Source: Candidatus Helarchaeota archaeon
GTDB lineage: Archaea > Asgardarchaeota > Lokiarchaeia > Helarchaeales > RDOG01
NCBI GenBank assembly: GCA_019058315.1
Contig: JAHPZH010000004.1
Span: 96,001-160,000 of the forward strand
Reading direction: 5' to 3'
DNA: 64,000 nucleotides
Part shown: in pieces, positions 1 to 64,000 of the stretch
Position numbering within the stretch: the stretch's first letter is position 1
Layout: each line of letters opens with the position of its first letter
The notes under the pieces: generated by a model
Databases searched by the model: none
What the model was told of the DNA's origin: nothing
The model's input: the letters and a program-made list of their open reading frames with translations, nothing else
Translations under genes and position numbers: made by a program

Positions 1-2
1 AA

Positions 3-1124
3 TGTATTGATATGGGCTATATGCAATTACAGGTCGCTACAAATGGCATAAGATTAACAAATATAGATTATTTTCAAGAATTAATTGACGCTGGAATGCC
101 AAAAAAGAAAAATAGTATAACTAGAACTGTCGTCTATCTTCAATTTGACGGAATTGAACGTGAAACATACCTTAAAACAAGAGGGGTTGACATTCTCGAT
201 AAAAAATTAAAAGTAGTAGAAAATGCAAGAGAATTAAATTTTCCAAATATAATTTTAACACCAACAATCGCTAAAGGGGTTAATGATCACGAAGTTACAA
301 ATATTCTACAGTTTGCTATTGATAATATCGATGTAGTAAATACAATTATGTATCAACCCATGGCGATGTGCGGGAGATTTGAAAAAGAAAAGCTCCACGA
401 AATGAGAATTACCTCTTCACACTTAGCTAAACAAATATTGGATTATACAGGCGGAAAATATGGGATGGTCTACCCGTTACCTACAATTTCAGAATTTGCA
501 AAAATCATCGCTTGGATGAGCAATGAGGAACCAGTCGAATTTACTTGTTCCGCAGATTGTGGCTTTGCGAACTTTTTATTTGTAGACCCAAACACTAAAA
601 AATTAAAAGGACTCGAAGATTTAATTAATTCAAAAAAATTTCTCGACGTTTGCCATAAATGGTATGAGCGAGTTGAGAGAGAAAAGAAATGGGAACGCGA
701 AGGAAAGAGTGGAAGTGTTCTTGACCAAATAAGAAAACAAATAACTAAATTTAGAATCTTTGGCGAAATCGGCCAATATATTAGACCTCCGAAACTAGAT
801 GCAGAAGATATTTCCCATTGGGGGCATATTGTCAGAAACTTTTGGGATGTTTTAGTCAATACATCATGGGATTCAAGTGCAAATTGGTTAATTGGCGGAA
901 ACGTTCTTCTGGTAGGCTTGATGCACTTCCAAGACTTATATAACTTCGATATTAATAGAGTAAATCGATGCTTAGTTCATTATGGTTACATAGATCCAGC
1001 TACAAACCAAGTTAGACAAATCCCGTTTTGTGCTATGAATGCTGTTCATAGGGAGCGCATTGAAGACGAACTAGAGCAAGCTGATAAAATGGTTCAATAT
1101 ATTCCCGAAGTAAAATCTAATTAA
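3..1124 (+). CDS. Radical SAM protein, tetraether (GDGT) synthase Tes/MJ0619-like, 5'-truncated by window edge
   Basis: Frame open to window start; QVATNG, YLQFDG and C-terminal MHFQDLYNFDINRVNRCLVHY...IPFCAMN motifs typical of the Tes family. Confidence 0.75.
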   Translation, partial: CIDMGYMQLQVATNGIRLTNIDYFQELIDAGMPKKKNSITRTVVYLQFDGIERETYLKTRGVDILDKKLKVVENARELNFPNIILTPTIAKGVNDHEVTNILQFAIDNIDVVNTIMYQPMAMCGRFEKEKLHEMRITSSHLAKQILDYTGGKYGMVYPLPTISEFAKIIAWMSNEEPVEFTCSADCGFANFLFVDPNTKKLKGLEDLINSKKFLDVCHKWYERVEREKKWEREGKSGSVLDQIRKQITKFRIFGEIGQYIRPPKLDAEDISHWGHIVRNFWDVLVNTSWDSSANWLIGGNVLLVGLMHFQDLYNFDINRVNRCLVHYGYIDPATNQVRQIPFCAMNAVHRERIEDELEQADKMVQYIPEVKSN

Positions 1125-1206
1125 AACTAATTCTTAATTCCACATTTTTTTCTAAATCCCCAATAGACTATAATTGATATAACAAAAAAGTGTAAAAAAA
1201 TTGTGT

Positions 1207-1683
1207 TTAAATAAGTTCTAGGGGATTGGATAAAACAAAATACAATGCTATAGGGATTAGTGTTTCTACTGTTGGACTATATTCTTCAAGTTTGACTGGT
1301 GTAATAGGCGCTGTTTCAGTATCAGTCTTTTCTAACTTTCCGTTTATATATATATTTACTGTAATTAGACCACCTCCAATAAAGGATGTGTGTTCAAAAC
1401 TCGTTTTAGCAACTTGTGATCCAGCTATGGTTCCATTGTAATTATAAGTACCAGGTCCTTCCATTTCTGATCCTCCATGTTCGCCTATAGTCCAGTTTCC
1501 TTGCCAATCCCGATTGCATATAACTTCTATGCGCACTTTGACTGGAACTAATGCAAGAGCTGAAATATTGAATAATTGTAAATTTCTCGTTTGATTGTTA
1601 TTATAAGTCATAAATCCTATTGAACCTACGACCGCTGCACCGCCAAGGATTGCTATAAGCAAAATAGCAAATTTCTTTTGCAT
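1207..1683 (-). CDS. Hypothetical exported/membrane-anchored protein
   Basis: N-terminal signal/TM segment, beta-rich middle, hydrophobic C-terminus; GGAG upstream. Confidence 0.6.
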   Translation of the reverse strand: MQKKFAILLIAILGGAAVVGSIGFMTYNNNQTRNLQLFNISALALVPVKVRIEVICNRDWQGNWTIGEHGGSEMEGPGTYNYNGTIAGSQVAKTSFEHTSFIGGGLITVNIYINGKLEKTDTETAPITPVKLEEYSPTVETLIPIALYFVLSNPLELI

Positions 1684-1778
1684 TAATAATTCTCCAATAA
1701 TTTATTTTTTAATGTAAATAATAATTATGGAAATAAAAAACTTGTTAAGGGAAAAAATTGGTAAATAATTTTCTGATT

Positions 1779-2732
1779 TCATAAAATTTTCCATTTTATC
1801 AATCTATTCAATAGAAGTTTTAGAAATTTTTGTTCATCCACTTCTGTACAGACCCTAATTCTCTTTTTTTCAGAGATTTCAGAATCAGGAATAATCGTAA
1901 TTTTTCCTTCTTTTGCAGCGAACATTAATGATAATCCTCTTCCTGTTCTATATTTTTTATCAATTTTAGAAAAATCTCTCTTTTTATAGTTAACACTTAA
2001 TCCCAGATTTACAGATTTAAACAATGATTTATCTAAAAGATATGCTAGTGCAATTGGATCGTGGGGATTAAACCCTTTCCCAATCACCTTACTTAAAGTT
2101 AACCAAGGCTTGATGTGTTTTGTCAAATATTTAGATATTCGTGTATTCGCATTTTTTATTGCTAAATAATGAACATCCTTAAATAAAACTTGTGTTGTAA
2201 CCTCCAAACCAACTAGGGTTGTCTCAATTGGTTGAGAAAATACAATATTTGCTGCAAATCCATCATTTGCTATGTTAAATTCAGTTTTAAGTCCAAACCG
2301 AATCCTAAGTTTCTCTGGAAAGACCAAACCTCCCATAATTAATAATTGCTTTAAATCATCAATTATTTCTGGTTTTTGTTTTATAGCCGAGCCAACATTT
2401 GTTAAAGGGCCTAAAGCAACTAACGTAATTTCATTAGGATTTTCTAAAATATGATTTATTAAGAATTCAGTTGCTTTTGTTTTAATTCCTAACCATTTTT
2501 TATTATATGCACCTTTAAAAACAGGGATTTCTTGACGTTCTGCCACTTTAAGGATGTCCCTTGCTACTAACGTCACTTTTTCTAGAGATGAATTCCCATA
2601 TACTGTTGTAATTCCTTCAACACTTAATTCAGGAGAATTTAAAGCCATAAAAATAGCTAAACCATCGTCTATATCAGATCTTGGTATTGAAATTGCAGGA
2701 TCTGCATCAATTAGAATTCGTTTTGTCTGCAT
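1779..2732 (-). CDS. Inosine-uridine-preferring nucleoside hydrolase
   Basis: DADP...DIDDG N-terminal Asp motif, ALGPLTN, EFN, PHDP. Confidence 0.9.
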   Translation of the reverse strand: MQTKRILIDADPAISIPRSDIDDGLAIFMALNSPELSVEGITTVYGNSSLEKVTLVARDILKVAERQEIPVFKGAYNKKWLGIKTKATEFLINHILENPNEITLVALGPLTNVGSAIKQKPEIIDDLKQLLIMGGLVFPEKLRIRFGLKTEFNIANDGFAANIVFSQPIETTLVGLEVTTQVLFKDVHYLAIKNANTRISKYLTKHIKPWLTLSKVIGKGFNPHDPIALAYLLDKSLFKSVNLGLSVNYKKRDFSKIDKKYRTGRGLSLMFAAKEGKITIIPDSEISEKKRIRVCTEVDEQKFLKLLLNRLIKWKIL

Positions 2733-2829
2733 ATATATCTAACATTAAGAATTAATTGATAATTCATTTATCTTTCTAAAATCAAAAATAATAAAATATT
2801 CTAGAAGATTACTTAATCCAGAATATAAT

Positions 2830-4308
2830 TTAATCTAGGGCATTTATTTTATCATTTATTTTTTGTAGGGTATTTTTATCAAATCTGACAACACCTTCTA
2901 TAATTAAAAATCCAAATTCTGCTGCCCAATCAAAAATTATTTTATGAAATGTCTTCTTATCCATGTCTAATGCATCCCGCATTGTGTCTAATTTTATACT
3001 ATTTGAAACTTGCACTATAATTTTCAATTTTTTAAGTCTATTTATATCATCGGATTTTTTAATAGGTCCTATTCTGGATTTTTCCAGATCTTCTATCTGA
3101 GTCATATTTCTTATTCTCTCTAATTTCCCCCTCATATCAGTTTCTAGCTCTTTATCTACAAATTCTTCTTTAGGTTCCAATATTTCCATTGAAGAAATTA
3201 CTGCTCTAGATTCAATTATAAAGAATATACCAATTAAGTTGCTAAAGGCAATTGTTAAAATAAAATTTAATATAGATATGGTAAATATGGAAGGAGAACG
3301 AGAACTTATAAAAATAATTGGTGTATAATAGTAACGATAAGTAAAAATCCTTGAAATATTTATTATTATAATAGATATTGTTCCATATATTGAATTGAAA
3401 ATTCCTGAGATAAGAGTGAAAGTTGGATATCTTGTTTCGTCTTTTATTTTTATTAAACCTATACCAGTTAATATATAAAATGTATAAAGTAGATAATAGG
3501 GGAAATAGAGAATAGCAGGAAAAATAGCACTAATGGAAACCCCAGAAATAAAAGAAATTATGAATGCCACATTAGCAAGATTACTTCTATAAAATTTATG
3601 ATATTCACGAACTCCATATCCCATTAAACATATAGAAATGCCTGTTAAAACAAATATTGGTAAAATAAAAATTGTAGAATAGCTATAGTGAAAGTGCCTA
3701 TAAAATATTGGTAAAATAAATGTTATTAGAGTAAAAAAATAATAAAGAAAATTTCCTACTCCTCCTAATGTTAAAAATTTTCGAGATATTCCCTCTCTTC
3801 TTTTTATTTCCCCTAATTGACTTCTCCTAGCATATAAAATTGAATTGAATATGATTCCTTGGATTGTCGTAATAATATTTATTATGGTAAATACCAAAAT
3901 CCAAGATGGTATGGTCGGTTGTAAAATATAAAGAATAAAATAAAGATGTTTAAAAGGTGTCATATTTGCAATAATGTACAGAATAAGATAAATTTCCTTC
4001 AAATGGTTCATCTGACCATAATTAGAAGCTATTAAGGGAGAAAAAATAAAACTTAGAACCCAGGTTGGTATAGCTAATCCAAATCCAATATTTATACAAT
4101 CAGGTCTATTTTCAGCTGTTCCTATTAGATACATAATTATAGATGGAATAGAAAGACCAAAAAAAATGGAGAATAAAACAACTAAAAATATTCCAGTATA
4201 TGGAGGTATTTCTATTGTTAATAACCCAGTAAATAAGATTATTGGAATAATTATTAAAATAATTAATATAATGCTTATATATAATGAAACTTTATCATTA
4301 GTTCCCAT
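2830..4308 (-). CDS. Multi-pass membrane protein with C-terminal winged-helix/PCI-like cytoplasmic domain
   Basis: About 10 hydrophobic segments followed by KLKIIVQVSNSIKLDTMRDALDM...FDWAAEFGF; GAGG RBS. Confidence 0.65.
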   Translation of the reverse strand: MGTNDKVSLYISIILIILIIIPIILFTGLLTIEIPPYTGIFLVVLFSIFFGLSIPSIIMYLIGTAENRPDCINIGFGLAIPTWVLSFIFSPLIASNYGQMNHLKEIYLILYIIANMTPFKHLYFILYILQPTIPSWILVFTIINIITTIQGIIFNSILYARRSQLGEIKRREGISRKFLTLGGVGNFLYYFFTLITFILPIFYRHFHYSYSTIFILPIFVLTGISICLMGYGVREYHKFYRSNLANVAFIISFISGVSISAIFPAILYFPYYLLYTFYILTGIGLIKIKDETRYPTFTLISGIFNSIYGTISIIIINISRIFTYRYYYTPIIFISSRSPSIFTISILNFILTIAFSNLIGIFFIIESRAVISSMEILEPKEEFVDKELETDMRGKLERIRNMTQIEDLEKSRIGPIKKSDDINRLKKLKIIVQVSNSIKLDTMRDALDMDKKTFHKIIFDWAAEFGFLIIEGVVRFDKNTLQKINDKINALD

Positions 4309-4403
4309 TTAACCTCATCCTAGAAACTAATCTATTTTAATTGATATATAATGTGTAATTCTTTTAATTTATAAGGATTATGAAAGACTCACATTTTATT
4401 AGG

Positions 4404-4560
4404 TTATTTAAATTCATCCAATATCTTTGTTATTAAAATTCCTAATTCTTCTTCTGAAAGTTGTCCAATTCGCAAGTCCAGTAAATATTTTGGCAATCCT
4501 AAGCTATGTACCAGCACCATACTTTGTTTTTTCTCCATTTTTTCCCCTATCTTATTATGT
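4404..4560 (-). repeat. Diverged direct copy of the 3' end of the 5642-7366 gene (matches about 5642-5795); contains intact 44-aa ORF 4404-4538
   Basis: Collinear nucleotide match, e.g. gaaagttgtccaattcg and caccatactttgtttttt in both copies; translation MEKKQSMVLVHSLGLPKYLLDLRIGQLSEEEL vs MTKKQSMVLVRGLGLPNYLLDLRIGQLSKDEL. Confidence 0.9.
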
Positions 4561-5617
4561 TGAAAGTTGAAAGTGTTTTATCCAAATTTTCCCAATTTTT
4601 TGTTAATTTCTTCAATAATTTACTAATACGTTTAAGATATATATCACTTAAAGATTGTGTCTTATCTGTATGGGAAAGAATTGAATTAGCTGCCTCTATA
4701 CCACTAATAAACGCAGCAGGGATTCCTTCACCAAAAATATTCATTAAACCTGCGGCCTCACCAACAAGGAGAATATTATTTTTACCAAATTTAAATCCTG
4801 GTTTAAAATCCTTTTTCAATATATTTGGTTCCATACAACCTTCTTTTCTAATTTTCTCTTCTATTCTTAATCCATACCCCTCTTCTAAATATTCAATAAA
4901 CTTTGCATGAAATTTTTGTATATCTTTTCCTTTAAAAGCTCCTACACCAATAATAATTTGACCATTTTTTTGATTTGACCATGCATAACCATCCGAGAGT
5001 CTCTTATCCAGAAAAGCATAAAAATATCTGGGATCTAAATCAATTTTTCCTTTATAATATTCTTGAAAAATCGCTACATACTCTAATTTAAAATCTGGAT
5101 AAAGAATTTTTCGAACAAAACTTGTTCCTCCATCTGCACCGATCAAATAGTCAGCATTTACATTTATAATTTTATTTTGATTTGTAATTTCATCCTTTAT
5201 TTTCATTTCTATAATTAATTTATCTTGTTTAGAAGAAAAATTTTGAAATTCTGTATTAGACCAGACTTCTGCTCCAGCTTCACTTGCTTTTAATACAAGC
5301 CAATAATCAAAATCTCTCCTTAATACGTTATAAAATCTATCAGGGACTTTTATAAATTCAGAATTCATATTTAATTGAATCTGAACTCCTTTCCCTAATC
5401 TTGGTCTGACGCAGACAGCCTTAGGAATTGGCATGGATTCCTTCTTAAGAATATTTTGAGCTTCTTTAGAAACAAGTCCACTACAGATTTTATGTCGTGG
5501 GAGAGATTTTTTCTCAATTAATAAAACATTTTTTTCAGCATCTGCTAATTTTTTTGCAGCAATAGCTCCCGCAGGTCCACTACCCACTATTATTACATCA
5601 AAGGATTTTTCTTTCAT
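4547..5617 (-). CDS. Geranylgeranyl reductase-family FAD-dependent oxidoreductase
   Basis: VGSGPAG, RHKICSG, GADG, YAW, LVGEAAG, GEGI. Confidence 0.88.
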   Translation of the reverse strand: MKEKSFDVIIVGSGPAGAIAAKKLADAEKNVLLIEKKSLPRHKICSGLVSKEAQNILKKESMPIPKAVCVRPRLGKGVQIQLNMNSEFIKVPDRFYNVLRRDFDYWLVLKASEAGAEVWSNTEFQNFSSKQDKLIIEMKIKDEITNQNKIINVNADYLIGADGGTSFVRKILYPDFKLEYVAIFQEYYKGKIDLDPRYFYAFLDKRLSDGYAWSNQKNGQIIIGVGAFKGKDIQKFHAKFIEYLEEGYGLRIEEKIRKEGCMEPNILKKDFKPGFKFGKNNILLVGEAAGLMNIFGEGIPAAFISGIEAANSILSHTDKTQSLSDIYLKRISKLLKKLTKNWENLDKTLSTFNIIR

Positions 5618-5641
5618 AAAATTTCACAGTTGAATAGTATA

Positions 5642-7366
5642 TTAAAATTCATCCATTATCTTATTTATTAAAATTTCTAATTCGTCTTTTGAAAGTTGTC
5701 CAATTCGTAAATCCAGTAAATAGTTTGGTAATCCCAAGCCACGTACCAACACCATACTTTGTTTTTTAGTCATTTTTTCCCCCATCTTATTATGATATAT
5801 TATAAAACTTTCTTTTAAAGCATTGCTTACTTTTTTTGTTCCTTGTTCCAATGTTTCTCTTAATATATATCTACTAGGTTCTAGGTCAAGTAATAATTCC
5901 TTGAGTATAGGTGTCACTCTATAAAGATAGCTGATTTGAGAAAAACGAGGTTCATAAGCTTCTGGAGGAATTTCTGCAATCATATTCCATTTCCAAAATA
6001 TTTCTAGCAGAATTTTTGTAATTAATGAAATAGTGACGGTAATGGATTTTAAATCAATATCTTTAAAACGAATCGGAAGTGCTATATAAACACTTTTACA
6101 CTCCTTAATTTGTATCCAATCAATTATTGCATCTAAATTAAAAATGGGAGATTCAACGACTAATTTTTCATAAATTAATTGTTCAGAAGTGCCCAGCTCG
6201 ATATTTTTAACAACAATTCCCTTTTTCATAATTTGATTTTGCAATGGTCCAAATGTAGGGTTAATAAAGCCAATGAATTTGGGAGATCCTACTAAAAGCT
6301 CACGTATAAGTATATTTATTGGCTTCTCTTGGATTAATTTATGCCTTATTGAAGGACTTAATAATTGAGTAAGATCTTCTTTTTCTGTATAACCCGAATA
6401 TATAGATCCAATCATTTCAATAGGACGCTTGATATGGTATTTCACAGGAATTAATTTAAAAAGATGAGAAGTTGAGCCAATGGACTGAGCCTTTAGATAA
6501 ACATTAAAATTTTCCAAAATAGTCCTTGCAACTAATCCTAGTTCATTTAAAAGTTCTTGAAATTGAGTTCCTATAAATAAATCATTTGGACTGTAACCAA
6601 AACAAGAATAGATTATTCCATTAGTAGTTAATGCGTTTATTGCATGTGTAAGAAAAAGCTTAGCACCATTTATTGTAAAAGGTGGATCGGTAAAAACTAC
6701 ATCAAATGAAGATAGTAATTCGCTAGGAAATCCCAATCTTAAATCTTGATGGTGAGTTTTGATTTGAAATGAATGTTCATCAGCAATATTTTGAATTAGA
6801 GACAGTAATTGATCATCGATATCTACTACATGGATTTCTTTAGGACCTCCTTTTTTTGCAGCAGCTAATGAAGTCATATCATAATCTCCTAGGAAAAGGA
6901 TTTTTGAGTTGCTTAAGGCATTCTCTCTTTCTAAAAATAAAACTCTACGTAATAAAGTATTTATCGTCGCATTAAATTGATCTAAAGAACGTTTTGGAGG
7001 AGATCTTTTAATCAAAATATTTTTAAGAAAAAGGGAAATTTCCTCTATTTCTTTTGTATAGTCTCCTAAATTAATCCAGTCAAATTTTTTCAAATCACTC
7101 AATTTAAAGTTATTTAAGAATTTTTGAAATACATCTTTACCTTCTTTTGTAACTTTGATATATTCTGATGGGCTTAAAAGAAATATTTGAAGTGGTTTAA
7201 GGATTTTTATTATTATAGACTTAGGAAGCCTGCTCATTTGGATAAGTTTATTCATTGTTAATTCATAAGAAGATAATATTATGGTTATTATATCTTTGAA
7301 ATAACTTATTTGAACATCTGACTTGTTGATTAAATCAAGGAGATTATTTAAAGTAGGCTCAGCCAA
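5642..7366 (-). CDS. Branched-chain polyamine synthase (BpsA/DUF43)-like protein fused to a degenerate KsgA/Dim1-like C-terminal region
   Basis: LDQF..T, LGDYDMTSLA, VVDID, DLR, FTDPPFT motifs; C-terminal IPPEAYEP...LLDLRIGQLSKDEL resembles KsgA. Confidence 0.7.
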   Translation of the reverse strand: MAEPTLNNLLDLINKSDVQISYFKDIITIILSSYELTMNKLIQMSRLPKSIIIKILKPLQIFLLSPSEYIKVTKEGKDVFQKFLNNFKLSDLKKFDWINLGDYTKEIEEISLFLKNILIKRSPPKRSLDQFNATINTLLRRVLFLERENALSNSKILFLGDYDMTSLAAAKKGGPKEIHVVDIDDQLLSLIQNIADEHSFQIKTHHQDLRLGFPSELLSSFDVVFTDPPFTINGAKLFLTHAINALTTNGIIYSCFGYSPNDLFIGTQFQELLNELGLVARTILENFNVYLKAQSIGSTSHLFKLIPVKYHIKRPIEMIGSIYSGYTEKEDLTQLLSPSIRHKLIQEKPINILIRELLVGSPKFIGFINPTFGPLQNQIMKKGIVVKNIELGTSEQLIYEKLVVESPIFNLDAIIDWIQIKECKSVYIALPIRFKDIDLKSITVTISLITKILLEIFWKWNMIAEIPPEAYEPRFSQISYLYRVTPILKELLLDLEPSRYILRETLEQGTKKVSNALKESFIIYHNKMGEKMTKKQSMVLVRGLGLPNYLLDLRIGQLSKDELEILINKIMDEF

Positions 7367-7432
7367 ATTTTTTACCTTTCATTTGATAATTAAATAGTTT
7401 TTAATTAATAATTATATTTAAATAATAAATTT

Positions 7433-8155
7433 TTATTTGTTTGATAAATTTTCTAATGCTAGCGGAACAGATTCCTCTATTTCTTGTTTAGTGACCATCC
7501 CTATTGCTACTGCTGATATATTGTGTTCTTTTATATATTCATAAGCCTCTTTAGGATTAAGTCGTCCAGCAGCTAAAGTTTTCATACCAACGAAAAATCT
7601 ATCCGATTTATCTACGATACTTTCCAAAAGTTGCTGATCTTCCATAAACAAACCTGATTTATTAAATGGTACTAAAATCGCTGGGCAATCAAGATCCGAT
7701 TTCTCTATAAATGGTATTGTCTTAGTGGGTTCATGGGTTGCAATTCCTGGAGTTCTATTATACTCCCTAATTTTTTGAATAATCAATTTTAGTTTTTCCT
7801 CTTTCCTCTTATCAGCAATAGCACCATGGATAAAAATAATTTCAGCTCCATAATTATTTAATTCTTCAATTCTATATGGTTTAAACCAATATGTGCTCCC
7901 TAAAACCGTAAACTCTGGAAATTTATCTCTTACAGGTTTTATTGCTTCTGCAACGCGTCCAATGGGAACTAATTCAATTCCCATTCCACCTTTTTCAGCG
8001 GTTGCTATCAAGAGTTCTAGAACATTTTCTGGATTATTTGCGAATTTCTGACGCCATAACAATCCTTTTGGTCCAAATTGTCCTGCCCCCATGAAAGGTG
8101 AGGTTCCAATGGTAACAATTGGAATTTTTTTTCCTTCTAGCTTTGTAAATGACAT
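7433..8155 (-). CDS. Conserved archaeal TIM-barrel protein, aldo/keto reductase-like
   Basis: GTSPF.GAGQFG, PGIATH, LVPFN..G, MKTLAAG. Confidence 0.65.
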   Translation of the reverse strand: MSFTKLEGKKIPIVTIGTSPFMGAGQFGPKGLLWRQKFANNPENVLELLIATAEKGGMGIELVPIGRVAEAIKPVRDKFPEFTVLGSTYWFKPYRIEELNNYGAEIIFIHGAIADKRKEEKLKLIIQKIREYNRTPGIATHEPTKTIPFIEKSDLDCPAILVPFNKSGLFMEDQQLLESIVDKSDRFFVGMKTLAAGRLNPKEAYEYIKEHNISAVAIGMVTKQEIEESVPLALENLSNK

Positions 8156-8281
8156 TTATTCACCATATTTATCAATAACAATAATGCTAATGAATATTTA
8201 GAATAGAAATTTTTAAATTATGACCTAAAGAATTTTTGAATTAAAGAAAAATTTAAATCAAAATAGAATAAAATTTTCTTA

Positions 8282-9469
8282 ATGCCTATAAGTTCTCATC
8301 AAGATGTTAAAAAAAGAATAGAAAAATCAATTCTTTACCGTGATTTTACCAAAAAGGAAAAAATATATCTATTTTTTTCTGGTTTAGGGTCACGAGCATT
8401 TTATTTACTCCTTACATTCCTTATTTTTGCGAATAACTATGATTTAGTTGATATGGTAGAAAAAGTTGCAATAGGAATCAATTTTTTTATATCTGGTCAA
8501 AATCCTTATGGACAGTGGTATTTTCTACACGCAGGTTTAAGTGGTTTAAACTCGTGGTGGTATATTGACTTCTTTTATCAATATCCTCCTTTATCTTTCA
8601 TTGCTTATCTGCCAACATTAATATATCCTAATAGTATGTATCCTATGGATTTTCGTCCATCCTTTTTCATTATGAATTTATGTATTGATGCCTATGTTTA
8701 TTACAGGATGGTTAAGTATGGAATACGGTGGCCTGCTGTAATTTTTTGGTTCAATCCACTTTTTGGCATGCTCCTGGATTTCAGTAATATAATTTCTCTT
8801 CCACTGCTCTTTTTAACATTAGGATTGATAAATCAAGATAAACCTAAAAAAAACGCATTATATCTTGGACTTGCAACTCTTTCATATACTTATTCAATAA
8901 TAGTTCTTGCTTTTTTCTTCTTTCATTACCTAGATAAAGAAAATATTAAACAATTTTTCATAGGGTTGTTATTTCCCCTCGGAATTTTTGCTGTATTTTT
9001 GATGTGGGGTCCTATGACCTTTATTTCTGATCTCTTTTTCTCACAATTTGGTCATCCCCCATATTCCTTTGAAAACACTCCCTATGCTATTCCCGTGCTT
9101 CATATAGCGTCTATCCCTACATATTTTTACACTTTTATAAAACCCTATAGTCCAGTTATCTATTTAAGAAGTTTAGGTTTAATCCCATGGATTAATGGAT
9201 ATTCGGGGATTTGGTGGGGTGGTCCGATTATAACATCCTATCTGTACATAGGAATTTTTGTAATTTCACTTTATTTTATATATAGTTACTTTAAATATCA
9301 CCAAAAAGATATGTTTTATACGATTGGTTATCCATTCTTAATACTTGCACTCCTAGTAATCTCTACACCAGGGGGGTATGGTCATTATTCCGTTATACCA
9401 CTAGCAGTTTCAATTTTTGGTTGGCGTTGGAAAGAAAAACGAGAAAAAAATAAGAAAGAAGAAATTTAA
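8282..9469 (+). CDS. GT-C-like (GT87-like) integral membrane protein, copy 1
   Basis: Multi-TM; GQNPY and YQYPPL loop motifs. Confidence 0.65.
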   Translation: MPISSHQDVKKRIEKSILYRDFTKKEKIYLFFSGLGSRAFYLLLTFLIFANNYDLVDMVEKVAIGINFFISGQNPYGQWYFLHAGLSGLNSWWYIDFFYQYPPLSFIAYLPTLIYPNSMYPMDFRPSFFIMNLCIDAYVYYRMVKYGIRWPAVIFWFNPLFGMLLDFSNIISLPLLFLTLGLINQDKPKKNALYLGLATLSYTYSIIVLAFFFFHYLDKENIKQFFIGLLFPLGIFAVFLMWGPMTFISDLFFSQFGHPPYSFENTPYAIPVLHIASIPTYFYTFIKPYSPVIYLRSLGLIPWINGYSGIWWGGPIITSYLYIGIFVISLYFIYSYFKYHQKDMFYTIGYPFLILALLVISTPGGYGHYSVIPLAVSIFGWRWKEKREKNKKEEI

Positions 9470-9568
9470 GCTTTCAAAAGCTAGATATTTTTTTGTAAAT
9501 TAAAAAAAGTCTATTTGCTCAAATTTAAACAAAACATTTTTTAGAACTTAAAATTTCTATGTTAGTCT

Positions 9569-10735
9569 ATGGGAAAAAATCCAGAATGTTTTCGTTTGCG
9601 TCCATGGGATAGGAGAGATAAAATTAATGTTTTCCTTTGTGGACTTGCATCTCGCGTAATTTACATAATTCTAACTTTCTTAATTTTTGCAAATACTCAT
9701 GATTTAGTTGATATGGTAGAAAAAGTAGCAATAGGAATGAATTATTTCATTTCAGGACAAAATCCATATGGTAGTTGGTATTTTCTACATGCGGGAGAAA
9801 GTAATTTATTTTCATGGTGGTATATAGATTTCTTTTACCAATATCCTCCGTTATCATTTATTGCATATCTACCGACCATGCTATATCCAAATAGTATGTA
9901 TCCTATGGATTTTCGTCCATCATTTTTCATTATGAATTTTTTTATTGATATGTATATTTTTTACAAGCTATTAAATCATAAAGTAAGATGGCCAGCTATC
10001 TTGTTTTGGGGTAATCCGCTTTTTGGCATGCTACTTGATTTCAGCACAATAACTTCTCTCCCTTTATTATTTTTAACTTTAGGATTAATAAATTCCGAAA
10101 AACCTAGAAGAAATGCGTTTTATCTTGGTTTAGCAACTCTTTCTTATACTTATTCGATAATCGTTCTTGGGTTTTTCTTCTTTCATTATTTAGATAAAGA
10201 AAATATTAAAGAATTTTTTATTGGTCTTTTAATTCCTCTCTCTATTTTTAGTATATTTCTTATTTGGAATCCCACAGCATTAATTTCTAATCTATTTTTC
10301 TCACAATTTGGTCATCCTCCCTATTCATTTAGTAATACGCCATATGAAATCCCTGCTTTACACATTTGTTCAATCCCTCCATATTTTTATACATTTATTA
10401 AACCATATAAACCTACGATTTATTTATCCAGTATAGGTTTAATACCCGGAGTTAATGGATATTCTGGAATTTGGTGGGGCGGTCCAAATATATCTCCCTA
10501 TATGTATATAGGTGTTTTAATAATTTCAATTTATTTAATTTTCAATTATTTTAAATATCATCGAAAATCCCTCTATTACTCATTTGGATATCCGTTTATC
10601 ATTTTAGGACTCTTGGTCCTCTCTAGTCCAGGGGGATTTGGTCATTATGCAGCAATTCCTGCACTTATAGCAGTTTTTGCATGGGAACAGAGAAAAATCC
10701 GTTATAAAGCTGAACCTAAAGAATCTTCAGAATGA
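9569..10735 (+). CDS. GT-C-like (GT87-like) integral membrane protein, copy 2 (tandem paralog)
   Basis: Long identical blocks shared with 8282-9469, e.g. WWYIDFFYQYPPLSFIAYLPT. Confidence 0.65.
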   Translation: MGKNPECFRLRPWDRRDKINVFLCGLASRVIYIILTFLIFANTHDLVDMVEKVAIGMNYFISGQNPYGSWYFLHAGESNLFSWWYIDFFYQYPPLSFIAYLPTMLYPNSMYPMDFRPSFFIMNFFIDMYIFYKLLNHKVRWPAILFWGNPLFGMLLDFSTITSLPLLFLTLGLINSEKPRRNAFYLGLATLSYTYSIIVLGFFFFHYLDKENIKEFFIGLLIPLSIFSIFLIWNPTALISNLFFSQFGHPPYSFSNTPYEIPALHICSIPPYFYTFIKPYKPTIYLSSIGLIPGVNGYSGIWWGGPNISPYMYIGVLIISIYLIFNYFKYHRKSLYYSFGYPFIILGLLVLSSPGGFGHYAAIPALIAVFAWEQRKIRYKAEPKESSE

Positions 10736-10832
10736 AATGAAGCTTAATATATTCTTTATTATAAAACTAATTATATTCAAATAGATCTTTCAAGTCAGAA
10801 TTATTTTTTTAAAATTTAAGAGGTCAAATAAA

Positions 10833-12296
10833 ATGAGTGGAAATCTCATCCTTATATTCGATGTAGGAACCACTGGGACTAGATCTATTATTTTTGATGT
10901 CCAAGGAAATGAGATTGGTAGATCATACGAAGAATATCCAAAGGAGAAACAGCCACCGGGTGTTTCAGAGCAAAACCCAAAAATCTGGTGGAATGCGATC
11001 AAAAATACAAGTACAAATGCGATTAAAGCTGCAAAAATAACCCCTAATGATATAGTTGGGATAAGTGCTTGTTTTTTTAGAGCTACTACTGCAGCAATAG
11101 ACAAAGAAGGAAATGTGCTATATCCAGCAATAACATGGATGGATGAAAGAAAATCCGAATCTGCTGAAAAACATGCTGATTTAATTGGAGAGTTGCGAAG
11201 AGCAATAAATAGAATTCTTTGGATTAAAGATAATAAACCAGATATTTTTGAAAAAACTTACAAATTTATTCAACCAGATTCTTTTATTTACAAAAAATTG
11301 GCAGACATATTTGCGACAGATTATTCAAATGCTATTTATGGAATTCTAGATTATGATACATTAAAATTATCTACCGATTTATCAGATCAATTTGGTATTC
11401 CAATGGATAAATGGGTTGATGTTTATGAATCAGGCAAAATAATAGGTGAATTGACATCAGAAGCAGCAAACGAACTTAACCTTCCAAAAGGATTACCAAT
11501 CATAATGGGGGGAGCAGATCAACAGTGTGCAGCATTAGGTCTTGGAACGATGATTGGTGAAATAAAAGCAACAACTGGGACTGGGACATTTGTAGATGCG
11601 GTCACTGATAAACCAGTATTTGACAAAACTAATGTATTATTTACATTACCACATGTTGTTAAAGGAGAATGGGTATTGGAAGGAGCTATGCCAGGAACAG
11701 GAGCTGCGTTAAGGTGGTTTAGAGATAATTTTTCAGAAAGACAATGTATCGAAGCTGAACTACAAAATAAAGATCCATTTAAATTATTGGAAGAAGAAGC
11801 AAAAGAAGTTCCTGCCGGATCTGGTGGACTTTTAATTATTCCTCTGTATTCATTTATGAAGGCTACAGTCCATGGTATGGGTTTTGGTCACAGCCGCAGT
11901 TTTTGGATACGAGCAATAATGGAATCAGCAGCATTAAGCATTAGATTATATCTGAGTTTTATTGAACCTATGACTCAAAGGATTAAAGAACTTAAAATCG
12001 ATGGTGGGGCAACAAAATCAGATTTATGGACTCAAATTCAAGCAGATGTAACTGGAAAGACCGTATTAATTCCGAAAATCGTTGATGGGGCAGCAATGGG
12101 TGCTGCTATCCTTGGTTTTCTTGGTACAAAAAATTATGGAACGATTGAAGATGCAGTTAAAAATATGGTAAAATATATTGATAAAAAAGAACCCAATTCA
12201 GCGAATAAAAAGGTATATAAGAAATTATTTCGTGTTTTTGAATCTGAAACAATTACGATTCATGGTAAAAAACGCATAACTGGTAAAATTTTATGA
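10833..12296 (+). CDS. FGGY-family carbohydrate kinase (xylulokinase-like)
   Basis: DVGTTG, ITWMDER, GGADQQCAALG, GTGT, DGGA, W.QIQADV. Confidence 0.9.
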   Translation: MSGNLILIFDVGTTGTRSIIFDVQGNEIGRSYEEYPKEKQPPGVSEQNPKIWWNAIKNTSTNAIKAAKITPNDIVGISACFFRATTAAIDKEGNVLYPAITWMDERKSESAEKHADLIGELRRAINRILWIKDNKPDIFEKTYKFIQPDSFIYKKLADIFATDYSNAIYGILDYDTLKLSTDLSDQFGIPMDKWVDVYESGKIIGELTSEAANELNLPKGLPIIMGGADQQCAALGLGTMIGEIKATTGTGTFVDAVTDKPVFDKTNVLFTLPHVVKGEWVLEGAMPGTGAALRWFRDNFSERQCIEAELQNKDPFKLLEEEAKEVPAGSGGLLIIPLYSFMKATVHGMGFGHSRSFWIRAIMESAALSIRLYLSFIEPMTQRIKELKIDGGATKSDLWTQIQADVTGKTVLIPKIVDGAAMGAAILGFLGTKNYGTIEDAVKNMVKYIDKKEPNSANKKVYKKLFRVFESETITIHGKKRITGKIL

Positions 12297-12302
12297 TTAA
12301 AA

Positions 12303-13133
12303 ATGTTACGTAAACGAAAAAAATCAGAACGATTAGGATTTTTTCAGAATCAGATATTATTTTTACTAAAATATAGAAGCATGCATGGATATGAGCTTTT
12401 AGAAGTTTTAAAGAAAAAAGGTTGGCGTCCATCCACTGGATCGTTGTATCCTGCTTTAAGAAAACTCGAAGAAAAAGGATATATCGAATCATTTGAAAGT
12501 TCTCAATTACGAGGACCAAAAAAACGAAAAAATTACATACTAACTGTAAAAGGTTTGGATTATATACAAGAGAATTTCTTTTATGACATCACTCAAGATC
12601 TACTTAGAGCTAGATTATACCTAAATCCTTTTCAGGAATTGGTTAATAATTTAACACCATATTTTAATAAGGGAGGTTTAGTTTTAGATTTGTTAAATTA
12701 TATAGACCCAAATGCAGTCCTAAATTATCTACTTAAAGGAAACATCCCAAAAAATATTAAATTTATGAAGGTTTATGAATTTTATAACCTAATTAATGAA
12801 AATAAAATGCAAAATTGGCTTCAAATTTTATTATTTTTTCCATTTTCAATGACTTATAGTGAATTTGGTGTTTCAGCAGTAGAAAAATATCAAGAATTGT
12901 TTAAAAAAATCGAGAAATTCCTCACTGATGATGGGAAACTTTGGATCATTGATGTAGAATGGATTGAAGCACATTTTTTAGTGGATGCATTGACTTTTTT
13001 AGCGACTGGTGATATAAAACAATTGGCTTATACATTTGATGAGATTAAAAACCTATTATTATCAATTAATTTTAGAAATATAACAAAAATCAGTTCAAAA
13101 AATGGTATCCTAGTTATATCCGCAGATAAATAG
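12303..13133 (+). CDS. PadR-family regulator with degenerate methyltransferase-fold C-terminal domain, copy 1
   Basis: HGYEL, GSLYPALRKLEEKGYI, RKNYILT.KG; C-terminus FLTDDGKLWIID...ISADK. Confidence 0.8.
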   Translation: MLRKRKKSERLGFFQNQILFLLKYRSMHGYELLEVLKKKGWRPSTGSLYPALRKLEEKGYIESFESSQLRGPKKRKNYILTVKGLDYIQENFFYDITQDLLRARLYLNPFQELVNNLTPYFNKGGLVLDLLNYIDPNAVLNYLLKGNIPKNIKFMKVYEFYNLINENKMQNWLQILLFFPFSMTYSEFGVSAVEKYQELFKKIEKFLTDDGKLWIIDVEWIEAHFLVDALTFLATGDIKQLAYTFDEIKNLLLSINFRNITKISSKNGILVISADK

Positions 13134-13154
13134 GTAAGGAATATGTCATAAAAA

Positions 13155-13985
13155 ATGTTTCGCAAACGAAAAAAATCAGAACAATTAGGAGTTTTTCAGA
13201 ATCAAATATTGTTCTTATTGAAATATAGAAGCATGTATGGATATGAGCTTTTAGAAGTTTTAAATAAAAAAGGTTGGCGCACATCGACTGGATCGCTTTA
13301 CCCTACTTTAAAAAAACTCGAAGAAAAAGGATATATCAAAACGTTTGAAAGTTCTCAATTACGAGGACCAAAAAAACGAAAAAATTACATACTAACTATA
13401 AAAGGTTTGGATTATTTACAAAGGAATTTCTTTTATGATCTTACTAAAGACATTTTTATGACTAAATTATATATAAATCCTTTTCAAGAAGTGGTTAATA
13501 ATTTAACCCCATATTTTAATAGAGGAGGTTTAGTTTTAGATTTATTAAATCATGTTGATCCAAAGGCAATTCTGAATCATCTCCTTAAAGGAAATATCCC
13601 AAAAAATATCAAATTCATGAAAATTTACGAATTTTATAACTTAATAAAAGAAAATAAAATGAATATGTGGTCCCAAATTTTATTATACTTTCCATTTTCA
13701 ATGACATATCGTGATTTTGGTGGGTCTCCTGTAGAAAGATATCAAGAATTGTTCAATCATATTAAGAATTTCCTCATTGATGATGGAAAACTTTGGATAA
13801 CTGATACAGAATGGATTAAATCACATTTTTTGGTCGACGCATTGACTTTCTTAGCGACTGGTGATACAAAACAAATAGCATATACATTTGATGAGATTAA
13901 AAGCCTATTATTATCTATTGATTTTAAAAATATAACAAAAGTCAGTTCAAAAAATGGTATTCTTATTATATCTGCAGATAAATAA
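13155..13985 (+). CDS. PadR-family regulator, copy 2 (tandem paralog)
   Basis: Same length (276 aa) and collinear high identity with copy 1. Confidence 0.8.
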   Translation: MFRKRKKSEQLGVFQNQILFLLKYRSMYGYELLEVLNKKGWRTSTGSLYPTLKKLEEKGYIKTFESSQLRGPKKRKNYILTIKGLDYLQRNFFYDLTKDIFMTKLYINPFQEVVNNLTPYFNRGGLVLDLLNHVDPKAILNHLLKGNIPKNIKFMKIYEFYNLIKENKMNMWSQILLYFPFSMTYRDFGGSPVERYQELFNHIKNFLIDDGKLWITDTEWIKSHFLVDALTFLATGDTKQIAYTFDEIKSLLLSIDFKNITKVSSKNGILIISADK

Positions 13986-14000
13986 AGTTGAGTTATTGTG

Positions 14001-15218
14001 CTACAAAATTCCAAATTTATCTTTTATTTTACAACGAATATAGTGGAACCCTACACGAAACTCAATTCCTTTCATATTAAATCTCCCCATTAAAAAGGTT
14101 GCGAGCATTTTTTCAAGTTTTTTATCTTTTGACCCCCATCTAACACCTTTTTCGCATCGTTTTTTATTTAAAAGAACCCAGTTCTTTGCAAAATATTGTA
14201 ATTTAAGTTCTTTGCTAATATTTTTCTTCCAGATTTTTTTGAATTTTGACATTTTTTTTGCATTAAATTCATTTTCCTTTAATACTTGAATGCACGTTTC
14301 TGCTGCAGCTTTAGCAGAACTCATGGCATAATAAATCCCTTCACCTGTAATTGCCGAAACAAAGCCCGCAGCGTCTCCTATAAGTAAAGTCCTATTGGAA
14401 TAACAATTGTTGAAAGGAATTGACAAAGGTATTAGAGCTGCCCTAAATCCTTGTGTCTGGAATTCTTCTGGGATTAAACCATTTCTTTTTAAAACATTTA
14501 GAAATCTAGAATATTGTTCTCGCATTCTATTTCCATGCTTGATTAAAGTTCCAATCCCGATACTTATGCTTTCTTTTTTAGGGAATATCCAAGCATATCC
14601 AGGCAAATCGTTGAAATGTAAGAAAAGATGAACACATCTGTTTTTAGTATAAATATTATCCATTGTCTTTTTTCCTAGTTGGATGTTCTCCTCAATTGCC
14701 AAACCCATATCATCTTTAGCCCATTTATTTTGAAGATTTGAATTCTTGTTAACTATCGAATGAACCGAATCGGCACCTATTATTATTTGACTTTTAATCC
14801 TTTCACCATTTTGTAAATATGTAGTTGCCTTATTAGTGCTTATCTCTATTTTCTGTGCCTTGTTTTTTTCCCATAATTCACATCCAGCTTTTTTTGCTAA
14901 TTTAATTAGATTATAATCGAAATCCGTTCTACCAGATGTCATAGCCATGAGTGGCTCTTTATTAGTTTCAGAAAATAGATTTAACCTATATTTTAAAGAA
15001 GGGGAATAGATTCTAGCAGCAAAATTATAGTTTTCAATAAATGGTCTAATATATGGAAAATCTATGAAAGTATGAAACATTAGCCCTCCTGCACATACTT
15101 TATCTCTTGGGAATTTGGCTTTATCAACAATAATTGTTGAGATGCCATTTTCAGCTAATATCTTTCCCGCCGTAGAACCCGCAGGACCTCCACCAATAAT
15201 TAGAACTTGACAGTCCAT
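14001..15218 (-). CDS. Geranylgeranyl reductase-family protein
   Basis: IGGGPAG, PRDKVCAGG, GYAWIFP, GDAAG, GEGIYYA. Confidence 0.9.
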   Translation of the reverse strand: MDCQVLIIGGGPAGSTAGKILAENGISTIIVDKAKFPRDKVCAGGLMFHTFIDFPYIRPFIENYNFAARIYSPSLKYRLNLFSETNKEPLMAMTSGRTDFDYNLIKLAKKAGCELWEKNKAQKIEISTNKATTYLQNGERIKSQIIIGADSVHSIVNKNSNLQNKWAKDDMGLAIEENIQLGKKTMDNIYTKNRCVHLFLHFNDLPGYAWIFPKKESISIGIGTLIKHGNRMREQYSRFLNVLKRNGLIPEEFQTQGFRAALIPLSIPFNNCYSNRTLLIGDAAGFVSAITGEGIYYAMSSAKAAAETCIQVLKENEFNAKKMSKFKKIWKKNISKELKLQYFAKNWVLLNKKRCEKGVRWGSKDKKLEKMLATFLMGRFNMKGIEFRVGFHYIRCKIKDKFGIL

Positions 15219-15278
15219 ATTCTTATCCTAATAATATTCTGATATTTAAAAGAAGAAAAAAAGATTAAATTTTTGTTT

Positions 15279-16097
15279 TTACTTGCCTCTCCATTTAGGC
15301 TTTTTCTTCTGTAGACGAGCTACTGCCCCAGAAGCAAAATCTTTTGAATGTAGTAATTGAGAGTTAATTAAACCTTCTAAAAACGTGTTATGTTCTAAAT
15401 GTTTACCATAAGCATGATCGATAAATCGTTTAGCTAGACCTACTGCTAAAGGAGCTGCCTCAATCAACTCATCTGCATAGTCTGAAACCATTTTATCTAG
15501 TTCTTCATGAGTTTTTGCTACTCCTTTAAGTAAACCCATTTGATAAGCTTCATTTGCATCGAAAGTTCGTCCTGTCATCATAATGTCTTTTGCGACTGGA
15601 ATACCTACCAACCGAACTAACCTTGTTGTCCCACCTATATCACTAATAATCCCAATTCTACTTTCTACCATGTTTAATTTTGCTGTTTCAATTGCAAATC
15701 GAAAATCGCAAGCAAGTGATAATTCGAAGGCTGCCCCAAAGCAATAACCATTTATTTTAGCTATAACAGGCTTCTCCATTTGCTCAATTCTATTGTATAT
15801 TGGTTGTAAATAGCTATTTAACCAATATCTGAAATTATTGGGTTTTAATGGTGTTTTTCTAGCGGCTCCTGGATCTTGTCCTGTTAACGTTTTTAAATCG
15901 ATTCCAGCTGAAAAAGTGTCACCGCCTCCAGTAATTACAACTACACGGGTATCGGAAACTTCAATTTCCTCAATGGCATTTTTAATACCTTCAAATAGGT
16001 CATAATTTAACGCATTTTTCTTTTTTAATCTGTTCATTTTAATAGTTGTTATCTTTCTTTCTTCATCTTTTTCAATAAGTATAACTTTTTCTTCCAT
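15279..16097 (-). CDS. Enoyl-CoA hydratase/isomerase family protein
   Basis: FSAGIDL, KPVIAKING.CFG..FELSLACDFR, GGT.RL. Confidence 0.92.
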   Translation of the reverse strand: MEEKVILIEKDEERKITTIKMNRLKKKNALNYDLFEGIKNAIEEIEVSDTRVVVITGGGDTFSAGIDLKTLTGQDPGAARKTPLKPNNFRYWLNSYLQPIYNRIEQMEKPVIAKINGYCFGAAFELSLACDFRFAIETAKLNMVESRIGIISDIGGTTRLVRLVGIPVAKDIMMTGRTFDANEAYQMGLLKGVAKTHEELDKMVSDYADELIEAAPLAVGLAKRFIDHAYGKHLEHNTFLEGLINSQLLHSKDFASGAVARLQKKKPKWRGK

Positions 16098-16225
16098 GAA
16101 AATCCCTTTTTATTTTTATAGAATTTATAAATTTACAGAGTAGGCTAGTTTTTTAAAAATTTCATAAAAAATCGCTGAATAAAGAAGTAACTAACTGAAG
16201 TAATTAATTAGAAAGAGAAGTTAAA

Positions 16226-17041
16226 TTAGATTAGTTCTTTGACCTTCTCTATAATTTTAGGCAAAATATCTCCAATTTTACCATGAATTACAATATCTGC
16301 TAGGTAGTCCTTGCCAGTCTCGTCTAAATTGATTATAATCAACTTTGCTCCCGAACTCTCAGCAATATGGGGATAACCTGCTGCTGGGTAGACTGTTAAT
16401 GTTGATCCAAGAATTATCATGCAATCACATCGCTGGCTATATGCTTGTGCCTTCATTATTGCATCTGGGGGTAAAGATTCACCAAATAAAATTGTGTCAG
16501 TTTTCATTAAACCATCACAATCTTCTCTTATGCATAAAGGTGGCAATTCTCCATTTCTAACTCTATTAATAACACTCTCTCTGGTTTCTTTTAATCCACA
16601 ATCCATACAGTGACAACCTACAACGTTTCCATGAAGTTCTATAACCTCACAATTTCCCGAATTTAATTGTTGTTGTGCTTTTTGATGAAGATTATCGATG
16701 TTCTGGGTTATTAAAGCTTTTAATTTTCCAATTTTTTCTAATTCTGCTAAGGCTATATGTCCTTCGTTTGGTTTACGGCTTAAAATATCTCCCATGCCTC
16801 CCTTACTTTTCTCTTCATTTTCTGGTAGGTATCTCGACCAATATCTGGAAGGATCTTCTAAATAGTATTCAATAGTTGCTGTCTTCGGATCAACTTTTTT
16901 CCATAATCCATCTTTACCTCGAAAATCGGGAATTCCACTTTCAGTTGAAATTCCAGCTCCAGTAAAAGCAACTATATAATTAGAATCTCTTATTAATTTC
17001 GCCGCAAGCGCAATTCTTTTTTCAATTTCTTCTTCATCCAA
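16226..17041 (-). CDS. cobB: Sir2-family NAD-dependent protein deacylase
   Basis: TGAGISTESGIPDFRG, ITQNIDNLH, ELHG, Zn-binding Cys pairs. Confidence 0.95.
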   Translation of the reverse strand: MDEEEIEKRIALAAKLIRDSNYIVAFTGAGISTESGIPDFRGKDGLWKKVDPKTATIEYYLEDPSRYWSRYLPENEEKSKGGMGDILSRKPNEGHIALAELEKIGKLKALITQNIDNLHQKAQQQLNSGNCEVIELHGNVVGCHCMDCGLKETRESVINRVRNGELPPLCIREDCDGLMKTDTILFGESLPPDAIMKAQAYSQRCDCMIILGSTLTVYPAAGYPHIAESSGAKLIIINLDETGKDYLADIVIHGKIGDILPKIIEKVKELI

Positions 17042-17059
17042 AACTTACACCTAAATATT

Positions 17060-18505
17060 TTATTCTAAATTATCAGTCAAATTTCTCAATTCAATTCTAA
17101 TCTGCTTTAAAGCTTTATTTTTTAATTTTCTATTGACTTCAAAACTATATGTCCTAGTTAATTGGAGAAATTTAAGATCATTTTCATCTAAAATAACATC
17201 ATGTTTTGTTTTAAATTTCTCTAAATGAATATCAATTTCCTGATCTTTAATAACTTTATCAATATCTTGATACAAATTTTTATTCCTATCAATAATTTGT
17301 CCTAATCGTTCATTAAGATATTTTAAATAAGAATTAATCGAATTTAACTTTTTAATTCTATTCTCTTTTTTATAATAATCCAACAGGTATTTATCAATTT
17401 CAAAGAATATTTTTAATTCCCCAATAACCTCCATCATAGCTAAATTTTCTTTAATCCTTAAAATATTTTTTTCAATTAAAGTTTTATTAAATAAATTCAT
17501 AAAATTTGAAAATATTAGCTCCCCTGATTTTTTTCGCCATTTTTGGGTCTCATATAATTTCTTATAAGGTATATTTCTGGTATATGTTATTATTGAATTC
17601 AAATAATTAGTTTTAAAGAATTTTTTTATAAAAAATTTTAAATTTTGGGGAAATATTTTAGTAATTTCTTTTTCAAAATCAAAAAAATGTTCAAAAAATT
17701 GTTCTATTGATGAAATATTTAATAGATTTTCTAGTTTTTCTTGTAATTTTATACTAGGTTCTCCGATAAATTCTCTAGGAAATAAATTTAATATCGGATT
17801 AAAGGATAAATCACTTTTCATGAAAAAAATTATAAGACTATATAAAATCTTTCCAAAACCAAAGGAATACGAATAAAAGATATCTTTATCTTCATTTATA
17901 GACAACTTATGCAAATCTGGGAATGAATCAAGATAATTTGATTGTTCTATAAGTTTTTGAATATAAAATCTCAGTTCGACTTTATTAATATTAAATAATT
18001 TCGAAAAATTGGAATAACTTATCAAATCTTTTATTTCCAAATTATAGTTTAATTGATTTAATAATAAAAATAATTTAATTTTACAAAAAAAATCCTTATT
18101 TTGAATTAAATTAGGAATGTTATTTTTTATATAAGGCCAAGTTAAAAAGATAATAAATTTTCGTTCTACATTTAAGGGATACTTGGTTTCAAGTTTCTCA
18201 ATTAAAGGAAAAAATTCAAACTCAATATCTTTTATATCAATTTCTAATTTAATAATTGGCTCTTCTACCTCCAATCGAATTTCTTCTATACCTTTATCGG
18301 TTATACTATATTTTATTCTTTTTCTAGTCGCTTCGTTAATGGTTTCTATTTGAATTAATTCTTTATTCTTTAATTGTTTTAAATAATGAAAAAAAGTAGA
18401 ACGAGGAATTTTTTTATCAAAAAATTTTTCCAAATCACGAGAATATGTAGTTCCTCTATTATAGAGGTATTTTAAAATAATTTTTTCTTTATTTTTTGTG
18501 ATCAA
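17060..18505 (-). CDS. Hypothetical protein with N-terminal winged helix-turn-helix
   Basis: RSTFFHYLKQLKNKELI...YSITDKG; long helical remainder; GAGG upstream. Confidence 0.6.
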   Translation of the reverse strand: MITKNKEKIILKYLYNRGTTYSRDLEKFFDKKIPRSTFFHYLKQLKNKELIQIETINEATRKRIKYSITDKGIEEIRLEVEEPIIKLEIDIKDIEFEFFPLIEKLETKYPLNVERKFIIFLTWPYIKNNIPNLIQNKDFFCKIKLFLLLNQLNYNLEIKDLISYSNFSKLFNINKVELRFYIQKLIEQSNYLDSFPDLHKLSINEDKDIFYSYSFGFGKILYSLIIFFMKSDLSFNPILNLFPREFIGEPSIKLQEKLENLLNISSIEQFFEHFFDFEKEITKIFPQNLKFFIKKFFKTNYLNSIITYTRNIPYKKLYETQKWRKKSGELIFSNFMNLFNKTLIEKNILRIKENLAMMEVIGELKIFFEIDKYLLDYYKKENRIKKLNSINSYLKYLNERLGQIIDRNKNLYQDIDKVIKDQEIDIHLEKFKTKHDVILDENDLKFLQLTRTYSFEVNRKLKNKALKQIRIELRNLTDNLE

Positions 18506-18664
18506 ATAGTTTCCTCTTTTCTATTTTTTCAGATTTACAAGTCCAAAATTAGGTCTAACAAGATATTGTTCTTAAACTATTTTTAAAACTTTTAGCTTTA
18601 TAAAATCTATGTGATATAAATAATCATAATAAAGAATACGTTAAAAATATCAAGGTTTTAAAAA

Positions 18665-19003
18665 ATGAAAATAGAGAAAAACGAGAAAATAGAGAAAACG
18701 GGGAAAATAGAGAAAATAGAGAAAATAACTCTCACGAAAATTTTTAGTTTGGACTTAAAAGATCCAATAATTGTAGAGATGAAAGAAAATAATAAAAAAG
18801 ATAGAAGATTTTCTCTTTTTTATAAACCCCTTAAAATTTATGCATTTGGGTCCACCATAGATATGTGTTTAAAAGATTTTCAAGAACAGCTATATTTATT
18901 ATATAAAGTATATACAACAAGAGGAGATCAAGATTTAAAAAGGGGAAGTAGAATACAAAAAAATAAATTCTTAAATATGGTAAATATCACTTCAAGTGCT
19001 TAG
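18665..19003 (+). CDS. Small hypothetical protein, possibly HicB-like fold, with N-terminal KIE repeats
   Basis: LKIYAFGSTIDMCLKDFQEQL resembles the HicB beta-beta-alpha core. Confidence 0.5.
   Translation: MKIEKNEKIEKTGKIEKIEKITLTKIFSLDLKDPIIVEMKENNKKDRRFSLFYKPLKIYAFGSTIDMCLKDFQEQLYLLYKVYTTRGDQDLKRGSRIQKNKFLNMVNITSSA
18668..18730 (+). repeat. Imperfect 9-bp tandem repeat (AAAATAGAG) x7, in frame
   Basis: Encodes KIE KNE KIE KTG KIE KIE KIT. Confidence 0.85.
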
Positions 19004-19187
19004 ATTAATTTTTCTTCTAAATAAAAATATCATTCTTTAATTATCCAATTTCTAATTTTTTATTATTTATTTAATAAATACAATTTAAATAAACGTAAAT
19101 TGTAATCAAACTAATTTTTTTAAGAAATTTTTTAATTCTTTTAAATTACATTAATTTGTTTTAAATATTTTTAAAATTCTATAAGCT

Positions 19188-20642
19188 ATGATTAGGGGTA
19201 AGTTGTTTATGCCGGAAGATAAGAATTCAATAATTAAAAGGATAAGGGATGTATGTGAAAAAAAAAGAAAAGAATTTATAGAAATATTTACTAAATTTAT
19301 AGAAACACCTTCAATATCTGCTTGGAAAGAGCCAGAAACGCTTTATAAAATTGTTGAAAAAGCAAAAACTTTATTAAAATCATGTGCTGTATCTACAATT
19401 ATCCATGATGAATATGATTCCAATTATCCATTGTTAACCGGTGAAACCAATTCTTCTGAGGCCACAAAATCAAAAAAAATCTTTTTTTTAGGTCATTTAG
19501 ACGTCCAACCTCCTGGCGAAATTGAAAAATGGACAAAACTTTCAGATCCTTTTAAGCCCCTACAAAAAGAAGGCAAACTATATGGGAGAGGTAGTTTGGA
19601 TACAAAATCACAAATTTCTGCACAAATTATTGCGCTTAAGATTCTAAATGAATTAAAAATCAAGATTAAAGCGCTTGATTTCTTGTATACTACCGATGAG
19701 GAAATTGGTTCATTAAAATCAACGTTAAAATTTTTTGAGAAATTATCAAAAAATAAATTCGATACAAATGATTATCATGGTGCAATTAACGGAGAAAATA
19801 CAAATGAACGTATTGTTTTAGGCTGCAAAGGAATCATTAAATTGAAATTTATTGCAAAAAACCCTCTTGGAAGGATGCATTCAGGAAAATCAATGTTTCA
19901 CGCTTATCATCCAATCATAAATTTAGCAGAATTTCTCTCTAAAATACGGAATGAAAATAAAATTCTTATTGAGAAATTAAATTTATTGAATCCAAAAATT
20001 AGAATTATCAAGGATAAAGATTTAGTAAATAAAAAATATGAAAATACTAATGAAATACTGCTTTCTGAAAACGGGTTAAAGTTAGCTGTAGGTTCAAAAT
20101 TATGGGATGATTTTATCTCTGCTGGATGGAGTACTGAACAGATCGGAGAGAAATTTGCGTCAATTAGCTTTAATCCTGATAATTTTCTATCCGGAAGCAA
20201 GGAAAGTCAAACTATAGTTCCAGACGAAGCTATATCCGAGGTAGATATACGAATTCCACCTAAAATAGCCCCAACCAAAATAATAGAAATATTAAAACAA
20301 ATAACTGACCAATTTCCTTATATTACTATGGAAATTATTATGCCAAATTCTTCTGATATTAATAAATATTTTCAAGGTGCATTCACATCTCCAGCAAATC
20401 CCTTTGTTCAAAAATTCTACCAGAATTGTATGTTTGTATATGATCAGCCTAGAATTTTTATGCCATTTAGCTCAGGTACAAGTGATGACCGATTTATAGA
20501 AGTATTAGGGCTCCCACACGTGAAGTTTGGTGCTACAGGTCAAAATAACCATGGATACGATGAATGGGTTGATTTATCAAGTTTTTTTCGTGTTATTCAA
20601 GTTTACACGTTAATGATGGCAGATTTAGAATTAGATCAATAA
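19188..20642 (+). CDS. M20/M25/M40 metallo-hydrolase (ArgE/DapE/dipeptidase-like)
   Basis: GHLDVQP, YGRGSLD.K, DEEIGS, NHGYDE metal-binding motifs. Confidence 0.9.
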   Translation: MIRGKLFMPEDKNSIIKRIRDVCEKKRKEFIEIFTKFIETPSISAWKEPETLYKIVEKAKTLLKSCAVSTIIHDEYDSNYPLLTGETNSSEATKSKKIFFLGHLDVQPPGEIEKWTKLSDPFKPLQKEGKLYGRGSLDTKSQISAQIIALKILNELKIKIKALDFLYTTDEEIGSLKSTLKFFEKLSKNKFDTNDYHGAINGENTNERIVLGCKGIIKLKFIAKNPLGRMHSGKSMFHAYHPIINLAEFLSKIRNENKILIEKLNLLNPKIRIIKDKDLVNKKYENTNEILLSENGLKLAVGSKLWDDFISAGWSTEQIGEKFASISFNPDNFLSGSKESQTIVPDEAISEVDIRIPPKIAPTKIIEILKQITDQFPYITMEIIMPNSSDINKYFQGAFTSPANPFVQKFYQNCMFVYDQPRIFMPFSSGTSDDRFIEVLGLPHVKFGATGQNNHGYDEWVDLSSFFRVIQVYTLMMADLELDQ

Positions 20643-20671
20643 GGATAAAATAACTAATCCTAAAGATTAAC

Positions 20672-22054
20672 TTAATTAGTTTTATTAATAGGTAAATATT
20701 TGTCCCATTGATTAAATGACAGTATTTCATCATATTTATTACAAATTATATTAAAAATCTGACATGTTGCACAAAATATATCGACTATATCTTCATCGTT
20801 TAAATCAAGAATTTTGAGAATTTCAGGAGAGATCCCCCAAGCTCTTTCAAAGTCAACTCCCCAATCACCACATATATTTACAACAAATTCATCCTTTGTA
20901 AATTTGCCTGTATGAGGAGCTTTTGCTATACGTATACTTCCTCCCACTGGAACAATATTTCCATCTTCTTGAACTACATTAATTCGGAGATCAAATGTCC
21001 TCTTTGAATTTTTCCAATTAATTAATTTGAATTGAGCCATTTCCTGGATAGTATATGGAAAAGGATTTCGTGATGTATTAAATTTTTGATGAAAATCAGA
21101 AATTGAATCTTCAATTATTTTTGGAATTTGTTGGATAGGGGTATTTGTAATAAAAGGTTTAATTCCAGCACCACCTGAACCTCCAAATGGTTTTAAAACA
21201 AAATTCTTATTCATATTGTTAATCGATTTCATTATTTCTTCAAGTTTGTTTTTAGAAAACACTCTTGCAAATATAAGGGGGTGAATTCGATATTTTTCTA
21301 AAATATCGTATCCCATGTATATGGCTACATATGTACTTGCCTTATCATCAGTCACAGGATAAATTGGATTAATAATTTTAGTTTTAATGCCTCTCCAATT
21401 GTCCTTTTGAAAATCTTTATCAGGGAATCTTCTTACAATACCATCTCCGATAAGAACATGTATTTTATCATCTAAAAACGTAAAATATTGATTTTTATAA
21501 TCCAAAAATTCAAATAAATTTTGATAATTAGAATAAATTAAGATAATATCATCAATACTTTTTTGTGGGTTATTATAATTGAAAATATTATATATTCCTA
21601 CTCTAATTCCCTCTTTCTTATACATATATCTCAAATACTCGCCTAACATAATTTTTTCTTGATAAAGGTCGTCTTTAGGTAAGGTTCCTATGAGTACTCT
21701 TTTCTGCTTAACACCATTAATATTGTCTATTGCACTCTTAAAGGCATTAAAAATCATTTCTATCTGATCAAATGTAGTAGCGAAGAGTCCTCTTGTGGAA
21801 CCTCCATTAGTTTCTAAAATTACGAATTTCCTTTGATTATTATGTTCTGTAACCATAAAATCGACAGAGCCTACATAGAATAATCTTTTATCAGGAAGTC
21901 TCGGCCAATTGCCCATTTTTTTTAGAGCTTTTTCACGAATCTGATCTACAAACTTATTATCTTGCTTTTGTCGTGTTGGTTCTAATGAGGTTAAATCTTT
22001 ATCAAAATATTTAGATAAATGAATGATACGATCTAATTCGTTTTTTAAATTCAT
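20672..22054 (-). CDS. Circularly permuted ATP-grasp ligase (TTL/YheCD-like motifs)
   Basis: N-terminal VDFMV...ILETN; later DDK, VLKPFGGSGGAGI, IQE, FDLR, RIA...VVN. Confidence 0.72.
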   Translation of the reverse strand: MNLKNELDRIIHLSKYFDKDLTSLEPTRQKQDNKFVDQIREKALKKMGNWPRLPDKRLFYVGSVDFMVTEHNNQRKFVILETNGGSTRGLFATTFDQIEMIFNAFKSAIDNINGVKQKRVLIGTLPKDDLYQEKIMLGEYLRYMYKKEGIRVGIYNIFNYNNPQKSIDDIILIYSNYQNLFEFLDYKNQYFTFLDDKIHVLIGDGIVRRFPDKDFQKDNWRGIKTKIINPIYPVTDDKASTYVAIYMGYDILEKYRIHPLIFARVFSKNKLEEIMKSINNMNKNFVLKPFGGSGGAGIKPFITNTPIQQIPKIIEDSISDFHQKFNTSRNPFPYTIQEMAQFKLINWKNSKRTFDLRINVVQEDGNIVPVGGSIRIAKAPHTGKFTKDEFVVNICGDWGVDFERAWGISPEILKILDLNDEDIVDIFCATCQIFNIICNKYDEILSFNQWDKYLPINKTN

Positions 22055-22096
22055 AAACCCACCATTTTTATTAGATTTTAAGGACCAAAAAATATT

Positions 22097-23305
22097 CTAA
22101 ATTTTTAAGACGTATTGAGGGATTAAACGTGCTAAAATATCGGCCATACCTAGCTCAACAGTCTTTAAGACAACACCCTTGCCTCGATAATCAAATTCCA
22201 TCTCTCGCACTTCGGAACAAATTTTGCTACCAACATCATTTGCCATATCTAAGATAAAATATCGTTCTCCTTTAATCTGAATTACTTCAACTACATTAAC
22301 AACGTCTGAAAATGAATAACCCCCACCATGAGGTGCAATATTAAGATTTTTCAGTCTATTTAAGACCCCTATTTTTTCTGCTCGTTTTTCAAATCCCAAT
22401 AGTTCGATTATTTCATCATCTAAATTTGGTTTACCCGTCATTAAAAATGCTGGTAAATCAGCTCTTAATGCTATAGGAAAGGGACTTGAATTTGCATCAC
22501 TAATATCATGGGCACCAAGCATTAATTCATTATAATTTAAAAGACCTTGATGTGTAATATTATTAATTATTTTATATTTTCCAAAAATTGCTTCTGCAGC
22601 CAATTTTCTTTTTTCTTTAGCGAACCATTCAGCATATTTATAAAAATTATAATATTCTTTAACATCTGAATCGATTAAAACATGTAATTTTCCAAAAATT
22701 GTTTTAACTATTTTTGCTCGTTCTCGGAGAGCTTCACTTTTATCAAAGTATAATCCTATTCCCTTCTCTGTTTCATTACGTAGTTCTGATACCGATCCAT
22801 GCATAATAAATGCATATTCTGGTAAATCTACATCTAGGGAGCGTTTAACAACCTTAAATAAGTCAATAAAATGATTCCCCTTATACATATCCCATTCAAT
22901 TTTAAAATTATCTATATATAAATCTTTTTTAACTTCATGAATTGCTTCAATTAATTCAGAGGGCTTTGGAAGTTCCTCTAAAGCTCCAACTAACATCCCA
23001 CAAGCATTAGGTTTACTGTCTAAAATTATAAATTTATCCTTTCCAGAACCCCAAGATAGTTTTCCTCCATAGCCAAATCCCGCTTTCCAACGTGCAGTAT
23101 TTCGGGTTATAGTTTCGTCAGGAGTTGAAACGAAAGTGGCGTGTGGTGAAAAACCAAATTCTTCTTGTGCCAAATGAATTTTTGCCAAGCCATACTTCAT
23201 GTTCGCTCGGCATAAATAAGAAGCTCCATCACCTACTCCAGTAGAAAAATAATGTCTTTTTGCCCGTTTTAATAATTCAGTCTTCTCTAAACTTACAAGT
23301 GTCAT
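22097..23305 (-). CDS. Divergent RtcB-family GTP-dependent ligase
   Basis: Ordered RtcB-like motifs PD..GFGYGG, NACG, GNHF, MHGS, THQ, PHGGG, terminal ARLIP..VLK. Confidence 0.75.
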   Translation of the reverse strand: MTLVSLEKTELLKRAKRHYFSTGVGDGASYLCRANMKYGLAKIHLAQEEFGFSPHATFVSTPDETITRNTARWKAGFGYGGKLSWGSGKDKFIILDSKPNACGMLVGALEELPKPSELIEAIHEVKKDLYIDNFKIEWDMYKGNHFIDLFKVVKRSLDVDLPEYAFIMHGSVSELRNETEKGIGLYFDKSEALRERAKIVKTIFGKLHVLIDSDVKEYYNFYKYAEWFAKEKRKLAAEAIFGKYKIINNITHQGLLNYNELMLGAHDISDANSSPFPIALRADLPAFLMTGKPNLDDEIIELLGFEKRAEKIGVLNRLKNLNIAPHGGGYSFSDVVNVVEVIQIKGERYFILDMANDVGSKICSEVREMEFDYRGKGVVLKTVELGMADILARLIPQYVLKI

Positions 23306-23329
23306 ATAAAGATCTATCCTTTTGAATAT

Positions 23330-23911
23330 TTAAAAAATTTCCAATTGATTCTTAAGCTCTATTAAATAATTTTTAATAATTTTTGAATTTAATTCCACAA
23401 ATTTCTTAGCTTTATTACTATAAAAATTTGGAATTTCGTTAATACGCCATTCTAACTTTTTAATCATACAATCAAAATCTTTTTTTCGTAAGGCACAAGA
23501 TAACAAGGCTCTCATCAATCCTATAGGACCGAAAAGATCCATACCATCTGCATCATATAAGACTTTTGCTTCCAAACTTTCAGGTTTTTTTTCAGCATAT
23601 TGTCTACTATGGCATAAAATACAGTCTGTAATTTTTTTTATTGTATTTTTGTCAATTCCTTTCGATAATAATATTTTTTCAGTCATTTCGGCACTAATTA
23701 CATTATGCTTAGTACGATCAATCTTATGTCCAATATCATGTAACAATATGGAACATTGAATTATATCCCAGTCAGCATTAACTTCTTTATTTATCATCAA
23801 AGCATATTTTAATAATCTTTCAATATGCGGCCATCCATGTAAGATATCTTTCGGCATATTTTCTATTGCAAACTTTTTGACTTCTGGAATTAATTTATTT
23901 ATATTAATCAT
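23330..23911 (-). CDS. HD-domain phosphohydrolase
   Basis: HG..H..R, LLHDIG, H...SA, CH, LYDAD.MD..G..G. Confidence 0.9.
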   Translation of the reverse strand: MININKLIPEVKKFAIENMPKDILHGWPHIERLLKYALMINKEVNADWDIIQCSILLHDIGHKIDRTKHNVISAEMTEKILLSKGIDKNTIKKITDCILCHSRQYAEKKPESLEAKVLYDADGMDLFGPIGLMRALLSCALRKKDFDCMIKKLEWRINEIPNFYSNKAKKFVELNSKIIKNYLIELKNQLEIF

Positions 23912-23921
23912 CGTGATTTTA

Positions 23922-25535
23922 CTAATTTAAATTAATCCAATATTGACCCATTAATTGCGAAGAATTTGTTTTTACAAGTACTTTATTGACTTCTACAAGT
24001 CCATCTTCATAACAATCAATGACATTATATGTGTTCAGATCCATATCCAAATAATCTCTAGAAGATAAAGTGCCACAAGTTGAAAATACTGTATCTTCCA
24101 ATTGAATTGAAAAAGAGATATGATTATGACCTGTAAGAATAAAATGAATATTATTTTCTGGTTCTGTAAAAAATTTTATTACATTTCCTGCATCACTTAA
24201 CATATAATTAAATTTGGTTTTTGGATGGGGAATTAAATTATGATATAAAGCTACGATATTAATTTTATTTTTGGGTTTTTCTTTGAATATTTTAATTACT
24301 TCATTCATTCTTTTTCTACCTATAATCCCACTCTCAATTGCAGGATCTATAGAATTTATACCAGCAATTCTTATTTTATCATTCTCATAAAAAGGTTCTA
24401 AAGTTCCAATAAATTCTGGAAATAAATCCCAGCCGATCGTTTTTAAATCATTATCCCCTGGAATTATAATCTTATGTGCCATAATTTTATCTAATTCTGC
24501 TACAGCTTTCTTATATTCAACATATTGATTAGCATTAGTAACATCCCCCGTGTGAACAACAAGATCAGCATTTAATGTATTTATTTGTTTAACAGCCTTT
24601 TTATACATATCTTCTCTAAAATTGCCAGAAGAGAAATGTGTATTACCAATATGCGCTATTCTAAAATTTAATTTCTTATCAAATTTTGGGGGTGTTGGAT
24701 AAAAAACTCTATTTATATATCTTCCCCGTTTTATTCTCTCCCCATTAATTAATTTTTTAGTTCTAAATAACACTGCCTTTTCAAAAATATCTAAAATAGT
24801 ATAAGTAAATAATTCCTTATATCGGGTTTTATTGCAAGAAAATGTTCCGCCGTTAAACATCACCAATTCTTCTTCGCCATCTGAACATGAATAAACATTA
24901 GAAATATGTCGATGCCCATTTAATATTAGATCAATATTAGTTTCCAAAATCATTTTTAAAGCATCACCACTGTCAATTACAGCAGATCTTTCACGTCCAG
25001 TTAGCGGAATAGGCAATAAATGGTGGTGAAAACAAAAAATTCTAGTCTTATCGGAATTATTTAAAAATTGTTCTCGAGTTTTTTCAATAGCCCTCCTACC
25101 AATTTTTCCAGAATCTTGATCCGGGATAGAACTATCAATTCCTATTATTAAAAGATCTTTTTCGTCAATTTTAAACGTCCTGGAATCAAAAAATTCTTCA
25201 AAAAGCAAATAACCAACGTTCTTTGCGTCGTGATTCCCTGGGATACAAAAAAATATATCTTTATTGATTGGTTTTAATAATTCTAAAGCATATTGATAAT
25301 CTAAATAGGTTCCACCGTGTGTTAAGTCTCCTAAATGTATTATATAATCCACTTTTTTAATTTTATTTATTTCCTCAATACCTTTATTATATATCTCCAA
25401 ATTAAAAATAGGACTATTTGAAATATGTGAATCTGAAATTAAAATAATTCTTTTTGGTTTACCTTCTAATGGAACTGAATCTATTTTCTTCTTATAACGT
25501 GCATAATGGGGAAAATATTTAGTATTAATCTTCAT
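23922..25535 (-). CDS. Tandem two-domain calcineurin-like (CpdA/Icc-type) metallophosphoesterase
   Basis: Domain 1 SDSH/GDLT/PGNHD/HHH/GHRH; domain 2 GNTH/GDVT/PGDND/YHN/GHNH. Confidence 0.9.
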   Translation of the reverse strand: MKINTKYFPHYARYKKKIDSVPLEGKPKRIILISDSHISNSPIFNLEIYNKGIEEINKIKKVDYIIHLGDLTHGGTYLDYQYALELLKPINKDIFFCIPGNHDAKNVGYLLFEEFFDSRTFKIDEKDLLIIGIDSSIPDQDSGKIGRRAIEKTREQFLNNSDKTRIFCFHHHLLPIPLTGRERSAVIDSGDALKMILETNIDLILNGHRHISNVYSCSDGEEELVMFNGGTFSCNKTRYKELFTYTILDIFEKAVLFRTKKLINGERIKRGRYINRVFYPTPPKFDKKLNFRIAHIGNTHFSSGNFREDMYKKAVKQINTLNADLVVHTGDVTNANQYVEYKKAVAELDKIMAHKIIIPGDNDLKTIGWDLFPEFIGTLEPFYENDKIRIAGINSIDPAIESGIIGRKRMNEVIKIFKEKPKNKINIVALYHNLIPHPKTKFNYMLSDAGNVIKFFTEPENNIHFILTGHNHISFSIQLEDTVFSTCGTLSSRDYLDMDLNTYNVIDCYEDGLVEVNKVLVKTNSSQLMGQYWINLN

Positions 25536-25960
25536 TTTTCTAAGTAGTAATTTTGATTATTTTAAGGTAATTAAGAATTATTTTATATAAATTAATTGCT
25601 AATAACTCTCTTAAATTTTATTTCTGAAAATAAAATTTCAAAAAATTGTTAATTTAAATTAGGTACAATTAAAGGTTCCTTTAATTAAATGAAATATTTG
25701 AATAGATTTTCTCATTTAACGTTAAAATTTTGTGTTCATCTCAGTTGAATTAAAAATCTATTTTATTAAATATGGATCATACTTTTAAGTTATTCTAACA
25801 TTTTATTAATAGTCTAACTATTATCTGTTAAAATGTCAAAGCTTATTCAGTACAAAAATAAGTCCAAAAATCAGATTATTTTAAACTTATTTTTAAACTA
25901 TTTACTTTATAAAAAAATCGTTATTTTTAACACATAAGTAAAAATGGAGTAGAAAAATAT

Positions 25961-26035
25961 ATGTCCAAGAAAAAAAAATCAAAAGGAAAATCTAAAAAAC
26001 AAGCGTCAAAGAACAAAAGTAAAGAAACTAAATAA
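25961..26035 (+). CDS. Putative 24-aa Lys-rich micropeptide MSKKKKSKGKSKKQASKNKSKETK
   Basis: ATG with GGAG at 25946-25949 and TTTATA box upstream, isolated in a long intergenic region. Confidence 0.45.
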   Translation: MSKKKKSKGKSKKQASKNKSKETK

Positions 26036-26298
26036 ATAGAAAATACAAAAACGGGATAAAACAAAAGAAAATATTTTTTTACCAAACCTTTTTCTTTATA
26101 TTTCAAAAATTTAACAAATAATAAATGGAAAATTCTTGTTTTTTGTTTATGCTTAAAAAAATAAGATAAAATACTTCCAAAATAAGAAAATTCTTTTTTG
26201 AACAAAATATTTTATTTCTAATTGATTTCTTTTATTAATCACAATTAGTTATATCAAAATTGAAGATTCTCTATAATTCTTATAAAGTGAGTTCCTAA

Positions 26299-27129
26299 AT
26301 GCCATTAGCCAGTGTAATTTTTTATTTTTCACAGCAAGGTAGTACTAAAAAAATTGCTGAAAAAATTGCAGAAGGTTTAAACCAAGGAGAAAACAGATGT
26401 GAGTTAGTAAGATTCACTAAGCTTACAAAAGATTTGGAAATGATTAAGAATTTCGATTTTTCAAAATATAGTCTAATTGGTTTTGGAACACCCGTTTATT
26501 ATTTTTACCCTCCACATCATCTATTCAAAGTTTTTGAGTCTCTACCTGATTTAAGTCATGTAAATGGTTTTCTTTTTTGTACTAGTGGGGGTAATCCTGG
26601 GGCTTGTTTGTATAAGATAAAAAATATTCTTGATAAAAAAGGATTTAAAATAATTGATGGCTATGATAAATGGATCGGACTCGATCAACACCGTTGTTAT
26701 AGTCATTTTAAAGAATCGGCACTTCCTTCAAGTTTGGGACATCCGAATCCAGGAGAACTTGCTGAGGCAAAAGAATTTGGTAAAAATTTAATTCATAAAA
26801 CCCTTGATCCAAATTCACCAGAAAAAAAGGATTTTTGGTCAAAAGATAATAAATGGGCAGAAGGGGGATGGAAGGGAAGATCCGAACCGTTTATGGAGAA
26901 ATGGTTCCCAGAATTTAAGCTGAATGAAGAAAAATGTACTCAATGTGGTAAATGTGCTGAATTATGTCCTGTTGATGCGATTGTTTTAGATCCATACCCT
27001 CAATGGGTGAAAGATTGTGATCGGTGTTATTTGTGTGATCTTTACTGCCCTGAGCAAGCAATTGAATGTGACTGGTCTAAACAATGTGCATTTATGGATA
27101 ATATATTAAAAAGAGCTAAAAAGAAATGA
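26299..27129 (+). CDS. Flavodoxin-ferredoxin fusion (EFR1 family)
   Basis: YFSQQGST flavodoxin motif; CTQCGKCAELCP and CDRCYLCDLYCP 4Fe-4S motifs. Confidence 0.9.
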   Translation: MPLASVIFYFSQQGSTKKIAEKIAEGLNQGENRCELVRFTKLTKDLEMIKNFDFSKYSLIGFGTPVYYFYPPHHLFKVFESLPDLSHVNGFLFCTSGGNPGACLYKIKNILDKKGFKIIDGYDKWIGLDQHRCYSHFKESALPSSLGHPNPGELAEAKEFGKNLIHKTLDPNSPEKKDFWSKDNKWAEGGWKGRSEPFMEKWFPEFKLNEEKCTQCGKCAELCPVDAIVLDPYPQWVKDCDRCYLCDLYCPEQAIECDWSKQCAFMDNILKRAKKK

Positions 27130-27172
27130 AAAATTTAACCTCTATAAAATTTTGAAAATTTAAAACTAAATA

Positions 27173-28060
27173 TTATTGACCTGTATCAATATATTGCGTT
27201 TTAAATCCTTCTTCACTCCCATATATATTTAAATAAACGTCTTTAATAAATTCTTTCTTATATTTAAAAATTAGATTTGGATCATCTGTAAGTAAGACAA
27301 AATCCATTCTAATATGTGATAGAACATCACTAACATAGTATTCCGGGGAATAATTTAATAATTTTTCATATTTTTTACAAATTTCATCTAATTTTTGGAC
27401 GGTTTTAGCTGGGTTTTTTTTAGGAAGATCTAGAACAAACCAATATCTTGTAATTTCTTTTTTAAAGAAAATATCTTTAAATTTTTCCTTATCTGCAGTT
27501 TTTAGCATATCTTTTGTAATTGTAAAATTAATTATTTCAGCATTGATTATTGATAAATTAGAAATCATATGTACAGCTCCAGAAGGTCTTCTTAATTTCG
27601 TATAATTTAAACTCACTCCTTCAACAATTCCCTCTTGATTCATTATTTGTATAAGATCTCCTAATCTATAAGGTCTCGTGAATAATATGTATAAACCAGC
27701 AATAAAATTCTGTAAAATAGTAGTTGTTGAAAAAGCAATTATTGAACCTGTGATTGCCGAAATTAAAATTGCGACCTCTGGAGGAAGCCCTCCAGGTACT
27801 AAACTAGCTGATGCAGCAGTAAATAAAATAACTATAAAAATAATAATCGCCAAACGAAATATTATTTTTATACCATTATAAAGATGTAAAGAAAATTTCT
27901 TTCTTATTATAACTTTTTTAATAATGAATAGTATTATTGTAGAAATTATTAAAACTGCTACAACAATTATAGTGAAATATATCCAAGAAACCAAATAATC
28001 CCAAAATGTTGGAGGAGGAAAGATACGAACTGTAAAAAGTTGAGAGATCCATTCAAACAT
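27173..28060 (-). CDS. MscS-family mechanosensitive channel protein
   Basis: Three TMs, LQNFIAG...RPYRLGDLIQI...G.V..V.L.YT. Confidence 0.85.
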   Translation of the reverse strand: MFEWISQLFTVRIFPPPTFWDYLVSWIYFTIIVVAVLIISTIILFIIKKVIIRKKFSLHLYNGIKIIFRLAIIIFIVILFTAASASLVPGGLPPEVAILISAITGSIIAFSTTTILQNFIAGLYILFTRPYRLGDLIQIMNQEGIVEGVSLNYTKLRRPSGAVHMISNLSIINAEIINFTITKDMLKTADKEKFKDIFFKKEITRYWFVLDLPKKNPAKTVQKLDEICKKYEKLLNYSPEYYVSDVLSHIRMDFVLLTDDPNLIFKYKKEFIKDVYLNIYGSEEGFKTQYIDTGQ

Positions 28061-28948
28061 TTATTTGGAACCTCCACTTTTTTCATATACGGAAAACCAG
28101 ATATCTTTTTTAAATTCTGGTAATAAATCCATAGCAGTATTCATGTCTTCTGAAGATATTATCATCCTAATAGTTAATCGCCAATATATATTTGCAAAAA
28201 CATATCTAGGTTTATGTCCAAATTTTGAGACCCATCGTTCACAGACTTCATCTAAAATCCTTATTAAATCCTTTGGATTTTTATCAAGTTCAAATTCCAT
28301 AAGGAAAAAATAATATGAAATTTTTCTTTTTTGAATGGCTTTAATTAAAGTTTTTTTTATTTTCTCTTTTTTTGAGACTTCGAATGCTTTAATATCTTCT
28401 TCATAAACCGTTTTATAATTTAATAAATTTGCATTCATGGCAACTTTATTTGGAATTTTATGAATATTACCAATCCCGACTGTATCCCTTAAAATTGTGT
28501 AGTTCATACCTATTTCAGTTACAAAACCTTCAATTTCTCCTATTTTTATAAAATCTCCTACACTATAAGGTCTAGAACCTATCATAAAAAATCCAGCAAT
28601 AAGGTTACCAACTATGATTGCACTCGCAAGACCTATTGCCGTTGAAAAGATTGTCGTAAAATTCATCAACGTTTCATAATCCATAATACCAAGTGTGACT
28701 AAAACAGAAAATAGCACTATGAAAATTACAATCATCCTAATGAAATTAAGAAAACCACTAAATGCCTCATGCGGGAATTTTCGGGTCTTTTTAAATGATC
28801 TCTTAATAATATAACCCGTAATTTCTACAGATAATAGAATAGTAACGGCTATCACTATTACAAGAAATAAATTACTAATGAAATCATAATAAACTCTTTT
28901 GTTTATTTCATCATATAATGCTATAATTTGATTTATATCAACTGCCAA
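28061..28948 (-). CDS. MscS-family mechanosensitive channel protein (paralog)
   Basis: GNLIAG...RPYSVGDFIKIG..EG.V..IG..YT, IPN; GGAGG RBS before TTG. Confidence 0.85.
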   Translation of the reverse strand: MAVDINQIIALYDEINKRVYYDFISNLFLVIVIAVTILLSVEITGYIIKRSFKKTRKFPHEAFSGFLNFIRMIVIFIVLFSVLVTLGIMDYETLMNFTTIFSTAIGLASAIIVGNLIAGFFMIGSRPYSVGDFIKIGEIEGFVTEIGMNYTILRDTVGIGNIHKIPNKVAMNANLLNYKTVYEEDIKAFEVSKKEKIKKTLIKAIQKRKISYYFFLMEFELDKNPKDLIRILDEVCERWVSKFGHKPRYVFANIYWRLTIRMIISSEDMNTAMDLLPEFKKDIWFSVYEKSGGSK

Positions 28949-29104
28949 TTTTAAGTATCCTCCGACTTCAAGATTTTAATTAAAATTAAAAAATTTGCCT
29001 GAAATTGAGATAAGATATAATGAATAGCTATTTAAATGGTTATATAATTTTAAAATAAGAAAATGGATATATAAAGTATAAACATTATATTAAAAGGCGA
29101 TTAT

Positions 29105-30172
29105 ATGCCTAGATTCTTTAGAAAAATTAAAAAAAAAGTAGGGAATCCTCCTGGGACTCTTATATATACAGGTGAAAAAAGAGACGAAAAAATTAAGGTA
29201 AAAATGATTGAATACAATGATTCTGACTACAATGAAAAAGAAATTGAAGAAAATTTAATTGATAAATGTCTGACTTTTAAAGATACTAAAGAAATCTCAT
29301 GGTTGAATATTGAGGGAATCCATAAATTAGAAATAATTGAAAAAATTGGAAATTATGTAAAAATACATCCTTTGGTTTTAGAAGACATAGTGAATGTTAA
29401 TCAACGTCCAAAGATAGAAAACTTTGATGATTACATATATTTGATTCTTAAGATTTTAGATTATGATGAAAATAAAAATGAGGTTATATTAGAGCAAATT
29501 AGTATTATTTTTAGTTCAAATTATGTAATTACTTTTAGAGAAAAATCATCTGAACTATTCAATCCTATTATAAATAGAATCCGGACAAAAAAGGGGCAAA
29601 TTCGGAAAATGGGAACAGACTATCTTGTTTATTCTCTAATTGATATAGTCATAGATTATTATTTTTTAATATTAGAAAATATTGGAGAAAAGATTGAGGA
29701 TATGGAGGCAGAATTAGTAACAAACCCTACAGAAAGTACTTTACAAAATATTCATCAAATGAAAAGGGGACTATTAACTTTAAGAAGATCAATTTGGCCT
29801 TTAAGAGAAGTAATTAACCGTTTATTGAGAAGAGAATTACCATTTATTCATGAGGAATCGAATCTATATTTTAGAGATCTTTATGATCATACAATTCAAA
29901 TAATTGATACTATAGAAACACTAAGAGACATACTTTCTGGGATGCTTGATATTTATCTATCAAGTGTTAGCAATAAAATGAACGAAGTTATGAAAGTTCT
30001 TACTGTTATTGCAACAATTTTTATCCCTTTAACATTTTTAACTGGGATATTCGGTATAAATTTTATTGCTTTGCCAAATATTTACTGGGAAGGAATCATT
30101 ATAACTCTAGTTGCAATGTTGATTGTTACAATTTTTATGGTAATATACTTTAAAAGAAAGAACTGGTTGTAA
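29105..30172 (+). CDS. corA: Magnesium/cobalt transporter CorA
   Basis: G.PPGTL, HPLVLED, QRPK, MNEVMKVLT, GIN signature (GMN variant), two C-terminal TMs. Confidence 0.95.
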   Translation: MPRFFRKIKKKVGNPPGTLIYTGEKRDEKIKVKMIEYNDSDYNEKEIEENLIDKCLTFKDTKEISWLNIEGIHKLEIIEKIGNYVKIHPLVLEDIVNVNQRPKIENFDDYIYLILKILDYDENKNEVILEQISIIFSSNYVITFREKSSELFNPIINRIRTKKGQIRKMGTDYLVYSLIDIVIDYYFLILENIGEKIEDMEAELVTNPTESTLQNIHQMKRGLLTLRRSIWPLREVINRLLRRELPFIHEESNLYFRDLYDHTIQIIDTIETLRDILSGMLDIYLSSVSNKMNEVMKVLTVIATIFIPLTFLTGIFGINFIALPNIYWEGIIITLVAMLIVTIFMVIYFKRKNWL

Positions 30173-30476
30173 AATGTTTCATGAAGAAATTTATCCAAAA
30201 CCTTCATTAATCTATTGCTAATTTATCCAATAATTATCAATAATAATTTATTCTCAATTAGATGAGATCTTTTGATTTTGATGCTTTCTATTAGTATATA
30301 TTCAATGGAATTGGGAAAAAAGCTTTAGGAAATGTTAGAATAAAATAAATTAAATTAAAAATTAAGATTGATATTTGTATAAGATTTAATTATAATACAT
30401 TTTTAATACATTTTAAATACAAAAAATCTTTAGTTACTTATAAAATTAAAAAAAGAACTTTAAATGGGATATTAAA

Positions 30477-31208
30477 ATGGAAAAAAAGGATATTGTCTTA
30501 ATTTCAGGTTTAATTTTAATTACTATGGTAATAATCTTTATTTTAAACATTATTTTCGTTTTTCCTTTAACTAGGGAAAATATGTGGTTATATGGGTTAA
30601 TAATATTAGGTGTTGGATTATTGGTCTATACTATGGGTCTTTTTTTCAGAGAAACACACTATTTAGAAATACTTGGCTGTATAGTGACCATAATCGGAGA
30701 GCTTTTCATTGTATTTTACTTTGCACAACCGACAACTTTATGGGAACCAGCTCCTGTTTGGTCTACTTGGTTAACGGCATATATTTTAATACCAAGTGCC
30801 ACGTTTTGTGCAATGATGATTATTAGTTACGTTTATGTTACTGAACACAAAGATATATTGGGTCTTAATTGGTCTATCATGCTACTTTCAGGTGCATTCT
30901 TTGGACTGATGATAGAAGCTGCCATTAAAGAGCCTACTTTCTTTAAAAATCAAAATATTCCAATCATTGCTCTAATTATTATTGCTGGGGGATTTATGCT
31001 TTATGCCTTCACCACATGGAAACTATACGAGAAACCTAGTTATCTAATAGCACTAGCGGGAGCTTTTATAGTTAATATTGGGGTAATAATGCTAGAAACA
31101 CATTATAGAATTTGGGAATTTCCGATTGCCTCACTTGGACTAGTACTTCCTGCGGCAGTTTTCTTTATTCTTGTGTATATTAATTATCTAATCTCACCAC
31201 ATGATTAA
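30477..31208 (+). CDS. Hypothetical integral membrane protein (about 8 TM)
   Basis: Hydrophobic ORF; no family recognised. Confidence 0.7.
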   Translation: MEKKDIVLISGLILITMVIIFILNIIFVFPLTRENMWLYGLIILGVGLLVYTMGLFFRETHYLEILGCIVTIIGELFIVFYFAQPTTLWEPAPVWSTWLTAYILIPSATFCAMMIISYVYVTEHKDILGLNWSIMLLSGAFFGLMIEAAIKEPTFFKNQNIPIIALIIIAGGFMLYAFTTWKLYEKPSYLIALAGAFIVNIGVIMLETHYRIWEFPIASLGLVLPAAVFFILVYINYLISPHD

Positions 31209-31242
31209 AAAAAAGTATTTTTTTTAAAAGGAAGTCTGAAAT

Positions 31243-31935
31243 TTGGCAAATACTGAATTAATAGAAAAAAAAGCTGAAAAAAATTCACAATTGGCGAAAC
31301 AAGAGCTAATAGCAGCGGAAAAATTAAGAACATTAGCTAAAACTGAATTAGAAAGGGCTAAAGCCAGAGAAAATCTTATGAAAAAAGAATTAGAACTTGT
31401 AAAAATTAGAGTTGAATTAACTGAAAAAAGCAAAGCTTTAGTGGATACCAAATTTAAAATTAAGAAAAGTGGTATTCTAAAATTTCCAGACGAGATTTTA
31501 AATAATGAAAAAGAACAATCAATATATAATGAAAAATTAATCATTAATCAAGAAGAAATTGCCGAAATCAACAAAAAAATAGCTGAGATAGAAATAGAAA
31601 TAGCTAAAGAAAAAGAACAACTTGCTAGGGAAAAAATTGATGTAGCTAAAAAAAGAAAACAATTATCAGAAAAACAATTCAAGTATGTCGAATTAGAAAG
31701 AGGTAATCATCCACAAGAGAAGATAAAAAAAGCAGAAAAAGAATATTTGGATAAATCCGAACAATTACTGAAAGAAAGAAAAGATGTTTTCGAAAAAGAA
31801 AAAAGTATTTTTAAAAAAGAAAATAAGTTAGCAGACTTAAAAGGAAAACTTTCTTATATATTAAGTGAACAAGAAAAGATCAAACATTTGGGAGTTCTAA
31901 GTAATAAATCTAAGCCTGAAATTTCAAACGAATAA
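31243..31935 (+). CDS. Hypothetical coiled-coil protein
   Basis: K/E-rich heptad pattern across the whole length. Confidence 0.7.
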   Translation: MANTELIEKKAEKNSQLAKQELIAAEKLRTLAKTELERAKARENLMKKELELVKIRVELTEKSKALVDTKFKIKKSGILKFPDEILNNEKEQSIYNEKLIINQEEIAEINKKIAEIEIEIAKEKEQLAREKIDVAKKRKQLSEKQFKYVELERGNHPQEKIKKAEKEYLDKSEQLLKERKDVFEKEKSIFKKENKLADLKGKLSYILSEQEKIKHLGVLSNKSKPEISNE

Positions 31936-32037
31936 GAGATTTAATAATTTAATTTTCAAAATAAATCTCAATAATTTCTATAAGAGTAAATCTAAACCAA
32001 ATAACTAAATGCCAACATAACAAAATTGATAAAAAAA

Positions 32038-33345
32038 CTAAACATTCCTTACTTTAACTTTTTGATACAATCTTCTATATATTCTGATTGGTTTTTTCCA
32101 AGAATATTTTTTATAAATTATTTTCCGACCATTTTCTCCCATTTTTTTTACCATATTGGGATTCATCAATAACATCAATATTGCAGTAGCCAAATTTTCA
32201 ATTCTATTGGAATCAAAATTTACAATTAATCCTTTATCTTTCTTTAAAAATGGTTTGGGAATTATATTTTTAATCTTAAATAAATAGCGACTGCCTTCAT
32301 TATCACTTCTTATAACAGCTTTTCCTCTAGCCCATGCTTCCAAAGTTGTTAAACCAAAAGGTTCCAAAATAGCTGGAGAAACAAAAAAAGAACAAGTATC
32401 AAATAACCCTAATCGGTCTTTTAAACTAATGGTGTGTGGATATAATTTTATCTCAACATTATTATACCTATCCATAACCTGATTGGATAAATTTGAAATA
32501 TAATCAAAATATTCTTTTTGTTTTTCTTCTAGAAATCCTACTATTAACAGTGAAAAATTTGAATTATATTTCGAAGCAACTATTTCTATGGCCTTAATTA
32601 AGTATTCAATTCCCTTAATTTTATCAAATCTTCCGATATGATAAATCAGCTGATTATTTTGATTTAATCCATATTTTTCTCTTATTTTTTGTAGTTCATC
32701 ATCACTGAATTTTTTATTATAAATATGCTCATTTGAAACATAATTAGGAATAACCAAGACTTTCTTTTCAGAAAAAGATTTAGGATACATTGCTTTAAGT
32801 TGAGCTTTTACTTTTTCACTATTTACTATTATATAATCAGCGTATTTTAAACCTAATTCTTCCCGTTCTTTAATATATTTTAAGGTATAATCGTTTTTAA
32901 TTTGTTTTACCTCAAGTGCTACGGACTCTAAAGCACTAAATGAAATTAAGGTAAGGTTTTTTTGCCCTTTTTCTTTGATAAGTTTTGCTAACGCAGGAAC
33001 ACTATAATGTCCATGTAAATGAATTATCCCTTGTTTATCTTTTAGATAGTCAAAAACTTGATTAGTAAAATCTTCAAATCTTTTAAATTCTTCTTCTTTA
33101 GTCCCTTCATAAGGATTTTTTATTCTATCTGAGTCAAATGTAAAAAAACGTTTCACATTAATGTAATATTTTCCAGTACCATCATCTAATTCTATAATTT
33201 CCTCTTGTTTGTCTTTTAAACCTAAAGTAAGAACAGTTACATCATCCCCCGCTTTAATTAATTCAATTGAGAGATCTTTAACAACAATCCCGCCTCCTCC
33301 GGTTATGTGCGGAATATATTGAATAGATACTAGAAAAACCTTCAT
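32038..33345 (-). CDS. Glycosyltransferase family 4 (GT-B)
   Basis: P..TGG, H.H, GRFDKIKG, EPFGLTTLEAWA.G. Confidence 0.92.
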   Translation of the reverse strand: MKVFLVSIQYIPHITGGGGIVVKDLSIELIKAGDDVTVLTLGLKDKQEEIIELDDGTGKYYINVKRFFTFDSDRIKNPYEGTKEEEFKRFEDFTNQVFDYLKDKQGIIHLHGHYSVPALAKLIKEKGQKNLTLISFSALESVALEVKQIKNDYTLKYIKEREELGLKYADYIIVNSEKVKAQLKAMYPKSFSEKKVLVIPNYVSNEHIYNKKFSDDELQKIREKYGLNQNNQLIYHIGRFDKIKGIEYLIKAIEIVASKYNSNFSLLIVGFLEEKQKEYFDYISNLSNQVMDRYNNVEIKLYPHTISLKDRLGLFDTCSFFVSPAILEPFGLTTLEAWARGKAVIRSDNEGSRYLFKIKNIIPKPFLKKDKGLIVNFDSNRIENLATAILMLLMNPNMVKKMGENGRKIIYKKYSWKKPIRIYRRLYQKVKVRNV

Positions 33346-33952
33346 AATACAACCATTAATTAATTTAAAGAATTGTGATATTTAAAATTTTTATTAATTA
33401 ATCTTAATTTATTAAAAATTACTTACTAATATCAAAATAAAAAGACTGAGAATCTAAATTAGGTAGAATTAAAAATGTTTTTTTATATTGAAACAAAAAA
33501 ATTAAGATATTCCCTATTATATTCTCTATAATTATCTATATAAATAATTTTTTCATGATTTTAAATTCAAAAATCATTATAATTTTTTCATTTTAATCTT
33601 ATTTATTATTACGTTGCGAATATTTTAGTATAATAAAATTAGAATTGATAAATTCAAAGTTCATTTTATCCTGTTCTTTTTAAAGAGTTAAATAAAAAAA
33701 ATTGAAATCTTTTTTTAATAATAATTACTTTATTATTATTTTACAAAGAAAACAATTAATATAAAATTAAAAAGCATTGATTCTACTTATATTAAATCCT
33801 TATTTGGCAATTTTTATCATTAAATTTCCAGATACAAAGTCTAATAAATGGTATAAATTCTTTAGAAATAAGACTTTAATTTAAACTTTTCAATTTAAAT
33901 TTTTTGAATTATTTTAAATAACCAGCCAATAAAAAAATCGGTGATTAAAAAA

Positions 33953-34021
33953 ATGAAGGAAGAAAAGAAAAGAGAAAAAAAACCTAGAAAGAAAAAGCAG
34001 AGACCTGAAGAAAAGAAATAA
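33953..34021 (+). CDS. Putative 22-aa charged micropeptide MKEEKKREKKPRKKKQRPEEKK
   Basis: GGTGA RBS at 33940-33944, 8 nt before ATG. Confidence 0.45.
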   Translation: MKEEKKREKKPRKKKQRPEEKK

Positions 34022-34338
34022 TTGACAACTTCTAAAAATAAAAGATTCAAAATAATCAAAGAAAAAATAGTTACTGTAGGAATTATAACCGAAATCATTT
34101 TTAAAAAGATTTTTTTTATTTTTTATAGTAATAATTCTAAAACGAATAGAATCAAATTGAATATTAATTAAATAAAGGAAATTCAAACAATAACAACTTT
34201 AAAATGGGGATTAGGCTTTCTAAGATATTTCAAAAAATATAACGAAAAAAGCAAATTGAAAATGAGATGTAATTAAAATTTAATACATTTTCTTAAGAAA
34301 ATTATATGAAAATAAAGTGATTTACGTAGGTTAAAAAC

Positions 34339-35265
34339 ATGACTGTTGAAATTAAATCAAATAAAACAAATATCAGTTGTCCAGATTGTAAAAATGATGT
34401 AAATTTTATCCATGATTATGAACGTGGCGAGATTATTTGCGAAAATTGCGGAATTGTCATTAGTGAAAAAATAATAGACCAAGGACCCGAATGGCGTGCA
34501 TTTAATAATTCAGAGAAAGAAAAGCGGAGTAGAACAGGATCACCAATATCATATACAATTCATGATAAAGGATTATCAACAGTTATAGATCGGCATAATA
34601 TCGATATTCATGGAAAAAAATTATCTGGAAAGACATGTCAAAAATTTTATAGAATAAGAAAATGGCATAGAAGATCGCTTATTATCGATTCTACTGCAAG
34701 GAATTTATCGACAGCTATGACTGAACTTGATAGATTAACTTCACAATTAGATATAACAAAGGGAGTGAAAGAATCTGCTGCAATTATTTACCATAAAGCT
34801 CTTGATAGAAATATTATAAGAGGAAGATCAATTAATACAATGATTACAGCAACTTTATATATTGCCTGTAAGCTTAGGAAAGTTCCTGTAACATTAGATG
34901 ACATTCTTAAATATACACAAATAAATAAGAAGAAACTCGGGCGTGCTTATAGATTATTGATCCAAGGATTAGGCATAAAAATTCCAATTTTAAATGCTAA
35001 AGATTTTATTTCACGAATTTGTGCTGATCTTGAATTATCAAATCAAGTTCAAAAAAAAGCATGTGAAATAATAAATTTAGCTAATAATCAAAATATTACT
35101 ACTGGAAAAGAACCTATGGGACTTGCCGCAGCCGCAATATATATTGCAGGAATACTTGAGGATGAAAGAATAACACAAATGAAGCTAGCTAAAATGACTC
35201 ATATATCTGAAGTGACAATTCGTTCCCGTTGTAAAGATTTAAAAACTAAATTGAAAATAAATTAG
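34339..35265 (+). CDS. tfb: Transcription initiation factor IIB (TFB), paralog A
   Basis: CPDC...CENCG Zn ribbon, GPEWRAF, two cyclin repeats, SEVTIR. Confidence 0.96.
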   Translation: MTVEIKSNKTNISCPDCKNDVNFIHDYERGEIICENCGIVISEKIIDQGPEWRAFNNSEKEKRSRTGSPISYTIHDKGLSTVIDRHNIDIHGKKLSGKTCQKFYRIRKWHRRSLIIDSTARNLSTAMTELDRLTSQLDITKGVKESAAIIYHKALDRNIIRGRSINTMITATLYIACKLRKVPVTLDDILKYTQINKKKLGRAYRLLIQGLGIKIPILNAKDFISRICADLELSNQVQKKACEIINLANNQNITTGKEPMGLAAAAIYIAGILEDERITQMKLAKMTHISEVTIRSRCKDLKTKLKIN

Positions 35266-35350
35266 ATTTTTTAAAATTGGGAAGGAAGGAATTTCAAATT
35301 TAAATATTTGATTATTAGTTTAAAAGAAAAAAATTATACATATTTAAAAG

Positions 35351-36808
35351 ATGATTAGCGGAATTATTATTACTTGCTGTTTTATTGGCGTAGTTATTCT
35401 CATTCTTACAGATAAAGTAAATAGAGCTATTGCCTCTTTATCCGGAGCTCTTATAACATATTTCACTTTAAGATTTTTTGAAAATGCAAAATTCTCTGTA
35501 TTTATAGAATTTTTAATTGGTAATGCCCAAGATGGATATGTGAATCTACATTCATTAATTCTGATAATGGGAATGCAATTTATTGTCCAAATTTGTACCG
35601 AGGCAGGTGTTTTTCGTTTTATAGGTTTTAAAATGATTCAAAAAACTGGCGGAAAACCAATTCCTTTACTAATGGTTTTATGCACAATAACTGTATTTAT
35701 TTCAGCAATTTTAAACAATATTTTAACTGTTATAATATTAATTCCCTTAACAATTACTATATCTCGTATATTAAACATAAACCCTGCACCATATATTATA
35801 ACTCAAGCCGTTTTAGTTAATATAGGTGGGATGCTATTTCCAATTTCATCTATTCCAAATATCCTAATTACCACTTCAGTTGGAATTACTTTTGCGGAAT
35901 TCTTCTTAAATGTAGGATTAATTTCGCTAATAATTTTTGTAATTACTTTAATTCTCTTTTATTTTATTTATCGTAAAAAATTAACCATTCCAGAAGAAAA
36001 TATAAAAGTATTAAAAGAAGTTAATCCTTGGAATTTTGTTCAAAATGAACCACTTTTTTATAAATCAATCTTTATTCTATTTGCAGTAATGGAATTTTTA
36101 GCCATAATTCAACCACATATTGTATCTTCTGACATTATTGCTTTATCTGGAGGAATCATTCTTGTAATAATTAGTAAATTAAATCCAAGAGATATTATTT
36201 CAAAGATTGATTTTGAATTGTTATTATACCTAATGGGAATATTCATAATTGCCGGAGGAATGGAATACGTTGGTGTTATGGATGTTCTTGGTAATGGGAT
36301 AAAAAGTTTTAGTGGAAATGATTCATTTATTTCAATTCTAACAATTTTATGGGTTTCAGCATTTCTAAGCAGTTCAATAGATAACATTCCTATCACTAAA
36401 GTTCTAATACCAGTTACAGGAGTAATGACACAGAATTTTTCACCAGGCGAAATAAAAACAGGATACTATAGTTTAGCTTTTGGTGCAAATTTAGGAGATA
36501 ATCTAACCCCTATGGGTGATAATATTTTAGTAGTCAATATTGCTGAAAGAAATGAACGTCCTATCAGTATAAAAGATTTTTTTAAATTAGGTTTTATAAC
36601 TACGATAATACAACTTATTTGTTTAACTATTTATTTCACGTTACTTATGAGATTAGAGCTTGGAATCTGGATTATCATTTATTCGAGTATTTTACTTTTA
36701 ATCATCATTATCTTGTATAAAATCATTTGGTTAAAATATAGAGAGAAAATATCATTAAAATTTGCAAAATTTAAGAAAATTAAAAGAATTAAAATTAGAA
36801 AAGGGTGA
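35351..36808 (+). CDS. ArsB/NhaD/SLC13-family ion transporter
   Basis: SAILNN, NIGG, S..DNIP, GANLG.NLTP.G. Confidence 0.88.
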   Translation: MISGIIITCCFIGVVILILTDKVNRAIASLSGALITYFTLRFFENAKFSVFIEFLIGNAQDGYVNLHSLILIMGMQFIVQICTEAGVFRFIGFKMIQKTGGKPIPLLMVLCTITVFISAILNNILTVIILIPLTITISRILNINPAPYIITQAVLVNIGGMLFPISSIPNILITTSVGITFAEFFLNVGLISLIIFVITLILFYFIYRKKLTIPEENIKVLKEVNPWNFVQNEPLFYKSIFILFAVMEFLAIIQPHIVSSDIIALSGGIILVIISKLNPRDIISKIDFELLLYLMGIFIIAGGMEYVGVMDVLGNGIKSFSGNDSFISILTILWVSAFLSSSIDNIPITKVLIPVTGVMTQNFSPGEIKTGYYSLAFGANLGDNLTPMGDNILVVNIAERNERPISIKDFFKLGFITTIIQLICLTIYFTLLMRLELGIWIIIYSSILLLIIIILYKIIWLKYREKISLKFAKFKKIKRIKIRKG

Positions 36809-36812
36809 TTTA

Positions 36813-37682
36813 ATGGTATTTAAAAGCATAGAGAAAATAAAATCTGTATTACCTGAAGTTATTCATATTGTTATGTTTTATAATGATGGAATGGTATTTC
36901 AAACTACATTTGATTCTTCTAAAAATATACCAAAACTAGGAGAAAACTTAGCTGAAAGTTTAAGTCATATTAAAAAAATATTAGATATCTGTCAGGTTGA
37001 AAGCAGTTCTTATAAAAAATTGGTTTATGAAACGAAAGAAATTACAGTTATTATTTTAAAATTGGGCGAAAATAGTAATATAGCATTATTTTTAAAAAAT
37101 TTAAAGGAAGAAGATGTAAACTACCAATCTATAAGAAGATATCTTTATCGTATTGAACGATTAATAGATATGGATAAAATAGAAATTGACAAAGAAGAAT
37201 TGAATCAAAAAGAAGAAGAGATGCATAAATTAGAAGAACTATTGCAATCAAATTTAAATGAATTAGAAAAATTAAAACAAGATTCGAATGATTTGGGAAC
37301 TCAAATCAATCATATAAAAGAAGAAATTGAAAAAACGGAAAAAGAATTAGAAAATAATGAAGTATTATTAAAAAATCGAAAAGATGAATTAAATGAAATA
37401 GAAAAAGATATGGATGAAACTACAATAGAAAAACAAAAAGAAGAATTAGAAGAAATTGAAGAAAATATTAAAAAAAATAAGATAGATATTAATTCAATGA
37501 AATCCGAATTGAAAAATAAAGTAGGAGATATGCAAAAAATATCGGATAGCAAAAAATTTTTTATAAGTGAATGCGATAGAATAAATAAAGAAAAAACAGA
37601 AAAATCTAAACAAATTTTAGAAATGAAAGAAAATATAGATGGAAGAGAGAAAGAAATTTTTGAAGAAAAGTTCCTTGAGTAA
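36813..37682 (+). CDS. Roadblock/profilin-like N-terminal domain plus long coiled coil
   Basis: Start moved to ATG 36813 after GGTGA; IVMFYNDG.V...helix...LVYET...IILKLG...IALF pattern, then E/K heptads. Confidence 0.65.
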   Translation: MVFKSIEKIKSVLPEVIHIVMFYNDGMVFQTTFDSSKNIPKLGENLAESLSHIKKILDICQVESSSYKKLVYETKEITVIILKLGENSNIALFLKNLKEEDVNYQSIRRYLYRIERLIDMDKIEIDKEELNQKEEEMHKLEELLQSNLNELEKLKQDSNDLGTQINHIKEEIEKTEKELENNEVLLKNRKDELNEIEKDMDETTIEKQKEELEEIEENIKKNKIDINSMKSELKNKVGDMQKISDSKKFFISECDRINKEKTEKSKQILEMKENIDGREKEIFEEKFLE

Positions 37683-37838
37683 ATTAATTCTTTTAAAATA
37701 AATTAGGTAAAAATTTGTTAATAATCAATCATTTAAATAATGTTGTAAAAGAGCAAAATAATAAGTCTAATTTAATAAATCTAGAAAAATTCTTAAGCAA
37801 TCTTAAATTTGAATTATTAATTAAAAATTGATGGTGAT

Positions 37839-38516
37839 TTGATGGGTTCCTTATTAGAATGGTTTAAGAATCGTAGGGAAGAGAATATAATCAAAGAAAC
37901 ACGTATACACGCCAAAAAAGTCTATGACTGTATTTTTGAATTAAATAAATTAATTTTACTATTTTTTGAAGGTAAATTACATGAAGTTCCTAGTTTAATT
38001 AAAAAGGTAAGCGAATTAGAACATGAGTGTGATGATATAAGGAGAAAGATAATGATTGATTTAACAAAAGGTGAATTAGAACCAAGTATTAGAGAAGATC
38101 TTGCGCATCTTATAAATCGATTAGATGCAGTTGCTAACAATACAAATGCTACCGCAAAACGTTTTGGGCTATTAACTAATGATTCTTTAATTCCAATTGC
38201 TGATGAATTAAAAAAAATGAGTGGAATTTCTTTAAAATGCGTGGAAATTTTATATAAGACAATTGATTTATATTTAGGAAGAGCATCGCAACAAGTTTAT
38301 TCTAATATTACTGAAATAAATAAACTAGAACATGATATTGATGTAATAAATTTTGCAATTAAAGAAAAATTAGCAAAAATTCAACCTAATTATTCGCCAT
38401 TTATTGCAATTTTATTATTTGAAATGGTTAATTTATTAGAAAATATCTCCGACAATGCAGAAGAAACAGCCGAATTTATAAAAATTATTAAAGTACGCCA
38501 TGATGTAAATAAATAA
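37839..38516 (+). CDS. DUF47/PhoU-like phosphate transport regulator
   Basis: LEHECD.IRR, REDL..L...LD, LEH.ID, LENISD.AE. Confidence 0.88.
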   Translation: MMGSLLEWFKNRREENIIKETRIHAKKVYDCIFELNKLILLFFEGKLHEVPSLIKKVSELEHECDDIRRKIMIDLTKGELEPSIREDLAHLINRLDAVANNTNATAKRFGLLTNDSLIPIADELKKMSGISLKCVEILYKTIDLYLGRASQQVYSNITEINKLEHDIDVINFAIKEKLAKIQPNYSPFIAILLFEMVNLLENISDNAEETAEFIKIIKVRHDVNK

Positions 38517-38664
38517 CTAAAAAAATCTTCTTTTTATACCTTTTTAATTTACTTAATTGAAAAATTTCAAGCCATATACTATTTAGTTTGTTCTAATTCC
38601 ATTAATGAATTTTCCTGTAGATCTTAAAAAATATAAAATTTAAGAAAAGAAGAAATAAAAAAAA

Positions 38665-39522
38665 TTAAATCATTGATGTTTCTAGAGCTTTTCCACATTC
38701 ACAACTTCGGGTTTTTGGAATTTTTGGTATAGTTTCAAATACTAATTTTCGAGCATTATCCACATTTTGAGATACAACTCTTATTATTTCTGCAATGTCG
38801 ACAGGTTCTTCTCCATAGACGTCTTTATCGGTTGCCATAGCAATACTTGTAAAACAAATTTCTGCCTCTCTAGCCAAGATGCATTCAGGATAGACTGTCA
38901 TTCCCACTACAGAAAATTTTTGGCTCTGAAAAAATCTAGATTCAGCGGATGTTGAAAATCTTGGTCCGTTAATACAAACGTAAGTTCCTTTGGGATGACA
39001 TTTTAAGCCTAAGTTTTTTGCTGTATCAAAAGCTATTTTTCGTAATTCATCACAAAAGGGATGTGCAAATGGAATATGAGTTACTACTCCTCCTTCAAAG
39101 AAAGTATCTGCTCTTTGCCCAAAAGTTCTGTCAAAAACTTGGTCACAAATAACAAAATCACCGACGTCTATTTCATCAGGTTGGAGGCTTCCACATGCAC
39201 CTGGAGATAACAGCCTTGTAACCCCTAGAGCTTTAAATCCCCAGATATTTGCTCGAAAATTAATTTTATGCGGAGGTATTACATGTCCTCTTCCATGTCT
39301 AGCAATAAATGCAACTTTACGATCTTTTACATATCCAATTATAAAATGGTCTGAGGGAGCTCCATAAGGGGTATGAACCTTGAGTTCCATCGGATCTTTC
39401 ATAAACGTTGGATCATAGTTTCCAGAGCCTCCGATGACTCCAATTTCAATTGGTAGCATTTTTTCTATTTTCTCTTTTTCTTCATAATTTATAGGTACAA
39501 AACTACAACCTTTATATCTCAT
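38665..39522 (-). CDS. mtnP: S-methyl-5'-thioadenosine phosphorylase
   Basis: IGGSG, TPYG.PS, RHG, NFRANIW, GPRFST.AES, VGMT..PE. Confidence 0.92.
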   Translation of the reverse strand: MRYKGCSFVPINYEEKEKIEKMLPIEIGVIGGSGNYDPTFMKDPMELKVHTPYGAPSDHFIIGYVKDRKVAFIARHGRGHVIPPHKINFRANIWGFKALGVTRLLSPGACGSLQPDEIDVGDFVICDQVFDRTFGQRADTFFEGGVVTHIPFAHPFCDELRKIAFDTAKNLGLKCHPKGTYVCINGPRFSTSAESRFFQSQKFSVVGMTVYPECILAREAEICFTSIAMATDKDVYGEEPVDIAEIIRVVSQNVDNARKLVFETIPKIPKTRSCECGKALETSMI

Positions 39523-39554
39523 TTTTTTATCTCCTACGATTTAAAATTCAGTTT

Positions 39555-40088
39555 TTATTCCTCAACTGGTATTTTCAGATAAGACCAGACTTTATAATTC
39601 TTTTTCTCGAGAAATTCTCTTCCATGTAGACTATGTGTAAGTTCAATAAGAAATGCAATTTCAACTACTTCTCCTTTGAGTTGTTCGACCATTTTCGCAG
39701 CAGCTAACGCCGTTCCACCAGTAGCGAGTAAATCGTCCATAACTAACACTTTCTCTCCCGGTTCTATTGCATCAATATGCATAGTTAGAGTATCTGGACC
39801 ATATTCCTTCTCATAAGTATATTCTATTGTTTTATAAGGCAATTTTCCTTTCTTTCTTATCGGAATAAAACCCGCATTGATCATATAAGCAATAGCTGCC
39901 CCAAATATAAACCCTCTAGCTTCCATTGATACTACTTTATCGATTTTTTTATTTTTATACCTTTTAACAAATAAATCTATTGATTCTTTCAAAGCTTTTG
40001 GATCTTGTAATATTGTGGTTATATCTTTAAATTGTATACCTTTAATTGGCCAATCAGGAACGTTCCTAATCTTTTTTTCTAAGTCCAA
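39555..40088 (-). CDS. apt: Adenine phosphoribosyltransferase
   Basis: GIQFKDIT, EARGF, RKKGKLP, EYG, DDLLATGGT. Confidence 0.96.
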   Translation of the reverse strand: MDLEKKIRNVPDWPIKGIQFKDITTILQDPKALKESIDLFVKRYKNKKIDKVVSMEARGFIFGAAIAYMINAGFIPIRKKGKLPYKTIEYTYEKEYGPDTLTMHIDAIEPGEKVLVMDDLLATGGTALAAAKMVEQLKGEVVEIAFLIELTHSLHGREFLEKKNYKVWSYLKIPVEE

Positions 40089-40283
40089 TTTTACATAACT
40101 CCTTAATTTGAAGTGACTTAATTTTAAAATTTTGAAATGGTAGATAAAAATTTCTATTTTAAATCTCTTAAGTTTTAAGAAAGGATTTTCAAAAATCCTT
40201 TATAAATTTGGAGTTAAGAAAGTTATTTTTAAAAAATTTAATATTATAAAGAATTTTCTAAGGTTAGAAATAAAAGATTATAG

Positions 40284-40313
40284 TAATCCAAATTTTAATT
40301 AACATTTGGATTA
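40284..40313. promoter_or_regulatory. 30-bp near-perfect palindrome upstream of rpa (candidate operator)
   Basis: TAATCCAAAT-T-TTAATTAA-C-ATTTGGATTA with a single mismatched pair. Confidence 0.5.
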
Positions 40314-40402
40314 ATAATTAGGAATTAGTTTTGTATTTATATACAAATTGAAGTTTAATTTGAGAATCTTTATTGAATAATTAAAAAAGTGATGGGAAAT
40401 AA

Positions 40403-42142
40403 ATGAACCCGAATTTTGAGGACAATTTAAATGCAATAGTGAATAAAAAGGGAATTACAAAGGAAGAATTGCAAAAAAGAATTGAAGAAATCAAAAAGGA
40501 ATTCGATGGATTATTATCAGACGAGGGAGCTCTTGCAATTATTGCAAAGGACTGTGGTGTTGAAATAGAACAAGATGCGGGATTATTTCAAAGAAGACTT
40601 TATATAAATGAGTTAGAGGTAGGTATGCAGACAGTAACGGTTGCGGGACGTGTTGAAAACATTTATCCTGTAAGAACATTTCAAAGAAAATCCGGAACCG
40701 ATGGAAAAGTAGTAAATCTTACATTAAGAGATAAAACAGGAAGTATTAGGGTAGCTCTATGGGATGATCACGTAAATCTTGTGGAAGATGGCTCAATAAA
40801 AAACGGAAAAATAATTGAATTAAAAAATTGTTACGTAAAGGAAGGTTGGCAAGGACAAAATGAAGTAAATTTGGGTAATAGGGGGGAAGTTGAATTAATG
40901 CCAGATGTTGAGGCAGAAGATTTTCCTGAGATCTCGGTAGAACAAATTAAAATTGGTGAAATTAAACCTGATATAAATAATATTTCAATTATTGGAAAAA
41001 TTATTGATATTTCAGAAATCAAAGATATAACTACAAGAGATGGTAGGCAAACGCAACTTCAAGAAATGACCGTAGCTGATGAAACTGGTCAAATACATGT
41101 TCCCGTATGGGGAGATAAAATAAATAATATTGATAATGCTTCGAAAGGGGATATAATAAAAATAAATCAAGCATATACACGTCTTGGTTTTGGAAATCAA
41201 ATTAATCTAAATATTGGAAATTCAACTATTATTGAAATAAATCCAAAAGGAGTTCAAATTTCCGAAGTTGAAGAATTAAAACAAACTAAAATAGAAGTTC
41301 CGTCTTACTCAGCAAGTCAGACTCAAATTAAAATCCAAAATTTAACGCCTGAAAGTAAAAATGTAAATTTAATAGGAAAATGTATTGAATTGGGGGAAAT
41401 TAGAGAAGTAGCCAATGATAATAAAGTAATGGAAGTTATATTAGGGGATGAAACAGGGAGTGTAATTCTATCTGTTTGGAATGAGGATATTGAAAAAATG
41501 AAAAAGGGGGAGAGTTATCAAATTATAAATGGTTATGTAACAACCTATCAAAATAGAATTCGTTTGAATTCAGGAAAATTTGGCAATTTCGAAGTTAGCG
41601 AGGAAAAGATTACAAAGGTTGATATGAAGAATAATATTTCTGAAAGTGAATTTAAACCAAGTCGAAAAAATATAATTGAAATTTCAGAAAATCAGCTTAT
41701 AGAAGTGAGGGGAACCATTTTAGATTTGATTTCAAAAAACCTAACTTATGATGCATGTCCTAAATGTATGAAAAAAGTAACCATTGAAGATGAAAAAATT
41801 CTTTGTCCTAATTGTGGTATCGTCCCCGATTATCAAATACGAATGATTTTTTCATTTACATTAGATGACGGAACAGATAATATTCGTGTAACCGTTATTG
41901 GGAAAACGGCGGAAAAATTATTTAATATGGCTTCTAAAGAAGGTCAACAATTAAATTTGGAAAAAATTGATGATCCTTCCCAAATTCAACTCAACATAGA
42001 ACAGTTTATAGGAAAAGAAATAATTGTAAATGGTCGAACACAAAAAAATCAATTAAATAATCAATTAGAAATAATAGCACGAAATATAGAAGAGCCCAAT
42101 GTAATAAATGAGATAAAAAATTCTATTGATAAATTTGATTAG
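40403..42142 (+). CDS. rpa: Replication protein A (multi-OB-fold with Zn finger)
   Basis: Repeated D.TG.I...W OB folds; CPKC...CPNC in the last OB; LDDGT. Confidence 0.9.
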   Translation: MNPNFEDNLNAIVNKKGITKEELQKRIEEIKKEFDGLLSDEGALAIIAKDCGVEIEQDAGLFQRRLYINELEVGMQTVTVAGRVENIYPVRTFQRKSGTDGKVVNLTLRDKTGSIRVALWDDHVNLVEDGSIKNGKIIELKNCYVKEGWQGQNEVNLGNRGEVELMPDVEAEDFPEISVEQIKIGEIKPDINNISIIGKIIDISEIKDITTRDGRQTQLQEMTVADETGQIHVPVWGDKINNIDNASKGDIIKINQAYTRLGFGNQINLNIGNSTIIEINPKGVQISEVEELKQTKIEVPSYSASQTQIKIQNLTPESKNVNLIGKCIELGEIREVANDNKVMEVILGDETGSVILSVWNEDIEKMKKGESYQIINGYVTTYQNRIRLNSGKFGNFEVSEEKITKVDMKNNISESEFKPSRKNIIEISENQLIEVRGTILDLISKNLTYDACPKCMKKVTIEDEKILCPNCGIVPDYQIRMIFSFTLDDGTDNIRVTVIGKTAEKLFNMASKEGQQLNLEKIDDPSQIQLNIEQFIGKEIIVNGRTQKNQLNNQLEIIARNIEEPNVINEIKNSIDKFD

Positions 42143-43467
42143 AAATTACATTGAGTTTTTTCTATTATTTTATCTCCGAATTCTTTAGCTAATATTTTAA
42201 GTGCACAATATTTTCCGCACATTGTACAAGCTTTTATTTTATCTGTTTGATTAGTTTTATTTCGGTTATAGTATTTAATTGCTTTTTCAGGATCAATTGC
42301 AAGTTGAAATTGTGCATCCCAGTTTAATTGCGCTCTAGCTTCAGACATTTTTTTATCCCAATCTATTTCAGTTTTTCTTCTTGCAAGATCTGCAGCATGG
42401 GCAGCAATTTTCGAAGCAATTACACCTTCAATTACATCTTTTTCTTCTGTAGGTAAACCTAAGTGCTCCGAGGGTGTAACATAACATAAATAATCAGCGC
42501 CCGCCATGCCAGCCAAAGCTCCTCCAATAGCGGCTACAATATGATCATATCCTGGTGCAATATCAGTAACCAGAGGTCCGAGTACATAGAAGGGGGCCCC
42601 ATCACATAAGGATTTTTCAATTTTTACATTTGCTTGAACTTCATGAATTGGAACGTGTCCAGGTCCTTCAACCATTACTTGAACATTTGCTTTTCGTGCT
42701 CTTTTTACTAGATCCGAAATTATTAATAATTCTTGAAGTTGAGCCCAATCGGTTGAATCTAGAACAGTACCAGGTCTTAATCCATCCCCTAAACTTATAG
42801 AAAAATCATATTCTTTTGCCAAATCTAGGAGATAATCATAATTTGTAAATAATGGATTTTCCTTGTCATTATGTAAAATCCAAGCACCAAGAAAAGTACC
42901 ACCACGGCTGACCATAGACATTAAACGTGGATGTTCTTTTAAATGTATCATGATGTTTTTAATCACTCCGCAATGGAGTGTCATGAAATCTACTCCATCC
43001 TTAGCGTTTTTTTCGATGACATTAAGCATTAAATCGGGAGACATATCTACAATCGCTTTATTATTCGTCACATTTTCTATTGCAGCTTGATAAATTGGGA
43101 CAGTCCCTAATGGAACTCCAATGGCTTCCATTATTTTTTTACGAATATGATCTAAATCTCCACCTGTACTAAGGTCCATTATGGTGTCAGCTCCATATTT
43201 TTCAGCGATTTTTGCTTTTCTAATTTCTAAATCTAAGTCTATAACATCTGCTGAAGTTCCTATATTCGCATTTATTTTAATTCTTAAACCTTCACCTATT
43301 CCAATAGGGTTAAAATCACGCTTTATATTTCTCGGAATAATTATTCTGCCATTAGCAATACCTTTCATTATTACTTCTGGCTCTAGATTTTCCTCCTTTG
43401 CGACAAACTTCATTTCTTCAGTTAATTTATGTTGTTTTGCTTCTGACATTAATGTCAAGACATTCAC
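42139..43467 (-). CDS. thiC: Phosphomethylpyrimidine synthase ThiC (or Bza-type paralog)
   Basis: KINANIGTS, MDLSTGG, GTVPIYQ, SRGG, EGPGH, GYDH, EHL, CTMCG.YC. Confidence 0.9.
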   Translation of the reverse strand: MNVLTLMSEAKQHKLTEEMKFVAKEENLEPEVIMKGIANGRIIIPRNIKRDFNPIGIGEGLRIKINANIGTSADVIDLDLEIRKAKIAEKYGADTIMDLSTGGDLDHIRKKIMEAIGVPLGTVPIYQAAIENVTNNKAIVDMSPDLMLNVIEKNAKDGVDFMTLHCGVIKNIMIHLKEHPRLMSMVSRGGTFLGAWILHNDKENPLFTNYDYLLDLAKEYDFSISLGDGLRPGTVLDSTDWAQLQELLIISDLVKRARKANVQVMVEGPGHVPIHEVQANVKIEKSLCDGAPFYVLGPLVTDIAPGYDHIVAAIGGALAGMAGADYLCYVTPSEHLGLPTEEKDVIEGVIASKIAAHAADLARRKTEIDWDKKMSEARAQLNWDAQFQLAIDPEKAIKYYNRNKTNQTDKIKACTMCGKYCALKILAKEFGDKIIEKTQCNF

Positions 43468-43681
43468 CGTGACGGAACTAATTTATTTATTATGCGGGTT
43501 TTTATTTTTTTAATTAATTATGTTGAAATTTCTTTAAAAATAATAAGTTATAAAGAATAATGTTTTTAAACATTTGATTTAAAAGGAAATCAATAATTAT
43601 TATATAATCTTATTAATATTACAAGTAAACTATGTAACAAAGATTAAAAAATTTGACTAAATTAAAAAGAAAATTGGAGTA

Positions 43682-43945
43682 TTGATCATTATGGTAGAAA
43701 GACAACCATTAAAGATTCTACAACGTTCAGTTAATAATTTAATTTTGATTAGATTAAAAGATGGTAAGGAATACCGTGGTTATTTAGTAGAAACTGATAC
43801 TTATATGAATTTAGTTCTTTCTAGTGCTGAAGAACTTGATGGAACTGGTGCTCCAATTGCCAAATTTGGTGAAGTATTCATAAGGGGTAATAATATTCTA
43901 TTTATCAAGCCCGATCTTTCAGCACTTGGAACAGATGAATATTAA
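43682..43945 (+). CDS. Sm-like (Lsm) archaeal protein
   Basis: LKDG..YRG.L...D.YMNLVL, IRGNN. Confidence 0.93.
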   Translation: MIIMVERQPLKILQRSVNNLILIRLKDGKEYRGYLVETDTYMNLVLSSAEELDGTGAPIAKFGEVFIRGNNILFIKPDLSALGTDEY

Positions 43946-43974
43946 AGGGATCTAATTAATCGCTTCATTGAACT

Positions 43975-44859
43975 TTAAATATTAAAAAATTCATTAAAAA
44001 TTTCGTTCTCATCACGATAAACATCGTATTTTCGTTGGAAGAATTTCAAGATATTACTTATATCTCTTTTAAGATAGAATTTAAAATTTGGATGGTCGGA
44101 GGGTATCCATTGGGGCCAATCTATAATCATAATTTCCAATTCTGGTGTGATTAATATATTATATTCGCTTAAATCCCCATGAATTAGCTTTGCTTTTGAA
44201 TAAGCTATAAAAATATCATCTAGAATTTCATTCAATATTTTTTCTTTCTCGGGGAGTTCTTTTAATAAAAATAATGGGGTACCTTCTATTCTTTCCATAA
44301 CGATTATGTGCCGATTATGAGCAATTGGATTAGGAACTGATAGTTTAACATCGTGTAATATATTCAATGCCTCAAACTCTTTCTTAGCAGCAAGTCTGGA
44401 CTCATATAACCATGAAATATGCCTTTTATCCTTTGAATACGGTCTCTTTCTTTTTGTTTGACGAAAACTAGTTCGTCCTAATCGATGTATCTTCACCGCA
44501 ACATTGTCACCTTCAGGATTTATCGCATCAAAAACATCAGATTCTTTCCCTACACCAATTGCTTGACCAAATAAATCTAGCTTATCTGATTCTATTAGTG
44601 CATGTAAAGCTAAACAATCATATCCTGCAAAAGTTAAATAATATCCAACATAGGGACCGGTCCATCTTTTAATTAATTCAAGTTTATGGATATAGGAGAG
44701 GCGGAAATTTACTTCATTTATATTTAAACCAGAATAATTTGTAATTGTTTCTATTGGAACATATTCATGAACAGCCATACCTCGTTCTAAAGCACCTAAG
44801 ACTCTATAATCATTAATTATTAATTTCCTTAATCTCGCAATTAGTATTTTTATATTCAT
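43975..44859 (-). CDS. rio2: RIO2 atypical serine kinase
   Basis: N-terminal wHTH, GVGKESDV, HRLGRTSF, HGDLSEYN, IDWPQ. Confidence 0.95.
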   Translation of the reverse strand: MNIKILIARLRKLIINDYRVLGALERGMAVHEYVPIETITNYSGLNINEVNFRLSYIHKLELIKRWTGPYVGYYLTFAGYDCLALHALIESDKLDLFGQAIGVGKESDVFDAINPEGDNVAVKIHRLGRTSFRQTKRKRPYSKDKRHISWLYESRLAAKKEFEALNILHDVKLSVPNPIAHNRHIIVMERIEGTPLFLLKELPEKEKILNEILDDIFIAYSKAKLIHGDLSEYNILITPELEIMIIDWPQWIPSDHPNFKFYLKRDISNILKFFQRKYDVYRDENEIFNEFFNI

Positions 44860-45471
44860 TGAATCGAACTCTGAATGTCAACATATTTCCTAAAAATTAC
44901 TGATTTATTACTATTTGTAAAAATTTTTAGTTAAAATATTGGATGTCCCAATAATCTTTCCCTCTTTTGCCTCTATTAAGGCAGAATTTCAGTGTAATAA
45001 ACGCAAAAATTCTTTTAATAAAAAAAGATAAAATAAATATATATAATTATGTATTTGATAAAACCTTTCTATTTATAAATTACTTAAAATATATTTTTGC
45101 TATAAACGAGTCTAAAAATATTTTTTACCCGCGTATAAGTAACTTTTATAAAATTATCGAGGTTATATAGGTTTTTAAATTACTTAAAAATGATTTTAAA
45201 TTTCAAAATATTTATATGTCGAATTGATAAGTTATTTAATATTAAGATCTACTAAGAGGGAGGTCAAAGACCTAGTGAAGGACCGAAAGAAAATGGCAAA
45301 TGGAAAAAGAGCACTAAATAAATCTATAATAACCTCCCAAACAATACCTCAAAAAAATATTAAAACCCTCGTTTATAAAAATAACTTAATTTTACCTAAA
45401 AAAATAGAATACTTTATTAATAATGAAATAATTTTAAATATTAACACTCTCCTCAACGGAAGGTTCTAATC

Positions 45472-45756
45472 TTGAAATCTCCAGAAATAGAAATTACTAA
45501 TGGTGAAGTTACGAAAATTTTCAAAGCTCTTGCCTCTGCAACGAGGTGGAAGATTTTAAAACTCTTAACCAATGGCAATAATTTAGATGTTTCAAGGATA
45601 GCTGAAAGTTTGAAGCAAACTGAAGCCAATATTTCGGCACAAATAAAAATCCTTGAAAAAGCAGGTTTGGTGATAAGTCACTATGAACCAGGAGAGCATG
45701 GAGTTAGAAAAGTTTGTGAACCTGCTTGCGAAAAACTAATAATCAAGATATTATAG
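45472..45756 (+). CDS. ArsR/SmtB-family HTH regulator
   Basis: FKALAS.TR..IL, S.IA..L.Q..ANIS.Q...LEKAGL. Confidence 0.88.
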   Translation: MKSPEIEITNGEVTKIFKALASATRWKILKLLTNGNNLDVSRIAESLKQTEANISAQIKILEKAGLVISHYEPGEHGVRKVCEPACEKLIIKIL

Positions 45757-45808
45757 TACTCTTTCAAACTTCCTTCCTTTTTTCTTTTATTTATTTAAAT
45801 TGAAATGC

Positions 45809-47320
45809 TTAATCTAAGTTTTTTATCTGTTCAAAATCCTTTGCACTCTCTTCTAAATCTAAAAATTTTGTCTTTGGATTTGATTTTTTTGGTCTGATTT
45901 TAACAAAAATTGGGAAATTGACAACATTTCCAACAATCAATGCCTCTCCTATGGGAAGTGTGGATATCATTTTCAGGGATTCTTTTGTAATTTGCTCTGA
46001 ACTTTCTCGTATATGGTCTAAATCATATGGATTTGTAATTCTTAAAATTATATTTGTTCCACATTGACTTAATACTGTAGTTGAGAGCTTTACAGGTCTT
46101 TGACTTATTACACAAAGTGAACTGCCAAATTTTCTACCTTCTCTGGCGTATAATTCAATTATTGAACGAGAAATTGCTAATTCACGCTTTCTTCCTTCGG
46201 GAACAAATTGATGTGCTTCTTCTAATACTAAAACAAATGGTGGAATTAACTTTTCTTTACGCAACCAAAAATATCGAGTTGCAATATAATCAACTATCAT
46301 TTGTTTTTTCTTTAGACCGGTTGTAGGTGAAAGATCAAATATTAATGCTTCTCCAGGTTTTATCGAATTTAGTAGATTTGGATTTTCAGATTCCCCAAAA
46401 AGACCAGATTTTTTTAATTTATAAAGCCACCCTTTAAGAGCTTCTTTTGTTTGTGTCTTAATATTTTCATTAGAATCGATACATTCCATGATATCCGAAA
46501 TATTATATTGTTTTTTCTCTTTTTTCAATTGACTAATTATCGGTCCTAATTCTCGAAGCTGTACGGATGAAATTTCTGGTAAATATTTTGTAAAATCCAT
46601 TTCTCCTAATAAAGAGGTTTGAAACGAGATATATGGACTCGATACTACTTTAATCTTATCCGAAAAATCCTTAAATTCACCATTAACTGGTTTTTCGGAT
46701 AATACTGTATATTCTCCATGGACATCTATAATTATAACTCCAACACGACCATCTTCGATTTTTCTTGATAATAATTCTTCCAAAATTACTGATGTAGTAT
46801 AAGATTTTCCAGCACCACTCATAGCTAATAGTGCTAGGTGTTTTTGAAACATTCGAGTAAGATTAAAATGTGCTGGAAGATTGTGAAAATTCATTTTTCC
46901 TAAATTAAGTCCTCTTTCTTGATCCAAACCCAGAAATTTTTCTAATAACATATTTTCTGCAATGAAAACTTTCATACCAGGTGAAGGTGGGAAAGAAATC
47001 CGCTTTAATCGATTATCATTAAAAATTCCTAAGCATTTTACATTTGCGATCATATATTCCCATCTATCTATTGGAAATATTGAGTCAAGCGAATGACCTC
47101 CTCTTTCATATTCTCTCACGCTTTCGGCACGATTAAAATATCTATTTGTCTTTATTATCTCTAAGACCATTCCTAATATATTTCCTTCTTCGGACTCAAT
47201 TTGAACAAATTGTCCTGTATGAATTGGGGAGGTTTTTCCATTATCTTTTACTACAAAACTAAATTTATCTGAACTAGGTCCATTAAAAGTAGTAATTATG
47301 GTTCCAATTTCTTCATTCAT
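45809..47320 (-). CDS. herA: HerA helicase/translocase
   Basis: HAS barrel, AMSGAGKS, IDVHGEY, EEAH, REGRKFG, SQRP. Confidence 0.95.
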   Translation of the reverse strand: MNEEIGTIITTFNGPSSDKFSFVVKDNGKTSPIHTGQFVQIESEEGNILGMVLEIIKTNRYFNRAESVREYERGGHSLDSIFPIDRWEYMIANVKCLGIFNDNRLKRISFPPSPGMKVFIAENMLLEKFLGLDQERGLNLGKMNFHNLPAHFNLTRMFQKHLALLAMSGAGKSYTTSVILEELLSRKIEDGRVGVIIIDVHGEYTVLSEKPVNGEFKDFSDKIKVVSSPYISFQTSLLGEMDFTKYLPEISSVQLRELGPIISQLKKEKKQYNISDIMECIDSNENIKTQTKEALKGWLYKLKKSGLFGESENPNLLNSIKPGEALIFDLSPTTGLKKKQMIVDYIATRYFWLRKEKLIPPFVLVLEEAHQFVPEGRKRELAISRSIIELYAREGRKFGSSLCVISQRPVKLSTTVLSQCGTNIILRITNPYDLDHIRESSEQITKESLKMISTLPIGEALIVGNVVNFPIFVKIRPKKSNPKTKFLDLEESAKDFEQIKNLD

Positions 47321-47328
47321 AAAAACAC

Positions 47329-48474
47329 CTAACGGAAAGGTCTTCTATTTCTCCTTAATTTTAAATAACTTAATCCTATATTCTGTTCTAGAATGTTATA
47401 TAAAATATCCATATCTGTTTCCATCAATTTTGCTCTAGCATCTGCTTCGATTAAGATTGATGGAACTGCAAATTCCACATGATGGCATGCAAGTGGTAAA
47501 AGGGCTGCTGAAATCTTATTAGCTGTCGATATCGGACTTGAGTTTAATGTTAAAAATTCAATTCTCATAGGAAAATCGAATGGAACTGATTTTAAATAAA
47601 AAATTTTAAATTTTTCCACCATTTTTTTATCAAAATCTTTAAGAATATTGTGATTTTCGGGAGCATCCGAATAGCTCATAATGCAAGTTCTTTCATTTAC
47701 CTCTAAAATCCGATATAATAATTCACAATCATAAATCTGAGTTATCATGCCACGATAGTCTAAATCTAAAATTAAATTTAGACGAGGATAATAATCAATT
47801 AATTTTGGTATAATTCTTCCTAAAAGGGAGGCAAATCTGCGCGATCGGGAATCTTTTATACATCCAGCTAGTAAAATATTCTTCTCAATGCAATTTTCGA
47901 ATAGTTTTTGATATTTTTCTATGATCTTTTGATATTCAATAAATATCTTTGACGATGAATGGGGCTTATCGCTTGGTAATGGCAGTATGGAACCGTCTAA
48001 AACAATCAAATTTGGTCTTTTTGATTTATTAGTCATTGATATTGCCAAATCTAGTTCTTTTTTTAACCGTTCTAATGAAATAAATATCTCACTTTCATTT
48101 TGATTCAATGGTGTAATATTTGGAATTAAATTAGGAGTTGGTGATTTTTCTGGAAAATATGTTACATAGGGTTTATCTTTATGAAATTCAAAAATACATG
48201 CGACAGCTCGTGTTGCAATTAAATCAAAATTATAAAAATTCTTGGCAATTATTCCTCCATCGATACCTACTACAGATAACCCCGAAAGATTAGTGGGTAA
48301 CACCTTATATACTAATTTATCTTCAGAAATATCCTTCGAAATTAAGGAAGATATTAATTTAAAGTCGAATTCATACTTTAAATCAGAAAATATACTAGCA
48401 AATTTATCCTTCTCTGACTCAATTTTATGAATTTTTTGAGCAATGGATTGGATATTTTGAATTATCTCACTCAA
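47329..48474 (-). CDS. nurA: NurA nuclease
   Basis: VGIDGG, LDGS, KDS, P..LIEADARA; directly upstream of herA. Confidence 0.93.
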   Translation of the reverse strand: MSEIIQNIQSIAQKIHKIESEKDKFASIFSDLKYEFDFKLISSLISKDISEDKLVYKVLPTNLSGLSVVGIDGGIIAKNFYNFDLIATRAVACIFEFHKDKPYVTYFPEKSPTPNLIPNITPLNQNESEIFISLERLKKELDLAISMTNKSKRPNLIVLDGSILPLPSDKPHSSSKIFIEYQKIIEKYQKLFENCIEKNILLAGCIKDSRSRRFASLLGRIIPKLIDYYPRLNLILDLDYRGMITQIYDCELLYRILEVNERTCIMSYSDAPENHNILKDFDKKMVEKFKIFYLKSVPFDFPMRIEFLTLNSSPISTANKISAALLPLACHHVEFAVPSILIEADARAKLMETDMDILYNILEQNIGLSYLKLRRNRRPFR

Positions 48475-48667
48475 TATTTGACCTCATATTATAATCATGC
48501 AAATCTCAATAATGACTAGTTGAAAAAAAGATATTAAACCCCCCTAATTTAAAGAAAGAGAGGGCGAGATAAGTGAAAAAAGTAAAAATATGAATTAAGT
48601 GCTAATATTTTTGTCAAATATTAGTTTATTATCCAAAAATGAGTTAAAAATAAGATTTTTTAGATAT

Positions 48668-50338
48668 TTATGAAATACAATTTTTAATAAATGAAACATA
48701 TAAGGGGCTCGGTAATTCAGGTCTAGATTTATATTCAGGATGAAATTGAACTCCAACTATCCATTTTTTATTTTCGATTTCTATGGCATTTATTATTTTA
48801 CCTGTTTCGTCATTAGCAGAAATTACTAAACCTTTTTCATCTGCACTTTTTGTATATTCAGGCATAATATGGAATCTATGACGAAATCGTTCCTTAATTT
48901 CTTTCTGTCCATTATAAGCTTTAGATAAGAGGGTATTCTCTTTTAATATTATTTTATGTGCTCCTAATCTCATAGTTCCACCCTTCTCCATTATATCTCG
49001 CTGCTCTGGGAGAAGATCTACTACTGGATTACATGTTTCGGGAATTATTTCTGTAGAATTAGCATCATCTAATCCGAGGTAATCCCTACAAAAAGCACAG
49101 AATAGGAGTTGCGCGCCAAAACATATGCCTAGATACGGAATATTTTCTTTTATCGCATATCTTGCAGATAATATCATACCCTCAACACCCCTTTTCCCAA
49201 ATCCTGGAGTCATTAATATTCCATCAAAATTCTTTAATTTTTCAACTAATTGAGGGTTTTTTTCAAATTCTTCAGTATCAAGCCAAGTAATCTGGACCTT
49301 ATTACCAAGACTTGCTGCAGCATGTTTTAATGCTTCATTGATACTTACATAGCTATCTGAAATATCTATGTATTTTCCTGGCATTGCAATATTTATGATT
49401 TTAGTCGGTTTTTTAAAATTGGCAACCATTTCCTCCCATTTGCTTAATTCTGGCTTCGGAGCGACCATTGAAAGTAAATTATTAGAAAGGTAATTACCTA
49501 AATCTTGATCTTCAAAAATTATAGGTAGCTCATAAATAGTTTCTAGTTCCGGGTTTGAAATAACTGCATTTTCTGGTACATTACAATATGATGAAATCTT
49601 TTTCTTAACTGAATCTGGTAAAAACATTTTGGCTCGACCAACTACTATATCCGGTTGTAAACCAAGCCCTTGAAGAACACGCACGCTATGTTGAGTAGGT
49701 TTTGTTTTTAATTCACCAACACTTTCGGAATATGGAATTAATGTTACATGAACTAGAGCGGTATCATTTTTTGGTTCCTCAATACGAAATTGCCGTATTG
49801 CTTCCAAAAAAGGCATTGCTTCTATATCTCCTACCGTACCTCCAATCTCTGTTATTAAAATGTCACAACCCTCCTTGGCAATATTTCGGATACGATCTTT
49901 AATTTCATCTGTGATATGTGGAATAATTTGGATTGTCTTCCCTAAAAATGAACCATATCGCTCTTTGAGAATAACAGAAAGATAAATTTGTCCACTTGTA
50001 ATATTTGCTGATGGGTGTAAATTTTTTCTTAGAAAACGCTCATAAGTACCAAAATCTTGATCAATTTCACTAATTCTATAGCTCGGTCCTCCTTCTACGG
50101 GTTGGAAATCCCAAACATCTTCCGTAACGAAAACTTCACCATGTTCTACTGGATTTAAAGTTCCTGGATCAACATTTAAATAAGGATCTATTTTTATAAT
50201 TGAAACATCATAATTCCTAAACTGGAATAATTTACCTATACTCGCAGACGTAACTCCTTTTCCAATACCACTCATGACTCCTCCAGTTACAAAAATATAT
50301 TTCGTCATTTCAAAATGCCCGTTTTTTTTTAAATGCAT
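48668..50338 (-). CDS. pyrG: CTP synthase
   Basis: TGGV.SG.GKG, DPYLNVD, HGEV, KTKPTQ, GIC.G, RHR, FHPE; true start probably at MTKY. Confidence 0.97.
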   Translation of the reverse strand: MHLKKNGHFEMTKYIFVTGGVMSGIGKGVTSASIGKLFQFRNYDVSIIKIDPYLNVDPGTLNPVEHGEVFVTEDVWDFQPVEGGPSYRISEIDQDFGTYERFLRKNLHPSANITSGQIYLSVILKERYGSFLGKTIQIIPHITDEIKDRIRNIAKEGCDILITEIGGTVGDIEAMPFLEAIRQFRIEEPKNDTALVHVTLIPYSESVGELKTKPTQHSVRVLQGLGLQPDIVVGRAKMFLPDSVKKKISSYCNVPENAVISNPELETIYELPIIFEDQDLGNYLSNNLLSMVAPKPELSKWEEMVANFKKPTKIINIAMPGKYIDISDSYVSINEALKHAAASLGNKVQITWLDTEEFEKNPQLVEKLKNFDGILMTPGFGKRGVEGMILSARYAIKENIPYLGICFGAQLLFCAFCRDYLGLDDANSTEIIPETCNPVVDLLPEQRDIMEKGGTMRLGAHKIILKENTLLSKAYNGQKEIKERFRHRFHIMPEYTKSADEKGLVISANDETGKIINAIEIENKKWIVGVQFHPEYKSRPELPSPLYVSFIKNCIS

Positions 50339-50607
50339 TTCTACATTTCTAAAATTTTCATTAACAAGAAAAAGAATTCATATTCTCCATTTAATAATTA
50401 ATATAAATAATAATATATTACGAGTCTTTTCAATACTTAAATTTAGTTGAAAATTTTGTTACTATATTTTTAATATTACATAATTGAATAATAAAAATCC
50501 TCATGAAAACTTAAATAGTTTAAATTTCTAAAAATATTCAGTAATAATTGTTTTTTTCGCAATTTTAATATTAGTTTTTTAAGAATATCACAATTTTAGG
50601 TGAATGA

Positions 50608-50802
50608 TTGAATTACGAAGATTGTATGAATTGCATAAGTTTCCAAAAACAAAAAAGATGTAATGAGATTATTTTACAAAACTGGTGCCAGAGAATAAAG
50701 AGACCTATTAGTCTAATTCCAATTTGTTATGTAAACAATTTAAAAAAATCAAATGTAAATACAATTCCATTTATACCTACACAATTTCAAAGTGATAAAT
50801 AA
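50608..50802 (+). CDS. Small Cys-rich hypothetical protein
   Basis: GGTGA RBS before TTG; CMNC plus three further Cys. Confidence 0.5.
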   Translation: MNYEDCMNCISFQKQKRCNEIILQNWCQRIKRPISLIPICYVNNLKKSNVNTIPFIPTQFQSDK

Positions 50803-50844
50803 AAAATTAATAAAAATCAGAGATCTTGTCATTTTCTTTTGTAA

Positions 50845-52524
50845 TTATTCTAAGTCATTTAATTTCTTTATACCAAAACGTAACATGCTAATTGAAAGAA
50901 TTAGAAGGACACATGGGATTATTATCAATGAATATATTCCTAAAATGTTTAAAATTTCAATGATAAAATAAAATATCCCGAAAAATATGCCTATAAAGAT
51001 TAAAATATTTGTTGTCATCTTTGGAGATCTTTCACTAAAAGCTGGTCGCCAACATTGAATTCCAACTGAAATCACCAAAGCTGAAAATACCCAGATGTTT
51101 GTATTTATGAAAAAAATTAATGTGTATAATAAACTATATTCAGAAAAAAGGGAAACTACTATTACCACAGGGAATGTAATGAGAAATAACATAAAATAGT
51201 TAACTTGAACGAATGAATTAACTAAAGCGGAAACTCCTCGAGGGGACTTTTTAAAAATCCAAACCATATCCTTAGATCTAACCAGAATCATACTTCCTAA
51301 CATTGGACCAATCATCATTGCGAACATTAAACCTGTGAGTATCATTGGATATTCTTGTGACATTACATCTCCTGATAAAATTTGAATAAAATCTGTATTT
51401 TGTCTTGAGAAAATTATTGATGAAATGGGAATTAACATTGCAAGAATCATCCCATATAACATTCTAACAAGATTTTCTCTTCTTCTAAAAAATTCTTTTG
51501 CTTGCGTTATAAAAACTGGTCCAAATAAAATTCTTAAAAATTGATAAATTCGATGTTCTTTGGTAATGCTTATAGTTTCTGTTTTTGCTCCTAACTCTAA
51601 ACTATAAAATCTATCACCATAATGATATCCAAGATAAAAAATACTTAATGTAAAGATAGAAGCTAGACCAATAAATGAAAATAGGAGTTCTATTGGTATG
51701 AAATTTGGCATAATAGAGAAATTAATTATATCCCCAAACCAAGTTGTTGGAATGAATTTCAAAATGAATTGAATATTGGGATCAAAAAATGCATATGGGA
51801 ACATTGAAAAGCCAAGAATTGGGATAGCTAAAATAATTCCGATTAAAAAGAAAAAACCTTTGGCTTTTTCAGCTCCTCCTTCAGATTGCCCTAATTTTAA
51901 GGAGACATATGAAGCTGTAATTGTCCCAAGGAAAGTTCCTATGATAAACAACCATAGTAGTATTATAGTAAGTGTGAAATAGGACATAAGTGAAAGTGGA
52001 ATAAAAATAGATATTATCGACCAAAAAATAGGAACAAATATGGATGCAGCGATTGAATAAATTGGAACTCGTCCTAAAAAATTACCCAATAACATATCTT
52101 TGGCTTCGATCGGCGAACTTAAGACTATTTCAAAATGACTAACATTAAGTTGTCGGATTGATGTTTGAATTGGATGGGTTATTGCCATAAAAAAAACGAA
52201 AAAACATAAAATCTCTATAAATGGTGGAATAAGTTGAATTGCCAAGGTTGAAAAAACATTAGTATTTAGAAATATTATTTGAAGTTGTTGAGTTTGTGCT
52301 GATGAAATAGCTAATTTAGGGATAATAATAAATGAAACAATAAGTTTTTCGTATAAATTGGATTTATACATGGGAATTATATAAAAAAAATTCAATAAAA
52401 TCAAAGATATATTTATAAAAATAGTAATTATTATAATTGAGTAAAAAAATAATCGTCTATTCTTTCTAAATAACGTTGTCCATAAGCGAATCTCGTTCTT
52501 AGCTATAGTACGCCAACCCGACAA
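50845..52524 (-). CDS. ABC-2-type exporter permease
   Basis: About 12-14 TMs in two halves; directly follows the ABC ATPase. Confidence 0.8.
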   Translation of the reverse strand: MSGWRTIAKNEIRLWTTLFRKNRRLFFYSIIIITIFINISLILLNFFYIIPMYKSNLYEKLIVSFIIIPKLAISSAQTQQLQIIFLNTNVFSTLAIQLIPPFIEILCFFVFFMAITHPIQTSIRQLNVSHFEIVLSSPIEAKDMLLGNFLGRVPIYSIAASIFVPIFWSIISIFIPLSLMSYFTLTIILLWLFIIGTFLGTITASYVSLKLGQSEGGAEKAKGFFFLIGIILAIPILGFSMFPYAFFDPNIQFILKFIPTTWFGDIINFSIMPNFIPIELLFSFIGLASIFTLSIFYLGYHYGDRFYSLELGAKTETISITKEHRIYQFLRILFGPVFITQAKEFFRRRENLVRMLYGMILAMLIPISSIIFSRQNTDFIQILSGDVMSQEYPMILTGLMFAMMIGPMLGSMILVRSKDMVWIFKKSPRGVSALVNSFVQVNYFMLFLITFPVVIVVSLFSEYSLLYTLIFFINTNIWVFSALVISVGIQCWRPAFSERSPKMTTNILIFIGIFFGIFYFIIEILNILGIYSLIIIPCVLLILSISMLRFGIKKLNDLE

Positions 52525-52537
52525 GTCTAAGTCCTCT

Positions 52538-53311
52538 CTATTTTCTCCATCCTAAAAGATCTTCTTCTCGAACTTTCCCCATTATTTTTAGATATGCTTG
52601 TTCCAAGTCTTTTGTATCTGTCTCTTCAATTATTTTCTTAGTATCTCCTTCAATTACTAATTTTCCTTCTTTAATAATTCCAATGATATCACACAAATCT
52701 TCTGCATGTTTGAGAAGATGAGTACACAAAAAAATTGTCTTGTCTGCTTTTTTAGCAAGCTGTTGAATCATGTCTCGAACCATTAGAGAAGCTTCCGGAT
52801 CTAAATTAGATGTAGGTTCGTCAAGGAAAATTACTTTAGGATCATGAATTATCGCTGACATTAGACAAACTTTCTGTTTCATACCGCGGGAATAACCCTC
52901 TAATAAATCATTTTCTCTGCCTTTTAGTTCAAATAATTCAATTAATTCGTAAATCCTCTCTTTTAAAATAGCGCTAGGAACAGAATACAATTCTCCAATA
53001 AATTCTAGAAATTCAACACAAGTAAGTTTATCATAAAGTCCAGGAGATTCTGGTAAAAAACCAGAAATGGATTTAACCTTTTTTTGATCTTTTTGTATGT
53101 CGTAACCATTAACCTTTGCTTTTCCTGAAGTAGGTTTTATTATAGCATTAAGTATTCTAACAGTTGTTGTCTTTCCAGCACCATTCGGTCCTAAGAGTCC
53201 AAAGGTTACCCCGTGAGGAATTTCAAGGTCTAAATTATCTACAGCAATAATTTTACCAAATTTTTTAGTCAAATGTTCTGTTTGTATAATATTTTGCATA
53301 CAATTCTCCAA
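52538..53311 (-). CDS. ABC transporter ATP-binding protein
   Basis: GPNGAGKT, YSRGMKQK, FLDEPT, H-loop. Confidence 0.95.
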   Translation of the reverse strand: MENCMQNIIQTEHLTKKFGKIIAVDNLDLEIPHGVTFGLLGPNGAGKTTTVRILNAIIKPTSGKAKVNGYDIQKDQKKVKSISGFLPESPGLYDKLTCVEFLEFIGELYSVPSAILKERIYELIELFELKGRENDLLEGYSRGMKQKVCLMSAIIHDPKVIFLDEPTSNLDPEASLMVRDMIQQLAKKADKTIFLCTHLLKHAEDLCDIIGIIKEGKLVIEGDTKKIIEETDTKDLEQAYLKIMGKVREEDLLGWRK

Positions 53312-53773
53312 TTTGATTAATTTTATACTTATTATACAAATTGTATTTTAAGAATTAAAATAAAAATGTAAAATAAAAATTTTGTATAAGGTTAAAAAAA
53401 CATATCTCATTTGGATTTAGTAAAAAAGTAATAATTGTGAATTTTAAAGAAAATAAAACTAATTGAATTATTAACTTACTTAAAATTTATAAAATAAATC
53501 AAATTTTATAAATATTTTTAAGTGATTTTGTAATAATATATTGTGGAATTATTATTAAATTTAAGATATTGTCAATTTTTTAATTTAATATTAATCGAAT
53601 TTAAAATAAAAGTCGAAAAATAATTTTGAATTTCTATTTTTATTTTATGATCCTTCCTTATATTAAAGTTGTAAACATTTTAGAAATTCAAAATATTGGT
53701 TTAAAATTAAGAGAGATAATCAAAATTTGGTATATTTTACTACAAAATTGTTTCTATCAGTTATAAAATATTA

Positions 53774-54340
53774 TTGGAGATAAAATTGCAGGATTTAATT
53801 AGTAATACTAAAAAAATTATGAAAGTTCGGGGGTATAAAGTAAAAGAACAAGAAAAGTTGGATAAAAATCAAATTTTTTTAATTTGTGAAAAAAATTCTG
53901 GGAAGCCAAAAGAAGCTTTTCAAGTACTTATTTTAGGGGGAGATGGTACCACTGGTGTTGCAATTATCAGGGATATGGTCAAAGAAATGAAAAAAAAGAA
54001 AATTAATAATAAATTAATAATAGCTGGTGGCAAAGTCACAAGATCCGCTAAAAATGAAATGGAGGCAAATAAAATAGAGTTTATTCCAGCTCATTTGGTC
54101 TTAATGAATATATTAGAACATGAAATGGTTCCTAAACATGAAATAATACCTGAGGAAGAAGCAAATCAAATATTGGAAAAATATAGAATAACTCCAGAAC
54201 AGTTGCCTCTTATTTTTGATACCGATCCAGTTGCAATGATTATCGGAGCAAAACCTGGTGATTATATTAAAATAACACGTAAAAGTCAAACTGCAGGGAT
54301 GAGTATAATATATAGATTATGTATAAAAGGAGAGGAATAA
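53774..54340 (+). CDS. rpo5: RNA polymerase subunit Rpo5/RpoH with N-terminal RPB5-like jaw domain
   Basis: C-terminal HEMVPKH...QLP.I...DPV...GAKPGD.IKI.RKS.TAG...YR; about 110 extra N-terminal residues. Confidence 0.93.
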   Translation: MEIKLQDLISNTKKIMKVRGYKVKEQEKLDKNQIFLICEKNSGKPKEAFQVLILGGDGTTGVAIIRDMVKEMKKKKINNKLIIAGGKVTRSAKNEMEANKIEFIPAHLVLMNILEHEMVPKHEIIPEEEANQILEKYRITPEQLPLIFDTDPVAMIIGAKPGDYIKITRKSQTAGMSIIYRLCIKGEE

Positions 54341-54408
54341 TGTCAGGGATAATGTCGTTCTCTTAGAATTTAATTTTAATTTTTCTCAATTTTAATAATT
54401 TTAAATAA

Positions 54409-55368
54409 TTATACTTCTAATAAGATTTTTAATTTTTTAACTAATTCTTTGTATCTATTCCGAATTGTAACTTCAGTTACATGAGCTACATCAGCTATTT
54501 CTCTTTGTGATTGTCGTTCACCTTTAAGGATGGCTGCAATATAAATTGCTGCTGCGGCTATACCTGTGGGATCTTTTCCTGATGTAATCGATTTATTAAT
54601 TGCCATATCTATAATATCAGCAGCTTTCTTCTGAACTTGATATGATAATTTAAGATCAGCGCAAAATCGGGGAATATAATCTTTAGCATTCGAAATAGGA
54701 ATATGTATACTCATTTTTTGAATCAGTAATCGGAAAGAACGCCCTATATCTTTTTTATTTTGCCTAGAATACTTAGAAATCTCATCTAACGTCCTTGGAA
54801 CTTTTCTAAGTCTGCAAGCTGCATATAATGATGCTGCAATCAAAGCATCAATTGAACGTCCTCTAATAAGACGCTTATTAATTACCTTACGATATAAGAT
54901 GGCTGCGGTCTTTTTTACTCCCTTTGGAATATCCAATTGTGAAGTTAATCTATCCAATTCTGTCATAGCTTGAGTTAAATTTCTAGCAATTGAACCATGA
55001 ACTCGAGATCTATATTGCCATTTTCGCATTCTATAAATACGTCTTTGGCTTTTTGGTGATAATTTATTTCCATGAATATCTTTATTATGCCAATCAATTT
55101 CTGTTGATAATCCTTTATCATAAATTGAATATGAAGGTGGAGGACCCACTCTTGTTTTCTTTTTTCTCTCTAAAGGATCAAATGCCCGCCATTCAGGACC
55201 GTGGTCAATAATTTTTTCTTTAATGACCAGACCACAATTTCCACAAATTAATTCTCCACGTGAATCATCATTTATCATATTTGTTTTTTTATTGCATTCT
55301 GGACAAATATTTTTTTGAATAGTTACTTTTTCTTCAATAGTCAATTTAAAAATCCTTAGAATTGCCAA
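54409..55368 (-). CDS. tfb: Transcription initiation factor IIB (TFB), paralog B
   Basis: CPEC...CGNCG, GPEWRAF, GKDPTG.AAA, TEVTIRNRYKEL. Confidence 0.96.
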   Translation of the reverse strand: MAILRIFKLTIEEKVTIQKNICPECNKKTNMINDDSRGELICGNCGLVIKEKIIDHGPEWRAFDPLERKKKTRVGPPPSYSIYDKGLSTEIDWHNKDIHGNKLSPKSQRRIYRMRKWQYRSRVHGSIARNLTQAMTELDRLTSQLDIPKGVKKTAAILYRKVINKRLIRGRSIDALIAASLYAACRLRKVPRTLDEISKYSRQNKKDIGRSFRLLIQKMSIHIPISNAKDYIPRFCADLKLSYQVQKKAADIIDMAINKSITSGKDPTGIAAAAIYIAAILKGERQSQREIADVAHVTEVTIRNRYKELVKKLKILLEV

Positions 55369-55420
55369 AAAAATTTATTTTATAGTATAGAAACCAAAAA
55401 AACGATAATTTGGATATTAA

Positions 55421-55717
55421 TTAGGAAGCAAATATTTGAATGTCTCCAGAAACAATATAAAGATATGAATTCTTAATTTGAATTTCAGAAACAATATCTG
55501 ATATGTCAAATACATAGAATTTTTTTGACTTTTTTTGTCTTTTTGTATTATTGGAAATGAATTCATAATCAATTTCTTCTGGATTATTCCCGATATTTAA
55601 TTTAAAGATAATATCATCCTCTGGAGCAATATATTTTTTTATATCTCCTGATACAGCTACAACTCGTTTTTTTTCAGATTTTAAATCTCTTAATACTCCA
55701 ATTATCATATTCATCAA
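55421..55717 (-). CDS. Small hypothetical protein upstream of tfb
   Basis: 98-aa ORF co-oriented with tfb; no family recognised. Confidence 0.5.
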   Translation of the reverse strand: MMNMIIGVLRDLKSEKKRVVAVSGDIKKYIAPEDDIIFKLNIGNNPEEIDYEFISNNTKRQKKSKKFYVFDISDIVSEIQIKNSYLYIVSGDIQIFAS

Positions 55718-55733
55718 TCTTACATTTTTAAAA

Positions 55734-55897
55734 TATTAGAAGAAAAAATATTAACAAATCTAAGAGAGATATTTCCATTTTCTTCTAATAAATTATAATT
55801 ATTTCTTCAAGAAATGTATTTATGGTATGATAAATACCATTATACCTTTATATAACTGGGAAAAATGCTTCTACTTTGTTGATATAATGTCAACAAA
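55734..55897. promoter_or_regulatory. Cluster of four inverted repeats upstream of the hypothetical-tfb unit
   Basis: 13-bp IR 55734-55746/55778-55790; palindromes at 55801-55815, 55822-55840, 55875-55897. Confidence 0.45.
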
Positions 55898-56423
55898 TAT
55901 TAAAAAAGAAATTTTTTAATTTCTTGAAACGTATTAATGGTTCCCAAATAATAAATATTAAAATAAATCTTTTAAATTTTATGTTTTTTATTGTTAAACA
56001 TAATTTATTACTGTTGATGTTAAAATAATCAAATTTTTTCATCCAAAGTATAATTATTCTATTATTTTTGCGAAAAAAAAAATTAATATAAAGCTACTTG
56101 AATTAACAAAAAAAAAATCTAAAAGAAGATAATTATTACAGAAAAGATAAACTGAATTGATTTTTAAATAAAAAAATAAGCAATTTATATTTCTTTTTAT
56201 ATTTTATATTTAAAAAACGATTTTTAACAAGAAATTTAATAAAATTTATAAATCATTTTACCTATATTTTATTCTAGGTAAGGTGATGCCTTAAAAAAAT
56301 ATTAATTTTTAAAATATATTCAATTTAATTTTCCATCTAAACCATAGAAGAACTCTTATTGGCTTGTTATAATTATACTGGAAAATTAAGTTTATGATAA
56401 TCTAATTCTTTATAAAATGAGTA

Positions 56424-56828
56424 GTGAAAATGCCGAAATTTAAAATTACTTCAACTTTTCGAATTGATGGTAAAAATAATGCAATTTTTATTAAAATAGG
56501 TAGATTTTTTAATGAGAAAAAAGCAAAAAAATTAAAAAATCAGCTTGCAAAACTAAAGAATCGTTATAATTTATTTAAATTCATTATAATTTTACCTAAC
56601 AAGTTAAAGTTAACTCAAAAGGCTAAAGGTCTATTGCTAGATTTTATTAAAGAAAATAATTTCATAGTGGCTTCATCTCCCATTCAAAGAGCTATGCTTA
56701 AAACAGAAGCGATATTCAGTGGAGATGACATTAATAATATCTATGAATCAGAAACTGAAGTAATAAATAAACTAAAAGAACATCATGAATTAAGTTATTC
56801 TAGAACTTTGAAAAAAAATCCAAACTAG
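56424..56828 (+). CDS. Hypothetical protein, possibly STAS/SpoIIAA-like
   Basis: Beta-alpha pattern IFIKIGRFFN...IVASSPIQRAML...IYESETE. Confidence 0.5.
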   Translation: MKMPKFKITSTFRIDGKNNAIFIKIGRFFNEKKAKKLKNQLAKLKNRYNLFKFIIILPNKLKLTQKAKGLLLDFIKENNFIVASSPIQRAMLKTEAIFSGDDINNIYESETEVINKLKEHHELSYSRTLKKNPN

Positions 56829-56955
56829 AGATTTAGACTATATAAATTTTAATTATTTTAAGGATTGAAAAATGCCAAAACGAACATAAAAAAAAGTTTA
56901 AAAGTTATTTGTCCCAATTTAAATAAAATAAAACGTTTTTGAAATTTTAATTATC

Positions 56956-57780
56956 TTAAATGTCAATAACATTAATTTTATTATCGATAATTTCAGCTAT
57001 TTTTGTCCCCCTTCTATAATATTCACAGGTAAATAAGCTTATTAGTTTTTCATTAAAAAATGTCTTATATCCTCCTAGAAAAGCTTCATGAGATCGAATT
57101 AAATATTCTAAATTATTTTTAGTCATAAATTTATTGAAACTTTTTAACCCAAAAAAATAACCAATTCCTCTATAACTAAATTCGTCTTGTTGAATTGTCT
57201 CTTTTGGATCATTCCAGACGATTTGTTGTGCTATATCTGGTAGTTCTTCAAGAGTTTGAACATTTTTTGGAATATTTGCAATATCTTTTAAAGTATAGCT
57301 TTCACCTTCCTTCCTTATGGGTATTCCTCCATGAAGCATTAATATATTATTATAAACGATTGCATAAGGGAGTTTGGAAAATGTTCTTTTATAATATTCA
57401 TATACTTCTTCAAAATCTTCCTTAAAATAAGCAAAAACTTGATTATAAAAACCATAATTCATATTCATACTTGGAAATTCATGATTACCTCTCAAGAGTA
57501 TAAGTTTTTTGGGTTCCATTATTTTCATATTTAGTAAAAAATTAATATTTTGAATGGCCTTTTCGCCTCGATCTACATAATCTCCTAAAAAAATCATAAA
57601 ATCATAATTTTCAGACTTAAATTTCTGGACTATGTCATTAGTAATGTCATAATCCCCGTGCGTATCACCAACAACTAAAATTTTTTTGTATATATCATCT
57701 AAACGCAAGAGAGATGGTTCATTATCAAGAATTTTATTAACTTTTTCACATAAATCAATGATGTCTTCTTTCTCCAACAT
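56956..57780 (-). CDS. PPP-family Ser/Thr protein phosphatase
   Basis: GDTHG, GDYVDRG, LRGNHE, HGG, WNDP, RSHE. Confidence 0.93.
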   Translation of the reverse strand: MLEKEDIIDLCEKVNKILDNEPSLLRLDDIYKKILVVGDTHGDYDITNDIVQKFKSENYDFMIFLGDYVDRGEKAIQNINFLLNMKIMEPKKLILLRGNHEFPSMNMNYGFYNQVFAYFKEDFEEVYEYYKRTFSKLPYAIVYNNILMLHGGIPIRKEGESYTLKDIANIPKNVQTLEELPDIAQQIVWNDPKETIQQDEFSYRGIGYFFGLKSFNKFMTKNNLEYLIRSHEAFLGGYKTFFNEKLISLFTCEYYRRGTKIAEIIDNKINVIDI

Positions 57781-57863
57781 AGAAATATAACATCCAAGAC
57801 TTTATTGTTCTTTTTTATATTAATTCCTAAAAATTTATTACAGCTTAATTAAAATTTAACTAT

Positions 57864-58265
57864 ATGGATATTAGTCCGAAATTAAAAAATTCAATCAAGG
57901 TCTTCGCTTCTGAGGCAGGTCGTTTCAAACTTGAAGATCTAGCTAATATAGTAGGAGTAGATAAAAAGAATATAGTAGATATTTTAAATAGTTTAGTTAT
58001 CATTGGAGAACTAGAGGGCAGTTTTGCCAATAAAAATTCAGAATTTGTTACTAATAACAAATTAAAACAAGAAGTACAAATGATTCTAGAGAATCCTAAT
58101 CTAATAGAAACTTATAACTCAGACAATGTAAAAGAAATTGATAATGAAAGAGAAAAAAATAATGTAATTTCGACAATAACCGAAATAAAAAAATGCCCAA
58201 AATGTAATATTTCCGTAGAAATTGGCGGGAAATTCTGCCCTCAGTGTGGAGAACCAATAGGATAA
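57864..58265 (+). CDS. PCI-like winged-helix plus zinc-ribbon protein
   Basis: LEDLA..VG......DIL..LV..GEL.G.F; CPKC...FCPQCG. Confidence 0.7.
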   Translation: MDISPKLKNSIKVFASEAGRFKLEDLANIVGVDKKNIVDILNSLVIIGELEGSFANKNSEFVTNNKLKQEVQMILENPNLIETYNSDNVKEIDNEREKNNVISTITEIKKCPKCNISVEIGGKFCPQCGEPIG

Positions 58266-58272
58266 GGATATT

Positions 58273-59529
58273 ATGGATCCAATCTTTGATCATAGTGTTT
58301 CTGATAATATTATTGATGTAGAACACCTAAGTGTTAAATATGGAAAGAAAATAGCAGTTGATGATGTTACTTTTAATCTTAAGAGGGGTGAAATATTGGG
58401 GATATTTGGGAGGAGTGGTGCTGGAAAATCTACAATTTTAAAATGTTTAACTTCCCAATTAAAACCAAATGAAGGTTCAATACTAATTAATGGTATAAAT
58501 GTTATTAAAGAAAAGAAAAAATTAATCAGTTCCATAGGGTATATACCTCAATTGGAATCCGAAAGTCTTTATGAGGATTTAAGTCCTATTTTAAACGCTT
58601 TTTATTTTGGAAGAATGCATAATTTAGAGGATGACGAAATTATTTCACGAGCTAAAAAAATTTTTAATATTCTTGGATTTTCCGAGGAACTCTATAATAA
58701 AAATGTAAAATATCTATCGGGAGGAGAAAAAAAGCGAGTTTCGATTGCTGTTGGGATGATCCACAACCCTGAAATCCTAATTCTTGATGAACCTACGACA
58801 GGTTTAGACGCACATTTAAAATTTGAAGTTCTAAATTATTTGAAAGAGCTAAATCAAAAATTAAATATCAGTCTCGTTTTAGTCACCCACGACCTTGAAA
58901 CAGCCTCAATCTGTGACTATATTGTTATTATACATGGTGGTAAAGTCACAGATTTTGGGAAAGTTTCTGATTTAATAGAATCCCTACCGAGCAAAGGAAA
59001 TTTTCTAAGAGTATCAATTAAAGGTCTAAATGAGGAAAAAATAGCTGCAATTGGTAGCATTTCAGGAGTCGAATATTTTTTTAGAACCGGGATAGATGAA
59101 GTTGAACTCTTTCTAGAGGATTTAGATACTCAAGGTTCAAATCTTCTCAATCAATTATACGAAATGGGCGATATTAATTATATTAATTCGGAAATGGCAA
59201 ATTTTTCTCATTATTTTCTAATTAAAGTTGGTGTTTTATTAAACCCAGAAGCAGTTAAAATACCAGAAAATTGTCCAATTTGCGGGACTGTTTTACCGGC
59301 AGGCATTCGTGATATACTTCGCAAAGGTAAAGATTCCATCTGCTTAATTTGTAATCAAAAAATTGAAGCCCCAAAACAAGCTGAGGTAGAAATTCCAGAA
59401 TTTTGTGAATGTGGCTTAAAAATTCCAGAGAATGTTACTTATTTATTAAAAAGAGGAATGCCAGCTCATTGTCCATATTGTGGTATAAAAATAAGATTAC
59501 CTACAGAGGATGAAGAAGAGGAATTATAG
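58273..59529 (+). CDS. ABC ATP-binding protein with two C-terminal Zn-ribbon-like modules
   Basis: GRSGAGKS, LSGGEKKR, LDEPT; CPIC..CLIC and CEC..CPYC. Confidence 0.9.
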   Translation: MDPIFDHSVSDNIIDVEHLSVKYGKKIAVDDVTFNLKRGEILGIFGRSGAGKSTILKCLTSQLKPNEGSILINGINVIKEKKKLISSIGYIPQLESESLYEDLSPILNAFYFGRMHNLEDDEIISRAKKIFNILGFSEELYNKNVKYLSGGEKKRVSIAVGMIHNPEILILDEPTTGLDAHLKFEVLNYLKELNQKLNISLVLVTHDLETASICDYIVIIHGGKVTDFGKVSDLIESLPSKGNFLRVSIKGLNEEKIAAIGSISGVEYFFRTGIDEVELFLEDLDTQGSNLLNQLYEMGDINYINSEMANFSHYFLIKVGVLLNPEAVKIPENCPICGTVLPAGIRDILRKGKDSICLICNQKIEAPKQAEVEIPEFCECGLKIPENVTYLLKRGMPAHCPYCGIKIRLPTEDEEEEL

Positions 59530-59530
59530 C

Positions 59531-62500
59531 TTATTTTTCACCCTCAATTTCGATTTTTTTAACTTTTCTTTTAAATCTTATAGCAGATATTGCCCATATT
59601 ATAATTATTATTCCTAAAAATGCCCATATTATTGATAAATATAACGGATGTTCAGGGATCTTAAGTAATACCAATATTGGCCATAATAGTGGATTAGTGA
59701 CTGAAGGACGTCCTGTTGTAACGTTAAAGGTCCTATTATAATAAAGCAGTACTCCCGAAACATGATCAATATAGATGTAAATTTCATATGTTCCATTTTG
59801 TTTAATAAAACCTGTATGTAAAAAGGTTGTGTGATAACCTTCTCGAACATGGAACATGGGCATATAAAAAACAGATCCATTTGGGAGGATAAAGGCTACC
59901 AGTGCAATATCAGTGGCTACTGCTGTTCCATTTGGGGCAGTAAGGTTTACTGTAAAACAAATAATATCTCCTAAATATTTAATTTCAGGAGTTATAGTAA
60001 GAGTTATATTTACTGTTTCATTAATCAGCCATTTCGTACAATTTATAGCAAATTGGGAATTATTTTGATTATATAAGTGGTCATTATTAAAAATTTGGCT
60101 ATCTCCAATGACTATAATCTTTCCTTTATTATTTGCTTGCCAGTATACTACATAATCTGTAATATTTTGTGCATCTATAGATGATTTAGAAATAGAGAGA
60201 TTTACTGGTGATACCATTTCTACTGAAAAAATGTTTTCAGTAAATGAATAATTAGGGACTGATTGATTAGAAATTATACTATTATTGGGAAAAATGGTGT
60301 CCTTCATTTCAATCTCAAAGGTTCCATTCAATAATAAGTTAATAGAAGCATTTGCACATTCATCGGGAGTTTCTACCCATAAAAATAAGGATCCACCATT
60401 ATTTACATAATTTTGAATGTCTATAATCTCTTCATTAGAAAAATTCTTTTCCGGATCACAAATTATTAGACAATCATAATATTCTAATATTCCATAAGTT
60501 AGCTCACTTATCGGTAATTCATCAATTTTATATCCAGCATTTGTCACATTACGATAAAAATTAAAATACGCGCTGTGAATACTATCCTTTCTCTCTGGCC
60601 AATCAGTTATTGAAGAGATTGAAGTATGAGATAAATCAAAGAGAATTCTTCCTTTTGGAAAAATTATATTGAATGAAGCATTAAATAAAAAGATAGTTTG
60701 GAATAAATCTATTGTAATGTTGATATAACCTTGATAAAAGCCTGGAAGGGTCAAAACTGATGTATTTAACGTAATTGATAGAAAAATAGATCCAAAATAA
60801 CTATTTCTTGTTTGATAGTCAATATCTATCCAATCTGATATATTGCCATTTATTTCAGAAGTAATTGTTGAGAAATTCATTGCAGTTAGTATGGTTAGAT
60901 TAAAAATCGAAAAATCTCCTGAAAAATTCATCATAAATGGGAAAAATGGGAGGGAAATATTTGGAAATAACAAAGGGGTAACATTATTAAGGAAAGTAGA
61001 ATTTAAAACGAAAATATTTCTCTGAAGAACATTATCCATAAGTAGAAAATCTTGAGCTGTGTCATTATAATTCAAATCCTGTTGAATTTGGTTTAATTCT
61101 GATATAGTTGCATTTACAGCAAACCAACTTACATTAAAGATCCCCCCATCAACAGGATCCCATAATACAGTTATTGAGTTATCGAAATTAAATGGTTGAA
61201 AATTTGAAGAAAGATTAAAAATTTGTGTTATGCCTTCATATGAACTATTAGCTTGAAATTTAACTTTACCGTGGTTTATAATAGTGGAACCAACGTTAAT
61301 GACGATGATATTAGATTGTAAAACTTCATTTTCATTTAACATTCTTGTAAGTGAATGATTCTTTTTGGCGATACAAACATCTGTGATATTATTAAATTCA
61401 GAAACATTCGTAAGAATCCAAGAAGTCCGATTCTTTAAATCATCTAAAGATTTTCCTATTCCAATAGCACCCGCAAACTCTGTATTTTGACTTGTTCCAA
61501 TAATGTTAGAAAGTTTCCATTTCATAGCAAAACTTACATCTCCTACAAAATTATAAGAACTATTTTTAAGTTCGTCATCTTCTACAAACTCGTATGTATT
61601 TTCACTAGAATTCACCTCATACCACATTTGAAGGGTTGAAGTATTTGGTTTAAATCCTATATAACTAACATTTCCAGTCACATTATCGGAATCCCAAGCG
61701 TAAAACAAGTTATCTGCTATTGAATACTGTGCTTGATCATCCTCATCATAAGTATCTGTTTCATTTAAAAACAAATCCATTTTCCACCAACTGAAAAGAA
61801 AAAGATCTGTAATATCTTCTGTCCCCATGTTTCCAAAAACAAATCTAATCCTATAGGAAGTTAAATCTCCTAATTCCCAAAATGGAACAGTAGTCCGAGA
61901 AATATTTGCCCACTCCCAAGCTTCAATCACAATAGTAATGAGTAAATTACCATCAGAAAGAACAGATACTAAACGATCATAAATACCCAATGATACATAA
62001 TGTGTTTCTCGCAGAACATCAAAATCAGAGAGCCAAGTTATATTACCGTTATTATATTGAACTGCAAATATTCCGCCTAAAATATGAGAAGCGTTAAAGT
62101 CTGTAGAATTAGTATATTCAGTTAGTATTATAGATTCGCCATAGCTACCAAAACTACAATTAGAGCTGAAATCTTTTAAGAATAAAGAGGCATTTTCAGT
62201 TCCGATAAATCCTGCATAAGGAAGACTTGGGGAGTACGTCCTATTTATGCTTAAAGGATTATTCATTGTCTCGTTTAAATAAATAAATGCTGCAGTTTCG
62301 TTTAAAAGACCAGCACCTTGAATATTAGGATTTAAATTTAAATTTATAGCAGTCCTCATTAAAGCGATCTTTAAAGCCCAAGGGTTTAGAAATTTAAAAG
62401 TATATAAAAATATTGCTGCTACTCCGGCCATATAAGCTGCTGAAGCTGCAGAACCATTGAAAATTGTATAATTATCATTGATCTCTGAACCAAAACTGCT

Positions 62501-63367
62501 ATTTTTCGCTCTTGTAGAGGAAACATTTATCCCTGATGCTAAAATATCGATCCCTGCTCTAAAATCAAAAGTGGGTCCTCGACTGCTTATTTCAGCCACA
62601 GTACCGGTTAAGTTATTGTAAATTCCCACAGTAATAATTTCAGAGCTCATACCAGGAGATTCAATCGAGCTAAATTCAGGACCATCATCACCAGATGCTG
62701 TAATAACGATAATTCCTTTTTTAACCGCCTCATTTATTGCAGTATTAATTTGATCATTCGGAGATCCAGGAATTGACCAAGCCATTACAATAATATCTGC
62801 ACCATGGTTTATACTCCATTCTATTCCAGAAAGAATCCATGAAGGTTTTGTATAAAATGTTCCATTCTGTTCGTATGAGCTTAAAACTTTAACATTTAAA
62901 AGCTTTGCTTTAGGAGCAATGCCTCTATATTCTCCTGAAACATTACCCGTTCCAGCTATAATTCCTGCAACATAAGTACCATGACCATGTAAATCGCCAA
63001 AATAAATCGGTTCCCCTTCCGCAAAACTTACTCCACCAATTATTTTCGGGTCATCTGTATTATTATTATCATCCAAATCATCAAGATCGGGATGTGTAAC
63101 ATCTATTCCTGTGTCTAATATAGCTATAATTACGTTACTTCCATTATTTTGTGCAAATGAGGATATGTGACTCCTGTTTCCAATATAATTTAAATTTTGA
63201 ATTAAAAGTGGCTGATTAGGAATTTGACAAGTAGTTGAATTATTTTGTTGAGGAATTCCTAAGTTTTGATAATTAGAACTTGTATTTAAAACACTTATAA
63301 AGAAAGAAAATAAAAATATTGCAAAGATATAGACTAAATTCCTTCGTCTTCTTCGAAACTTCAACAC
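59531..63367 (-). CDS. Membrane-anchored S8 subtilase-like protein with GIFT/DUF4350-like domain (site-1 protease-like architecture), canonical catalytic Ser replaced
   Basis: ILDTGID, HGHGT.VAG; NGSAAS in place of SGTSMA; RILFDLSH...GGSL...IGDS; C-terminal TM. Confidence 0.85.
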   Translation of the reverse strand: MLKFRRRRRNLVYIFAIFLFSFFISVLNTSSNYQNLGIPQQNNSTTCQIPNQPLLIQNLNYIGNRSHISSFAQNNGSNVIIAILDTGIDVTHPDLDDLDDNNNTDDPKIIGGVSFAEGEPIYFGDLHGHGTYVAGIIAGTGNVSGEYRGIAPKAKLLNVKVLSSYEQNGTFYTKPSWILSGIEWSINHGADIIVMAWSIPGSPNDQINTAINEAVKKGIIVITASGDDGPEFSSIESPGMSSEIITVGIYNNLTGTVAEISSRGPTFDFRAGIDILASGINVSSTRAKNSSFGSEINDNYTIFNGSAASAAYMAGVAAIFLYTFKFLNPWALKIALMRTAINLNLNPNIQGAGLLNETAAFIYLNETMNNPLSINRTYSPSLPYAGFIGTENASLFLKDFSSNCSFGSYGESIILTEYTNSTDFNASHILGGIFAVQYNNGNITWLSDFDVLRETHYVSLGIYDRLVSVLSDGNLLITIVIEAWEWANISRTTVPFWELGDLTSYRIRFVFGNMGTEDITDLFLFSWWKMDLFLNETDTYDEDDQAQYSIADNLFYAWDSDNVTGNVSYIGFKPNTSTLQMWYEVNSSENTYEFVEDDELKNSSYNFVGDVSFAMKWKLSNIIGTSQNTEFAGAIGIGKSLDDLKNRTSWILTNVSEFNNITDVCIAKKNHSLTRMLNENEVLQSNIIVINVGSTIINHGKVKFQANSSYEGITQIFNLSSNFQPFNFDNSITVLWDPVDGGIFNVSWFAVNATISELNQIQQDLNYNDTAQDFLLMDNVLQRNIFVLNSTFLNNVTPLLFPNISLPFFPFMMNFSGDFSIFNLTILTAMNFSTITSEINGNISDWIDIDYQTRNSYFGSIFLSITLNTSVLTLPGFYQGYINITIDLFQTIFLFNASFNIIFPKGRILFDLSHTSISSITDWPERKDSIHSAYFNFYRNVTNAGYKIDELPISELTYGILEYYDCLIICDPEKNFSNEEIIDIQNYVNNGGSLFLWVETPDECANASINLLLNGTFEIEMKDTIFPNNSIISNQSVPNYSFTENIFSVEMVSPVNLSISKSSIDAQNITDYVVYWQANNKGKIIVIGDSQIFNNDHLYNQNNSQFAINCTKWLINETVNITLTITPEIKYLGDIICFTVNLTAPNGTAVATDIALVAFILPNGSVFYMPMFHVREGYHTTFLHTGFIKQNGTYEIYIYIDHVSGVLLYYNRTFNVTTGRPSVTNPLLWPILVLLKIPEHPLYLSIIWAFLGIIIIIWAISAIRFKRKVKKIEIEGEK

Positions 63368-63376
63368 CTCTGTTTA

Positions 63377-64000
63377 TTAGACCATTCTTTTTCTTAACTG
63401 AAATGTAATTAATGATAACGCTAGAAATACTAATGATACCAACCCTAAAGAAATAAAATATTCTGTTTCAACTATACCTCTATATGCAAGTTCAGTAAAA
63501 GCTTTTTGCCCAGCGTAGAAAGGTACCCATTTTTGAATTACTTCATTTTCAAGAAACCACGTTAATATAATCATTGTGACAAAAGTAAAAACAAAATATT
63601 GGTTAGCTTGTAATCTAGAATTACTTAAAGAACTTAAAAATAATCCGATAGTTGTTGAAACTAAAGAAACTAAAAATAATAAGCTAAATACAATCAGCAA
63701 ATTCGCCAGCACAACCAGATAAAAGAATATTATCGCAATTGTTAAAATAAAAGCGATTTGAATACTGCCAATAATTGAATAAGCTATCAATTTAGCCATC
63801 ACTACTTCTCCTTTTCGAGCTGGTGTCAATAACATGCGTCCAAGAGCTACATCACTGACAATTGATTGAGTGGCTAACATTAGTATGGATGCCAATATTA
63901 CAATTATAATAGACATCGGTGCTGGGTTGAAAATTGGTGAGACTTCTGAAGAGACCACTCCACCTACATCTATTATATCAAATTCAGGAATAATTTCAAA
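63377..64000 (-). CDS. ABC-2 transporter permease, 5'-truncated by window edge
   Basis: RMLLTP....VVMAK motif and TMs; frame open to position 64000. Confidence 0.85.
   Translation of the reverse strand, partial: FEIIPEFDIIDVGGVVSSEVSPIFNPAPMSIIIVILASILMLATQSIVSDVALGRMLLTPARKGEVVMAKLIAYSIIGSIQIAFILTIAIIFFYLVVLANLLIVFSLLFLVSLVSTTIGLFLSSLSNSRLQANQYFVFTFVTMIILTWFLENEVIQKWVPFYAGQKAFTELAYRGIVETEYFISLGLVSLVFLALSLITFQLRKRMV

Follow-up and report, generated by a model that had tools for sequence, protein, structure and literature searches.

Related systems

Bacterial RNA repair cassettes such as Pnkp/Hen1, RtcA-RtcB and HD-Pnk combine a ligase with HD or calcineurin-like phosphoesterase modules. In the 3'-phosphate/5'-OH RNA ligase RtcB, the Phe of the GNHF motif, the Tyr of the AYK motif and the C-terminal Lys touch the nucleotide; Myxococcus RtcB3 caps 5'-phosphate ends. 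Activation by guanosine also underlies the synthesis of F420 (CofC/CofD) and of cobamides (CobY or CobU with CobS), where activation turns a phosphomonoester into R-O-P-P-guanosine, and the phosphodiester forms when a hydroxyl displaces the GMP. In the F420 pathway, amide ligases then attach glutamates.

Here we describe a cluster of four genes in the window, a 64,000-nt stretch of a Candidatus Helarchaeota archaeon contig. The cluster resembles the repair cassettes in its set of ligase and phosphoesterase modules, but it lacks a polynucleotide kinase, methyltransferase, cyclase and Archease, its ligase is a non-canonical RtcB relative, and an amide ligase is added to the set. We favour, with a probability of about 0.4, the reading that it encodes a small-molecule phosphoester/phosphodiester pathway.

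Organization of the locus

Four open reading frames, all on the minus strand, occupy positions 20672-25535 of the window. Their coordinates match exactly those of the original prediction, which had described four co-oriented genes separated by 10 nt (genes 1/2), 24 nt (genes 2/3) and 42 nt (genes 3/4) and preceded by a long intergenic region; this cluster observation is confirmed. The very AT-rich upstream region (25536-26298, 763 nt) presumably holds the promoter of the cluster, and the nearest upstream open reading frame with a family match, a flavodoxin/Fer4 gene on the plus strand, starts at 26299. At about 45-55 nt upstream of the first ATG (25535) stands a TTTATATAAAA box, although boxes of this type are common in DNA of 26% GC. 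An Rfam search of the 763-nt region returned no family at threshold. Shine-Dalgarno-like motifs stand shortly 5' of the ATG of gene 3 (AGGA) and, inside the 42-nt gap, of gene 4 (GGTGG); past the gene 3 stop comes a T6 run. The four-gene arrangement is more than chance, since many other genomes also group these families together.

An RtcB fold outside the known family

Gene 3 (22097-23305) encodes a 402-aa protein of a family without annotation, here called X. Searches of Pfam, NCBIfam, PADLOC and PDB sequences gave no match to it, the RtcB HMM PF01139 gave nothing at E <= 1, and we found no publication on the family in the literature. The AF2 model (pLDDT 93), in contrast to these sequence libraries, retrieved RtcB as each of its top 16 Foldseek matches, and VIA aligned it over 299-318 residues with Z 20-22.7 and rmsd 3.1-3.4 A, the next unrelated chain reaching only 5.4. 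The predicted fold is thus unmistakably that of RtcB (P. horikoshii 1UC2/4DWQ, T. thermophilus 2EPG, human RTCB 7P3B), shared along the whole protein over some 310 residues, and the earlier description of a divergent RtcB proves right at the level of fold.

The likeness extends to the active site. X carries the Cys of P-N-A-C-G, G-N-H-F, H-G-S, T-H-Q, the His of P-H-G-G-G, and a Tyr ahead of the C-terminus together with a penultimate Lys. In hhalign, GNH145F pairs with GSGNHF of RtcB, H169GS with IHTGS, PH326GGGY with AHGAGR, Y373 with the AYK Tyr and K401 with the C-terminal Lys, so that the residues aligned with the three nucleotide-touching positions are all retained. C102, H145, H169, H252 and H326 are invariant in the family, its most divergent clade included. 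Archaeal and bacterial members are at least 50% identical, and the Cys and four His belong to 56 columns invariant among 34 sequences.

X also departs from RtcB in several respects. It is about 80 residues shorter; an invariant Tyr replaces the Arg of the H-G-A-G-R motif; and no residue of X could be mapped to the Asp that serves RtcB as a metal ligand. The family is acidic (mean pI 6.7, net charge -3), whereas Asgard RtcB is basic (pI 8.5, +6). A profile search of 1.84 billion representatives reached 340 clusters and no canonical RtcB, which the genome carrying X encodes as well, as do 41 of 41 sampled Asgard genomes. The partners differ likewise, being HD, MPE, GDPD and ATP-grasp genes and not Archease or RtcA.

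The partner enzymes

Gene 1 (23922-25535, 537 aa) encodes a tandem metallophosphoesterase, MPE, that matches PF00149 in two stretches (2.2e-27). The best named matches of its N-terminal domain are CpdA and GpdQ: NCBIfam gives CpdA at 1.7e-18 and SpdA at 3e-10, both under their cut-offs, and GpdQ (2zo9, 1.5e-6) is the nearest solved structure. Like the class III phosphodiesterases (CpdA, Rv0805, GpdQ), this domain carries all five metallophosphoesterase motifs, D35-x-H37, G69-D70, G100-N-H-D103, H170-H171 and G207-H-R-H210, invariant in 22 Asgard homologs. MPE differs from those enzymes in its tandem build, in a second domain that has lost metal ligands and in scores far under the equivalog cut-offs. 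The C-terminal domain here has N-x-H and G-D-N-D, and its metal ligands vary across the family. To judge from these motifs, the N-terminal domain is an intact, CpdA/GpdQ-like enzyme and the C-terminal one is degenerate throughout the family; the dual phosphoesterase first proposed is borne out as a tandem protein in which the N-terminal domain alone keeps the catalytic motifs. The MPE family is mostly Asgard, with a few copies in Spirochaetales.

Gene 2 (23330-23911, 193 aa) encodes a small HD-domain phosphohydrolase, as had been proposed, with a Pfam match to PF01966 (2.5e-10). Its nearest solved relatives are 5dqv (6.4e-11), the YpgQ of B. subtilis, and YedJ (3gw7); YpgQ is an NTP pyrophosphohydrolase (PMC8177086). 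Across 25 HD partners of X, H25, H29, H58-D59, H101, D120 and D122 are invariant.

Gene 4 (20672-22054, 460 aa) encodes an ATP-grasp carboxylate-amine ligase, AG, present in one copy in this genome. Its Pfam matches are weak (YheCD; ATPgrasp_ST at 4.5e-5, 23 bits against a cut-off of 31.4). The AF2 model (pLDDT 86) matches 3k1t, YjfC, homoglutathione and human glutathione synthetase and GspS over its full length (Z 13-15.8), whereas the classical ATP-grasps LysX/ArgX, Ddl and TTL align only from residue ~115 (Z 11-12.8). Two stretches of AG are invariant: L80-E81-x-N83-G-G-S86, close to its N-terminus, and K288-P-x-G-G-S-G-G. A circularly permuted ATP-grasp, as originally suggested, is consistent with its closest matches by fold (eukaryotic-type glutathione synthetase, GspS, 3k1t, 3n6x) and with the N-terminal E-x-N-G-G; given the position of E-x-N in human glutathione synthetase, the permuted arrangement is expected to place this motif near the N-terminus. 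The resemblance to the wider group (eukaryotic-type glutathione synthetase, GspS, YjfC/YgiC, permuted 3K1T/3N6X; Z 12.6-15.8) comprises the ATP-grasp core and E-x-N-G-G, but identity is just 10-16% and Pfam scores fall under cut-off. Unlike GspS, AG has no fused amidase domain, and a separate M20 or 378-aa gene adjoins it instead.

At this locus the adjoining gene is a convergent ArgE/DapE-like M20 deacylase (19188-20642, plus strand, 484 aa; PF01546 8.9e-24, NCBIfam ArgE/DapE subfamily 1.1e-38, under cut-off), whose end lies 29 nt from the gene 4 stop. The same arrangement, with a protein 55% identical, occurs in a Lokiarchaeota MAG (L003), and beyond these two loci it did not recur. The deacylase is possibly an accessory amidase to AG.

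Linkage of the four families

The most constant partner of X is the HD gene, which lies near X at 31 of 85 loci and immediately adjoins it at 29, in Asgard archaea, Bathyarchaeia, Chloroflexota, Spirochaetota, Clostridia, Planctomycetota and Desulfobacteria. By coordinate comparison and inspected loci, tandem MPE adjoins an X-family gene or lies within about 2.5 kb of one in 14 of 201 sampled Asgard genomes, from four families; in Bathyarchaeia MPE stands beside X-HD (L012), and both MPE and X are present in families f2, f20, f5, f14, f22, f23, f25 and f26. AG genes that adjoin X fall into three separate clades of their tree, among them a deep bacterial one whose operons are tight (at L081, X-HD-HD-AG spaced by 3, 30 and 9 nt; at L085, X-AG spaced by 15 nt). 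Homologs of these families therefore do adjoin elsewhere. Other Lokiarchaeia keep all four families together in altered order (L113, AG-378aa-MPE-HD-X; L115 similar), but the exact four-gene order is limited to close Lokiarchaeia relatives. In the sister family f2, X, MPE and AG occur in 37-38 of 40 genomes dispersed on different contigs; tight linkage of the three is therefore not required.

We favour one functional island around the two-gene core of X and HD. It is rather unlikely, by our estimate, that the locus instead joins two separate modules, MPE-HD-X and AG with its deacylase (M20 here, the 378-aa gene elsewhere), the latter pair making and removing an amide and lying near X through lineage-specific synteny and not a shared pathway. 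Such a division would suit the 36 f2 genomes that hold both AG and X on different contigs, the many phyla that contain X as against an AG found, within the 201 Asgard genomes, only in this one and in f2, the follower gene of 378-401 aa that stays with AG at L113, L115 and L059, the MPE-HD-X loci without AG (L004, L007) and the T6 run after X. It fits poorly with X-AG adjacency in three AG clades, including Chloroflexota operons with gaps of 9-15 nt, with the single island that Lokiarchaeia retain despite shuffling, and with the GGTGG ribosome-binding site in an X/AG gap just 42 nt long.

Substrate of X

A non-RNA substrate is favoured because canonical RtcB is already present in the genome and in sampled Asgard archaea, because X is acidic and has lost the H-G-A-G-R Arg to Tyr, and because of the company that its family keeps. 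Two independent assemblies carry a fusion of X with an APH-type small-molecule kinase, within a biosynthetic cluster that includes two radical-SAM enzymes, an aminotransferase, an SDR and HAD phosphatases. The paralog X2 sits between tandem MPE and a GDPD glycerophosphodiesterase at 7-9 loci; X3 comes after a gamma-glutamyltranspeptidase; X4 has a GT4-like gene on one side and a run of NTP-transferase, CDP-alcohol phosphatidyltransferase and myo-inositol-1-phosphate synthase on the other. These contexts, the APH fusion included, belong to paralogous subfamilies and not to X1 orthologs. GDPD flanks HD-X at three Asgard loci, and c-di-AMP riboswitches (98-105 bits) lie upstream of X at three bacterial loci.

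Observation covers the folds, the conservation of catalytic residues and the repeated linkage of the genes; the nucleotide used, the class of substrate and the role of each partner we infer. X would keep the chemistry of RtcB: Cys and His would hold a metal centre, and an active-site His would accept an NMP, probably GMP. It would pass the GMP to a phosphomonoester to give an R-O-P-P-G intermediate, from which a hydroxyl would displace GMP to form a phosphodiester. In place of an RNA end, the substrate would be a small alcohol or polyol that carries a phosphate, for example one from which a solute, a cofactor or a lipid head group is made. The YpgQ-like HD enzyme would cleave a nucleotide-diphosphate-type bond, perhaps to remove the activated intermediate or to trim the product; MPE would open or recycle the phosphodiester or a cyclic phosphate; AG would ligate a carboxylate of this metabolite to an amino acid or amine; and the M20 deacylase may take off the group so added. 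The activation logic is that of F420 and cobamide synthesis as a chemical analogy only, as those pathways use folds unrelated to X and two separate enzymes and form no covalent His-GMP, and nothing found here links the cluster to either cofactor. If true, a small-molecule role of X, which related clusters elsewhere suggest, would put RtcB chemistry to a new use.

Several observations count against this small-molecule reading. The modelled fold and active site of X belong to an RNA ligase, the Asp metal ligand of RtcB has no mapped counterpart in X, and HD and metallophosphoesterase domains have precedents as RNA 3'-end-healing enzymes (HD-Pnk, Pnkp). The island at L113 is placed between EF-1alpha and rpS10; other X loci adjoin GluRS and ribosomal-protein genes or ProRS-NusA-IF2, and some stand beside DNA-repair-type genes (PolX; an EndoQ-like PHP protein). 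The f2 dispersal of X, MPE and AG and the origin of the supporting contexts in paralogs weigh in the same direction.

A nucleic-acid end-healing and sealing module is unlikely by our estimate but still a serious rival. Like RtcB, X would join 3'-phosphate or 2',3'-cyclic-phosphate ends of RNA (or DNA) to 5'-OH ends, here on a specialised target; MPE and HD would process cyclic-phosphate, phosphate or abortive 3'-ppG ends; and AG would modify a partner that is a protein or is linked to RNA. The RtcB fold of X, its catalytic Cys and His and its H-G-x-G histidine agree with this, as do the likeness of the MPE N-domain to cyclic-nucleotide phosphodiesterases, among them the 2',3'-cNMP enzyme SpdA, the action of the HD relative YpgQ on nucleotides, the neighbourhoods with translation genes, PolX/THEP1 or an EndoQ-like gene and the existence of RtcB paralogs with changed end specificity. 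Yet canonical RtcB is already universal in the sampled phylum; Archease, RtcA, P-loop polynucleotide kinase and Hen1 are absent from the annotated recurrent neighbour clusters of X; the end that RtcB requires would be destroyed by a 3'-phosphatase; X is acidic overall and has Tyr for the Arg; and the kinase fusion, GDPD, inositol-phosphate, gamma-glutamyl and riboswitch contexts are not what RNA repair would predict. The original prediction, which had offered either RNA repair with a peptide-tagging step or a pathway for a GMP-activated metabolite, is thus partly supported: the former is the less supported, and a GMP-activated phosphodiester metabolite would fit the wider family context better. 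It is highly improbable that X is a catalytically dead or structural RtcB relic in a cluster without joint function, since its invisibility to sequence libraries, unmapped Asp and lost Arg are outweighed by its identity between archaea and bacteria, a Cys and four His invariant even in the most distant clade, partners conserved across domains and riboswitch control at the three bacterial loci.

Organization of the Gene Cluster

The original prediction described a candidate operon of four co-oriented genes with gaps of 10, 24 and 42 nt behind a long intergenic region, a layout that ORF calling confirmed. All four genes lie on the minus strand of the window (20672-25535): a tandem metallophosphoesterase (MPE; 23922-25535, 537 aa) is followed by a YpgQ/YedJ-like HD phosphohydrolase (HD; 23330-23911, 193 aa), an RtcB-fold protein that we call X (22097-23305, 402 aa) and a glutathione-synthetase/GspS-like ATP-grasp ligase (AG; 20672-22054, 460 aa). 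The gene of an ArgE/DapE-like M20 deacylase (19188-20642, plus strand) converges on AG, with 29 nt between the two stops. Upstream of the cluster, 763 nt of very AT-rich DNA precede the nearest gene with a family match. The motifs GGTGG and AGGA stand just 5' of the start codons of AG and X, respectively; together with the common strand and the short gaps, they make the cluster a candidate operon. A T6 run downstream of the X stop codon could attenuate transcription. Rfam returned no family at threshold in the window, the upstream gap included.

The host is an Asgard genome of 5.8 Mb in 12 contigs, with a GC content of about 28%, and the nearest relatives of the cluster proteins carry Lokiarchaeota, Promethearchaeota or Hodarchaeota MAG labels. 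Within the AT-rich gap, and divergent from the cluster, lies a Lys/Ser-rich small ORF of 24 codons (window ~25960-26035, plus strand). Its position is not conserved, because the equivalent gap of the related locus L003 measures only 234 nt, and the ORF is probably just a consequence of the A-rich sequence. Less than 2 kb from the same gap are osmotic and ion genes, namely two tandem genes of MscS-type mechanosensitive channels (minus strand), after which comes the gene of a CorA Mg2+ transporter (window 27173-30172).

X Is Related to RtcB Ligases

Sequence comparison alone hardly connects X to any named family. No match was found in Pfam, NCBIfam (E <= 1), PADLOC or PDB sequences, the PDB searches with X and with AG giving chance matches only, and a profile of 34 X sequences reached Pyrococcus horikoshii RtcB at no better than E 0.35. 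More than 1,200 homologs exist, none of them named; with identities of 50% or more, they range from Asgard archaea to the Planctomycetota, Chloroflexota, Spirochaetota and Clostridia. The structure model built from the 34 sequences (pLDDT 93) is far more telling: the first 16 chains retrieved by Foldseek are all RtcB, and VIA aligns 299-318 residues with RtcB over model residues 8-402 (Z 20-22.7, rmsd 3.1-3.4 Å), the next unrelated chain scoring Z 5.4. By this model, the only strong structural relatives of X are RtcB ligases, and the earlier assignment as a divergent RtcB is borne out by a predicted RtcB fold of the whole protein despite the lack of a PF01139 match.

Profile-profile alignment with Asgard RtcBs (hhalign) is weak overall (E 0.05) and yet places the motifs in register. 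The G-N-H145-F of X aligns with RtcB G-S-G-N-H-F, H169-G-S with H-T-G-S, P-H326-G-G-G-Y with A-H-G-A-G-R, Y373 with the tyrosine of A-Y-K, and K401 with the C-terminal lysine. In RtcB, the H-G-A-G-R motif carries the guanylylated histidine; X retains half of this signature, since His326 is kept and invariant while the arginine is replaced by an invariant Tyr330. The residues that contact the guanine nucleotide in RtcB, i.e. the GNHF phenylalanine, the AYK tyrosine and the C-terminal lysine, have aligned counterparts in F146 and K401, both invariant, and in the nearly invariant Y373. C102, H145, H169, H252 and H326 show no variation, not even in A4, the most divergent clade. The first four correspond to the Cys and three His metal ligands of RtcB (C98, H203, H234 and H329 in the P. 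horikoshii enzyme), and the set is kept in clades A1 and A4; for C102 and H252, the pairing is based on the order of the motifs because the N-terminal alignment lacks confidence, neither the global nor the N-terminal hhalign run being trustworthy.

X also departs from RtcB in several respects. It is about 80 residues shorter and more acidic (mean pI 6.7, compared with 8.5 for Asgard RtcB), and the alignment does not map the Asp ligand of RtcB onto it. Unlike the D-x-x-C of RtcB, X reads K-P-N-A-C, with no Asp at position -3 of the cysteine; at -2 stands the invariant N100, with D96 close by, in a region where the N-terminal alignment carries no confidence. Canonical RtcB is encoded separately, both in the host genome (582 bits) and in 41 of 41 Asgard genomes sampled. 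Among 1.84 billion cluster representatives, the X profile gathered 340 clusters and did not reach RtcB, which argues for a discrete sister family and against a fast-evolving ortholog. Judged from its sequences, X is such a sister family of RtcB, with the predicted catalytic core retained.

Four loci of the most distant X clade came out of a metagenome scan; three are too short to show neighbours, and the fourth, L137, has further ORFs along 7 kb downstream. Two contigs titled Deferrimicrobium (L007) and Deltaproteobacteria (L009) bear X copies 71-72% identical to that of the window, and L007 also has Lokiarchaeia-type MPE and HD genes beside X; both contigs are probably mis-binned.

Partner Enzymes

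The HD protein matches PF01966 at 41 bits (cut-off 22), and the metal motif H...HD...D is invariant (H29, H58-D59, D120/D122), in agreement with its original naming as a putative HD hydrolase. Its closest solved relatives are Escherichia coli YedJ and Bacillus subtilis YpgQ (5dqv, 6.4e-11), the latter a Mn-dependent (d)NTP pyrophosphohydrolase (reviewed in PMC8177086). A complex prediction of X with HD scored 0.00, which gives no verdict and counts neither for nor against an interaction.

MPE had been proposed as a dual phosphoesterase. Two Metallophos (PF00149) stretches are indeed present in Pfam searches, but catalytic motifs are kept in the N-terminal domain only. This domain shows all five (D-x-H, G-D, G-N-H-D/E, H and G-H-x-H), invariant in 22 Asgard homologs. 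The C-terminal domain lacks them, reading N-x-H and G-D-N-D in the window protein, and its ligands differ from one family member to another; judging by the sequences, MPE probably has a single active site, the second domain being degenerate. The top named matches of MPE are the cyclic-nucleotide phosphodiesterases CpdA and SpdA, far under their cut-offs, and among solved structures it matches the glycerophosphodiesterase GpdQ. The family comprises about 300 proteins, almost all of them from Asgard archaea and a few from Spirochaetales.

AG gives sub-threshold Pfam matches confined to residues 232-378 (ATPgrasp_ST, 23.2 bits against a cut-off of 31.4; YheCD, 15.8 against 26.8). Its structure model (pLDDT 86) matches at full length (Z 12.6-15.8) eukaryotic-type glutathione and homoglutathione synthetases, GspS, YjfC/YgiC, and 3k1t and 3n6x, both of which are structures described as circularly permuted ATP-grasp. 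Over model residues 2-446, the scores are Z 15.8 for 3k1t, 14.7 for YjfC, 14.3 for homoglutathione synthetase and 13.7 for human glutathione synthetase; classical ATP-grasps align over residues ~115-443 only. In classical enzymes an E-x-N Mg site closes the domain, and in human glutathione synthetase permutation places this site early. AG carries the sequence L80-E81-T-N83-G84-G85-S86 near its N-terminus, invariant in 33 homologs. These full-length matches to the permuted group and the early E-x-N make the earlier call of a permuted ATP-grasp ligase a reasonable one for the modelled protein.

Recurrence of the Gene Set

In order to survey the neighbourhood, ORFs were called and neighbours clustered in 85 X loci (80 from reference genomes and five from other look-ups) in addition to the window. 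HD is by far the commonest neighbour of X, being present in 31 of the 85 loci and directly adjacent in 29, whether upstream, downstream or divergent, and HD-X loci span Asgard archaea, Bathyarchaeia, Chloroflexota, Spirochaetota, Clostridia, Planctomycetota and Desulfobacteria. MPE and AG recur beside X as well, so that the neighbourhood conservation which the original prediction had proposed as a check was found. Tandem MPE adjoins HD-X in four close Lokiarchaeia relatives, a Bathyarchaeia locus is arranged X-HD-MPE, and two further Asgard loci have MPE near X. L003 has the gene order of the window, convergent M20 included. AG appears in an uncultured archaeon as X-PvlArgDC-DHS-AG (DHS, deoxyhypusine synthase) and in the Chloroflexota operons X-HD-HD-AG (L081; gaps of 3, 30 and 9 nt) and X-AG (L085; gap of 15 nt). 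In the AG tree, X-adjacent members are spread over three distinct clades, among them the bacterial clade that branches deepest. Other Lokiarchaeia loci keep the gene set in shuffled order: in L113 (479-9897) an island AG-378aa-MPE-HD-X interrupts a conserved archaeal translation cluster, sitting between its EF-1alpha and rpS10 genes, and in L115 and L116 AG-380aa lies a few kb upstream of MPE-HD-X-rpS10. No additional hidden members of the HD, MPE or AG families were found among the X-locus neighbours.

A census of 201 Asgard genomes matched X in 81 and tandem MPE in 88, each across many families, and eight families hold both. In 14 of the 201 genomes, which belong to four families, an X-family gene either adjoins MPE or lies no more than ~2.5 kb away. 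AG is matched in 38, i.e. the window genome and 37 of the 40 genomes of family f2, in which X, MPE and AG are all present yet on separate contigs. Taken together, the survey and the census thus indicate a real recurrent association, in which the X-HD core is firm and MPE and AG are looser. That the cluster consists of two modules which are merely adjacent is a less likely reading than a joint pathway; the separate contigs of f2 would fit it, and the return of AG beside X in three AG clades speaks against it.

Genomic Contexts and Possible Substrates

Several contexts bear on the substrate of X. An X domain is fused to an APH-type small-molecule kinase in a 743-aa protein (L117:7001-9232), and in a second, independent assembly the fusion has 748 aa; its cluster encodes two radical-SAM enzymes, an aminotransferase, an SDR and HAD phosphatases. 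The Asgard paralogs of X are equally instructive. X2 (7-9 loci) is flanked by the tandem MPE family and a GDPD glycerophosphodiesterase. X4, a second X-family copy of family f2 genomes (L118:6847-13200 and L119), overlaps a GT4-like gene; next come genes for an NTP-transferase, a CDP-alcohol phosphatidyltransferase and myo-inositol-1-phosphate synthase, the set that serves inositol-phosphodiester synthesis. X3, from family f23 (L124:4666-9249 and three sister loci), comes after genes for an S9 (prolyl-oligopeptidase-family) peptidase and a gamma-glutamyltranspeptidase; a Ras-like GTPase gene is also found near it. GDPD likewise flanks HD-X in three loci of the X orthologs (X1).

In three bacterial loci, c-di-AMP riboswitches (98-105 bits) precede X (L046:5813-5943, L050:6638-6767 and L061:4747-4877), and Rfam gave no match on 12 more bacterial X-HD loci. 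Genes under riboswitches of this class usually concern osmolytes, potassium and the envelope. A HEAT-repeat gene stands between riboswitch and X in two of the three loci; the idea, drawn from DHS neighbours, that it is deoxyhypusine-hydroxylase-like was rejected, as it has no His-Glu pairs.

These contexts, together with the RtcB already present in the same genomes and the fact that none of the annotated recurrent neighbour clusters is Archease, RtcA, polynucleotide kinase or Hen1, point to a substrate other than RNA. We therefore put forward, at a probability of about one in three, that the X family applies RtcB histidine-GMP chemistry to small molecules. It would act as a soluble GTP-dependent phosphodiester synthase, or as a ligase processing cyclic phosphates, on polyol or alcohol phosphates, and with HD it would offer archaea and bacteria of sediments a way, not recognised before, of making phosphodiester-linked solutes, cofactor side chains or lipid head groups, the product being further amidated in the Lokiarchaeia lineage of the window by the glutathione-synthetase-like ligase.

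The same observations weigh on the alternative of RNA or DNA repair, which we regard as less likely but as a live rival. The RtcB fold of X itself speaks for repair, HD and MPE domains have precedents in RNA end healing, and X loci are repeatedly near translation genes. PolX/THEP1 lies downstream of X in Planctomycetota, and in Clostridia and Aerophobetes X is followed by c38, a 412-aa protein (L052:8193-9431, also L056, L066 and L077) with an N-terminal PHP-like motif D-F-H-V-H-S and a C-x-x-C zinc ribbon, whose one Pfam match is PHP_C at 0.03; by eye, c38 looks EndoQ-like, and this Clostridia gene also counts for repair. Repair is opposed, however, by the constant presence of canonical RtcB, by the APH fusion, by the GDPD, inositol and gamma-glutamyl contexts of the paralogs, by the c-di-AMP riboswitches and by the missing end-healing partners among the annotated neighbours. 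Tests of c38 as a relative of AG, X or RtcB showed it to be none of these.

Proposed Mechanism and Significance

Under the small-molecule reading, X would nucleotidylate itself on His326, activate a phosphomonoester and join the activated phosphate to a hydroxyl with release of NMP. HD would hydrolyse a bond of the nucleotide-diphosphate type, in the activated intermediate or in the product, and MPE would open or recycle a phosphodiester or cyclic phosphate. AG would add an amino acid or amine, which M20, or elsewhere the 378-aa gene product, may remove again. The scheme as a whole is tentative, its odds being somewhat short of even.

No enzyme class other than RtcB is known to use histidine-GMP for joining a 3'-phosphate to a 5'-hydroxyl, and RtcB is regarded purely as an RNA (occasionally DNA) ligase. 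X adds a sister family, unnamed in annotation libraries, whose partners are phosphodiesterases, a nucleotide pyrophosphohydrolase-like HD protein and amide ligases. If the family acts on metabolites, RtcB chemistry reaches beyond nucleic acids, and a function could be assigned to a gene set conserved in Asgard archaea, Bathyarchaeia and anaerobic sediment bacteria; if it repairs RNA, it represents a second, specialised sealing system alongside the universal RtcB. Under both readings, the recurring partners are concrete proteins for expression and assay. A non-exhaustive literature search returned no paper on the X family or on the MPE-HD-X-AG combination, consistent with the initial view that this is not a described system, and X is an RtcB-superfamily enzyme with a probably different substrate within an undescribed gene set.

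Other Neighbours

PvlArgDC and deoxyhypusine synthase occur near X in Asgard archaea and divergently in eight Planctomycetota loci; they hint at a loose connection with amine metabolism, which a GspS-like ligase would fit. PADLOC matched the cluster weakly and generically, so no defence system is suggested, and the CHAT protease and MalT-like NTPase neighbours of P0441 were uninformative. M20 was rejected as a general partner, since its conservation is limited to L003, apart from a weak M20-like gene close to a single X2 locus, and the 378-aa AG follower has faint AstE/ArgE-like matches. A trio for which tblastn found no homolog in the window, consisting of a lysine-2,3-aminomutase-like radical-SAM gene between two Ddl-like ATP-grasp genes, adjoins MPE-HD-X in three Lokiarchaeia relatives (L003:12990-15212, L004:1-3786 and L115:2035-4970).

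Follow-up and report, generated by a model that had tools for sequence, protein, structure and literature searches.

The open reading frame at positions 20672 to 22054 (minus strand) probably codes for an active ATP-grasp carboxylate-amine ligase with a circularly permuted chain, which would act together with a metallo-hydrolase on a small amide. It comes from Candidatus Helarchaeota archaeon (GCA_019058315.1, contig JAHPZH010000004.1, positions 96,001 to 160,000; GTDB lineage Archaea; Asgardarchaeota; Lokiarchaeia; Helarchaeales; RDOG01), and the whole stretch of 64,000 nt that was analyzed is referred to as the window. As we picture the pathway, the ligase would use ATP to activate a carboxylate as an acyl-phosphate and would then join it to an amine. 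The substrate would most likely be a small molecule, be it an amino acid, a short peptide, or some other metabolite bearing an amine. A dedicated metallo-hydrolase, the product of a neighboring gene, would then cleave or trim the resulting amide; here that enzyme would be an ArgE/DapE-like M20 deacylase, and most relatives would use an M14-like carboxypeptidase instead. The original prediction had described a permuted peptide ligase resembling tubulin-tyrosine ligase (TTL) and YheCD; peptide-type (amide) ligation is supported here as the most likely chemistry.

Chain order and catalytic residues of the ligase

The gene and the parts of its product are as follows.

20672..22054, minus strand: circularly permuted ATP-grasp ligase gene, 460 aa (open reading frame, 430 homologues, AF2 model, fold matches)
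21911..22054, minus strand: residues 1-48, family-conserved helical region at the N terminus (alignments and AF2 model)
21785..21892, minus strand: residues 55-90, displaced Mg/phosphate-binding beta-hairpin with D65, E81, and N83 (invariant columns, model strands, alignment coverage)
21365..21712, minus strand: residues ~115-230, pre-ATP-grasp (Rossmann-like) domain (unpermuted structures begin aligning at 115-118; invariant columns)
20918..21361, minus strand: residues 232-379, ATP-binding core (sub-threshold Pfam ATPgrasp_ST and YheCD matches; invariant columns)
20675..20917, minus strand: residues 380-460, remaining C-domain and terminal helices (alignment, AF2 model, structural alignments)

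The reading frame, which closes with a stop codon at 20672-20674, and the motifs within it are exactly as originally described. The chain begins with helices at 3-17, 25-28, and 33-47 of the AF2 model, a region in which R40 is invariant and Q31 and F35 are nearly so across the family alignments. The hairpin motif, FYVGSVDFMV...FVILETNGGSxRG, follows (FYVGSVDFMV at 59-68, FVILETN at 77-83), and the pre-ATP-grasp domain carries the family motifs E133-K134 and IGDGxxRR (202-209). Within the ATP-binding core lie DDK (236-238), the stretch VLKPFGGSGGAGI (residues 286-298) with K288 and the Gly-rich loop at 291-297, IQE (336-338) with E338, FDLR (354-357) with D355 and R357, and RIAK (375-378) with R375, while the C-domain contributes K387, E389, VVN (391-393) with N393, G396, and R404. 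The chain then stops at the point where a canonical ATP-grasp runs on into the metal hairpin.

Across 32 sequences sharing 38-89% identity, residues D65, E81, N83, K288, G291-G295, G297, E338, D355, R357, R375, and N393 are invariant, and relatives at 17-19% identity still have the D...E.N block, the KP lysine, and the R of DLR. The invariant set includes the superfamily hallmarks (K288, the Gly loop at G291-G295 and G297, and the acidic E338) as well as the Mg2+ triad of D65, E81, and N83, which sits on adjacent strands of the model hairpin. On sequence grounds, the layout of these motifs is beyond chance, and the predicted ATP-grasp catalytic set is complete and invariant.

The AF2 model (pLDDT 85.9, pTM 0.89) places the N-terminal metal block in a beta-hairpin, with strands at 61-71 and 74-84, and has the three-domain ATP-grasp fold, aligning with dozens of ATP-grasp enzymes at VIA Z scores of 8-14. 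The best Foldseek matches were eukaryotic glutathione synthetases (GS; 8fbz/2hgs/3kak, E 1e-9 to 1e-7), followed by 3k1t, YjfC/YgiC, 3n6x, Cp1B, and GspS, with a probability of 1.00 for the fold. In the sequential VIA alignments, permuted ATP-grasps scored Z 11.7-14.4 and covered model residues 2-414, whereas unpermuted ones, TTL and TTLLs included, scored Z 7.9-11 and aligned only from residue ~115 on; the metal hairpin at 55-90 was covered solely in alignments to permuted enzymes. This difference in coverage shows the permutation directly: the hairpin comes ahead of the pre-ATP-grasp domain, and the chain ends after the R...N segment. The chain order is shown to be that of eukaryote-type GS, 3k1t/PF08886, CP_ATPgrasp, and GspS/YgiC. 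Motif order, alignment coverage, and the predicted structure together bear out two claims of the original prediction, namely that this is an ATP-grasp enzyme and that its metal-binding block has moved to the N terminus.

When the un-permuted family alignment was compared with unpermuted Asgard ATP-grasps (hhalign), the core alone aligned, with a probability of 91.7% to a protein annotated YheCD/TTL and 38% to RimK-type proteins. Un-permuting gave no longer match because ~130 helical residues lie between the R...N segment and the hairpin.

Family membership and distribution

The ligase belongs to an unnamed family that is without a Pfam or NCBIfam model or a characterized member. No model of either collection reached its cut-off for the ligase. 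The best sub-threshold Pfam matches of the core were ATPgrasp_ST (232-378) and YheCD (276-379), and the partial alignments to ATPgrasp_ST, YheCD, and GSH-S_ATP fall on the Lys/Gly-loop stretch. Against YheCD (PF14398) the query scored 15.8 bits (cut-off 26.8) over profile positions 42-150 of 255, a match that stops short of the profile's C-terminal half, which is the displaced part. Weak YheCD matches were obtained for 30 of the 32 members (best E 1.6e-6), and many homologues bear a precomputed PF14398 label. The YheCD likeness originally proposed thus receives weak support from the sub-threshold core matches and from the hhalign match to the YheCD/TTL-annotated Asgard protein, no cut-off being reached.

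A specific affinity to TTL, the other half of that proposal, is not supported. The TTL model (PF03133) did not match the query, and its gathering cut-off of 20.1 bits was reached by none of the 32 members, one of which touched it (P0003, E 0.06, 13 bits). In the structural alignments TTLL11 (Z 9.4), TTL (8.5), and TTLL6 (7.9) are on a par with Ddl, LysX, RimK, and GshB (Z 8-11), over residues ~115-443 only.

Profiles of permuted families gave little more at the sequence level. The query matched neither CP_ATPgrasp_1 (PF04174) nor CP_ATPgrasp_2 (PF14403), and the gathering cut-off was not reached; at E <= 0.1, PF14403 was touched by 4 of the 32 members (best E 6.4e-4) and PF04174 by one. Member P0014 scored 12.8 bits against the PF14403 cut-off of 32, its residues 319-381 aligning co-linearly with the last part of the profile (positions 312-374 of 374). 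None of the 32 members matched GSP_synth (PF03738), GshA (PF08886), or, despite the best structural likeness, GSH_synth_ATP (PF03917) at E <= 0.1. The original prediction was to yield if the best full-length match proved to be an ordinary CP_ATPgrasp or glutathionylspermidine synthase family; such a match was found for the full-length fold and was not found for sequence membership. A single-sequence search of the PDB returned spurious matches only, and a profile search of the PDB found nothing significant (PurD E 0.19, TTLL7 E 0.64, lysine region only). In the ESM Atlas, PF08886 GshA clusters were among the nearest named clusters (score 0.92), and rank 10 was a cluster annotated YheCD/TTL.

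The family is small, comprising 128 clusters at 50% identity in 1.84 billion proteins. Nearly all of it falls within one family of Lokiarchaeia, the distant relatives being bacterial apart from one that is algal; in the phylum sample the ligase occurs in 63 of the 68 genomes of family f4. Because of this near-confinement and the distant bacterial relatives, the protein does not clearly qualify as a eukaryotic signature protein, which tempers the expectation that it would be notable in an Asgard genome. Our literature search found no paper linking the family to Asgard archaea, TTL, or GS.

Gene neighborhood and candidate functions

Four neighboring genes bear on the role of the ligase.

19188..20642, plus strand: ArgE/DapE-like M20 metallo-deacylase, convergent neighbor (Pfam Peptidase_M20 and M20_dimer; NCBIfam ArgE/DapE sub-threshold)
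22097..23305, minus strand: compact divergent RtcB-fold protein, 42 nt from the ligase (AF2 pLDDT 92.9; Foldseek)
23330..23911, minus strand: HD-domain phosphohydrolase (Pfam HD)
23922..25535, minus strand: tandem calcineurin-like metallophosphoesterase (Pfam Metallophos, two stretches)

The tightest partner of the ligase family is a hydrolase gene. Of 80 related loci, 49 have a 389-aa gene 3' of the ligase, with a median of 2 nt between the two; the 389-aa gene is also found there in members L002 and L003 of subclade A. It has no Pfam match and looks M14-like from language-model similarity (ESM Atlas feature score 0.95, 183 shared features), predicted structure (TM 0.57-0.62 to M14 clusters), and motifs: NLNRFW and DFHE are invariant, the first motif (the HxxE zinc motif) reads QHNE, and the best PDB profile match is carboxypeptidase N at the NR motif (E 0.41). 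A search of this genome found no copy of the M14-like gene. The M20 deacylase is probably the hydrolase partner in this subclade; its gene is convergent to the ligase and not co-transcribed with it, and it is rare, with eight close homologues only. In each of two further MAGs, a homologue of the M20 gene adjoins a subclade-A ligase (NHI93912/13/14; MFX0098540/41/43), an adjacency judged from consecutive accessions that brings the number of genomes to three. From the exchange of M14-like for M20 enzymes we argue that an amide bond, and not the RNA-processing neighbors, defines the module. The main-clade loci all come from one taxonomic family, and their synteny is consequently inflated by shared ancestry.

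Upstream, the phosphoesterase, HD, and RtcB-like genes share a strand with the ligase, and the successive spacers in this four-gene run are 10, 24, and 42 nt long. The RtcB-like protein has 1203 homologues, is without a Pfam domain, and has RtcB proteins as all of its top 16 Foldseek matches (E ~1e-7). Its gene adjoins the ligase gene or shares a contig with it in at least five related contigs and in L002. It also occurs in 63 of the 68 f4 genomes of the phylum sample, yet on a different contig from the ligase in every pair compared. A predicted complex of the two proteins scored 0.00 against a mark of 0.32, a result that bears neither way on binding. We treat the RtcB-like gene as context of the ligase, with joint action as a candidate only. 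Genome G002 keeps the phosphoesterase-HD-RtcB-like set without the ligase; we read this operon as the older unit, joined later by the ligase. In L002, arginine decarboxylase and deoxyhypusine synthase genes separate the RtcB-like gene from the ligase, but both also follow the RtcB-like gene in f5 genomes without the ligase, and a polyamine role was dropped for that reason.

In the main clade, 72 of the 80 loci have a Clp1_P kinase gene directly 5' of the ligase. The spacing between these two has a median of 96 nt, with insertions of up to 2.5 kb, compared with 2 nt to the M14-like gene. Clp1 was downgraded as a functional partner given its linkage in one family, the larger gaps, and the fact that it is unlinked to the ligase in this genome. 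The bacterial relatives, which have the same permuted layout at 17-19% identity, carry an MFS transporter gene directly 3' in 23 of the 32 loci analyzed, with no RtcB-like or M14-like gene nearby.

We lean toward a small-molecule substrate by analogy, since the characterized full-length structural matches are all small-molecule ligases (GS, homoglutathione synthetase, GspS, trypanothione synthetase, and Cp1B) and a transporter accompanies the bacterial relatives. Protein C-termini are also trimmed by M14 and M20 enzymes, however, so the type of partner leaves room for a protein substrate. The ligase could then be a writer that adds Glu or Gly to a C-terminus or side chain, like TTL/TTLL, RimK, and LysX, with the M14-like or M20 enzyme as the eraser, like cytosolic carboxypeptidases. 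A ligase paired with a carboxypeptidase-type hydrolase fits such a layout, as do the core's leaning toward ATPgrasp_ST and YheCD, the hhalign match, and the ESM Atlas cluster, but we consider it unlikely: TTL/TTLL structures are no nearer than other ATP-grasps, the TTL Pfam model touches a single member, the ligase-hydrolase pair has no conserved neighbor that could encode the substrate, and the transporter and the fold neighbors speak for small molecules. Tubulin-type protein tagging is not specifically supported. It seems more doubtful still that the permuted ligase and its interchangeable hydrolase are an archaeal writer and eraser of amino-acid tails on a protein, which may belong to the RNA-end-processing machinery (RtcB-like, Clp1-like) that recurs beside them, a system that would be functionally analogous to eukaryotic TTLL/CCP on a GS-type permuted scaffold.

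The upstream genes raise the idea that the ligase works in RNA-end processing, with the RtcB-like, HD, and phosphoesterase proteins here or the Clp1-like kinase in the main clade, and either acts on an RNA end or modifies one of those enzymes. The close-set run of genes, the recurrent linkage to the RtcB-like gene, and the frequency of the Clp1_P kinase are consistent with this, but the separate contigs in f4, the intact set without a ligase in G002, the looser spacing of Clp1, and a catalytic set of the carboxylate-amine ligase type make it decidedly improbable. We give least credence to a true thiol-peptide synthetase, either a GS or a gamma-glutamylcysteine-type ligase, which we regard as very improbable even though eukaryotic GS and 3k1t are the best structural matches and GshA clusters rank high in the ESM Atlas. 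Identity to the GS and 3k1t chains is 9-14%, the corresponding Pfam models are unmatched in all members, the ligase is limited to a single archaeal family and paired with a hydrolase, and this genome yielded no E. coli-type GshA, its GCS2 matches being weak and partial.

With the ligase read as half of a small-amide module, these results describe a further family of permuted ATP-grasps, one that nearly all genomes of a single Lokiarchaeia family carry and that consistently comes with a hydrolase. Among the archaeal lineages nearest to eukaryotes, this pairing points to an amide metabolite or, with lower probability, to a protein tag. A small-molecule product would be a new metabolite for Asgard physiology, and a protein tail would give the tubulin code a counterpart in prokaryotes.

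Comparison with known ATP-grasp systems

Circularly permuted ATP-grasp ligases form a small class comprising eukaryotic GS, glutathionylspermidine and trypanothione synthetases, CP_ATPgrasp, and a few others. The eukaryote-type GS group (2hgs/8fbz, 3kaj/3kak, 1m0t, 2wyo), which also includes the nematode GSS-like effectors 5oeu/5oet and the fungal Cp1B 9cjn, has the same permuted chain order and aligns at Z 9.9-14.4 over residues 2-414. In human GS the E-x-N metal motif is also in the N-terminal half, and its permutation was reportedly described by Polekhina et al. in 1999. Identity to this group is just 9-14%, however, and the ligase family differs in its motifs (IGDGxxRR, DDK, PYTIQE), its hydrolase gene partner, and its narrow archaeal range. 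The best TM-score of all (0.48/0.51) was obtained with 3k1t, the PF08886 "GshA" of Methylobacillus flagellatus (Z 13.2 over residues 42-445), which was deposited as a putative gamma-glutamylcysteine synthetase and whose own function is putative; identity is 11-12%, and PF08886 itself is unmatched.

CP_ATPgrasp 3n6x, GspS 2io7, YgiC 7uka, YjfC 7uk6, and trypanothione synthetase 2vpm are likewise permuted (Z 10.7-11.9, residues 4-421). The coupling of a ligase with an amidase, a feature of GspS, parallels the ligase-hydrolase pairing seen here, but Pfam scores lie far under the cut-offs for these families, and the ligase has no alpha-E, transglutaminase, or CHAP partner. TTL/TTLL and YheC/D enzymes, unlike the ligase, are not permuted, and the ligase has no linked candidate substrate, whether tubulin-like or of another kind; these enzymes nevertheless have ATP-grasp core motifs in common with the ligase (KP..G.G.G, QE, FDLR, R...xxN), and the carboxypeptidase-type partner of the ligase family resembles the TTLL/CCP logic.

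Chain order and fold of the ligase

Four genes on one strand of the window, with intergenic gaps of 10, 24 and 42 nt, end with the ligase, and a convergent gene lies downstream of it:

23922-25535, minus strand: tandem metallophosphoesterase
23330-23911, minus strand: HD hydrolase
22097-23305, minus strand: compact 402-aa RtcB-like protein, assigned from its AlphaFold2 model and Foldseek
20672-22054, minus strand: ligase ORF, 460 aa
19188-20642, plus strand: ArgE/DapE-like M20 deacylase

The motifs named in the original prediction were all found where it had placed them, with the N-terminal metal-binding block (FYVGSVDFMV, residues 59-68; FVILETN, 77-83) ahead of the rest (VLKPFGGSGGAGI, 286-298; IQE, 336-338; FDLR, 354-357; RIAK, 375-378; VVN, 391-393). 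When we aligned the ligase with 31 homologues (38-89% identity), D65, E81, N83, K288, G291-G295, G297, E338, D355, R357, R375 and N393 were invariant, as were family-specific positions such as E133-K134, I202-G205, R208-R209, D236-K238 and P333-T335. The ligase carries the full ATP-grasp catalytic set, in permuted chain order.

The AlphaFold2 model generated from this alignment is confident (mean pLDDT 85.9, pTM 0.89) and contains a beta-hairpin made up of residues 61-71 and 74-84. Foldseek against the PDB ranked eukaryote-type glutathione synthetases at the top (8fbz, 3kak and 2hgs; E 1e-9 to 1e-7), followed by 3k1t, YjfC/YgiC, 3n6x, Cp1B, GspS and trypanothione synthetase, and an independent structure search with VIA agreed on the nearest folds. 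Permuted enzymes (Z: 5oeu, 14.4; 5oet, 14.2; 3k1t, 13.2; 3kaj, 13.2; 1m0t, 12.8; 2wyo, 12.1; 3n6x, 11.9; 7uka, 11.7) aligned sequentially to the model over about residues 2-414, whereas unpermuted ATP-grasps (Ddl, 11.0; ArgX/LysX, 10.6 and 9.4; RimK, 8.7; GshB, 8.0) all aligned from ~115 to ~440 only. Because of this difference in range, and with the hairpin lying near the N terminus, the circular permutation that had been proposed is confirmed in the predicted structure. It may have a common origin with that of GS/GspS or have arisen independently.

No curated model reached its cut-off for the family, either in Pfam and NCBIfam for the query or in Pfam for the 32 members. The query's sub-threshold Pfam matches, ATPgrasp_ST (23.2 bits; cut-off, 31.4) and YheCD (15.8 bits; cut-off, 26.8), both fall on residues 232-379, and its NCBIfam search gave no meaningful match. 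Below threshold, ATPgrasp_ST was matched by 32/32 members, YheCD by 30/32 and GSH-S_ATP by 22/32, with rarer matches to CP_ATPgrasp_2 (4/32) and CP_ATPgrasp_1 (1/32). PDB sequence and profile searches returned no significant match. Using hhalign, the family alignment matched a 389-aa Asgard protein annotated YheCD/TTL over the core only (probability, 91.7%), and un-permuting it did not lengthen the match. In the ESM Atlas, unnamed clusters ranked highest; below them came a YheCD/TTL-annotated Thermoproteota cluster (0.95) and PF08886 GshA clusters (0.92). By sequence, the core therefore appears weakly YheCD/ST-like.

Distribution

A word-indexed search found 430 homologues, none of them named and every labelled source Asgard, and an exhaustive HMMER search of 1.84 billion cluster representatives returned only 128 clusters at E <= 1e-3. 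The gene occurs in 65 of 301 Asgard genomes, namely in 63/68 of Lokiarchaeia family f4, 1/7 of family f5, and this genome; it was not found in the six other genomes of this order in that sample. The tree of Asgard proteins has two well-supported subclades, A (the window protein, P0001, P0003-P0026 and locus L002) and B (the f4 proteins). More distant relatives, at 17-19% identity, form a second tier in which the permuted layout and key residues are conserved; they come from a Cyanobacteriota MAG, Noviherbaspirillum, soil-metagenome bacteria and the green alga Tetrabaena socialis, along with one GPP34-domain fusion. The algal relative (P0312, PNH11051.1) has 602 aa and comes from a 376-kb contig; the fusion (P0301, 674 aa) carries its GPP34 (GOLPH3-like) domain at the N terminus.

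Gene neighborhoods

The AlphaFold2 model of the 402-aa upstream protein (pLDDT 92.9) predicts an RtcB fold, with Foldseek ranks 1-16 all RtcB (E ~1e-7), and its motifs are altered (PNACG, GNHF, HGS, THQG, PHGGGY). Its 1203 homologues (50-70% identity; archaea and some Planctomycetota) are all unnamed and without a Pfam domain, and the gene occurs in 136/301 Asgard genomes (63/68 in f4). G002, another genome of this order, keeps the phosphoesterase-HD-RtcB-like order (L189 5104-8632; 65, 57 and 71% identity), and no ligase gene was found there; the trio therefore predates the ligase at this locus. Adjacency of ligase and RtcB-like gene is a subclade-A trait, seen in this genome, NHI93913/NHI93914, P0001/P0140 and three further shared contigs, with two genes intervening in L002. 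In f5 Lokiarchaeia, with the ligase present or absent, the RtcB-like gene is directly followed by pyruvoyl arginine decarboxylase and deoxyhypusine synthase (L190 4918-7864; L192 4727-7640; L002 1013-3842).

We clustered neighboring genes across 80 related ligase loci. The prevailing order is FmdE, GNAT or alpha/beta hydrolase, Clp1_P kinase, ligase, and a 389-aa gene lacking any Pfam domain. The last is directly 3' in 49/80 loci (median gap, 2 nt) and also follows subclade-A ligases in L002 and L003. It looks like a divergent M14-type carboxypeptidase: it matched M14/AstE clusters in the ESM Atlas (feature score 0.95, 183 shared features, TM 0.57-0.62), NLNRFW and DFHE are invariant, the first zinc motif is QHNE, and the best PDB profile match was carboxypeptidase N, at the NR motif (E 0.41). 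Neither a single protein nor a family profile found this gene in our genome (94% complete).

Homologues of the window's M20 deacylase are few (8 at E <= 1e-60), and two of them adjoin subclade-A ligases. NHI93912 (M20), NHI93913 (ligase) and NHI93914 (RtcB-like) repeat the window order; in a second MAG, tandem ligase paralogues (MFX0098540.1/MFX0098541.1; P0020/P0025) lie two accessions from an M20 gene (MFX0098543), with the RtcB-like gene on a different contig. With M20 beside some subclade-A ligases and the M14-like gene in relatives, the ligase's constant neighbor would therefore be a metallo-amidohydrolase, drawn from either of two unrelated folds.

In bacterial-tier loci, an MFS transporter (MFS_3/MFS_1) is directly 3' of the ligase relative in 23/32 analyzed (e.g., L137 2451-3698, L142 8416-9888), and in none of the 32 was an RtcB-like or M14-like gene found nearby. 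A few bacterial metagenome loci carry an M81 (MlrC-like) peptidase. A conserved ~105-aa protein without a family match lies ~3 kb from the ligase in L025 (5514-5840, minus strand) and 64 other loci; an N-terminal MAKKK and an extremely acidic body rich in D/E are combined with a zinc-ribbon-like CxxC...C...GC motif in the C-terminal part, which ends in a basic tail.

The remaining window neighbors, which have no relation to the ligase, encode Sir2, a 481-aa wHTH protein, enoyl-CoA hydratase, a geranylgeranyl-reductase-like protein, PadR and MscS paralogues, an FGGY kinase and CorA. The 481-aa protein (17060-18505, minus strand), adjoined by the Sir2 deacetylase gene (16226-17041), gave a weak N-terminal winged-helix (HxlR/PadR-like) signal only, its other ~400 residues matching no family. 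The paralogues form tandem pairs, two PadR-domain proteins of 276 aa each (12303-13985, plus strand) and two MscS-type channel proteins of 295 aa each (27173-28948, minus strand; 27% identical).

Predicted reaction and alternatives

From superfamily chemistry, ATP would activate a carboxylate as an acyl-phosphate, which an amine would attack to give an amide; from gene context, the neighboring M20 or M14-like enzyme would hydrolyze or trim that amide. A small-molecule substrate is more likely than a protein, since the characterized full-length fold neighbors are small-molecule ligases and an exporter-type MFS gene is linked to the distant relatives. Addition of a tail to a protein seems unlikely. 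Of the TTL/YheCD-like peptide ligase originally proposed, the permuted ATP-grasp amide ligase stands and the TTL-like reading gained no specific support: one of 32 members touches the TTL Pfam model, below threshold, and the VIA scores of TTLL11 (9.4), TTL (8.5) and TTLL6 (7.9) lie within the range of other ATP-grasps, so that TTL-type enzymes, which likewise aligned from ~115 to ~440 only, appear no closer to the model than these.

A part in RNA processing is less probable still. The upstream trio looks like an RNA-end healing-and-sealing cassette, and a Clp1_P-type polynucleotide kinase homologue is directly 5' of the ligase in 72/80 loci, all of one taxonomic family (e.g., L029 6612-7838; median gap, 96 nt; insertions, <= 2.5 kb). 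Against this, ligase and RtcB-like gene are on separate contigs in all f4 genomes compared, and our genome's Clp1 homologue is not by the ligase (contig C3; L084 6882-8162). A true glutathione-type synthetase, as the top Foldseek ranks might suggest, is the most improbable reading; GSP_synth, GSH_synth_ATP and GshA are absent from the Pfam matches of all 32 members.

The window contributes a form of the putative amide ligase-hydrolase system without the M14-like gene: the ligase was added to the end of an older phosphoesterase-HD-RtcB-like operon and has a rare M20 deacylase as its probable partner. The ligase represents a new, uncharacterized family inside a known structural class, and its architecture is the same as that of the permuted small-molecule ligases.

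What the first reader, a model, noticed from the sequence alone, without database searches (positions are those of the whole stretch)
53774..54340. Eukaryote-type two-domain RPB5 outside the RNA polymerase operon
Seen: 188 aa, with an N-terminal region MKVRGY...TTGVAIIRDMV...LIIAGGKVTRSAK...IEFI before the Rpo5 core. Known: typical archaeal RpoH is only the roughly 80-aa C-terminal domain and precedes rpoB, whereas eukaryotic RPB5 has an N-terminal jaw domain with RGY, VGV and ITPSA-like motifs. Here no rpoB follows; a tfb converges on it instead. Inference: a eukaryotic-signature polymerase subunit, relocated or a second paralog. Similar long forms may already be reported in some archaea.
Basis: partly seen in the sequence, partly recalled or inferred. 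Interest (0 to 1): 0.7.

Follow-up and report, generated by a model that had tools for sequence, protein, structure and literature searches.

The report
Archaeal RpoH with Rpb5-type jaw domain
This Asgard archaeon's RNA polymerase subunit H carries the extra N-terminal "jaw" domain, a dead restriction-nuclease fold, that the papers I could read call eukaryote-only; this genome has two such genes, and the same long form is common in Asgard archaea and Bathyarchaeia.

Summary
The ORF at 53774-54340 (+) encodes a two-domain RpoH/Rpo5. Residues 111-183 are a canonical Rpb5_C core (Pfam E 1.4e-30). Residues about 5-109 form a PD-(D/E)XK (Mrr-like) domain without a conserved catalytic triad.

This N-domain is homologous to the eukaryotic Rpb5 jaw. 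N-domain-only hhalign gives probability 98.4% and E 5e-15. The whole AF2 model superposes on human, yeast and plant Rpb5 (Z 15-20, 2.4-2.8 A over about 178 of 184 residues). The invariant RGY and T-x-SAK motifs are kept. Pfam's own Rpb5_N model does not match, and the eukaryotic insert of about 20 aa is missing.

The likely start is TTG 53786 (184 aa), not ATG 53819.

The genome holds two long paralogs on one contig (75% identical, dN/dS about 0.1 in both domains). It has no short rpoH, and rpoB and rpoA1 are single and unlinked.

In the loci I sampled, long forms are never next to rpoB (0 of 82 loci from other genomes). Short forms always are (12 of 12).

This scan has already found the long form on other DNA in at least 25 genomes. 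I found no paper describing it, and several papers state that archaea lack this domain.

The parts
53786..54340 (+). Long-form rpoH/rpo5 gene (184 aa from TTG 53786). Alternative starts are TTG 53774 (188 aa) and ATG 53819 (173 aa, which would cut helix alpha1).
   Evidence: ORF. The paralog's ATG aligns to 53786, and 8 of the first 12 residues are identical although dS is saturated. Most homologues begin at this position. The alpha1 helix is modelled at pLDDT 76-90.
53786..54100 (+). N-terminal jaw-like domain. It has an inactive PD-(D/E)XK (Mrr-like) fold (alpha1-RGY, three strands, helix, strand, T-x-SAK helix, strand) and is homologous to the eukaryotic Rpb5 N-terminal domain.
   Evidence: Pfam Mrr_cat 7.9e-6 and NA-iREase1 1.1e-6. 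N-only hhalign against eukaryotic Rpb5 gives prob 98.4, E 5e-15. VIA Z 19.8 to 7vba_E over residues 1-184, and N-only hits AF1548 Z 11.2 and EndoMS Z 10.4. No conserved acidic residue or Lys in strands beta2/beta3.
54104..54322 (+). Rpb5_C / RpoH core domain
   Evidence: PF01191 E 1.4e-30 covering the full model 1-73. G000:C1:150104-150322, 106.8 bits. PDB 1hmj E 4.5e-22.
53776..53779 (+). GGAG, a possible Shine-Dalgarno sequence 6 nt before TTG 53786
   Evidence: Read from the sequence. Inference only; no RNA data.
53731..53768 (+). Two A/T-rich TATA-like elements (TATATTTTA at 53731-53739, TTATAAAA at 53761-53768). Which one is used decides whether the TTG starts lie on the mRNA.
   Evidence: Read from the sequence. 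Not tested; no RNA run is listed.
54409..55368 (-). Neighbouring convergent tfb (TFIIB family, 319 aa), one of 8 tfb genes in the genome. This is context, not a shown functional partner.
   Evidence: Pfam TFIIB 1.2e-48 plus Zn_Ribbon_TF 4e-18. 16 cyclin-repeat matches, i.e. 8 genes. The adjacency is not conserved in relatives.

Best explanation
The gene encodes a functional subunit Rpo5 (RpoH) of the archaeal RNA polymerase in a two-domain, Rpb5-like form.

The C-terminal globe is the universal Rpb5_C module that binds the largest subunit. The N-terminal 105 residues are a catalytically dead Mrr-type PD-(D/E)XK domain, homologous to the eukaryotic Rpb5 'jaw'.

By inference from Pol I/II/III structures, this domain sits at the lower jaw beside downstream DNA. 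There it would act as a guard rail or protein-docking surface, not as a nuclease.

This genome has two such genes and only one rpoB and one rpoA1. Both paralogs therefore presumably compete for the same core enzyme, giving two RNAP variants.

Shown here: domain composition, homology, predicted fold, purifying selection, gene copy numbers and linkage. Inferred: assembly into RNAP, position on the enzyme, lack of nuclease activity, and any division of labour between the paralogs.
For: - Domain composition: Rpb5_C E 1.4e-30; the N part matches Mrr_cat and NA-iREase1.
- Sequence links to eukaryotic Rpb5: phmmer alignments to human and Drosophila Rpb5 run into the N-domain. A profile of the long forms aligns 200-220-aa Rpb5 proteins in a single stretch from profile position about 20-45 to 177. 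Seven of these were confirmed as PF03871 + PF01191.
- N-domain-only hhalign: prob 98.4, E 5e-15, 99 columns. RGY aligns to the eukaryotic (D)RGY motif and T-x-SAK to the eukaryotic T-x-x-AK.
- Structure: AF2 pLDDT 86, pTM 0.79. The top 36 Foldseek hits are all Rpb5 chains, with about 200 aligned columns and TM 0.67-0.82. VIA Z 14-20, rmsd 2.2-3.1 A.
- No conserved D...(D/E)xK. The conserved N-domain residues are R19, G20, G61, V62, R66, K70, G84, T89, A92 and E95.
- Sole RpoH: the long form is the only Rpb5_C gene in this genome (two copies) and in 3 complete Bathyarchaeia chromosomes, 1 Heimdall MAG and 1 Jord MAG.
- Selection: between paralogs, dN 0.18 and dS above 1.5 in both domains. A 94%-identical contig from another study differs at third codon positions in 13 of 16 listed sites.
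- Yeast genetics: R26E in the DRGY motif and alpha1 deletions are lethal (PMC1802627).
Against: - The Pfam RNA_pol_Rpb5_N model does not match (E > 1).
- The archaeal domain lacks the eukaryotic insert of about 17-25 aa after the RGY strand.
- No protein, RNA or complex data exist. No RNA run is listed.
- The start codon is non-ATG, and the TATA-like element at 53761 could place the transcription start downstream of it.
- A phylogeny including eukaryotes is unresolved, so homology by descent to the eukaryotic jaw is not separated from an old independent fusion.
- With a paralog present, this copy need not be the main subunit.
Confidence: 0.85

Rival explanations
1. Convergent fusion. Archaeal RpoH and eukaryotic Rpb5 each independently acquired an Mrr-like nuclease domain at the N-terminus. 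The resemblance would then reflect a common Mrr ancestry of the added domains, not descent of one two-domain protein from the other.
For: Archaeal N-domains match Mrr_cat/NA-iREase1 and not PF03871. Eukaryotic Rpb5 proteins also match Mrr_cat weakly. The tree does not place eukaryotes inside any archaeal long-form clade.
Against: The two share features beyond the fold. The fusion order and linker length are the same. RGY ends helix alpha1. The G-V/I...R and T-x-SAK motifs are in register over 99 columns. The inter-domain orientation is the same (rmsd 2.4 A over both domains). The best non-RNAP structure reaches only Z 11 over the N-domain alone.
Confidence: 0.1
2. The window copy is a diverged paralog that no longer serves in the core RNA polymerase (a regulator, a decoy or a decaying duplicate). 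The other copy, at C1:253842-254396, would be the real subunit.
For: - Two copies exist.
- The window type is rarer in the databases: 3 sequences against 12 of the other type in the close-homolog tree.
- It uses a TTG start while the paralog uses ATG.
- It sits beside one of 8 tfb genes.
Against: - The two copies align gaplessly at 184 aa.
- All family-invariant residues are retained.
- dN/dS is about 0.1 in both domains.
- Third-position substitutions dominate in a second strain from another study.
- Branch lengths are similar to the paralog's.
Confidence: 0.15
3. Translation starts at ATG 53819 or later, so helix alpha1 or the whole N-domain is not made.
For: - Gene callers chose the ATG in close homologues (P0002 and P0013 at 173 aa).
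- TTATAAAA at 53761-53768 could place the TSS near 53790.
Against: - The 11 codons before ATG 53819 keep frame. 7 of these 11 residues are identical to the paralog, and 27 of 36 nt are identical across the 12 codons from TTG 53786 through ATG 53819, against 17 of 36 nt just upstream.
- Most homologues start at the longer position.
- GGAG precedes TTG 53786.
- Even from ATG 53819, the RGY motif and the whole beta-sheet of the N-domain would be made.
Confidence: 0.12
4. The two copies are an assembly or binning artefact: two organisms merged into one MAG (contamination estimate 6.6%).
For: CheckM-type contamination is 6.61%.
Against: Both genes lie on the same 604,681-bp contig C1, 104 kb apart. 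They are 75% identical, not near-identical strain variants.
Confidence: 0.03

Closest known systems
Eukaryotic Rpb5 / RPABC1 (Pfam PF03871 + PF01191; e.g. PDB 1dzf, 7vba_E, 5flm_E, 7eu0_E) and its ASFV homologue (8q3b_E)
   Same: - Same two-domain order.
- Same fold in both domains and same inter-domain orientation (Z 14-20).
- RGY at the end of alpha1, G-V/I...R helix and T-x-SAK motif in register.
- No nuclease triad.
   Different: - About 25 residues shorter.
- Lacks the eukaryotic insert after the RGY strand and has a shorter alpha1.
- Not recognised by the Pfam Rpb5_N HMM.
- About 30% identity overall, mostly in the C-domain.
- Serves one RNAP core, not three.
Canonical short archaeal RpoH/Rpo5 (about 75-90 aa; PDB 1hmj, 7ok0_H, 4qiw_H)
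   Same: The C-terminal domain is 47-58% identical. Databases give the gene the same name.
   Different: - Short forms lack the N-domain.
- In all 12 short-form loci checked they sit directly upstream of rpoB.
- The long form here and in 82 other loci is never within 4 kb of rpoB.
Free-standing Mrr-like PD-(D/E)XK nucleases (Pfam Mrr_cat PF04471, NA-iREase1 PF22722; structures AF1548 1y88, EndoMS/NucS 5gkj)
   Same: The N-domain has the same fold (Z 9.5-11.2 over about 100 residues). There is weak but significant HMM similarity.
   Different: No conserved D...(D/E)xK in beta2/beta3. Fused to Rpb5_C. Conserved residues lie elsewhere (RGY, K70, T-x-SA, E95).
Rpo13 of Sulfolobales
   Same: According to PMC3479171, Rpo13 occupies the place between Rpo5 and the clamp head that the Rpb5 N-domain fills in eukaryotes. 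That is the likely place of this domain too.
   Different: Unrelated helix-turn-helix protein encoded by a separate gene.
Plant NRPB5/NRPE5 paralogs (7eu0_E, 8hyj_E)
   Same: More than one Rpb5-type subunit gene in one genome.
   Different: The plant paralogs serve different catalytic cores (Pol II/IV against Pol V). Here only one rpoB and one rpoA1 exist.

Membership tests
RpoH/Rpo5/Rpb5 subunit family (Rpb5_C, PF01191) | Full-length match to the Rpb5_C domain above Pfam's gathering score | tested here: met
   105.3 bits against a cut-off of 23.5, model positions 1-73 of 73. Invariant H..VP.HE, LP, DP, R.S.T and Y residues are kept.
Two-domain Rpb5 (eukaryote type) | Match to Pfam RNA_pol_Rpb5_N (PF03871) | tested here: not met
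   No match at E <= 1. Other archaeal long forms also lack it, while eukaryotic representatives score 48-97 bits.
Two-domain Rpb5 (eukaryote type) | N-terminal domain homologous to the Rpb5 jaw, judged by profile-profile comparison without the C-domain | tested here: met
   hhalign prob 98.4%, E 5.1e-15, 99 aligned columns, query 8-107 against template 10-133.
Two-domain Rpb5 (eukaryote type) | Same fold and same relative orientation of both domains as in solved Rpb5 | tested here: met
   The model is predicted (pLDDT 86). Foldseek TMq 0.74-0.82 over about 200 columns. VIA Z 19.8, rmsd 2.4 A, 178 residues.
Two-domain Rpb5 (eukaryote type) | Invariant (D)RGY motif at the end of helix alpha1 (R26E is lethal in yeast, PMC1802627) | tested here: met
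   R19 is present in 53 of 53 archaeal long forms, G20 in 85% and Y21 in 72%. The motif aligns to the eukaryotic RGY. Yeast data.
Two-domain Rpb5 (eukaryote type) | Eukaryotic insert (helices after the RGY strand), giving an N-module of about 140 aa | tested here: not met
   A gap of about 17-20 residues in the archaeal profile opposite the eukaryotic insert. The N-module here is about 105 aa.
Two-domain Rpb5 (eukaryote type) | Stoichiometric subunit of the RNA polymerase, sitting at the lower jaw | not testable with these tools
   Indirect only. It is the sole kind of Rpb5_C gene in this and 5 other genomes.
Active Mrr-type PD-(D/E)XK nuclease | Conserved catalytic D ... (D/E)-x-K in strands beta2/beta3 | tested here: not met
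   Across 53 sequences, the beta3 positions have 0% acidic and at most 25% basic residues. beta2 has at most 47% acidic at any position.

The most novel reading that the evidence does not exclude
The 'eukaryote-specific' Rpb5 jaw arose in archaea, as a dead Mrr-type nuclease domain fused to an rpoH copy that had left the rpoH-rpoB operon. Eukaryotes then inherited it from their Asgard ancestor. Recurrent duplications of the long gene (this lineage; tandem pairs in another Asgard family) would mean that some Asgard archaea build alternative RNA polymerases on one catalytic core. That would be a first step towards polymerase specialisation.
Probability: 0.4. Interest if true: 0.8.

Novelty: new variant of a known kind. 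Interest (0 to 1): 0.6.

Why it matters
Papers on RNA polymerase evolution treat the Rpb5 N-terminal module as one of very few features that are both eukaryote-specific and shared by Pol I, II and III.

- PMC1802627 describes it in these terms.
- PMC3906176 says RpoH has no N-terminal extension.
- PMC3424549 lists PF03871 as Eukaryota only.

A homologous domain on the only RpoH of many Asgard archaea and Bathyarchaeia moves the origin of this module into archaea. It also identifies its ancestor as an inactivated Mrr-like nuclease.

The archaeal version is a minimal, insert-free jaw that can be tested biochemically. In yeast the jaw is essential, and alpha1 and the RGY motif are the critical parts.

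Two further observations suggest that the subunit's evolution was tied to a change in how it is expressed or used. The long form is strictly associated with loss of rpoB linkage, and the gene has duplicated more than once.

Tried and rejected
- Pfam Rpb5_N: no match for the window protein.
- Remnants of an N-domain upstream of the short rpoH in 13 same-class genomes: N-domain HMM against six-frame translations scored at most 3.7 bits. The read-through matches with stops are therefore spurious.
- Conserved rpoH-tfb synteny: not seen in six related loci. Neighbours there are a Fae-like gene, a corrinoid protein, ribosomal protein S2 and others, named by me from their N-terminal sequences without a family search.
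- Placing eukaryotes within archaeal long forms: the backbone is unresolved (quick LG+G4 tree of 57 rows). Short rows scatter, and no conclusion is drawn.
- Expression: no RNA holder listed. Only DNA contigs could be laid.
- The first tree script gave no answer.
- ARAGORN found no tRNA near the paralog, although Rfam did.
- Literature: seven full-text searches found no paper describing an archaeal two-domain Rpo5. The 2026 survey of archaeal RNAP small subunits (PMC13257274) modelled Helarchaeota, Thorarchaeota and Bathyarchaeota Rpo5, but the passages I read do not mention it. Supplementary tables and non-open papers were not searched.

Full report
**What is there**

The window is AT-rich (28.6% G+C). 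It is positions 96001-160000 of contig C1 of a 5.79-Mb, 12-contig genome (94% complete, 6.6% contamination).

The ORF 53774-54340 (+) is real. Pfam finds a complete Rpb5_C domain at residues 111-183 (E 1.4e-30). In residues 12-105 it finds weak but significant matches to Mrr_cat (7.9e-6) and NA-iREase1 (1.1e-6), and no match to RNA_pol_Rpb5_N.

The upstream neighbour is an ABC-transporter ATPase on the other strand, identified by my reading of its Walker motifs. The downstream neighbour is a convergent tfb. The gene therefore stands alone.

**Start codon**

The genome's second copy (C1:253842-254396, ATG start, 184 aa) aligns without gaps from the position of TTG 53786.

The 12 codons from 53786 to ATG 53819 keep frame. 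They are 27/36 nt identical and 8/12 aa identical to the paralog, against 17/36 nt immediately upstream. Synonymous sites between the copies are otherwise saturated.

GGAG lies 6 nt before TTG 53786. Most homologues begin at this position, although some close ones were called from the internal ATG at 173 aa.

I take 184 aa from 53786 as the product. This is inference, because no RNA run is listed. A TATA-like TTATAAAA at 53761-53768 leaves some doubt.

**Is the N-domain the Rpb5 jaw?**

Four independent lines say yes.

- (a) phmmer against PDB sequences extends the alignment to human Rpb5 into residues 54-110 and to Drosophila Rpb5 from residue 15.
- (b) A profile of 23 long forms, searched over 1.84 billion representative proteins, aligns many proteins of 200-220 aa in one stretch from profile position about 20-45 to 177. 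Seven of these that I tested are PF03871 + PF01191 proteins, i.e. eukaryote-type Rpb5.
- (c) With the C-domain cut off, hhalign of 53 archaeal N-domains against those 7 eukaryotic N-domains gives probability 98.4%, E 5.1e-15 and 99 aligned columns. RGY aligns on RGY, G-V...R on G-I...R, and T-x-SAK on T-x-x-AK. There is a gap of about 17-20 residues where eukaryotes carry an insert.
- (d) The AF2 model (pLDDT 86, pTM 0.79) has eukaryotic or ASFV Rpb5 chains as all of its 36 best PDB matches. They cover about 200 aligned columns, with TMq 0.67-0.82, mostly 0.74 or higher. VIA-align gives Z 14.4-19.8 and rmsd 2.2-3.1 A over 161-183 residues.

For comparison, archaeal RpoH structures match only residues 110-186 (Z about 12). 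The N-domain alone matches the Mrr-like AF1548 (Z 11.2) and the EndoMS/NucS nuclease domain (Z 9.5-10.4).

The eukaryotic Rpb5 jaw is itself classified as a PD-(D/E)XK fold (PMC3424549). Eukaryotic Rpb5 proteins also hit Mrr_cat weakly. The Pfam Rpb5_N model covers only the first 89 positions, including the eukaryotic insert, which explains why it misses the archaeal form.

**Not a nuclease**

Among 53 archaeal long forms the conserved N-domain residues are R19, G20, G61, V62, R66, K70, G84, T89, A92, E95, I101 and I104 (188-aa numbering).

Strands beta2 and beta3, where D and (D/E)xK would sit, have no conserved acidic residue or lysine.

In yeast, R26E in the invariant DRGY motif and deletions of the first half of alpha1 are lethal (PMC1802627). 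The same motif is invariant here.

**Is it the polymerase subunit?**

The genome has exactly two Rpb5_C genes, both long, and no short one. It has a single rpoB on contig C7 with no rpoA behind it and a single rpoA1 on C10.

In three complete Bathyarchaeia chromosomes, one Heimdall-labelled MAG and one Jordarchaeum MAG, the long form is the only Rpb5_C gene. A universal subunit with no other copy must be the subunit. That the N-domain sits at the lower jaw is inferred from the shared inter-domain geometry.

**The two paralogs**

They are 75% identical: 71% in the N-domain and 78% in the C-domain. dN is 0.18 and dS above 1.5 in both domains.

In a tree of close homologues, the window copy groups with two metagenomic sequences (P0002 at 91% identity, and P0015). 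This group is sister to a clade of 12 that includes the own paralog. The only other sampled genome of the same family lies outside both. Support is moderate (SH-aLRT 80-87). The duplication is therefore older than a genus-level radiation but younger than the family.

A 709-nt contig from a different sediment study covers 53623-54330 with 45 differences and no gaps. Of the 16 listed differences inside the CDS, 13 are at third codon positions and 9 are silent; the two changes in codon 114 are counted one at a time.

Both copies are on one 605-kb contig, so this is not binning noise.

Another Asgard family (f10) commonly has tandem pairs of long genes. The two members of each pair fall into separate clades shared between genomes, so that is an independent duplication.

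**Distribution and linkage**

In 301 genomes of the phylum, 281 have a match. Matches over the whole profile (positions about 2-180) occur in many families. These include Helarchaeota-labelled relatives of the window's own order, and Jord- and Heimdall-labelled genomes.

The two large families of the same class have only the short form: a match from profile position about 95-103, with open frames mostly of about 90-105 aa. One of these families contains a 4.4-Mb single-contig genome.

A pattern scan of GTDB species representatives returned the long form in dozens of Bathyarchaeia. It also returned one Heimdall-labelled, two Jord-labelled and one Hadarchaeota genome.

None of 82 long-form loci from other genomes has rpoB within the fetched flank (up to 4 kb; some loci end sooner). 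All 4 short-form loci of that scan have rpoB directly downstream. So do all 8 short-form loci that I fetched from the window's own class.

These genomes are kin, so the counts are not independent. Even so, the pattern holds in several lineages on each side. I found no remnant of an N-domain upstream of the short genes.

**What remains open**

A 57-row tree including eukaryotes recovers the eukaryotic clade (97), the window's order (95) and Bathyarchaeia (95), but not the backbone. Whether eukaryotes inherited the jaw from an Asgard ancestor is therefore plausible but not shown.

The adjacency to tfb is unlikely by chance: by a rough post-hoc estimate of my own, under 1% for 8 tfb genes in about 5,500 genes. 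But it is convergent in orientation and not conserved in relatives. I treat it as context. Eukaryotic Rpb5's N-domain is reported to bind TFIIB (cited in PMC13257274), which makes it a lead only.

**Prior knowledge**

Database entries call these proteins 'DNA-directed RNA polymerase subunit H' without comment.

The papers I could search state that archaea lack the domain, and none describes the long form.

Earlier agents of this scan reported the same long form in at least 25 other genomes. My tests agree with them.

What this window adds:
- a genome with two dispersed long paralogs and no short gene;
- the contrast, within one class, between unlinked long forms and operon-linked short forms;
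- population-level evidence of purifying selection on the rarer paralog.

Noticed in passing
window 34699-35247 and 54409-55368; genome G000 contigs C1, C3, C5, C7, C11: The genome carries 8 tfb (TFIIB-family) genes, seen as 16 cyclin-repeat matches. Two of them lie in this window.
   Followed up: partly
G000:C7:135618-138980 (L004 7618-10980, minus strand) and G000:C10:151809-152744: The RNA polymerase genes are dispersed. rpoB stands alone with no rpoH before it and no rpoA after it. rpoA1 is on another contig. Same-class genomes with a short rpoH at least keep rpoH directly upstream of rpoB.
   Followed up: partly
L005 942-999 and about 1420-1462 (G000:C1, just upstream of the paralog at 253842): Rfam finds a tRNA match (36 bits) with most of the T-arm region missing. 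About 40 nt before the paralog's ATG lies a sequence that looks like a tRNA 3' half ending in CCA. ARAGORN calls neither. They may be split or intron-containing tRNA genes.
   Followed up: partly
G134:C31:10606-11822, G245:C1:2176836-2178034 and many other genomes of family f10: Tandem pairs of long-form rpoH genes are common in one Asgard family. The two members fall into separate clades shared between genomes, so this is an old duplication, independent of the one in this genome.
   Followed up: partly
L104-L111 (short rpoH of same-class families f4 and f5): The C-domains of these same-class short RpoH proteins are only 42-47% identical to the window protein. That is less than for most solved archaeal RpoH structures: Sulfolobus acidocaldarius 55-58%, Methanocaldococcus 56%, others 47-54%. 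It hints at fast evolution in those families or a different history of the two forms.
   Followed up: no
L052 (JBLNCY010000003.1, labelled Methanocella sp. MAG): A contig labelled Methanocella carries a long form like the Bathyarchaeia ones in match span and identity. It may be a mis-binned or mislabelled contig.
   Followed up: no
window 56956-57780 (-): A 274-aa ORF carries metallophosphoesterase / PPP-type phosphatase motifs (GDTHGD, GDYVDRG, GNHE). This is my reading of the translation only.
   Followed up: no
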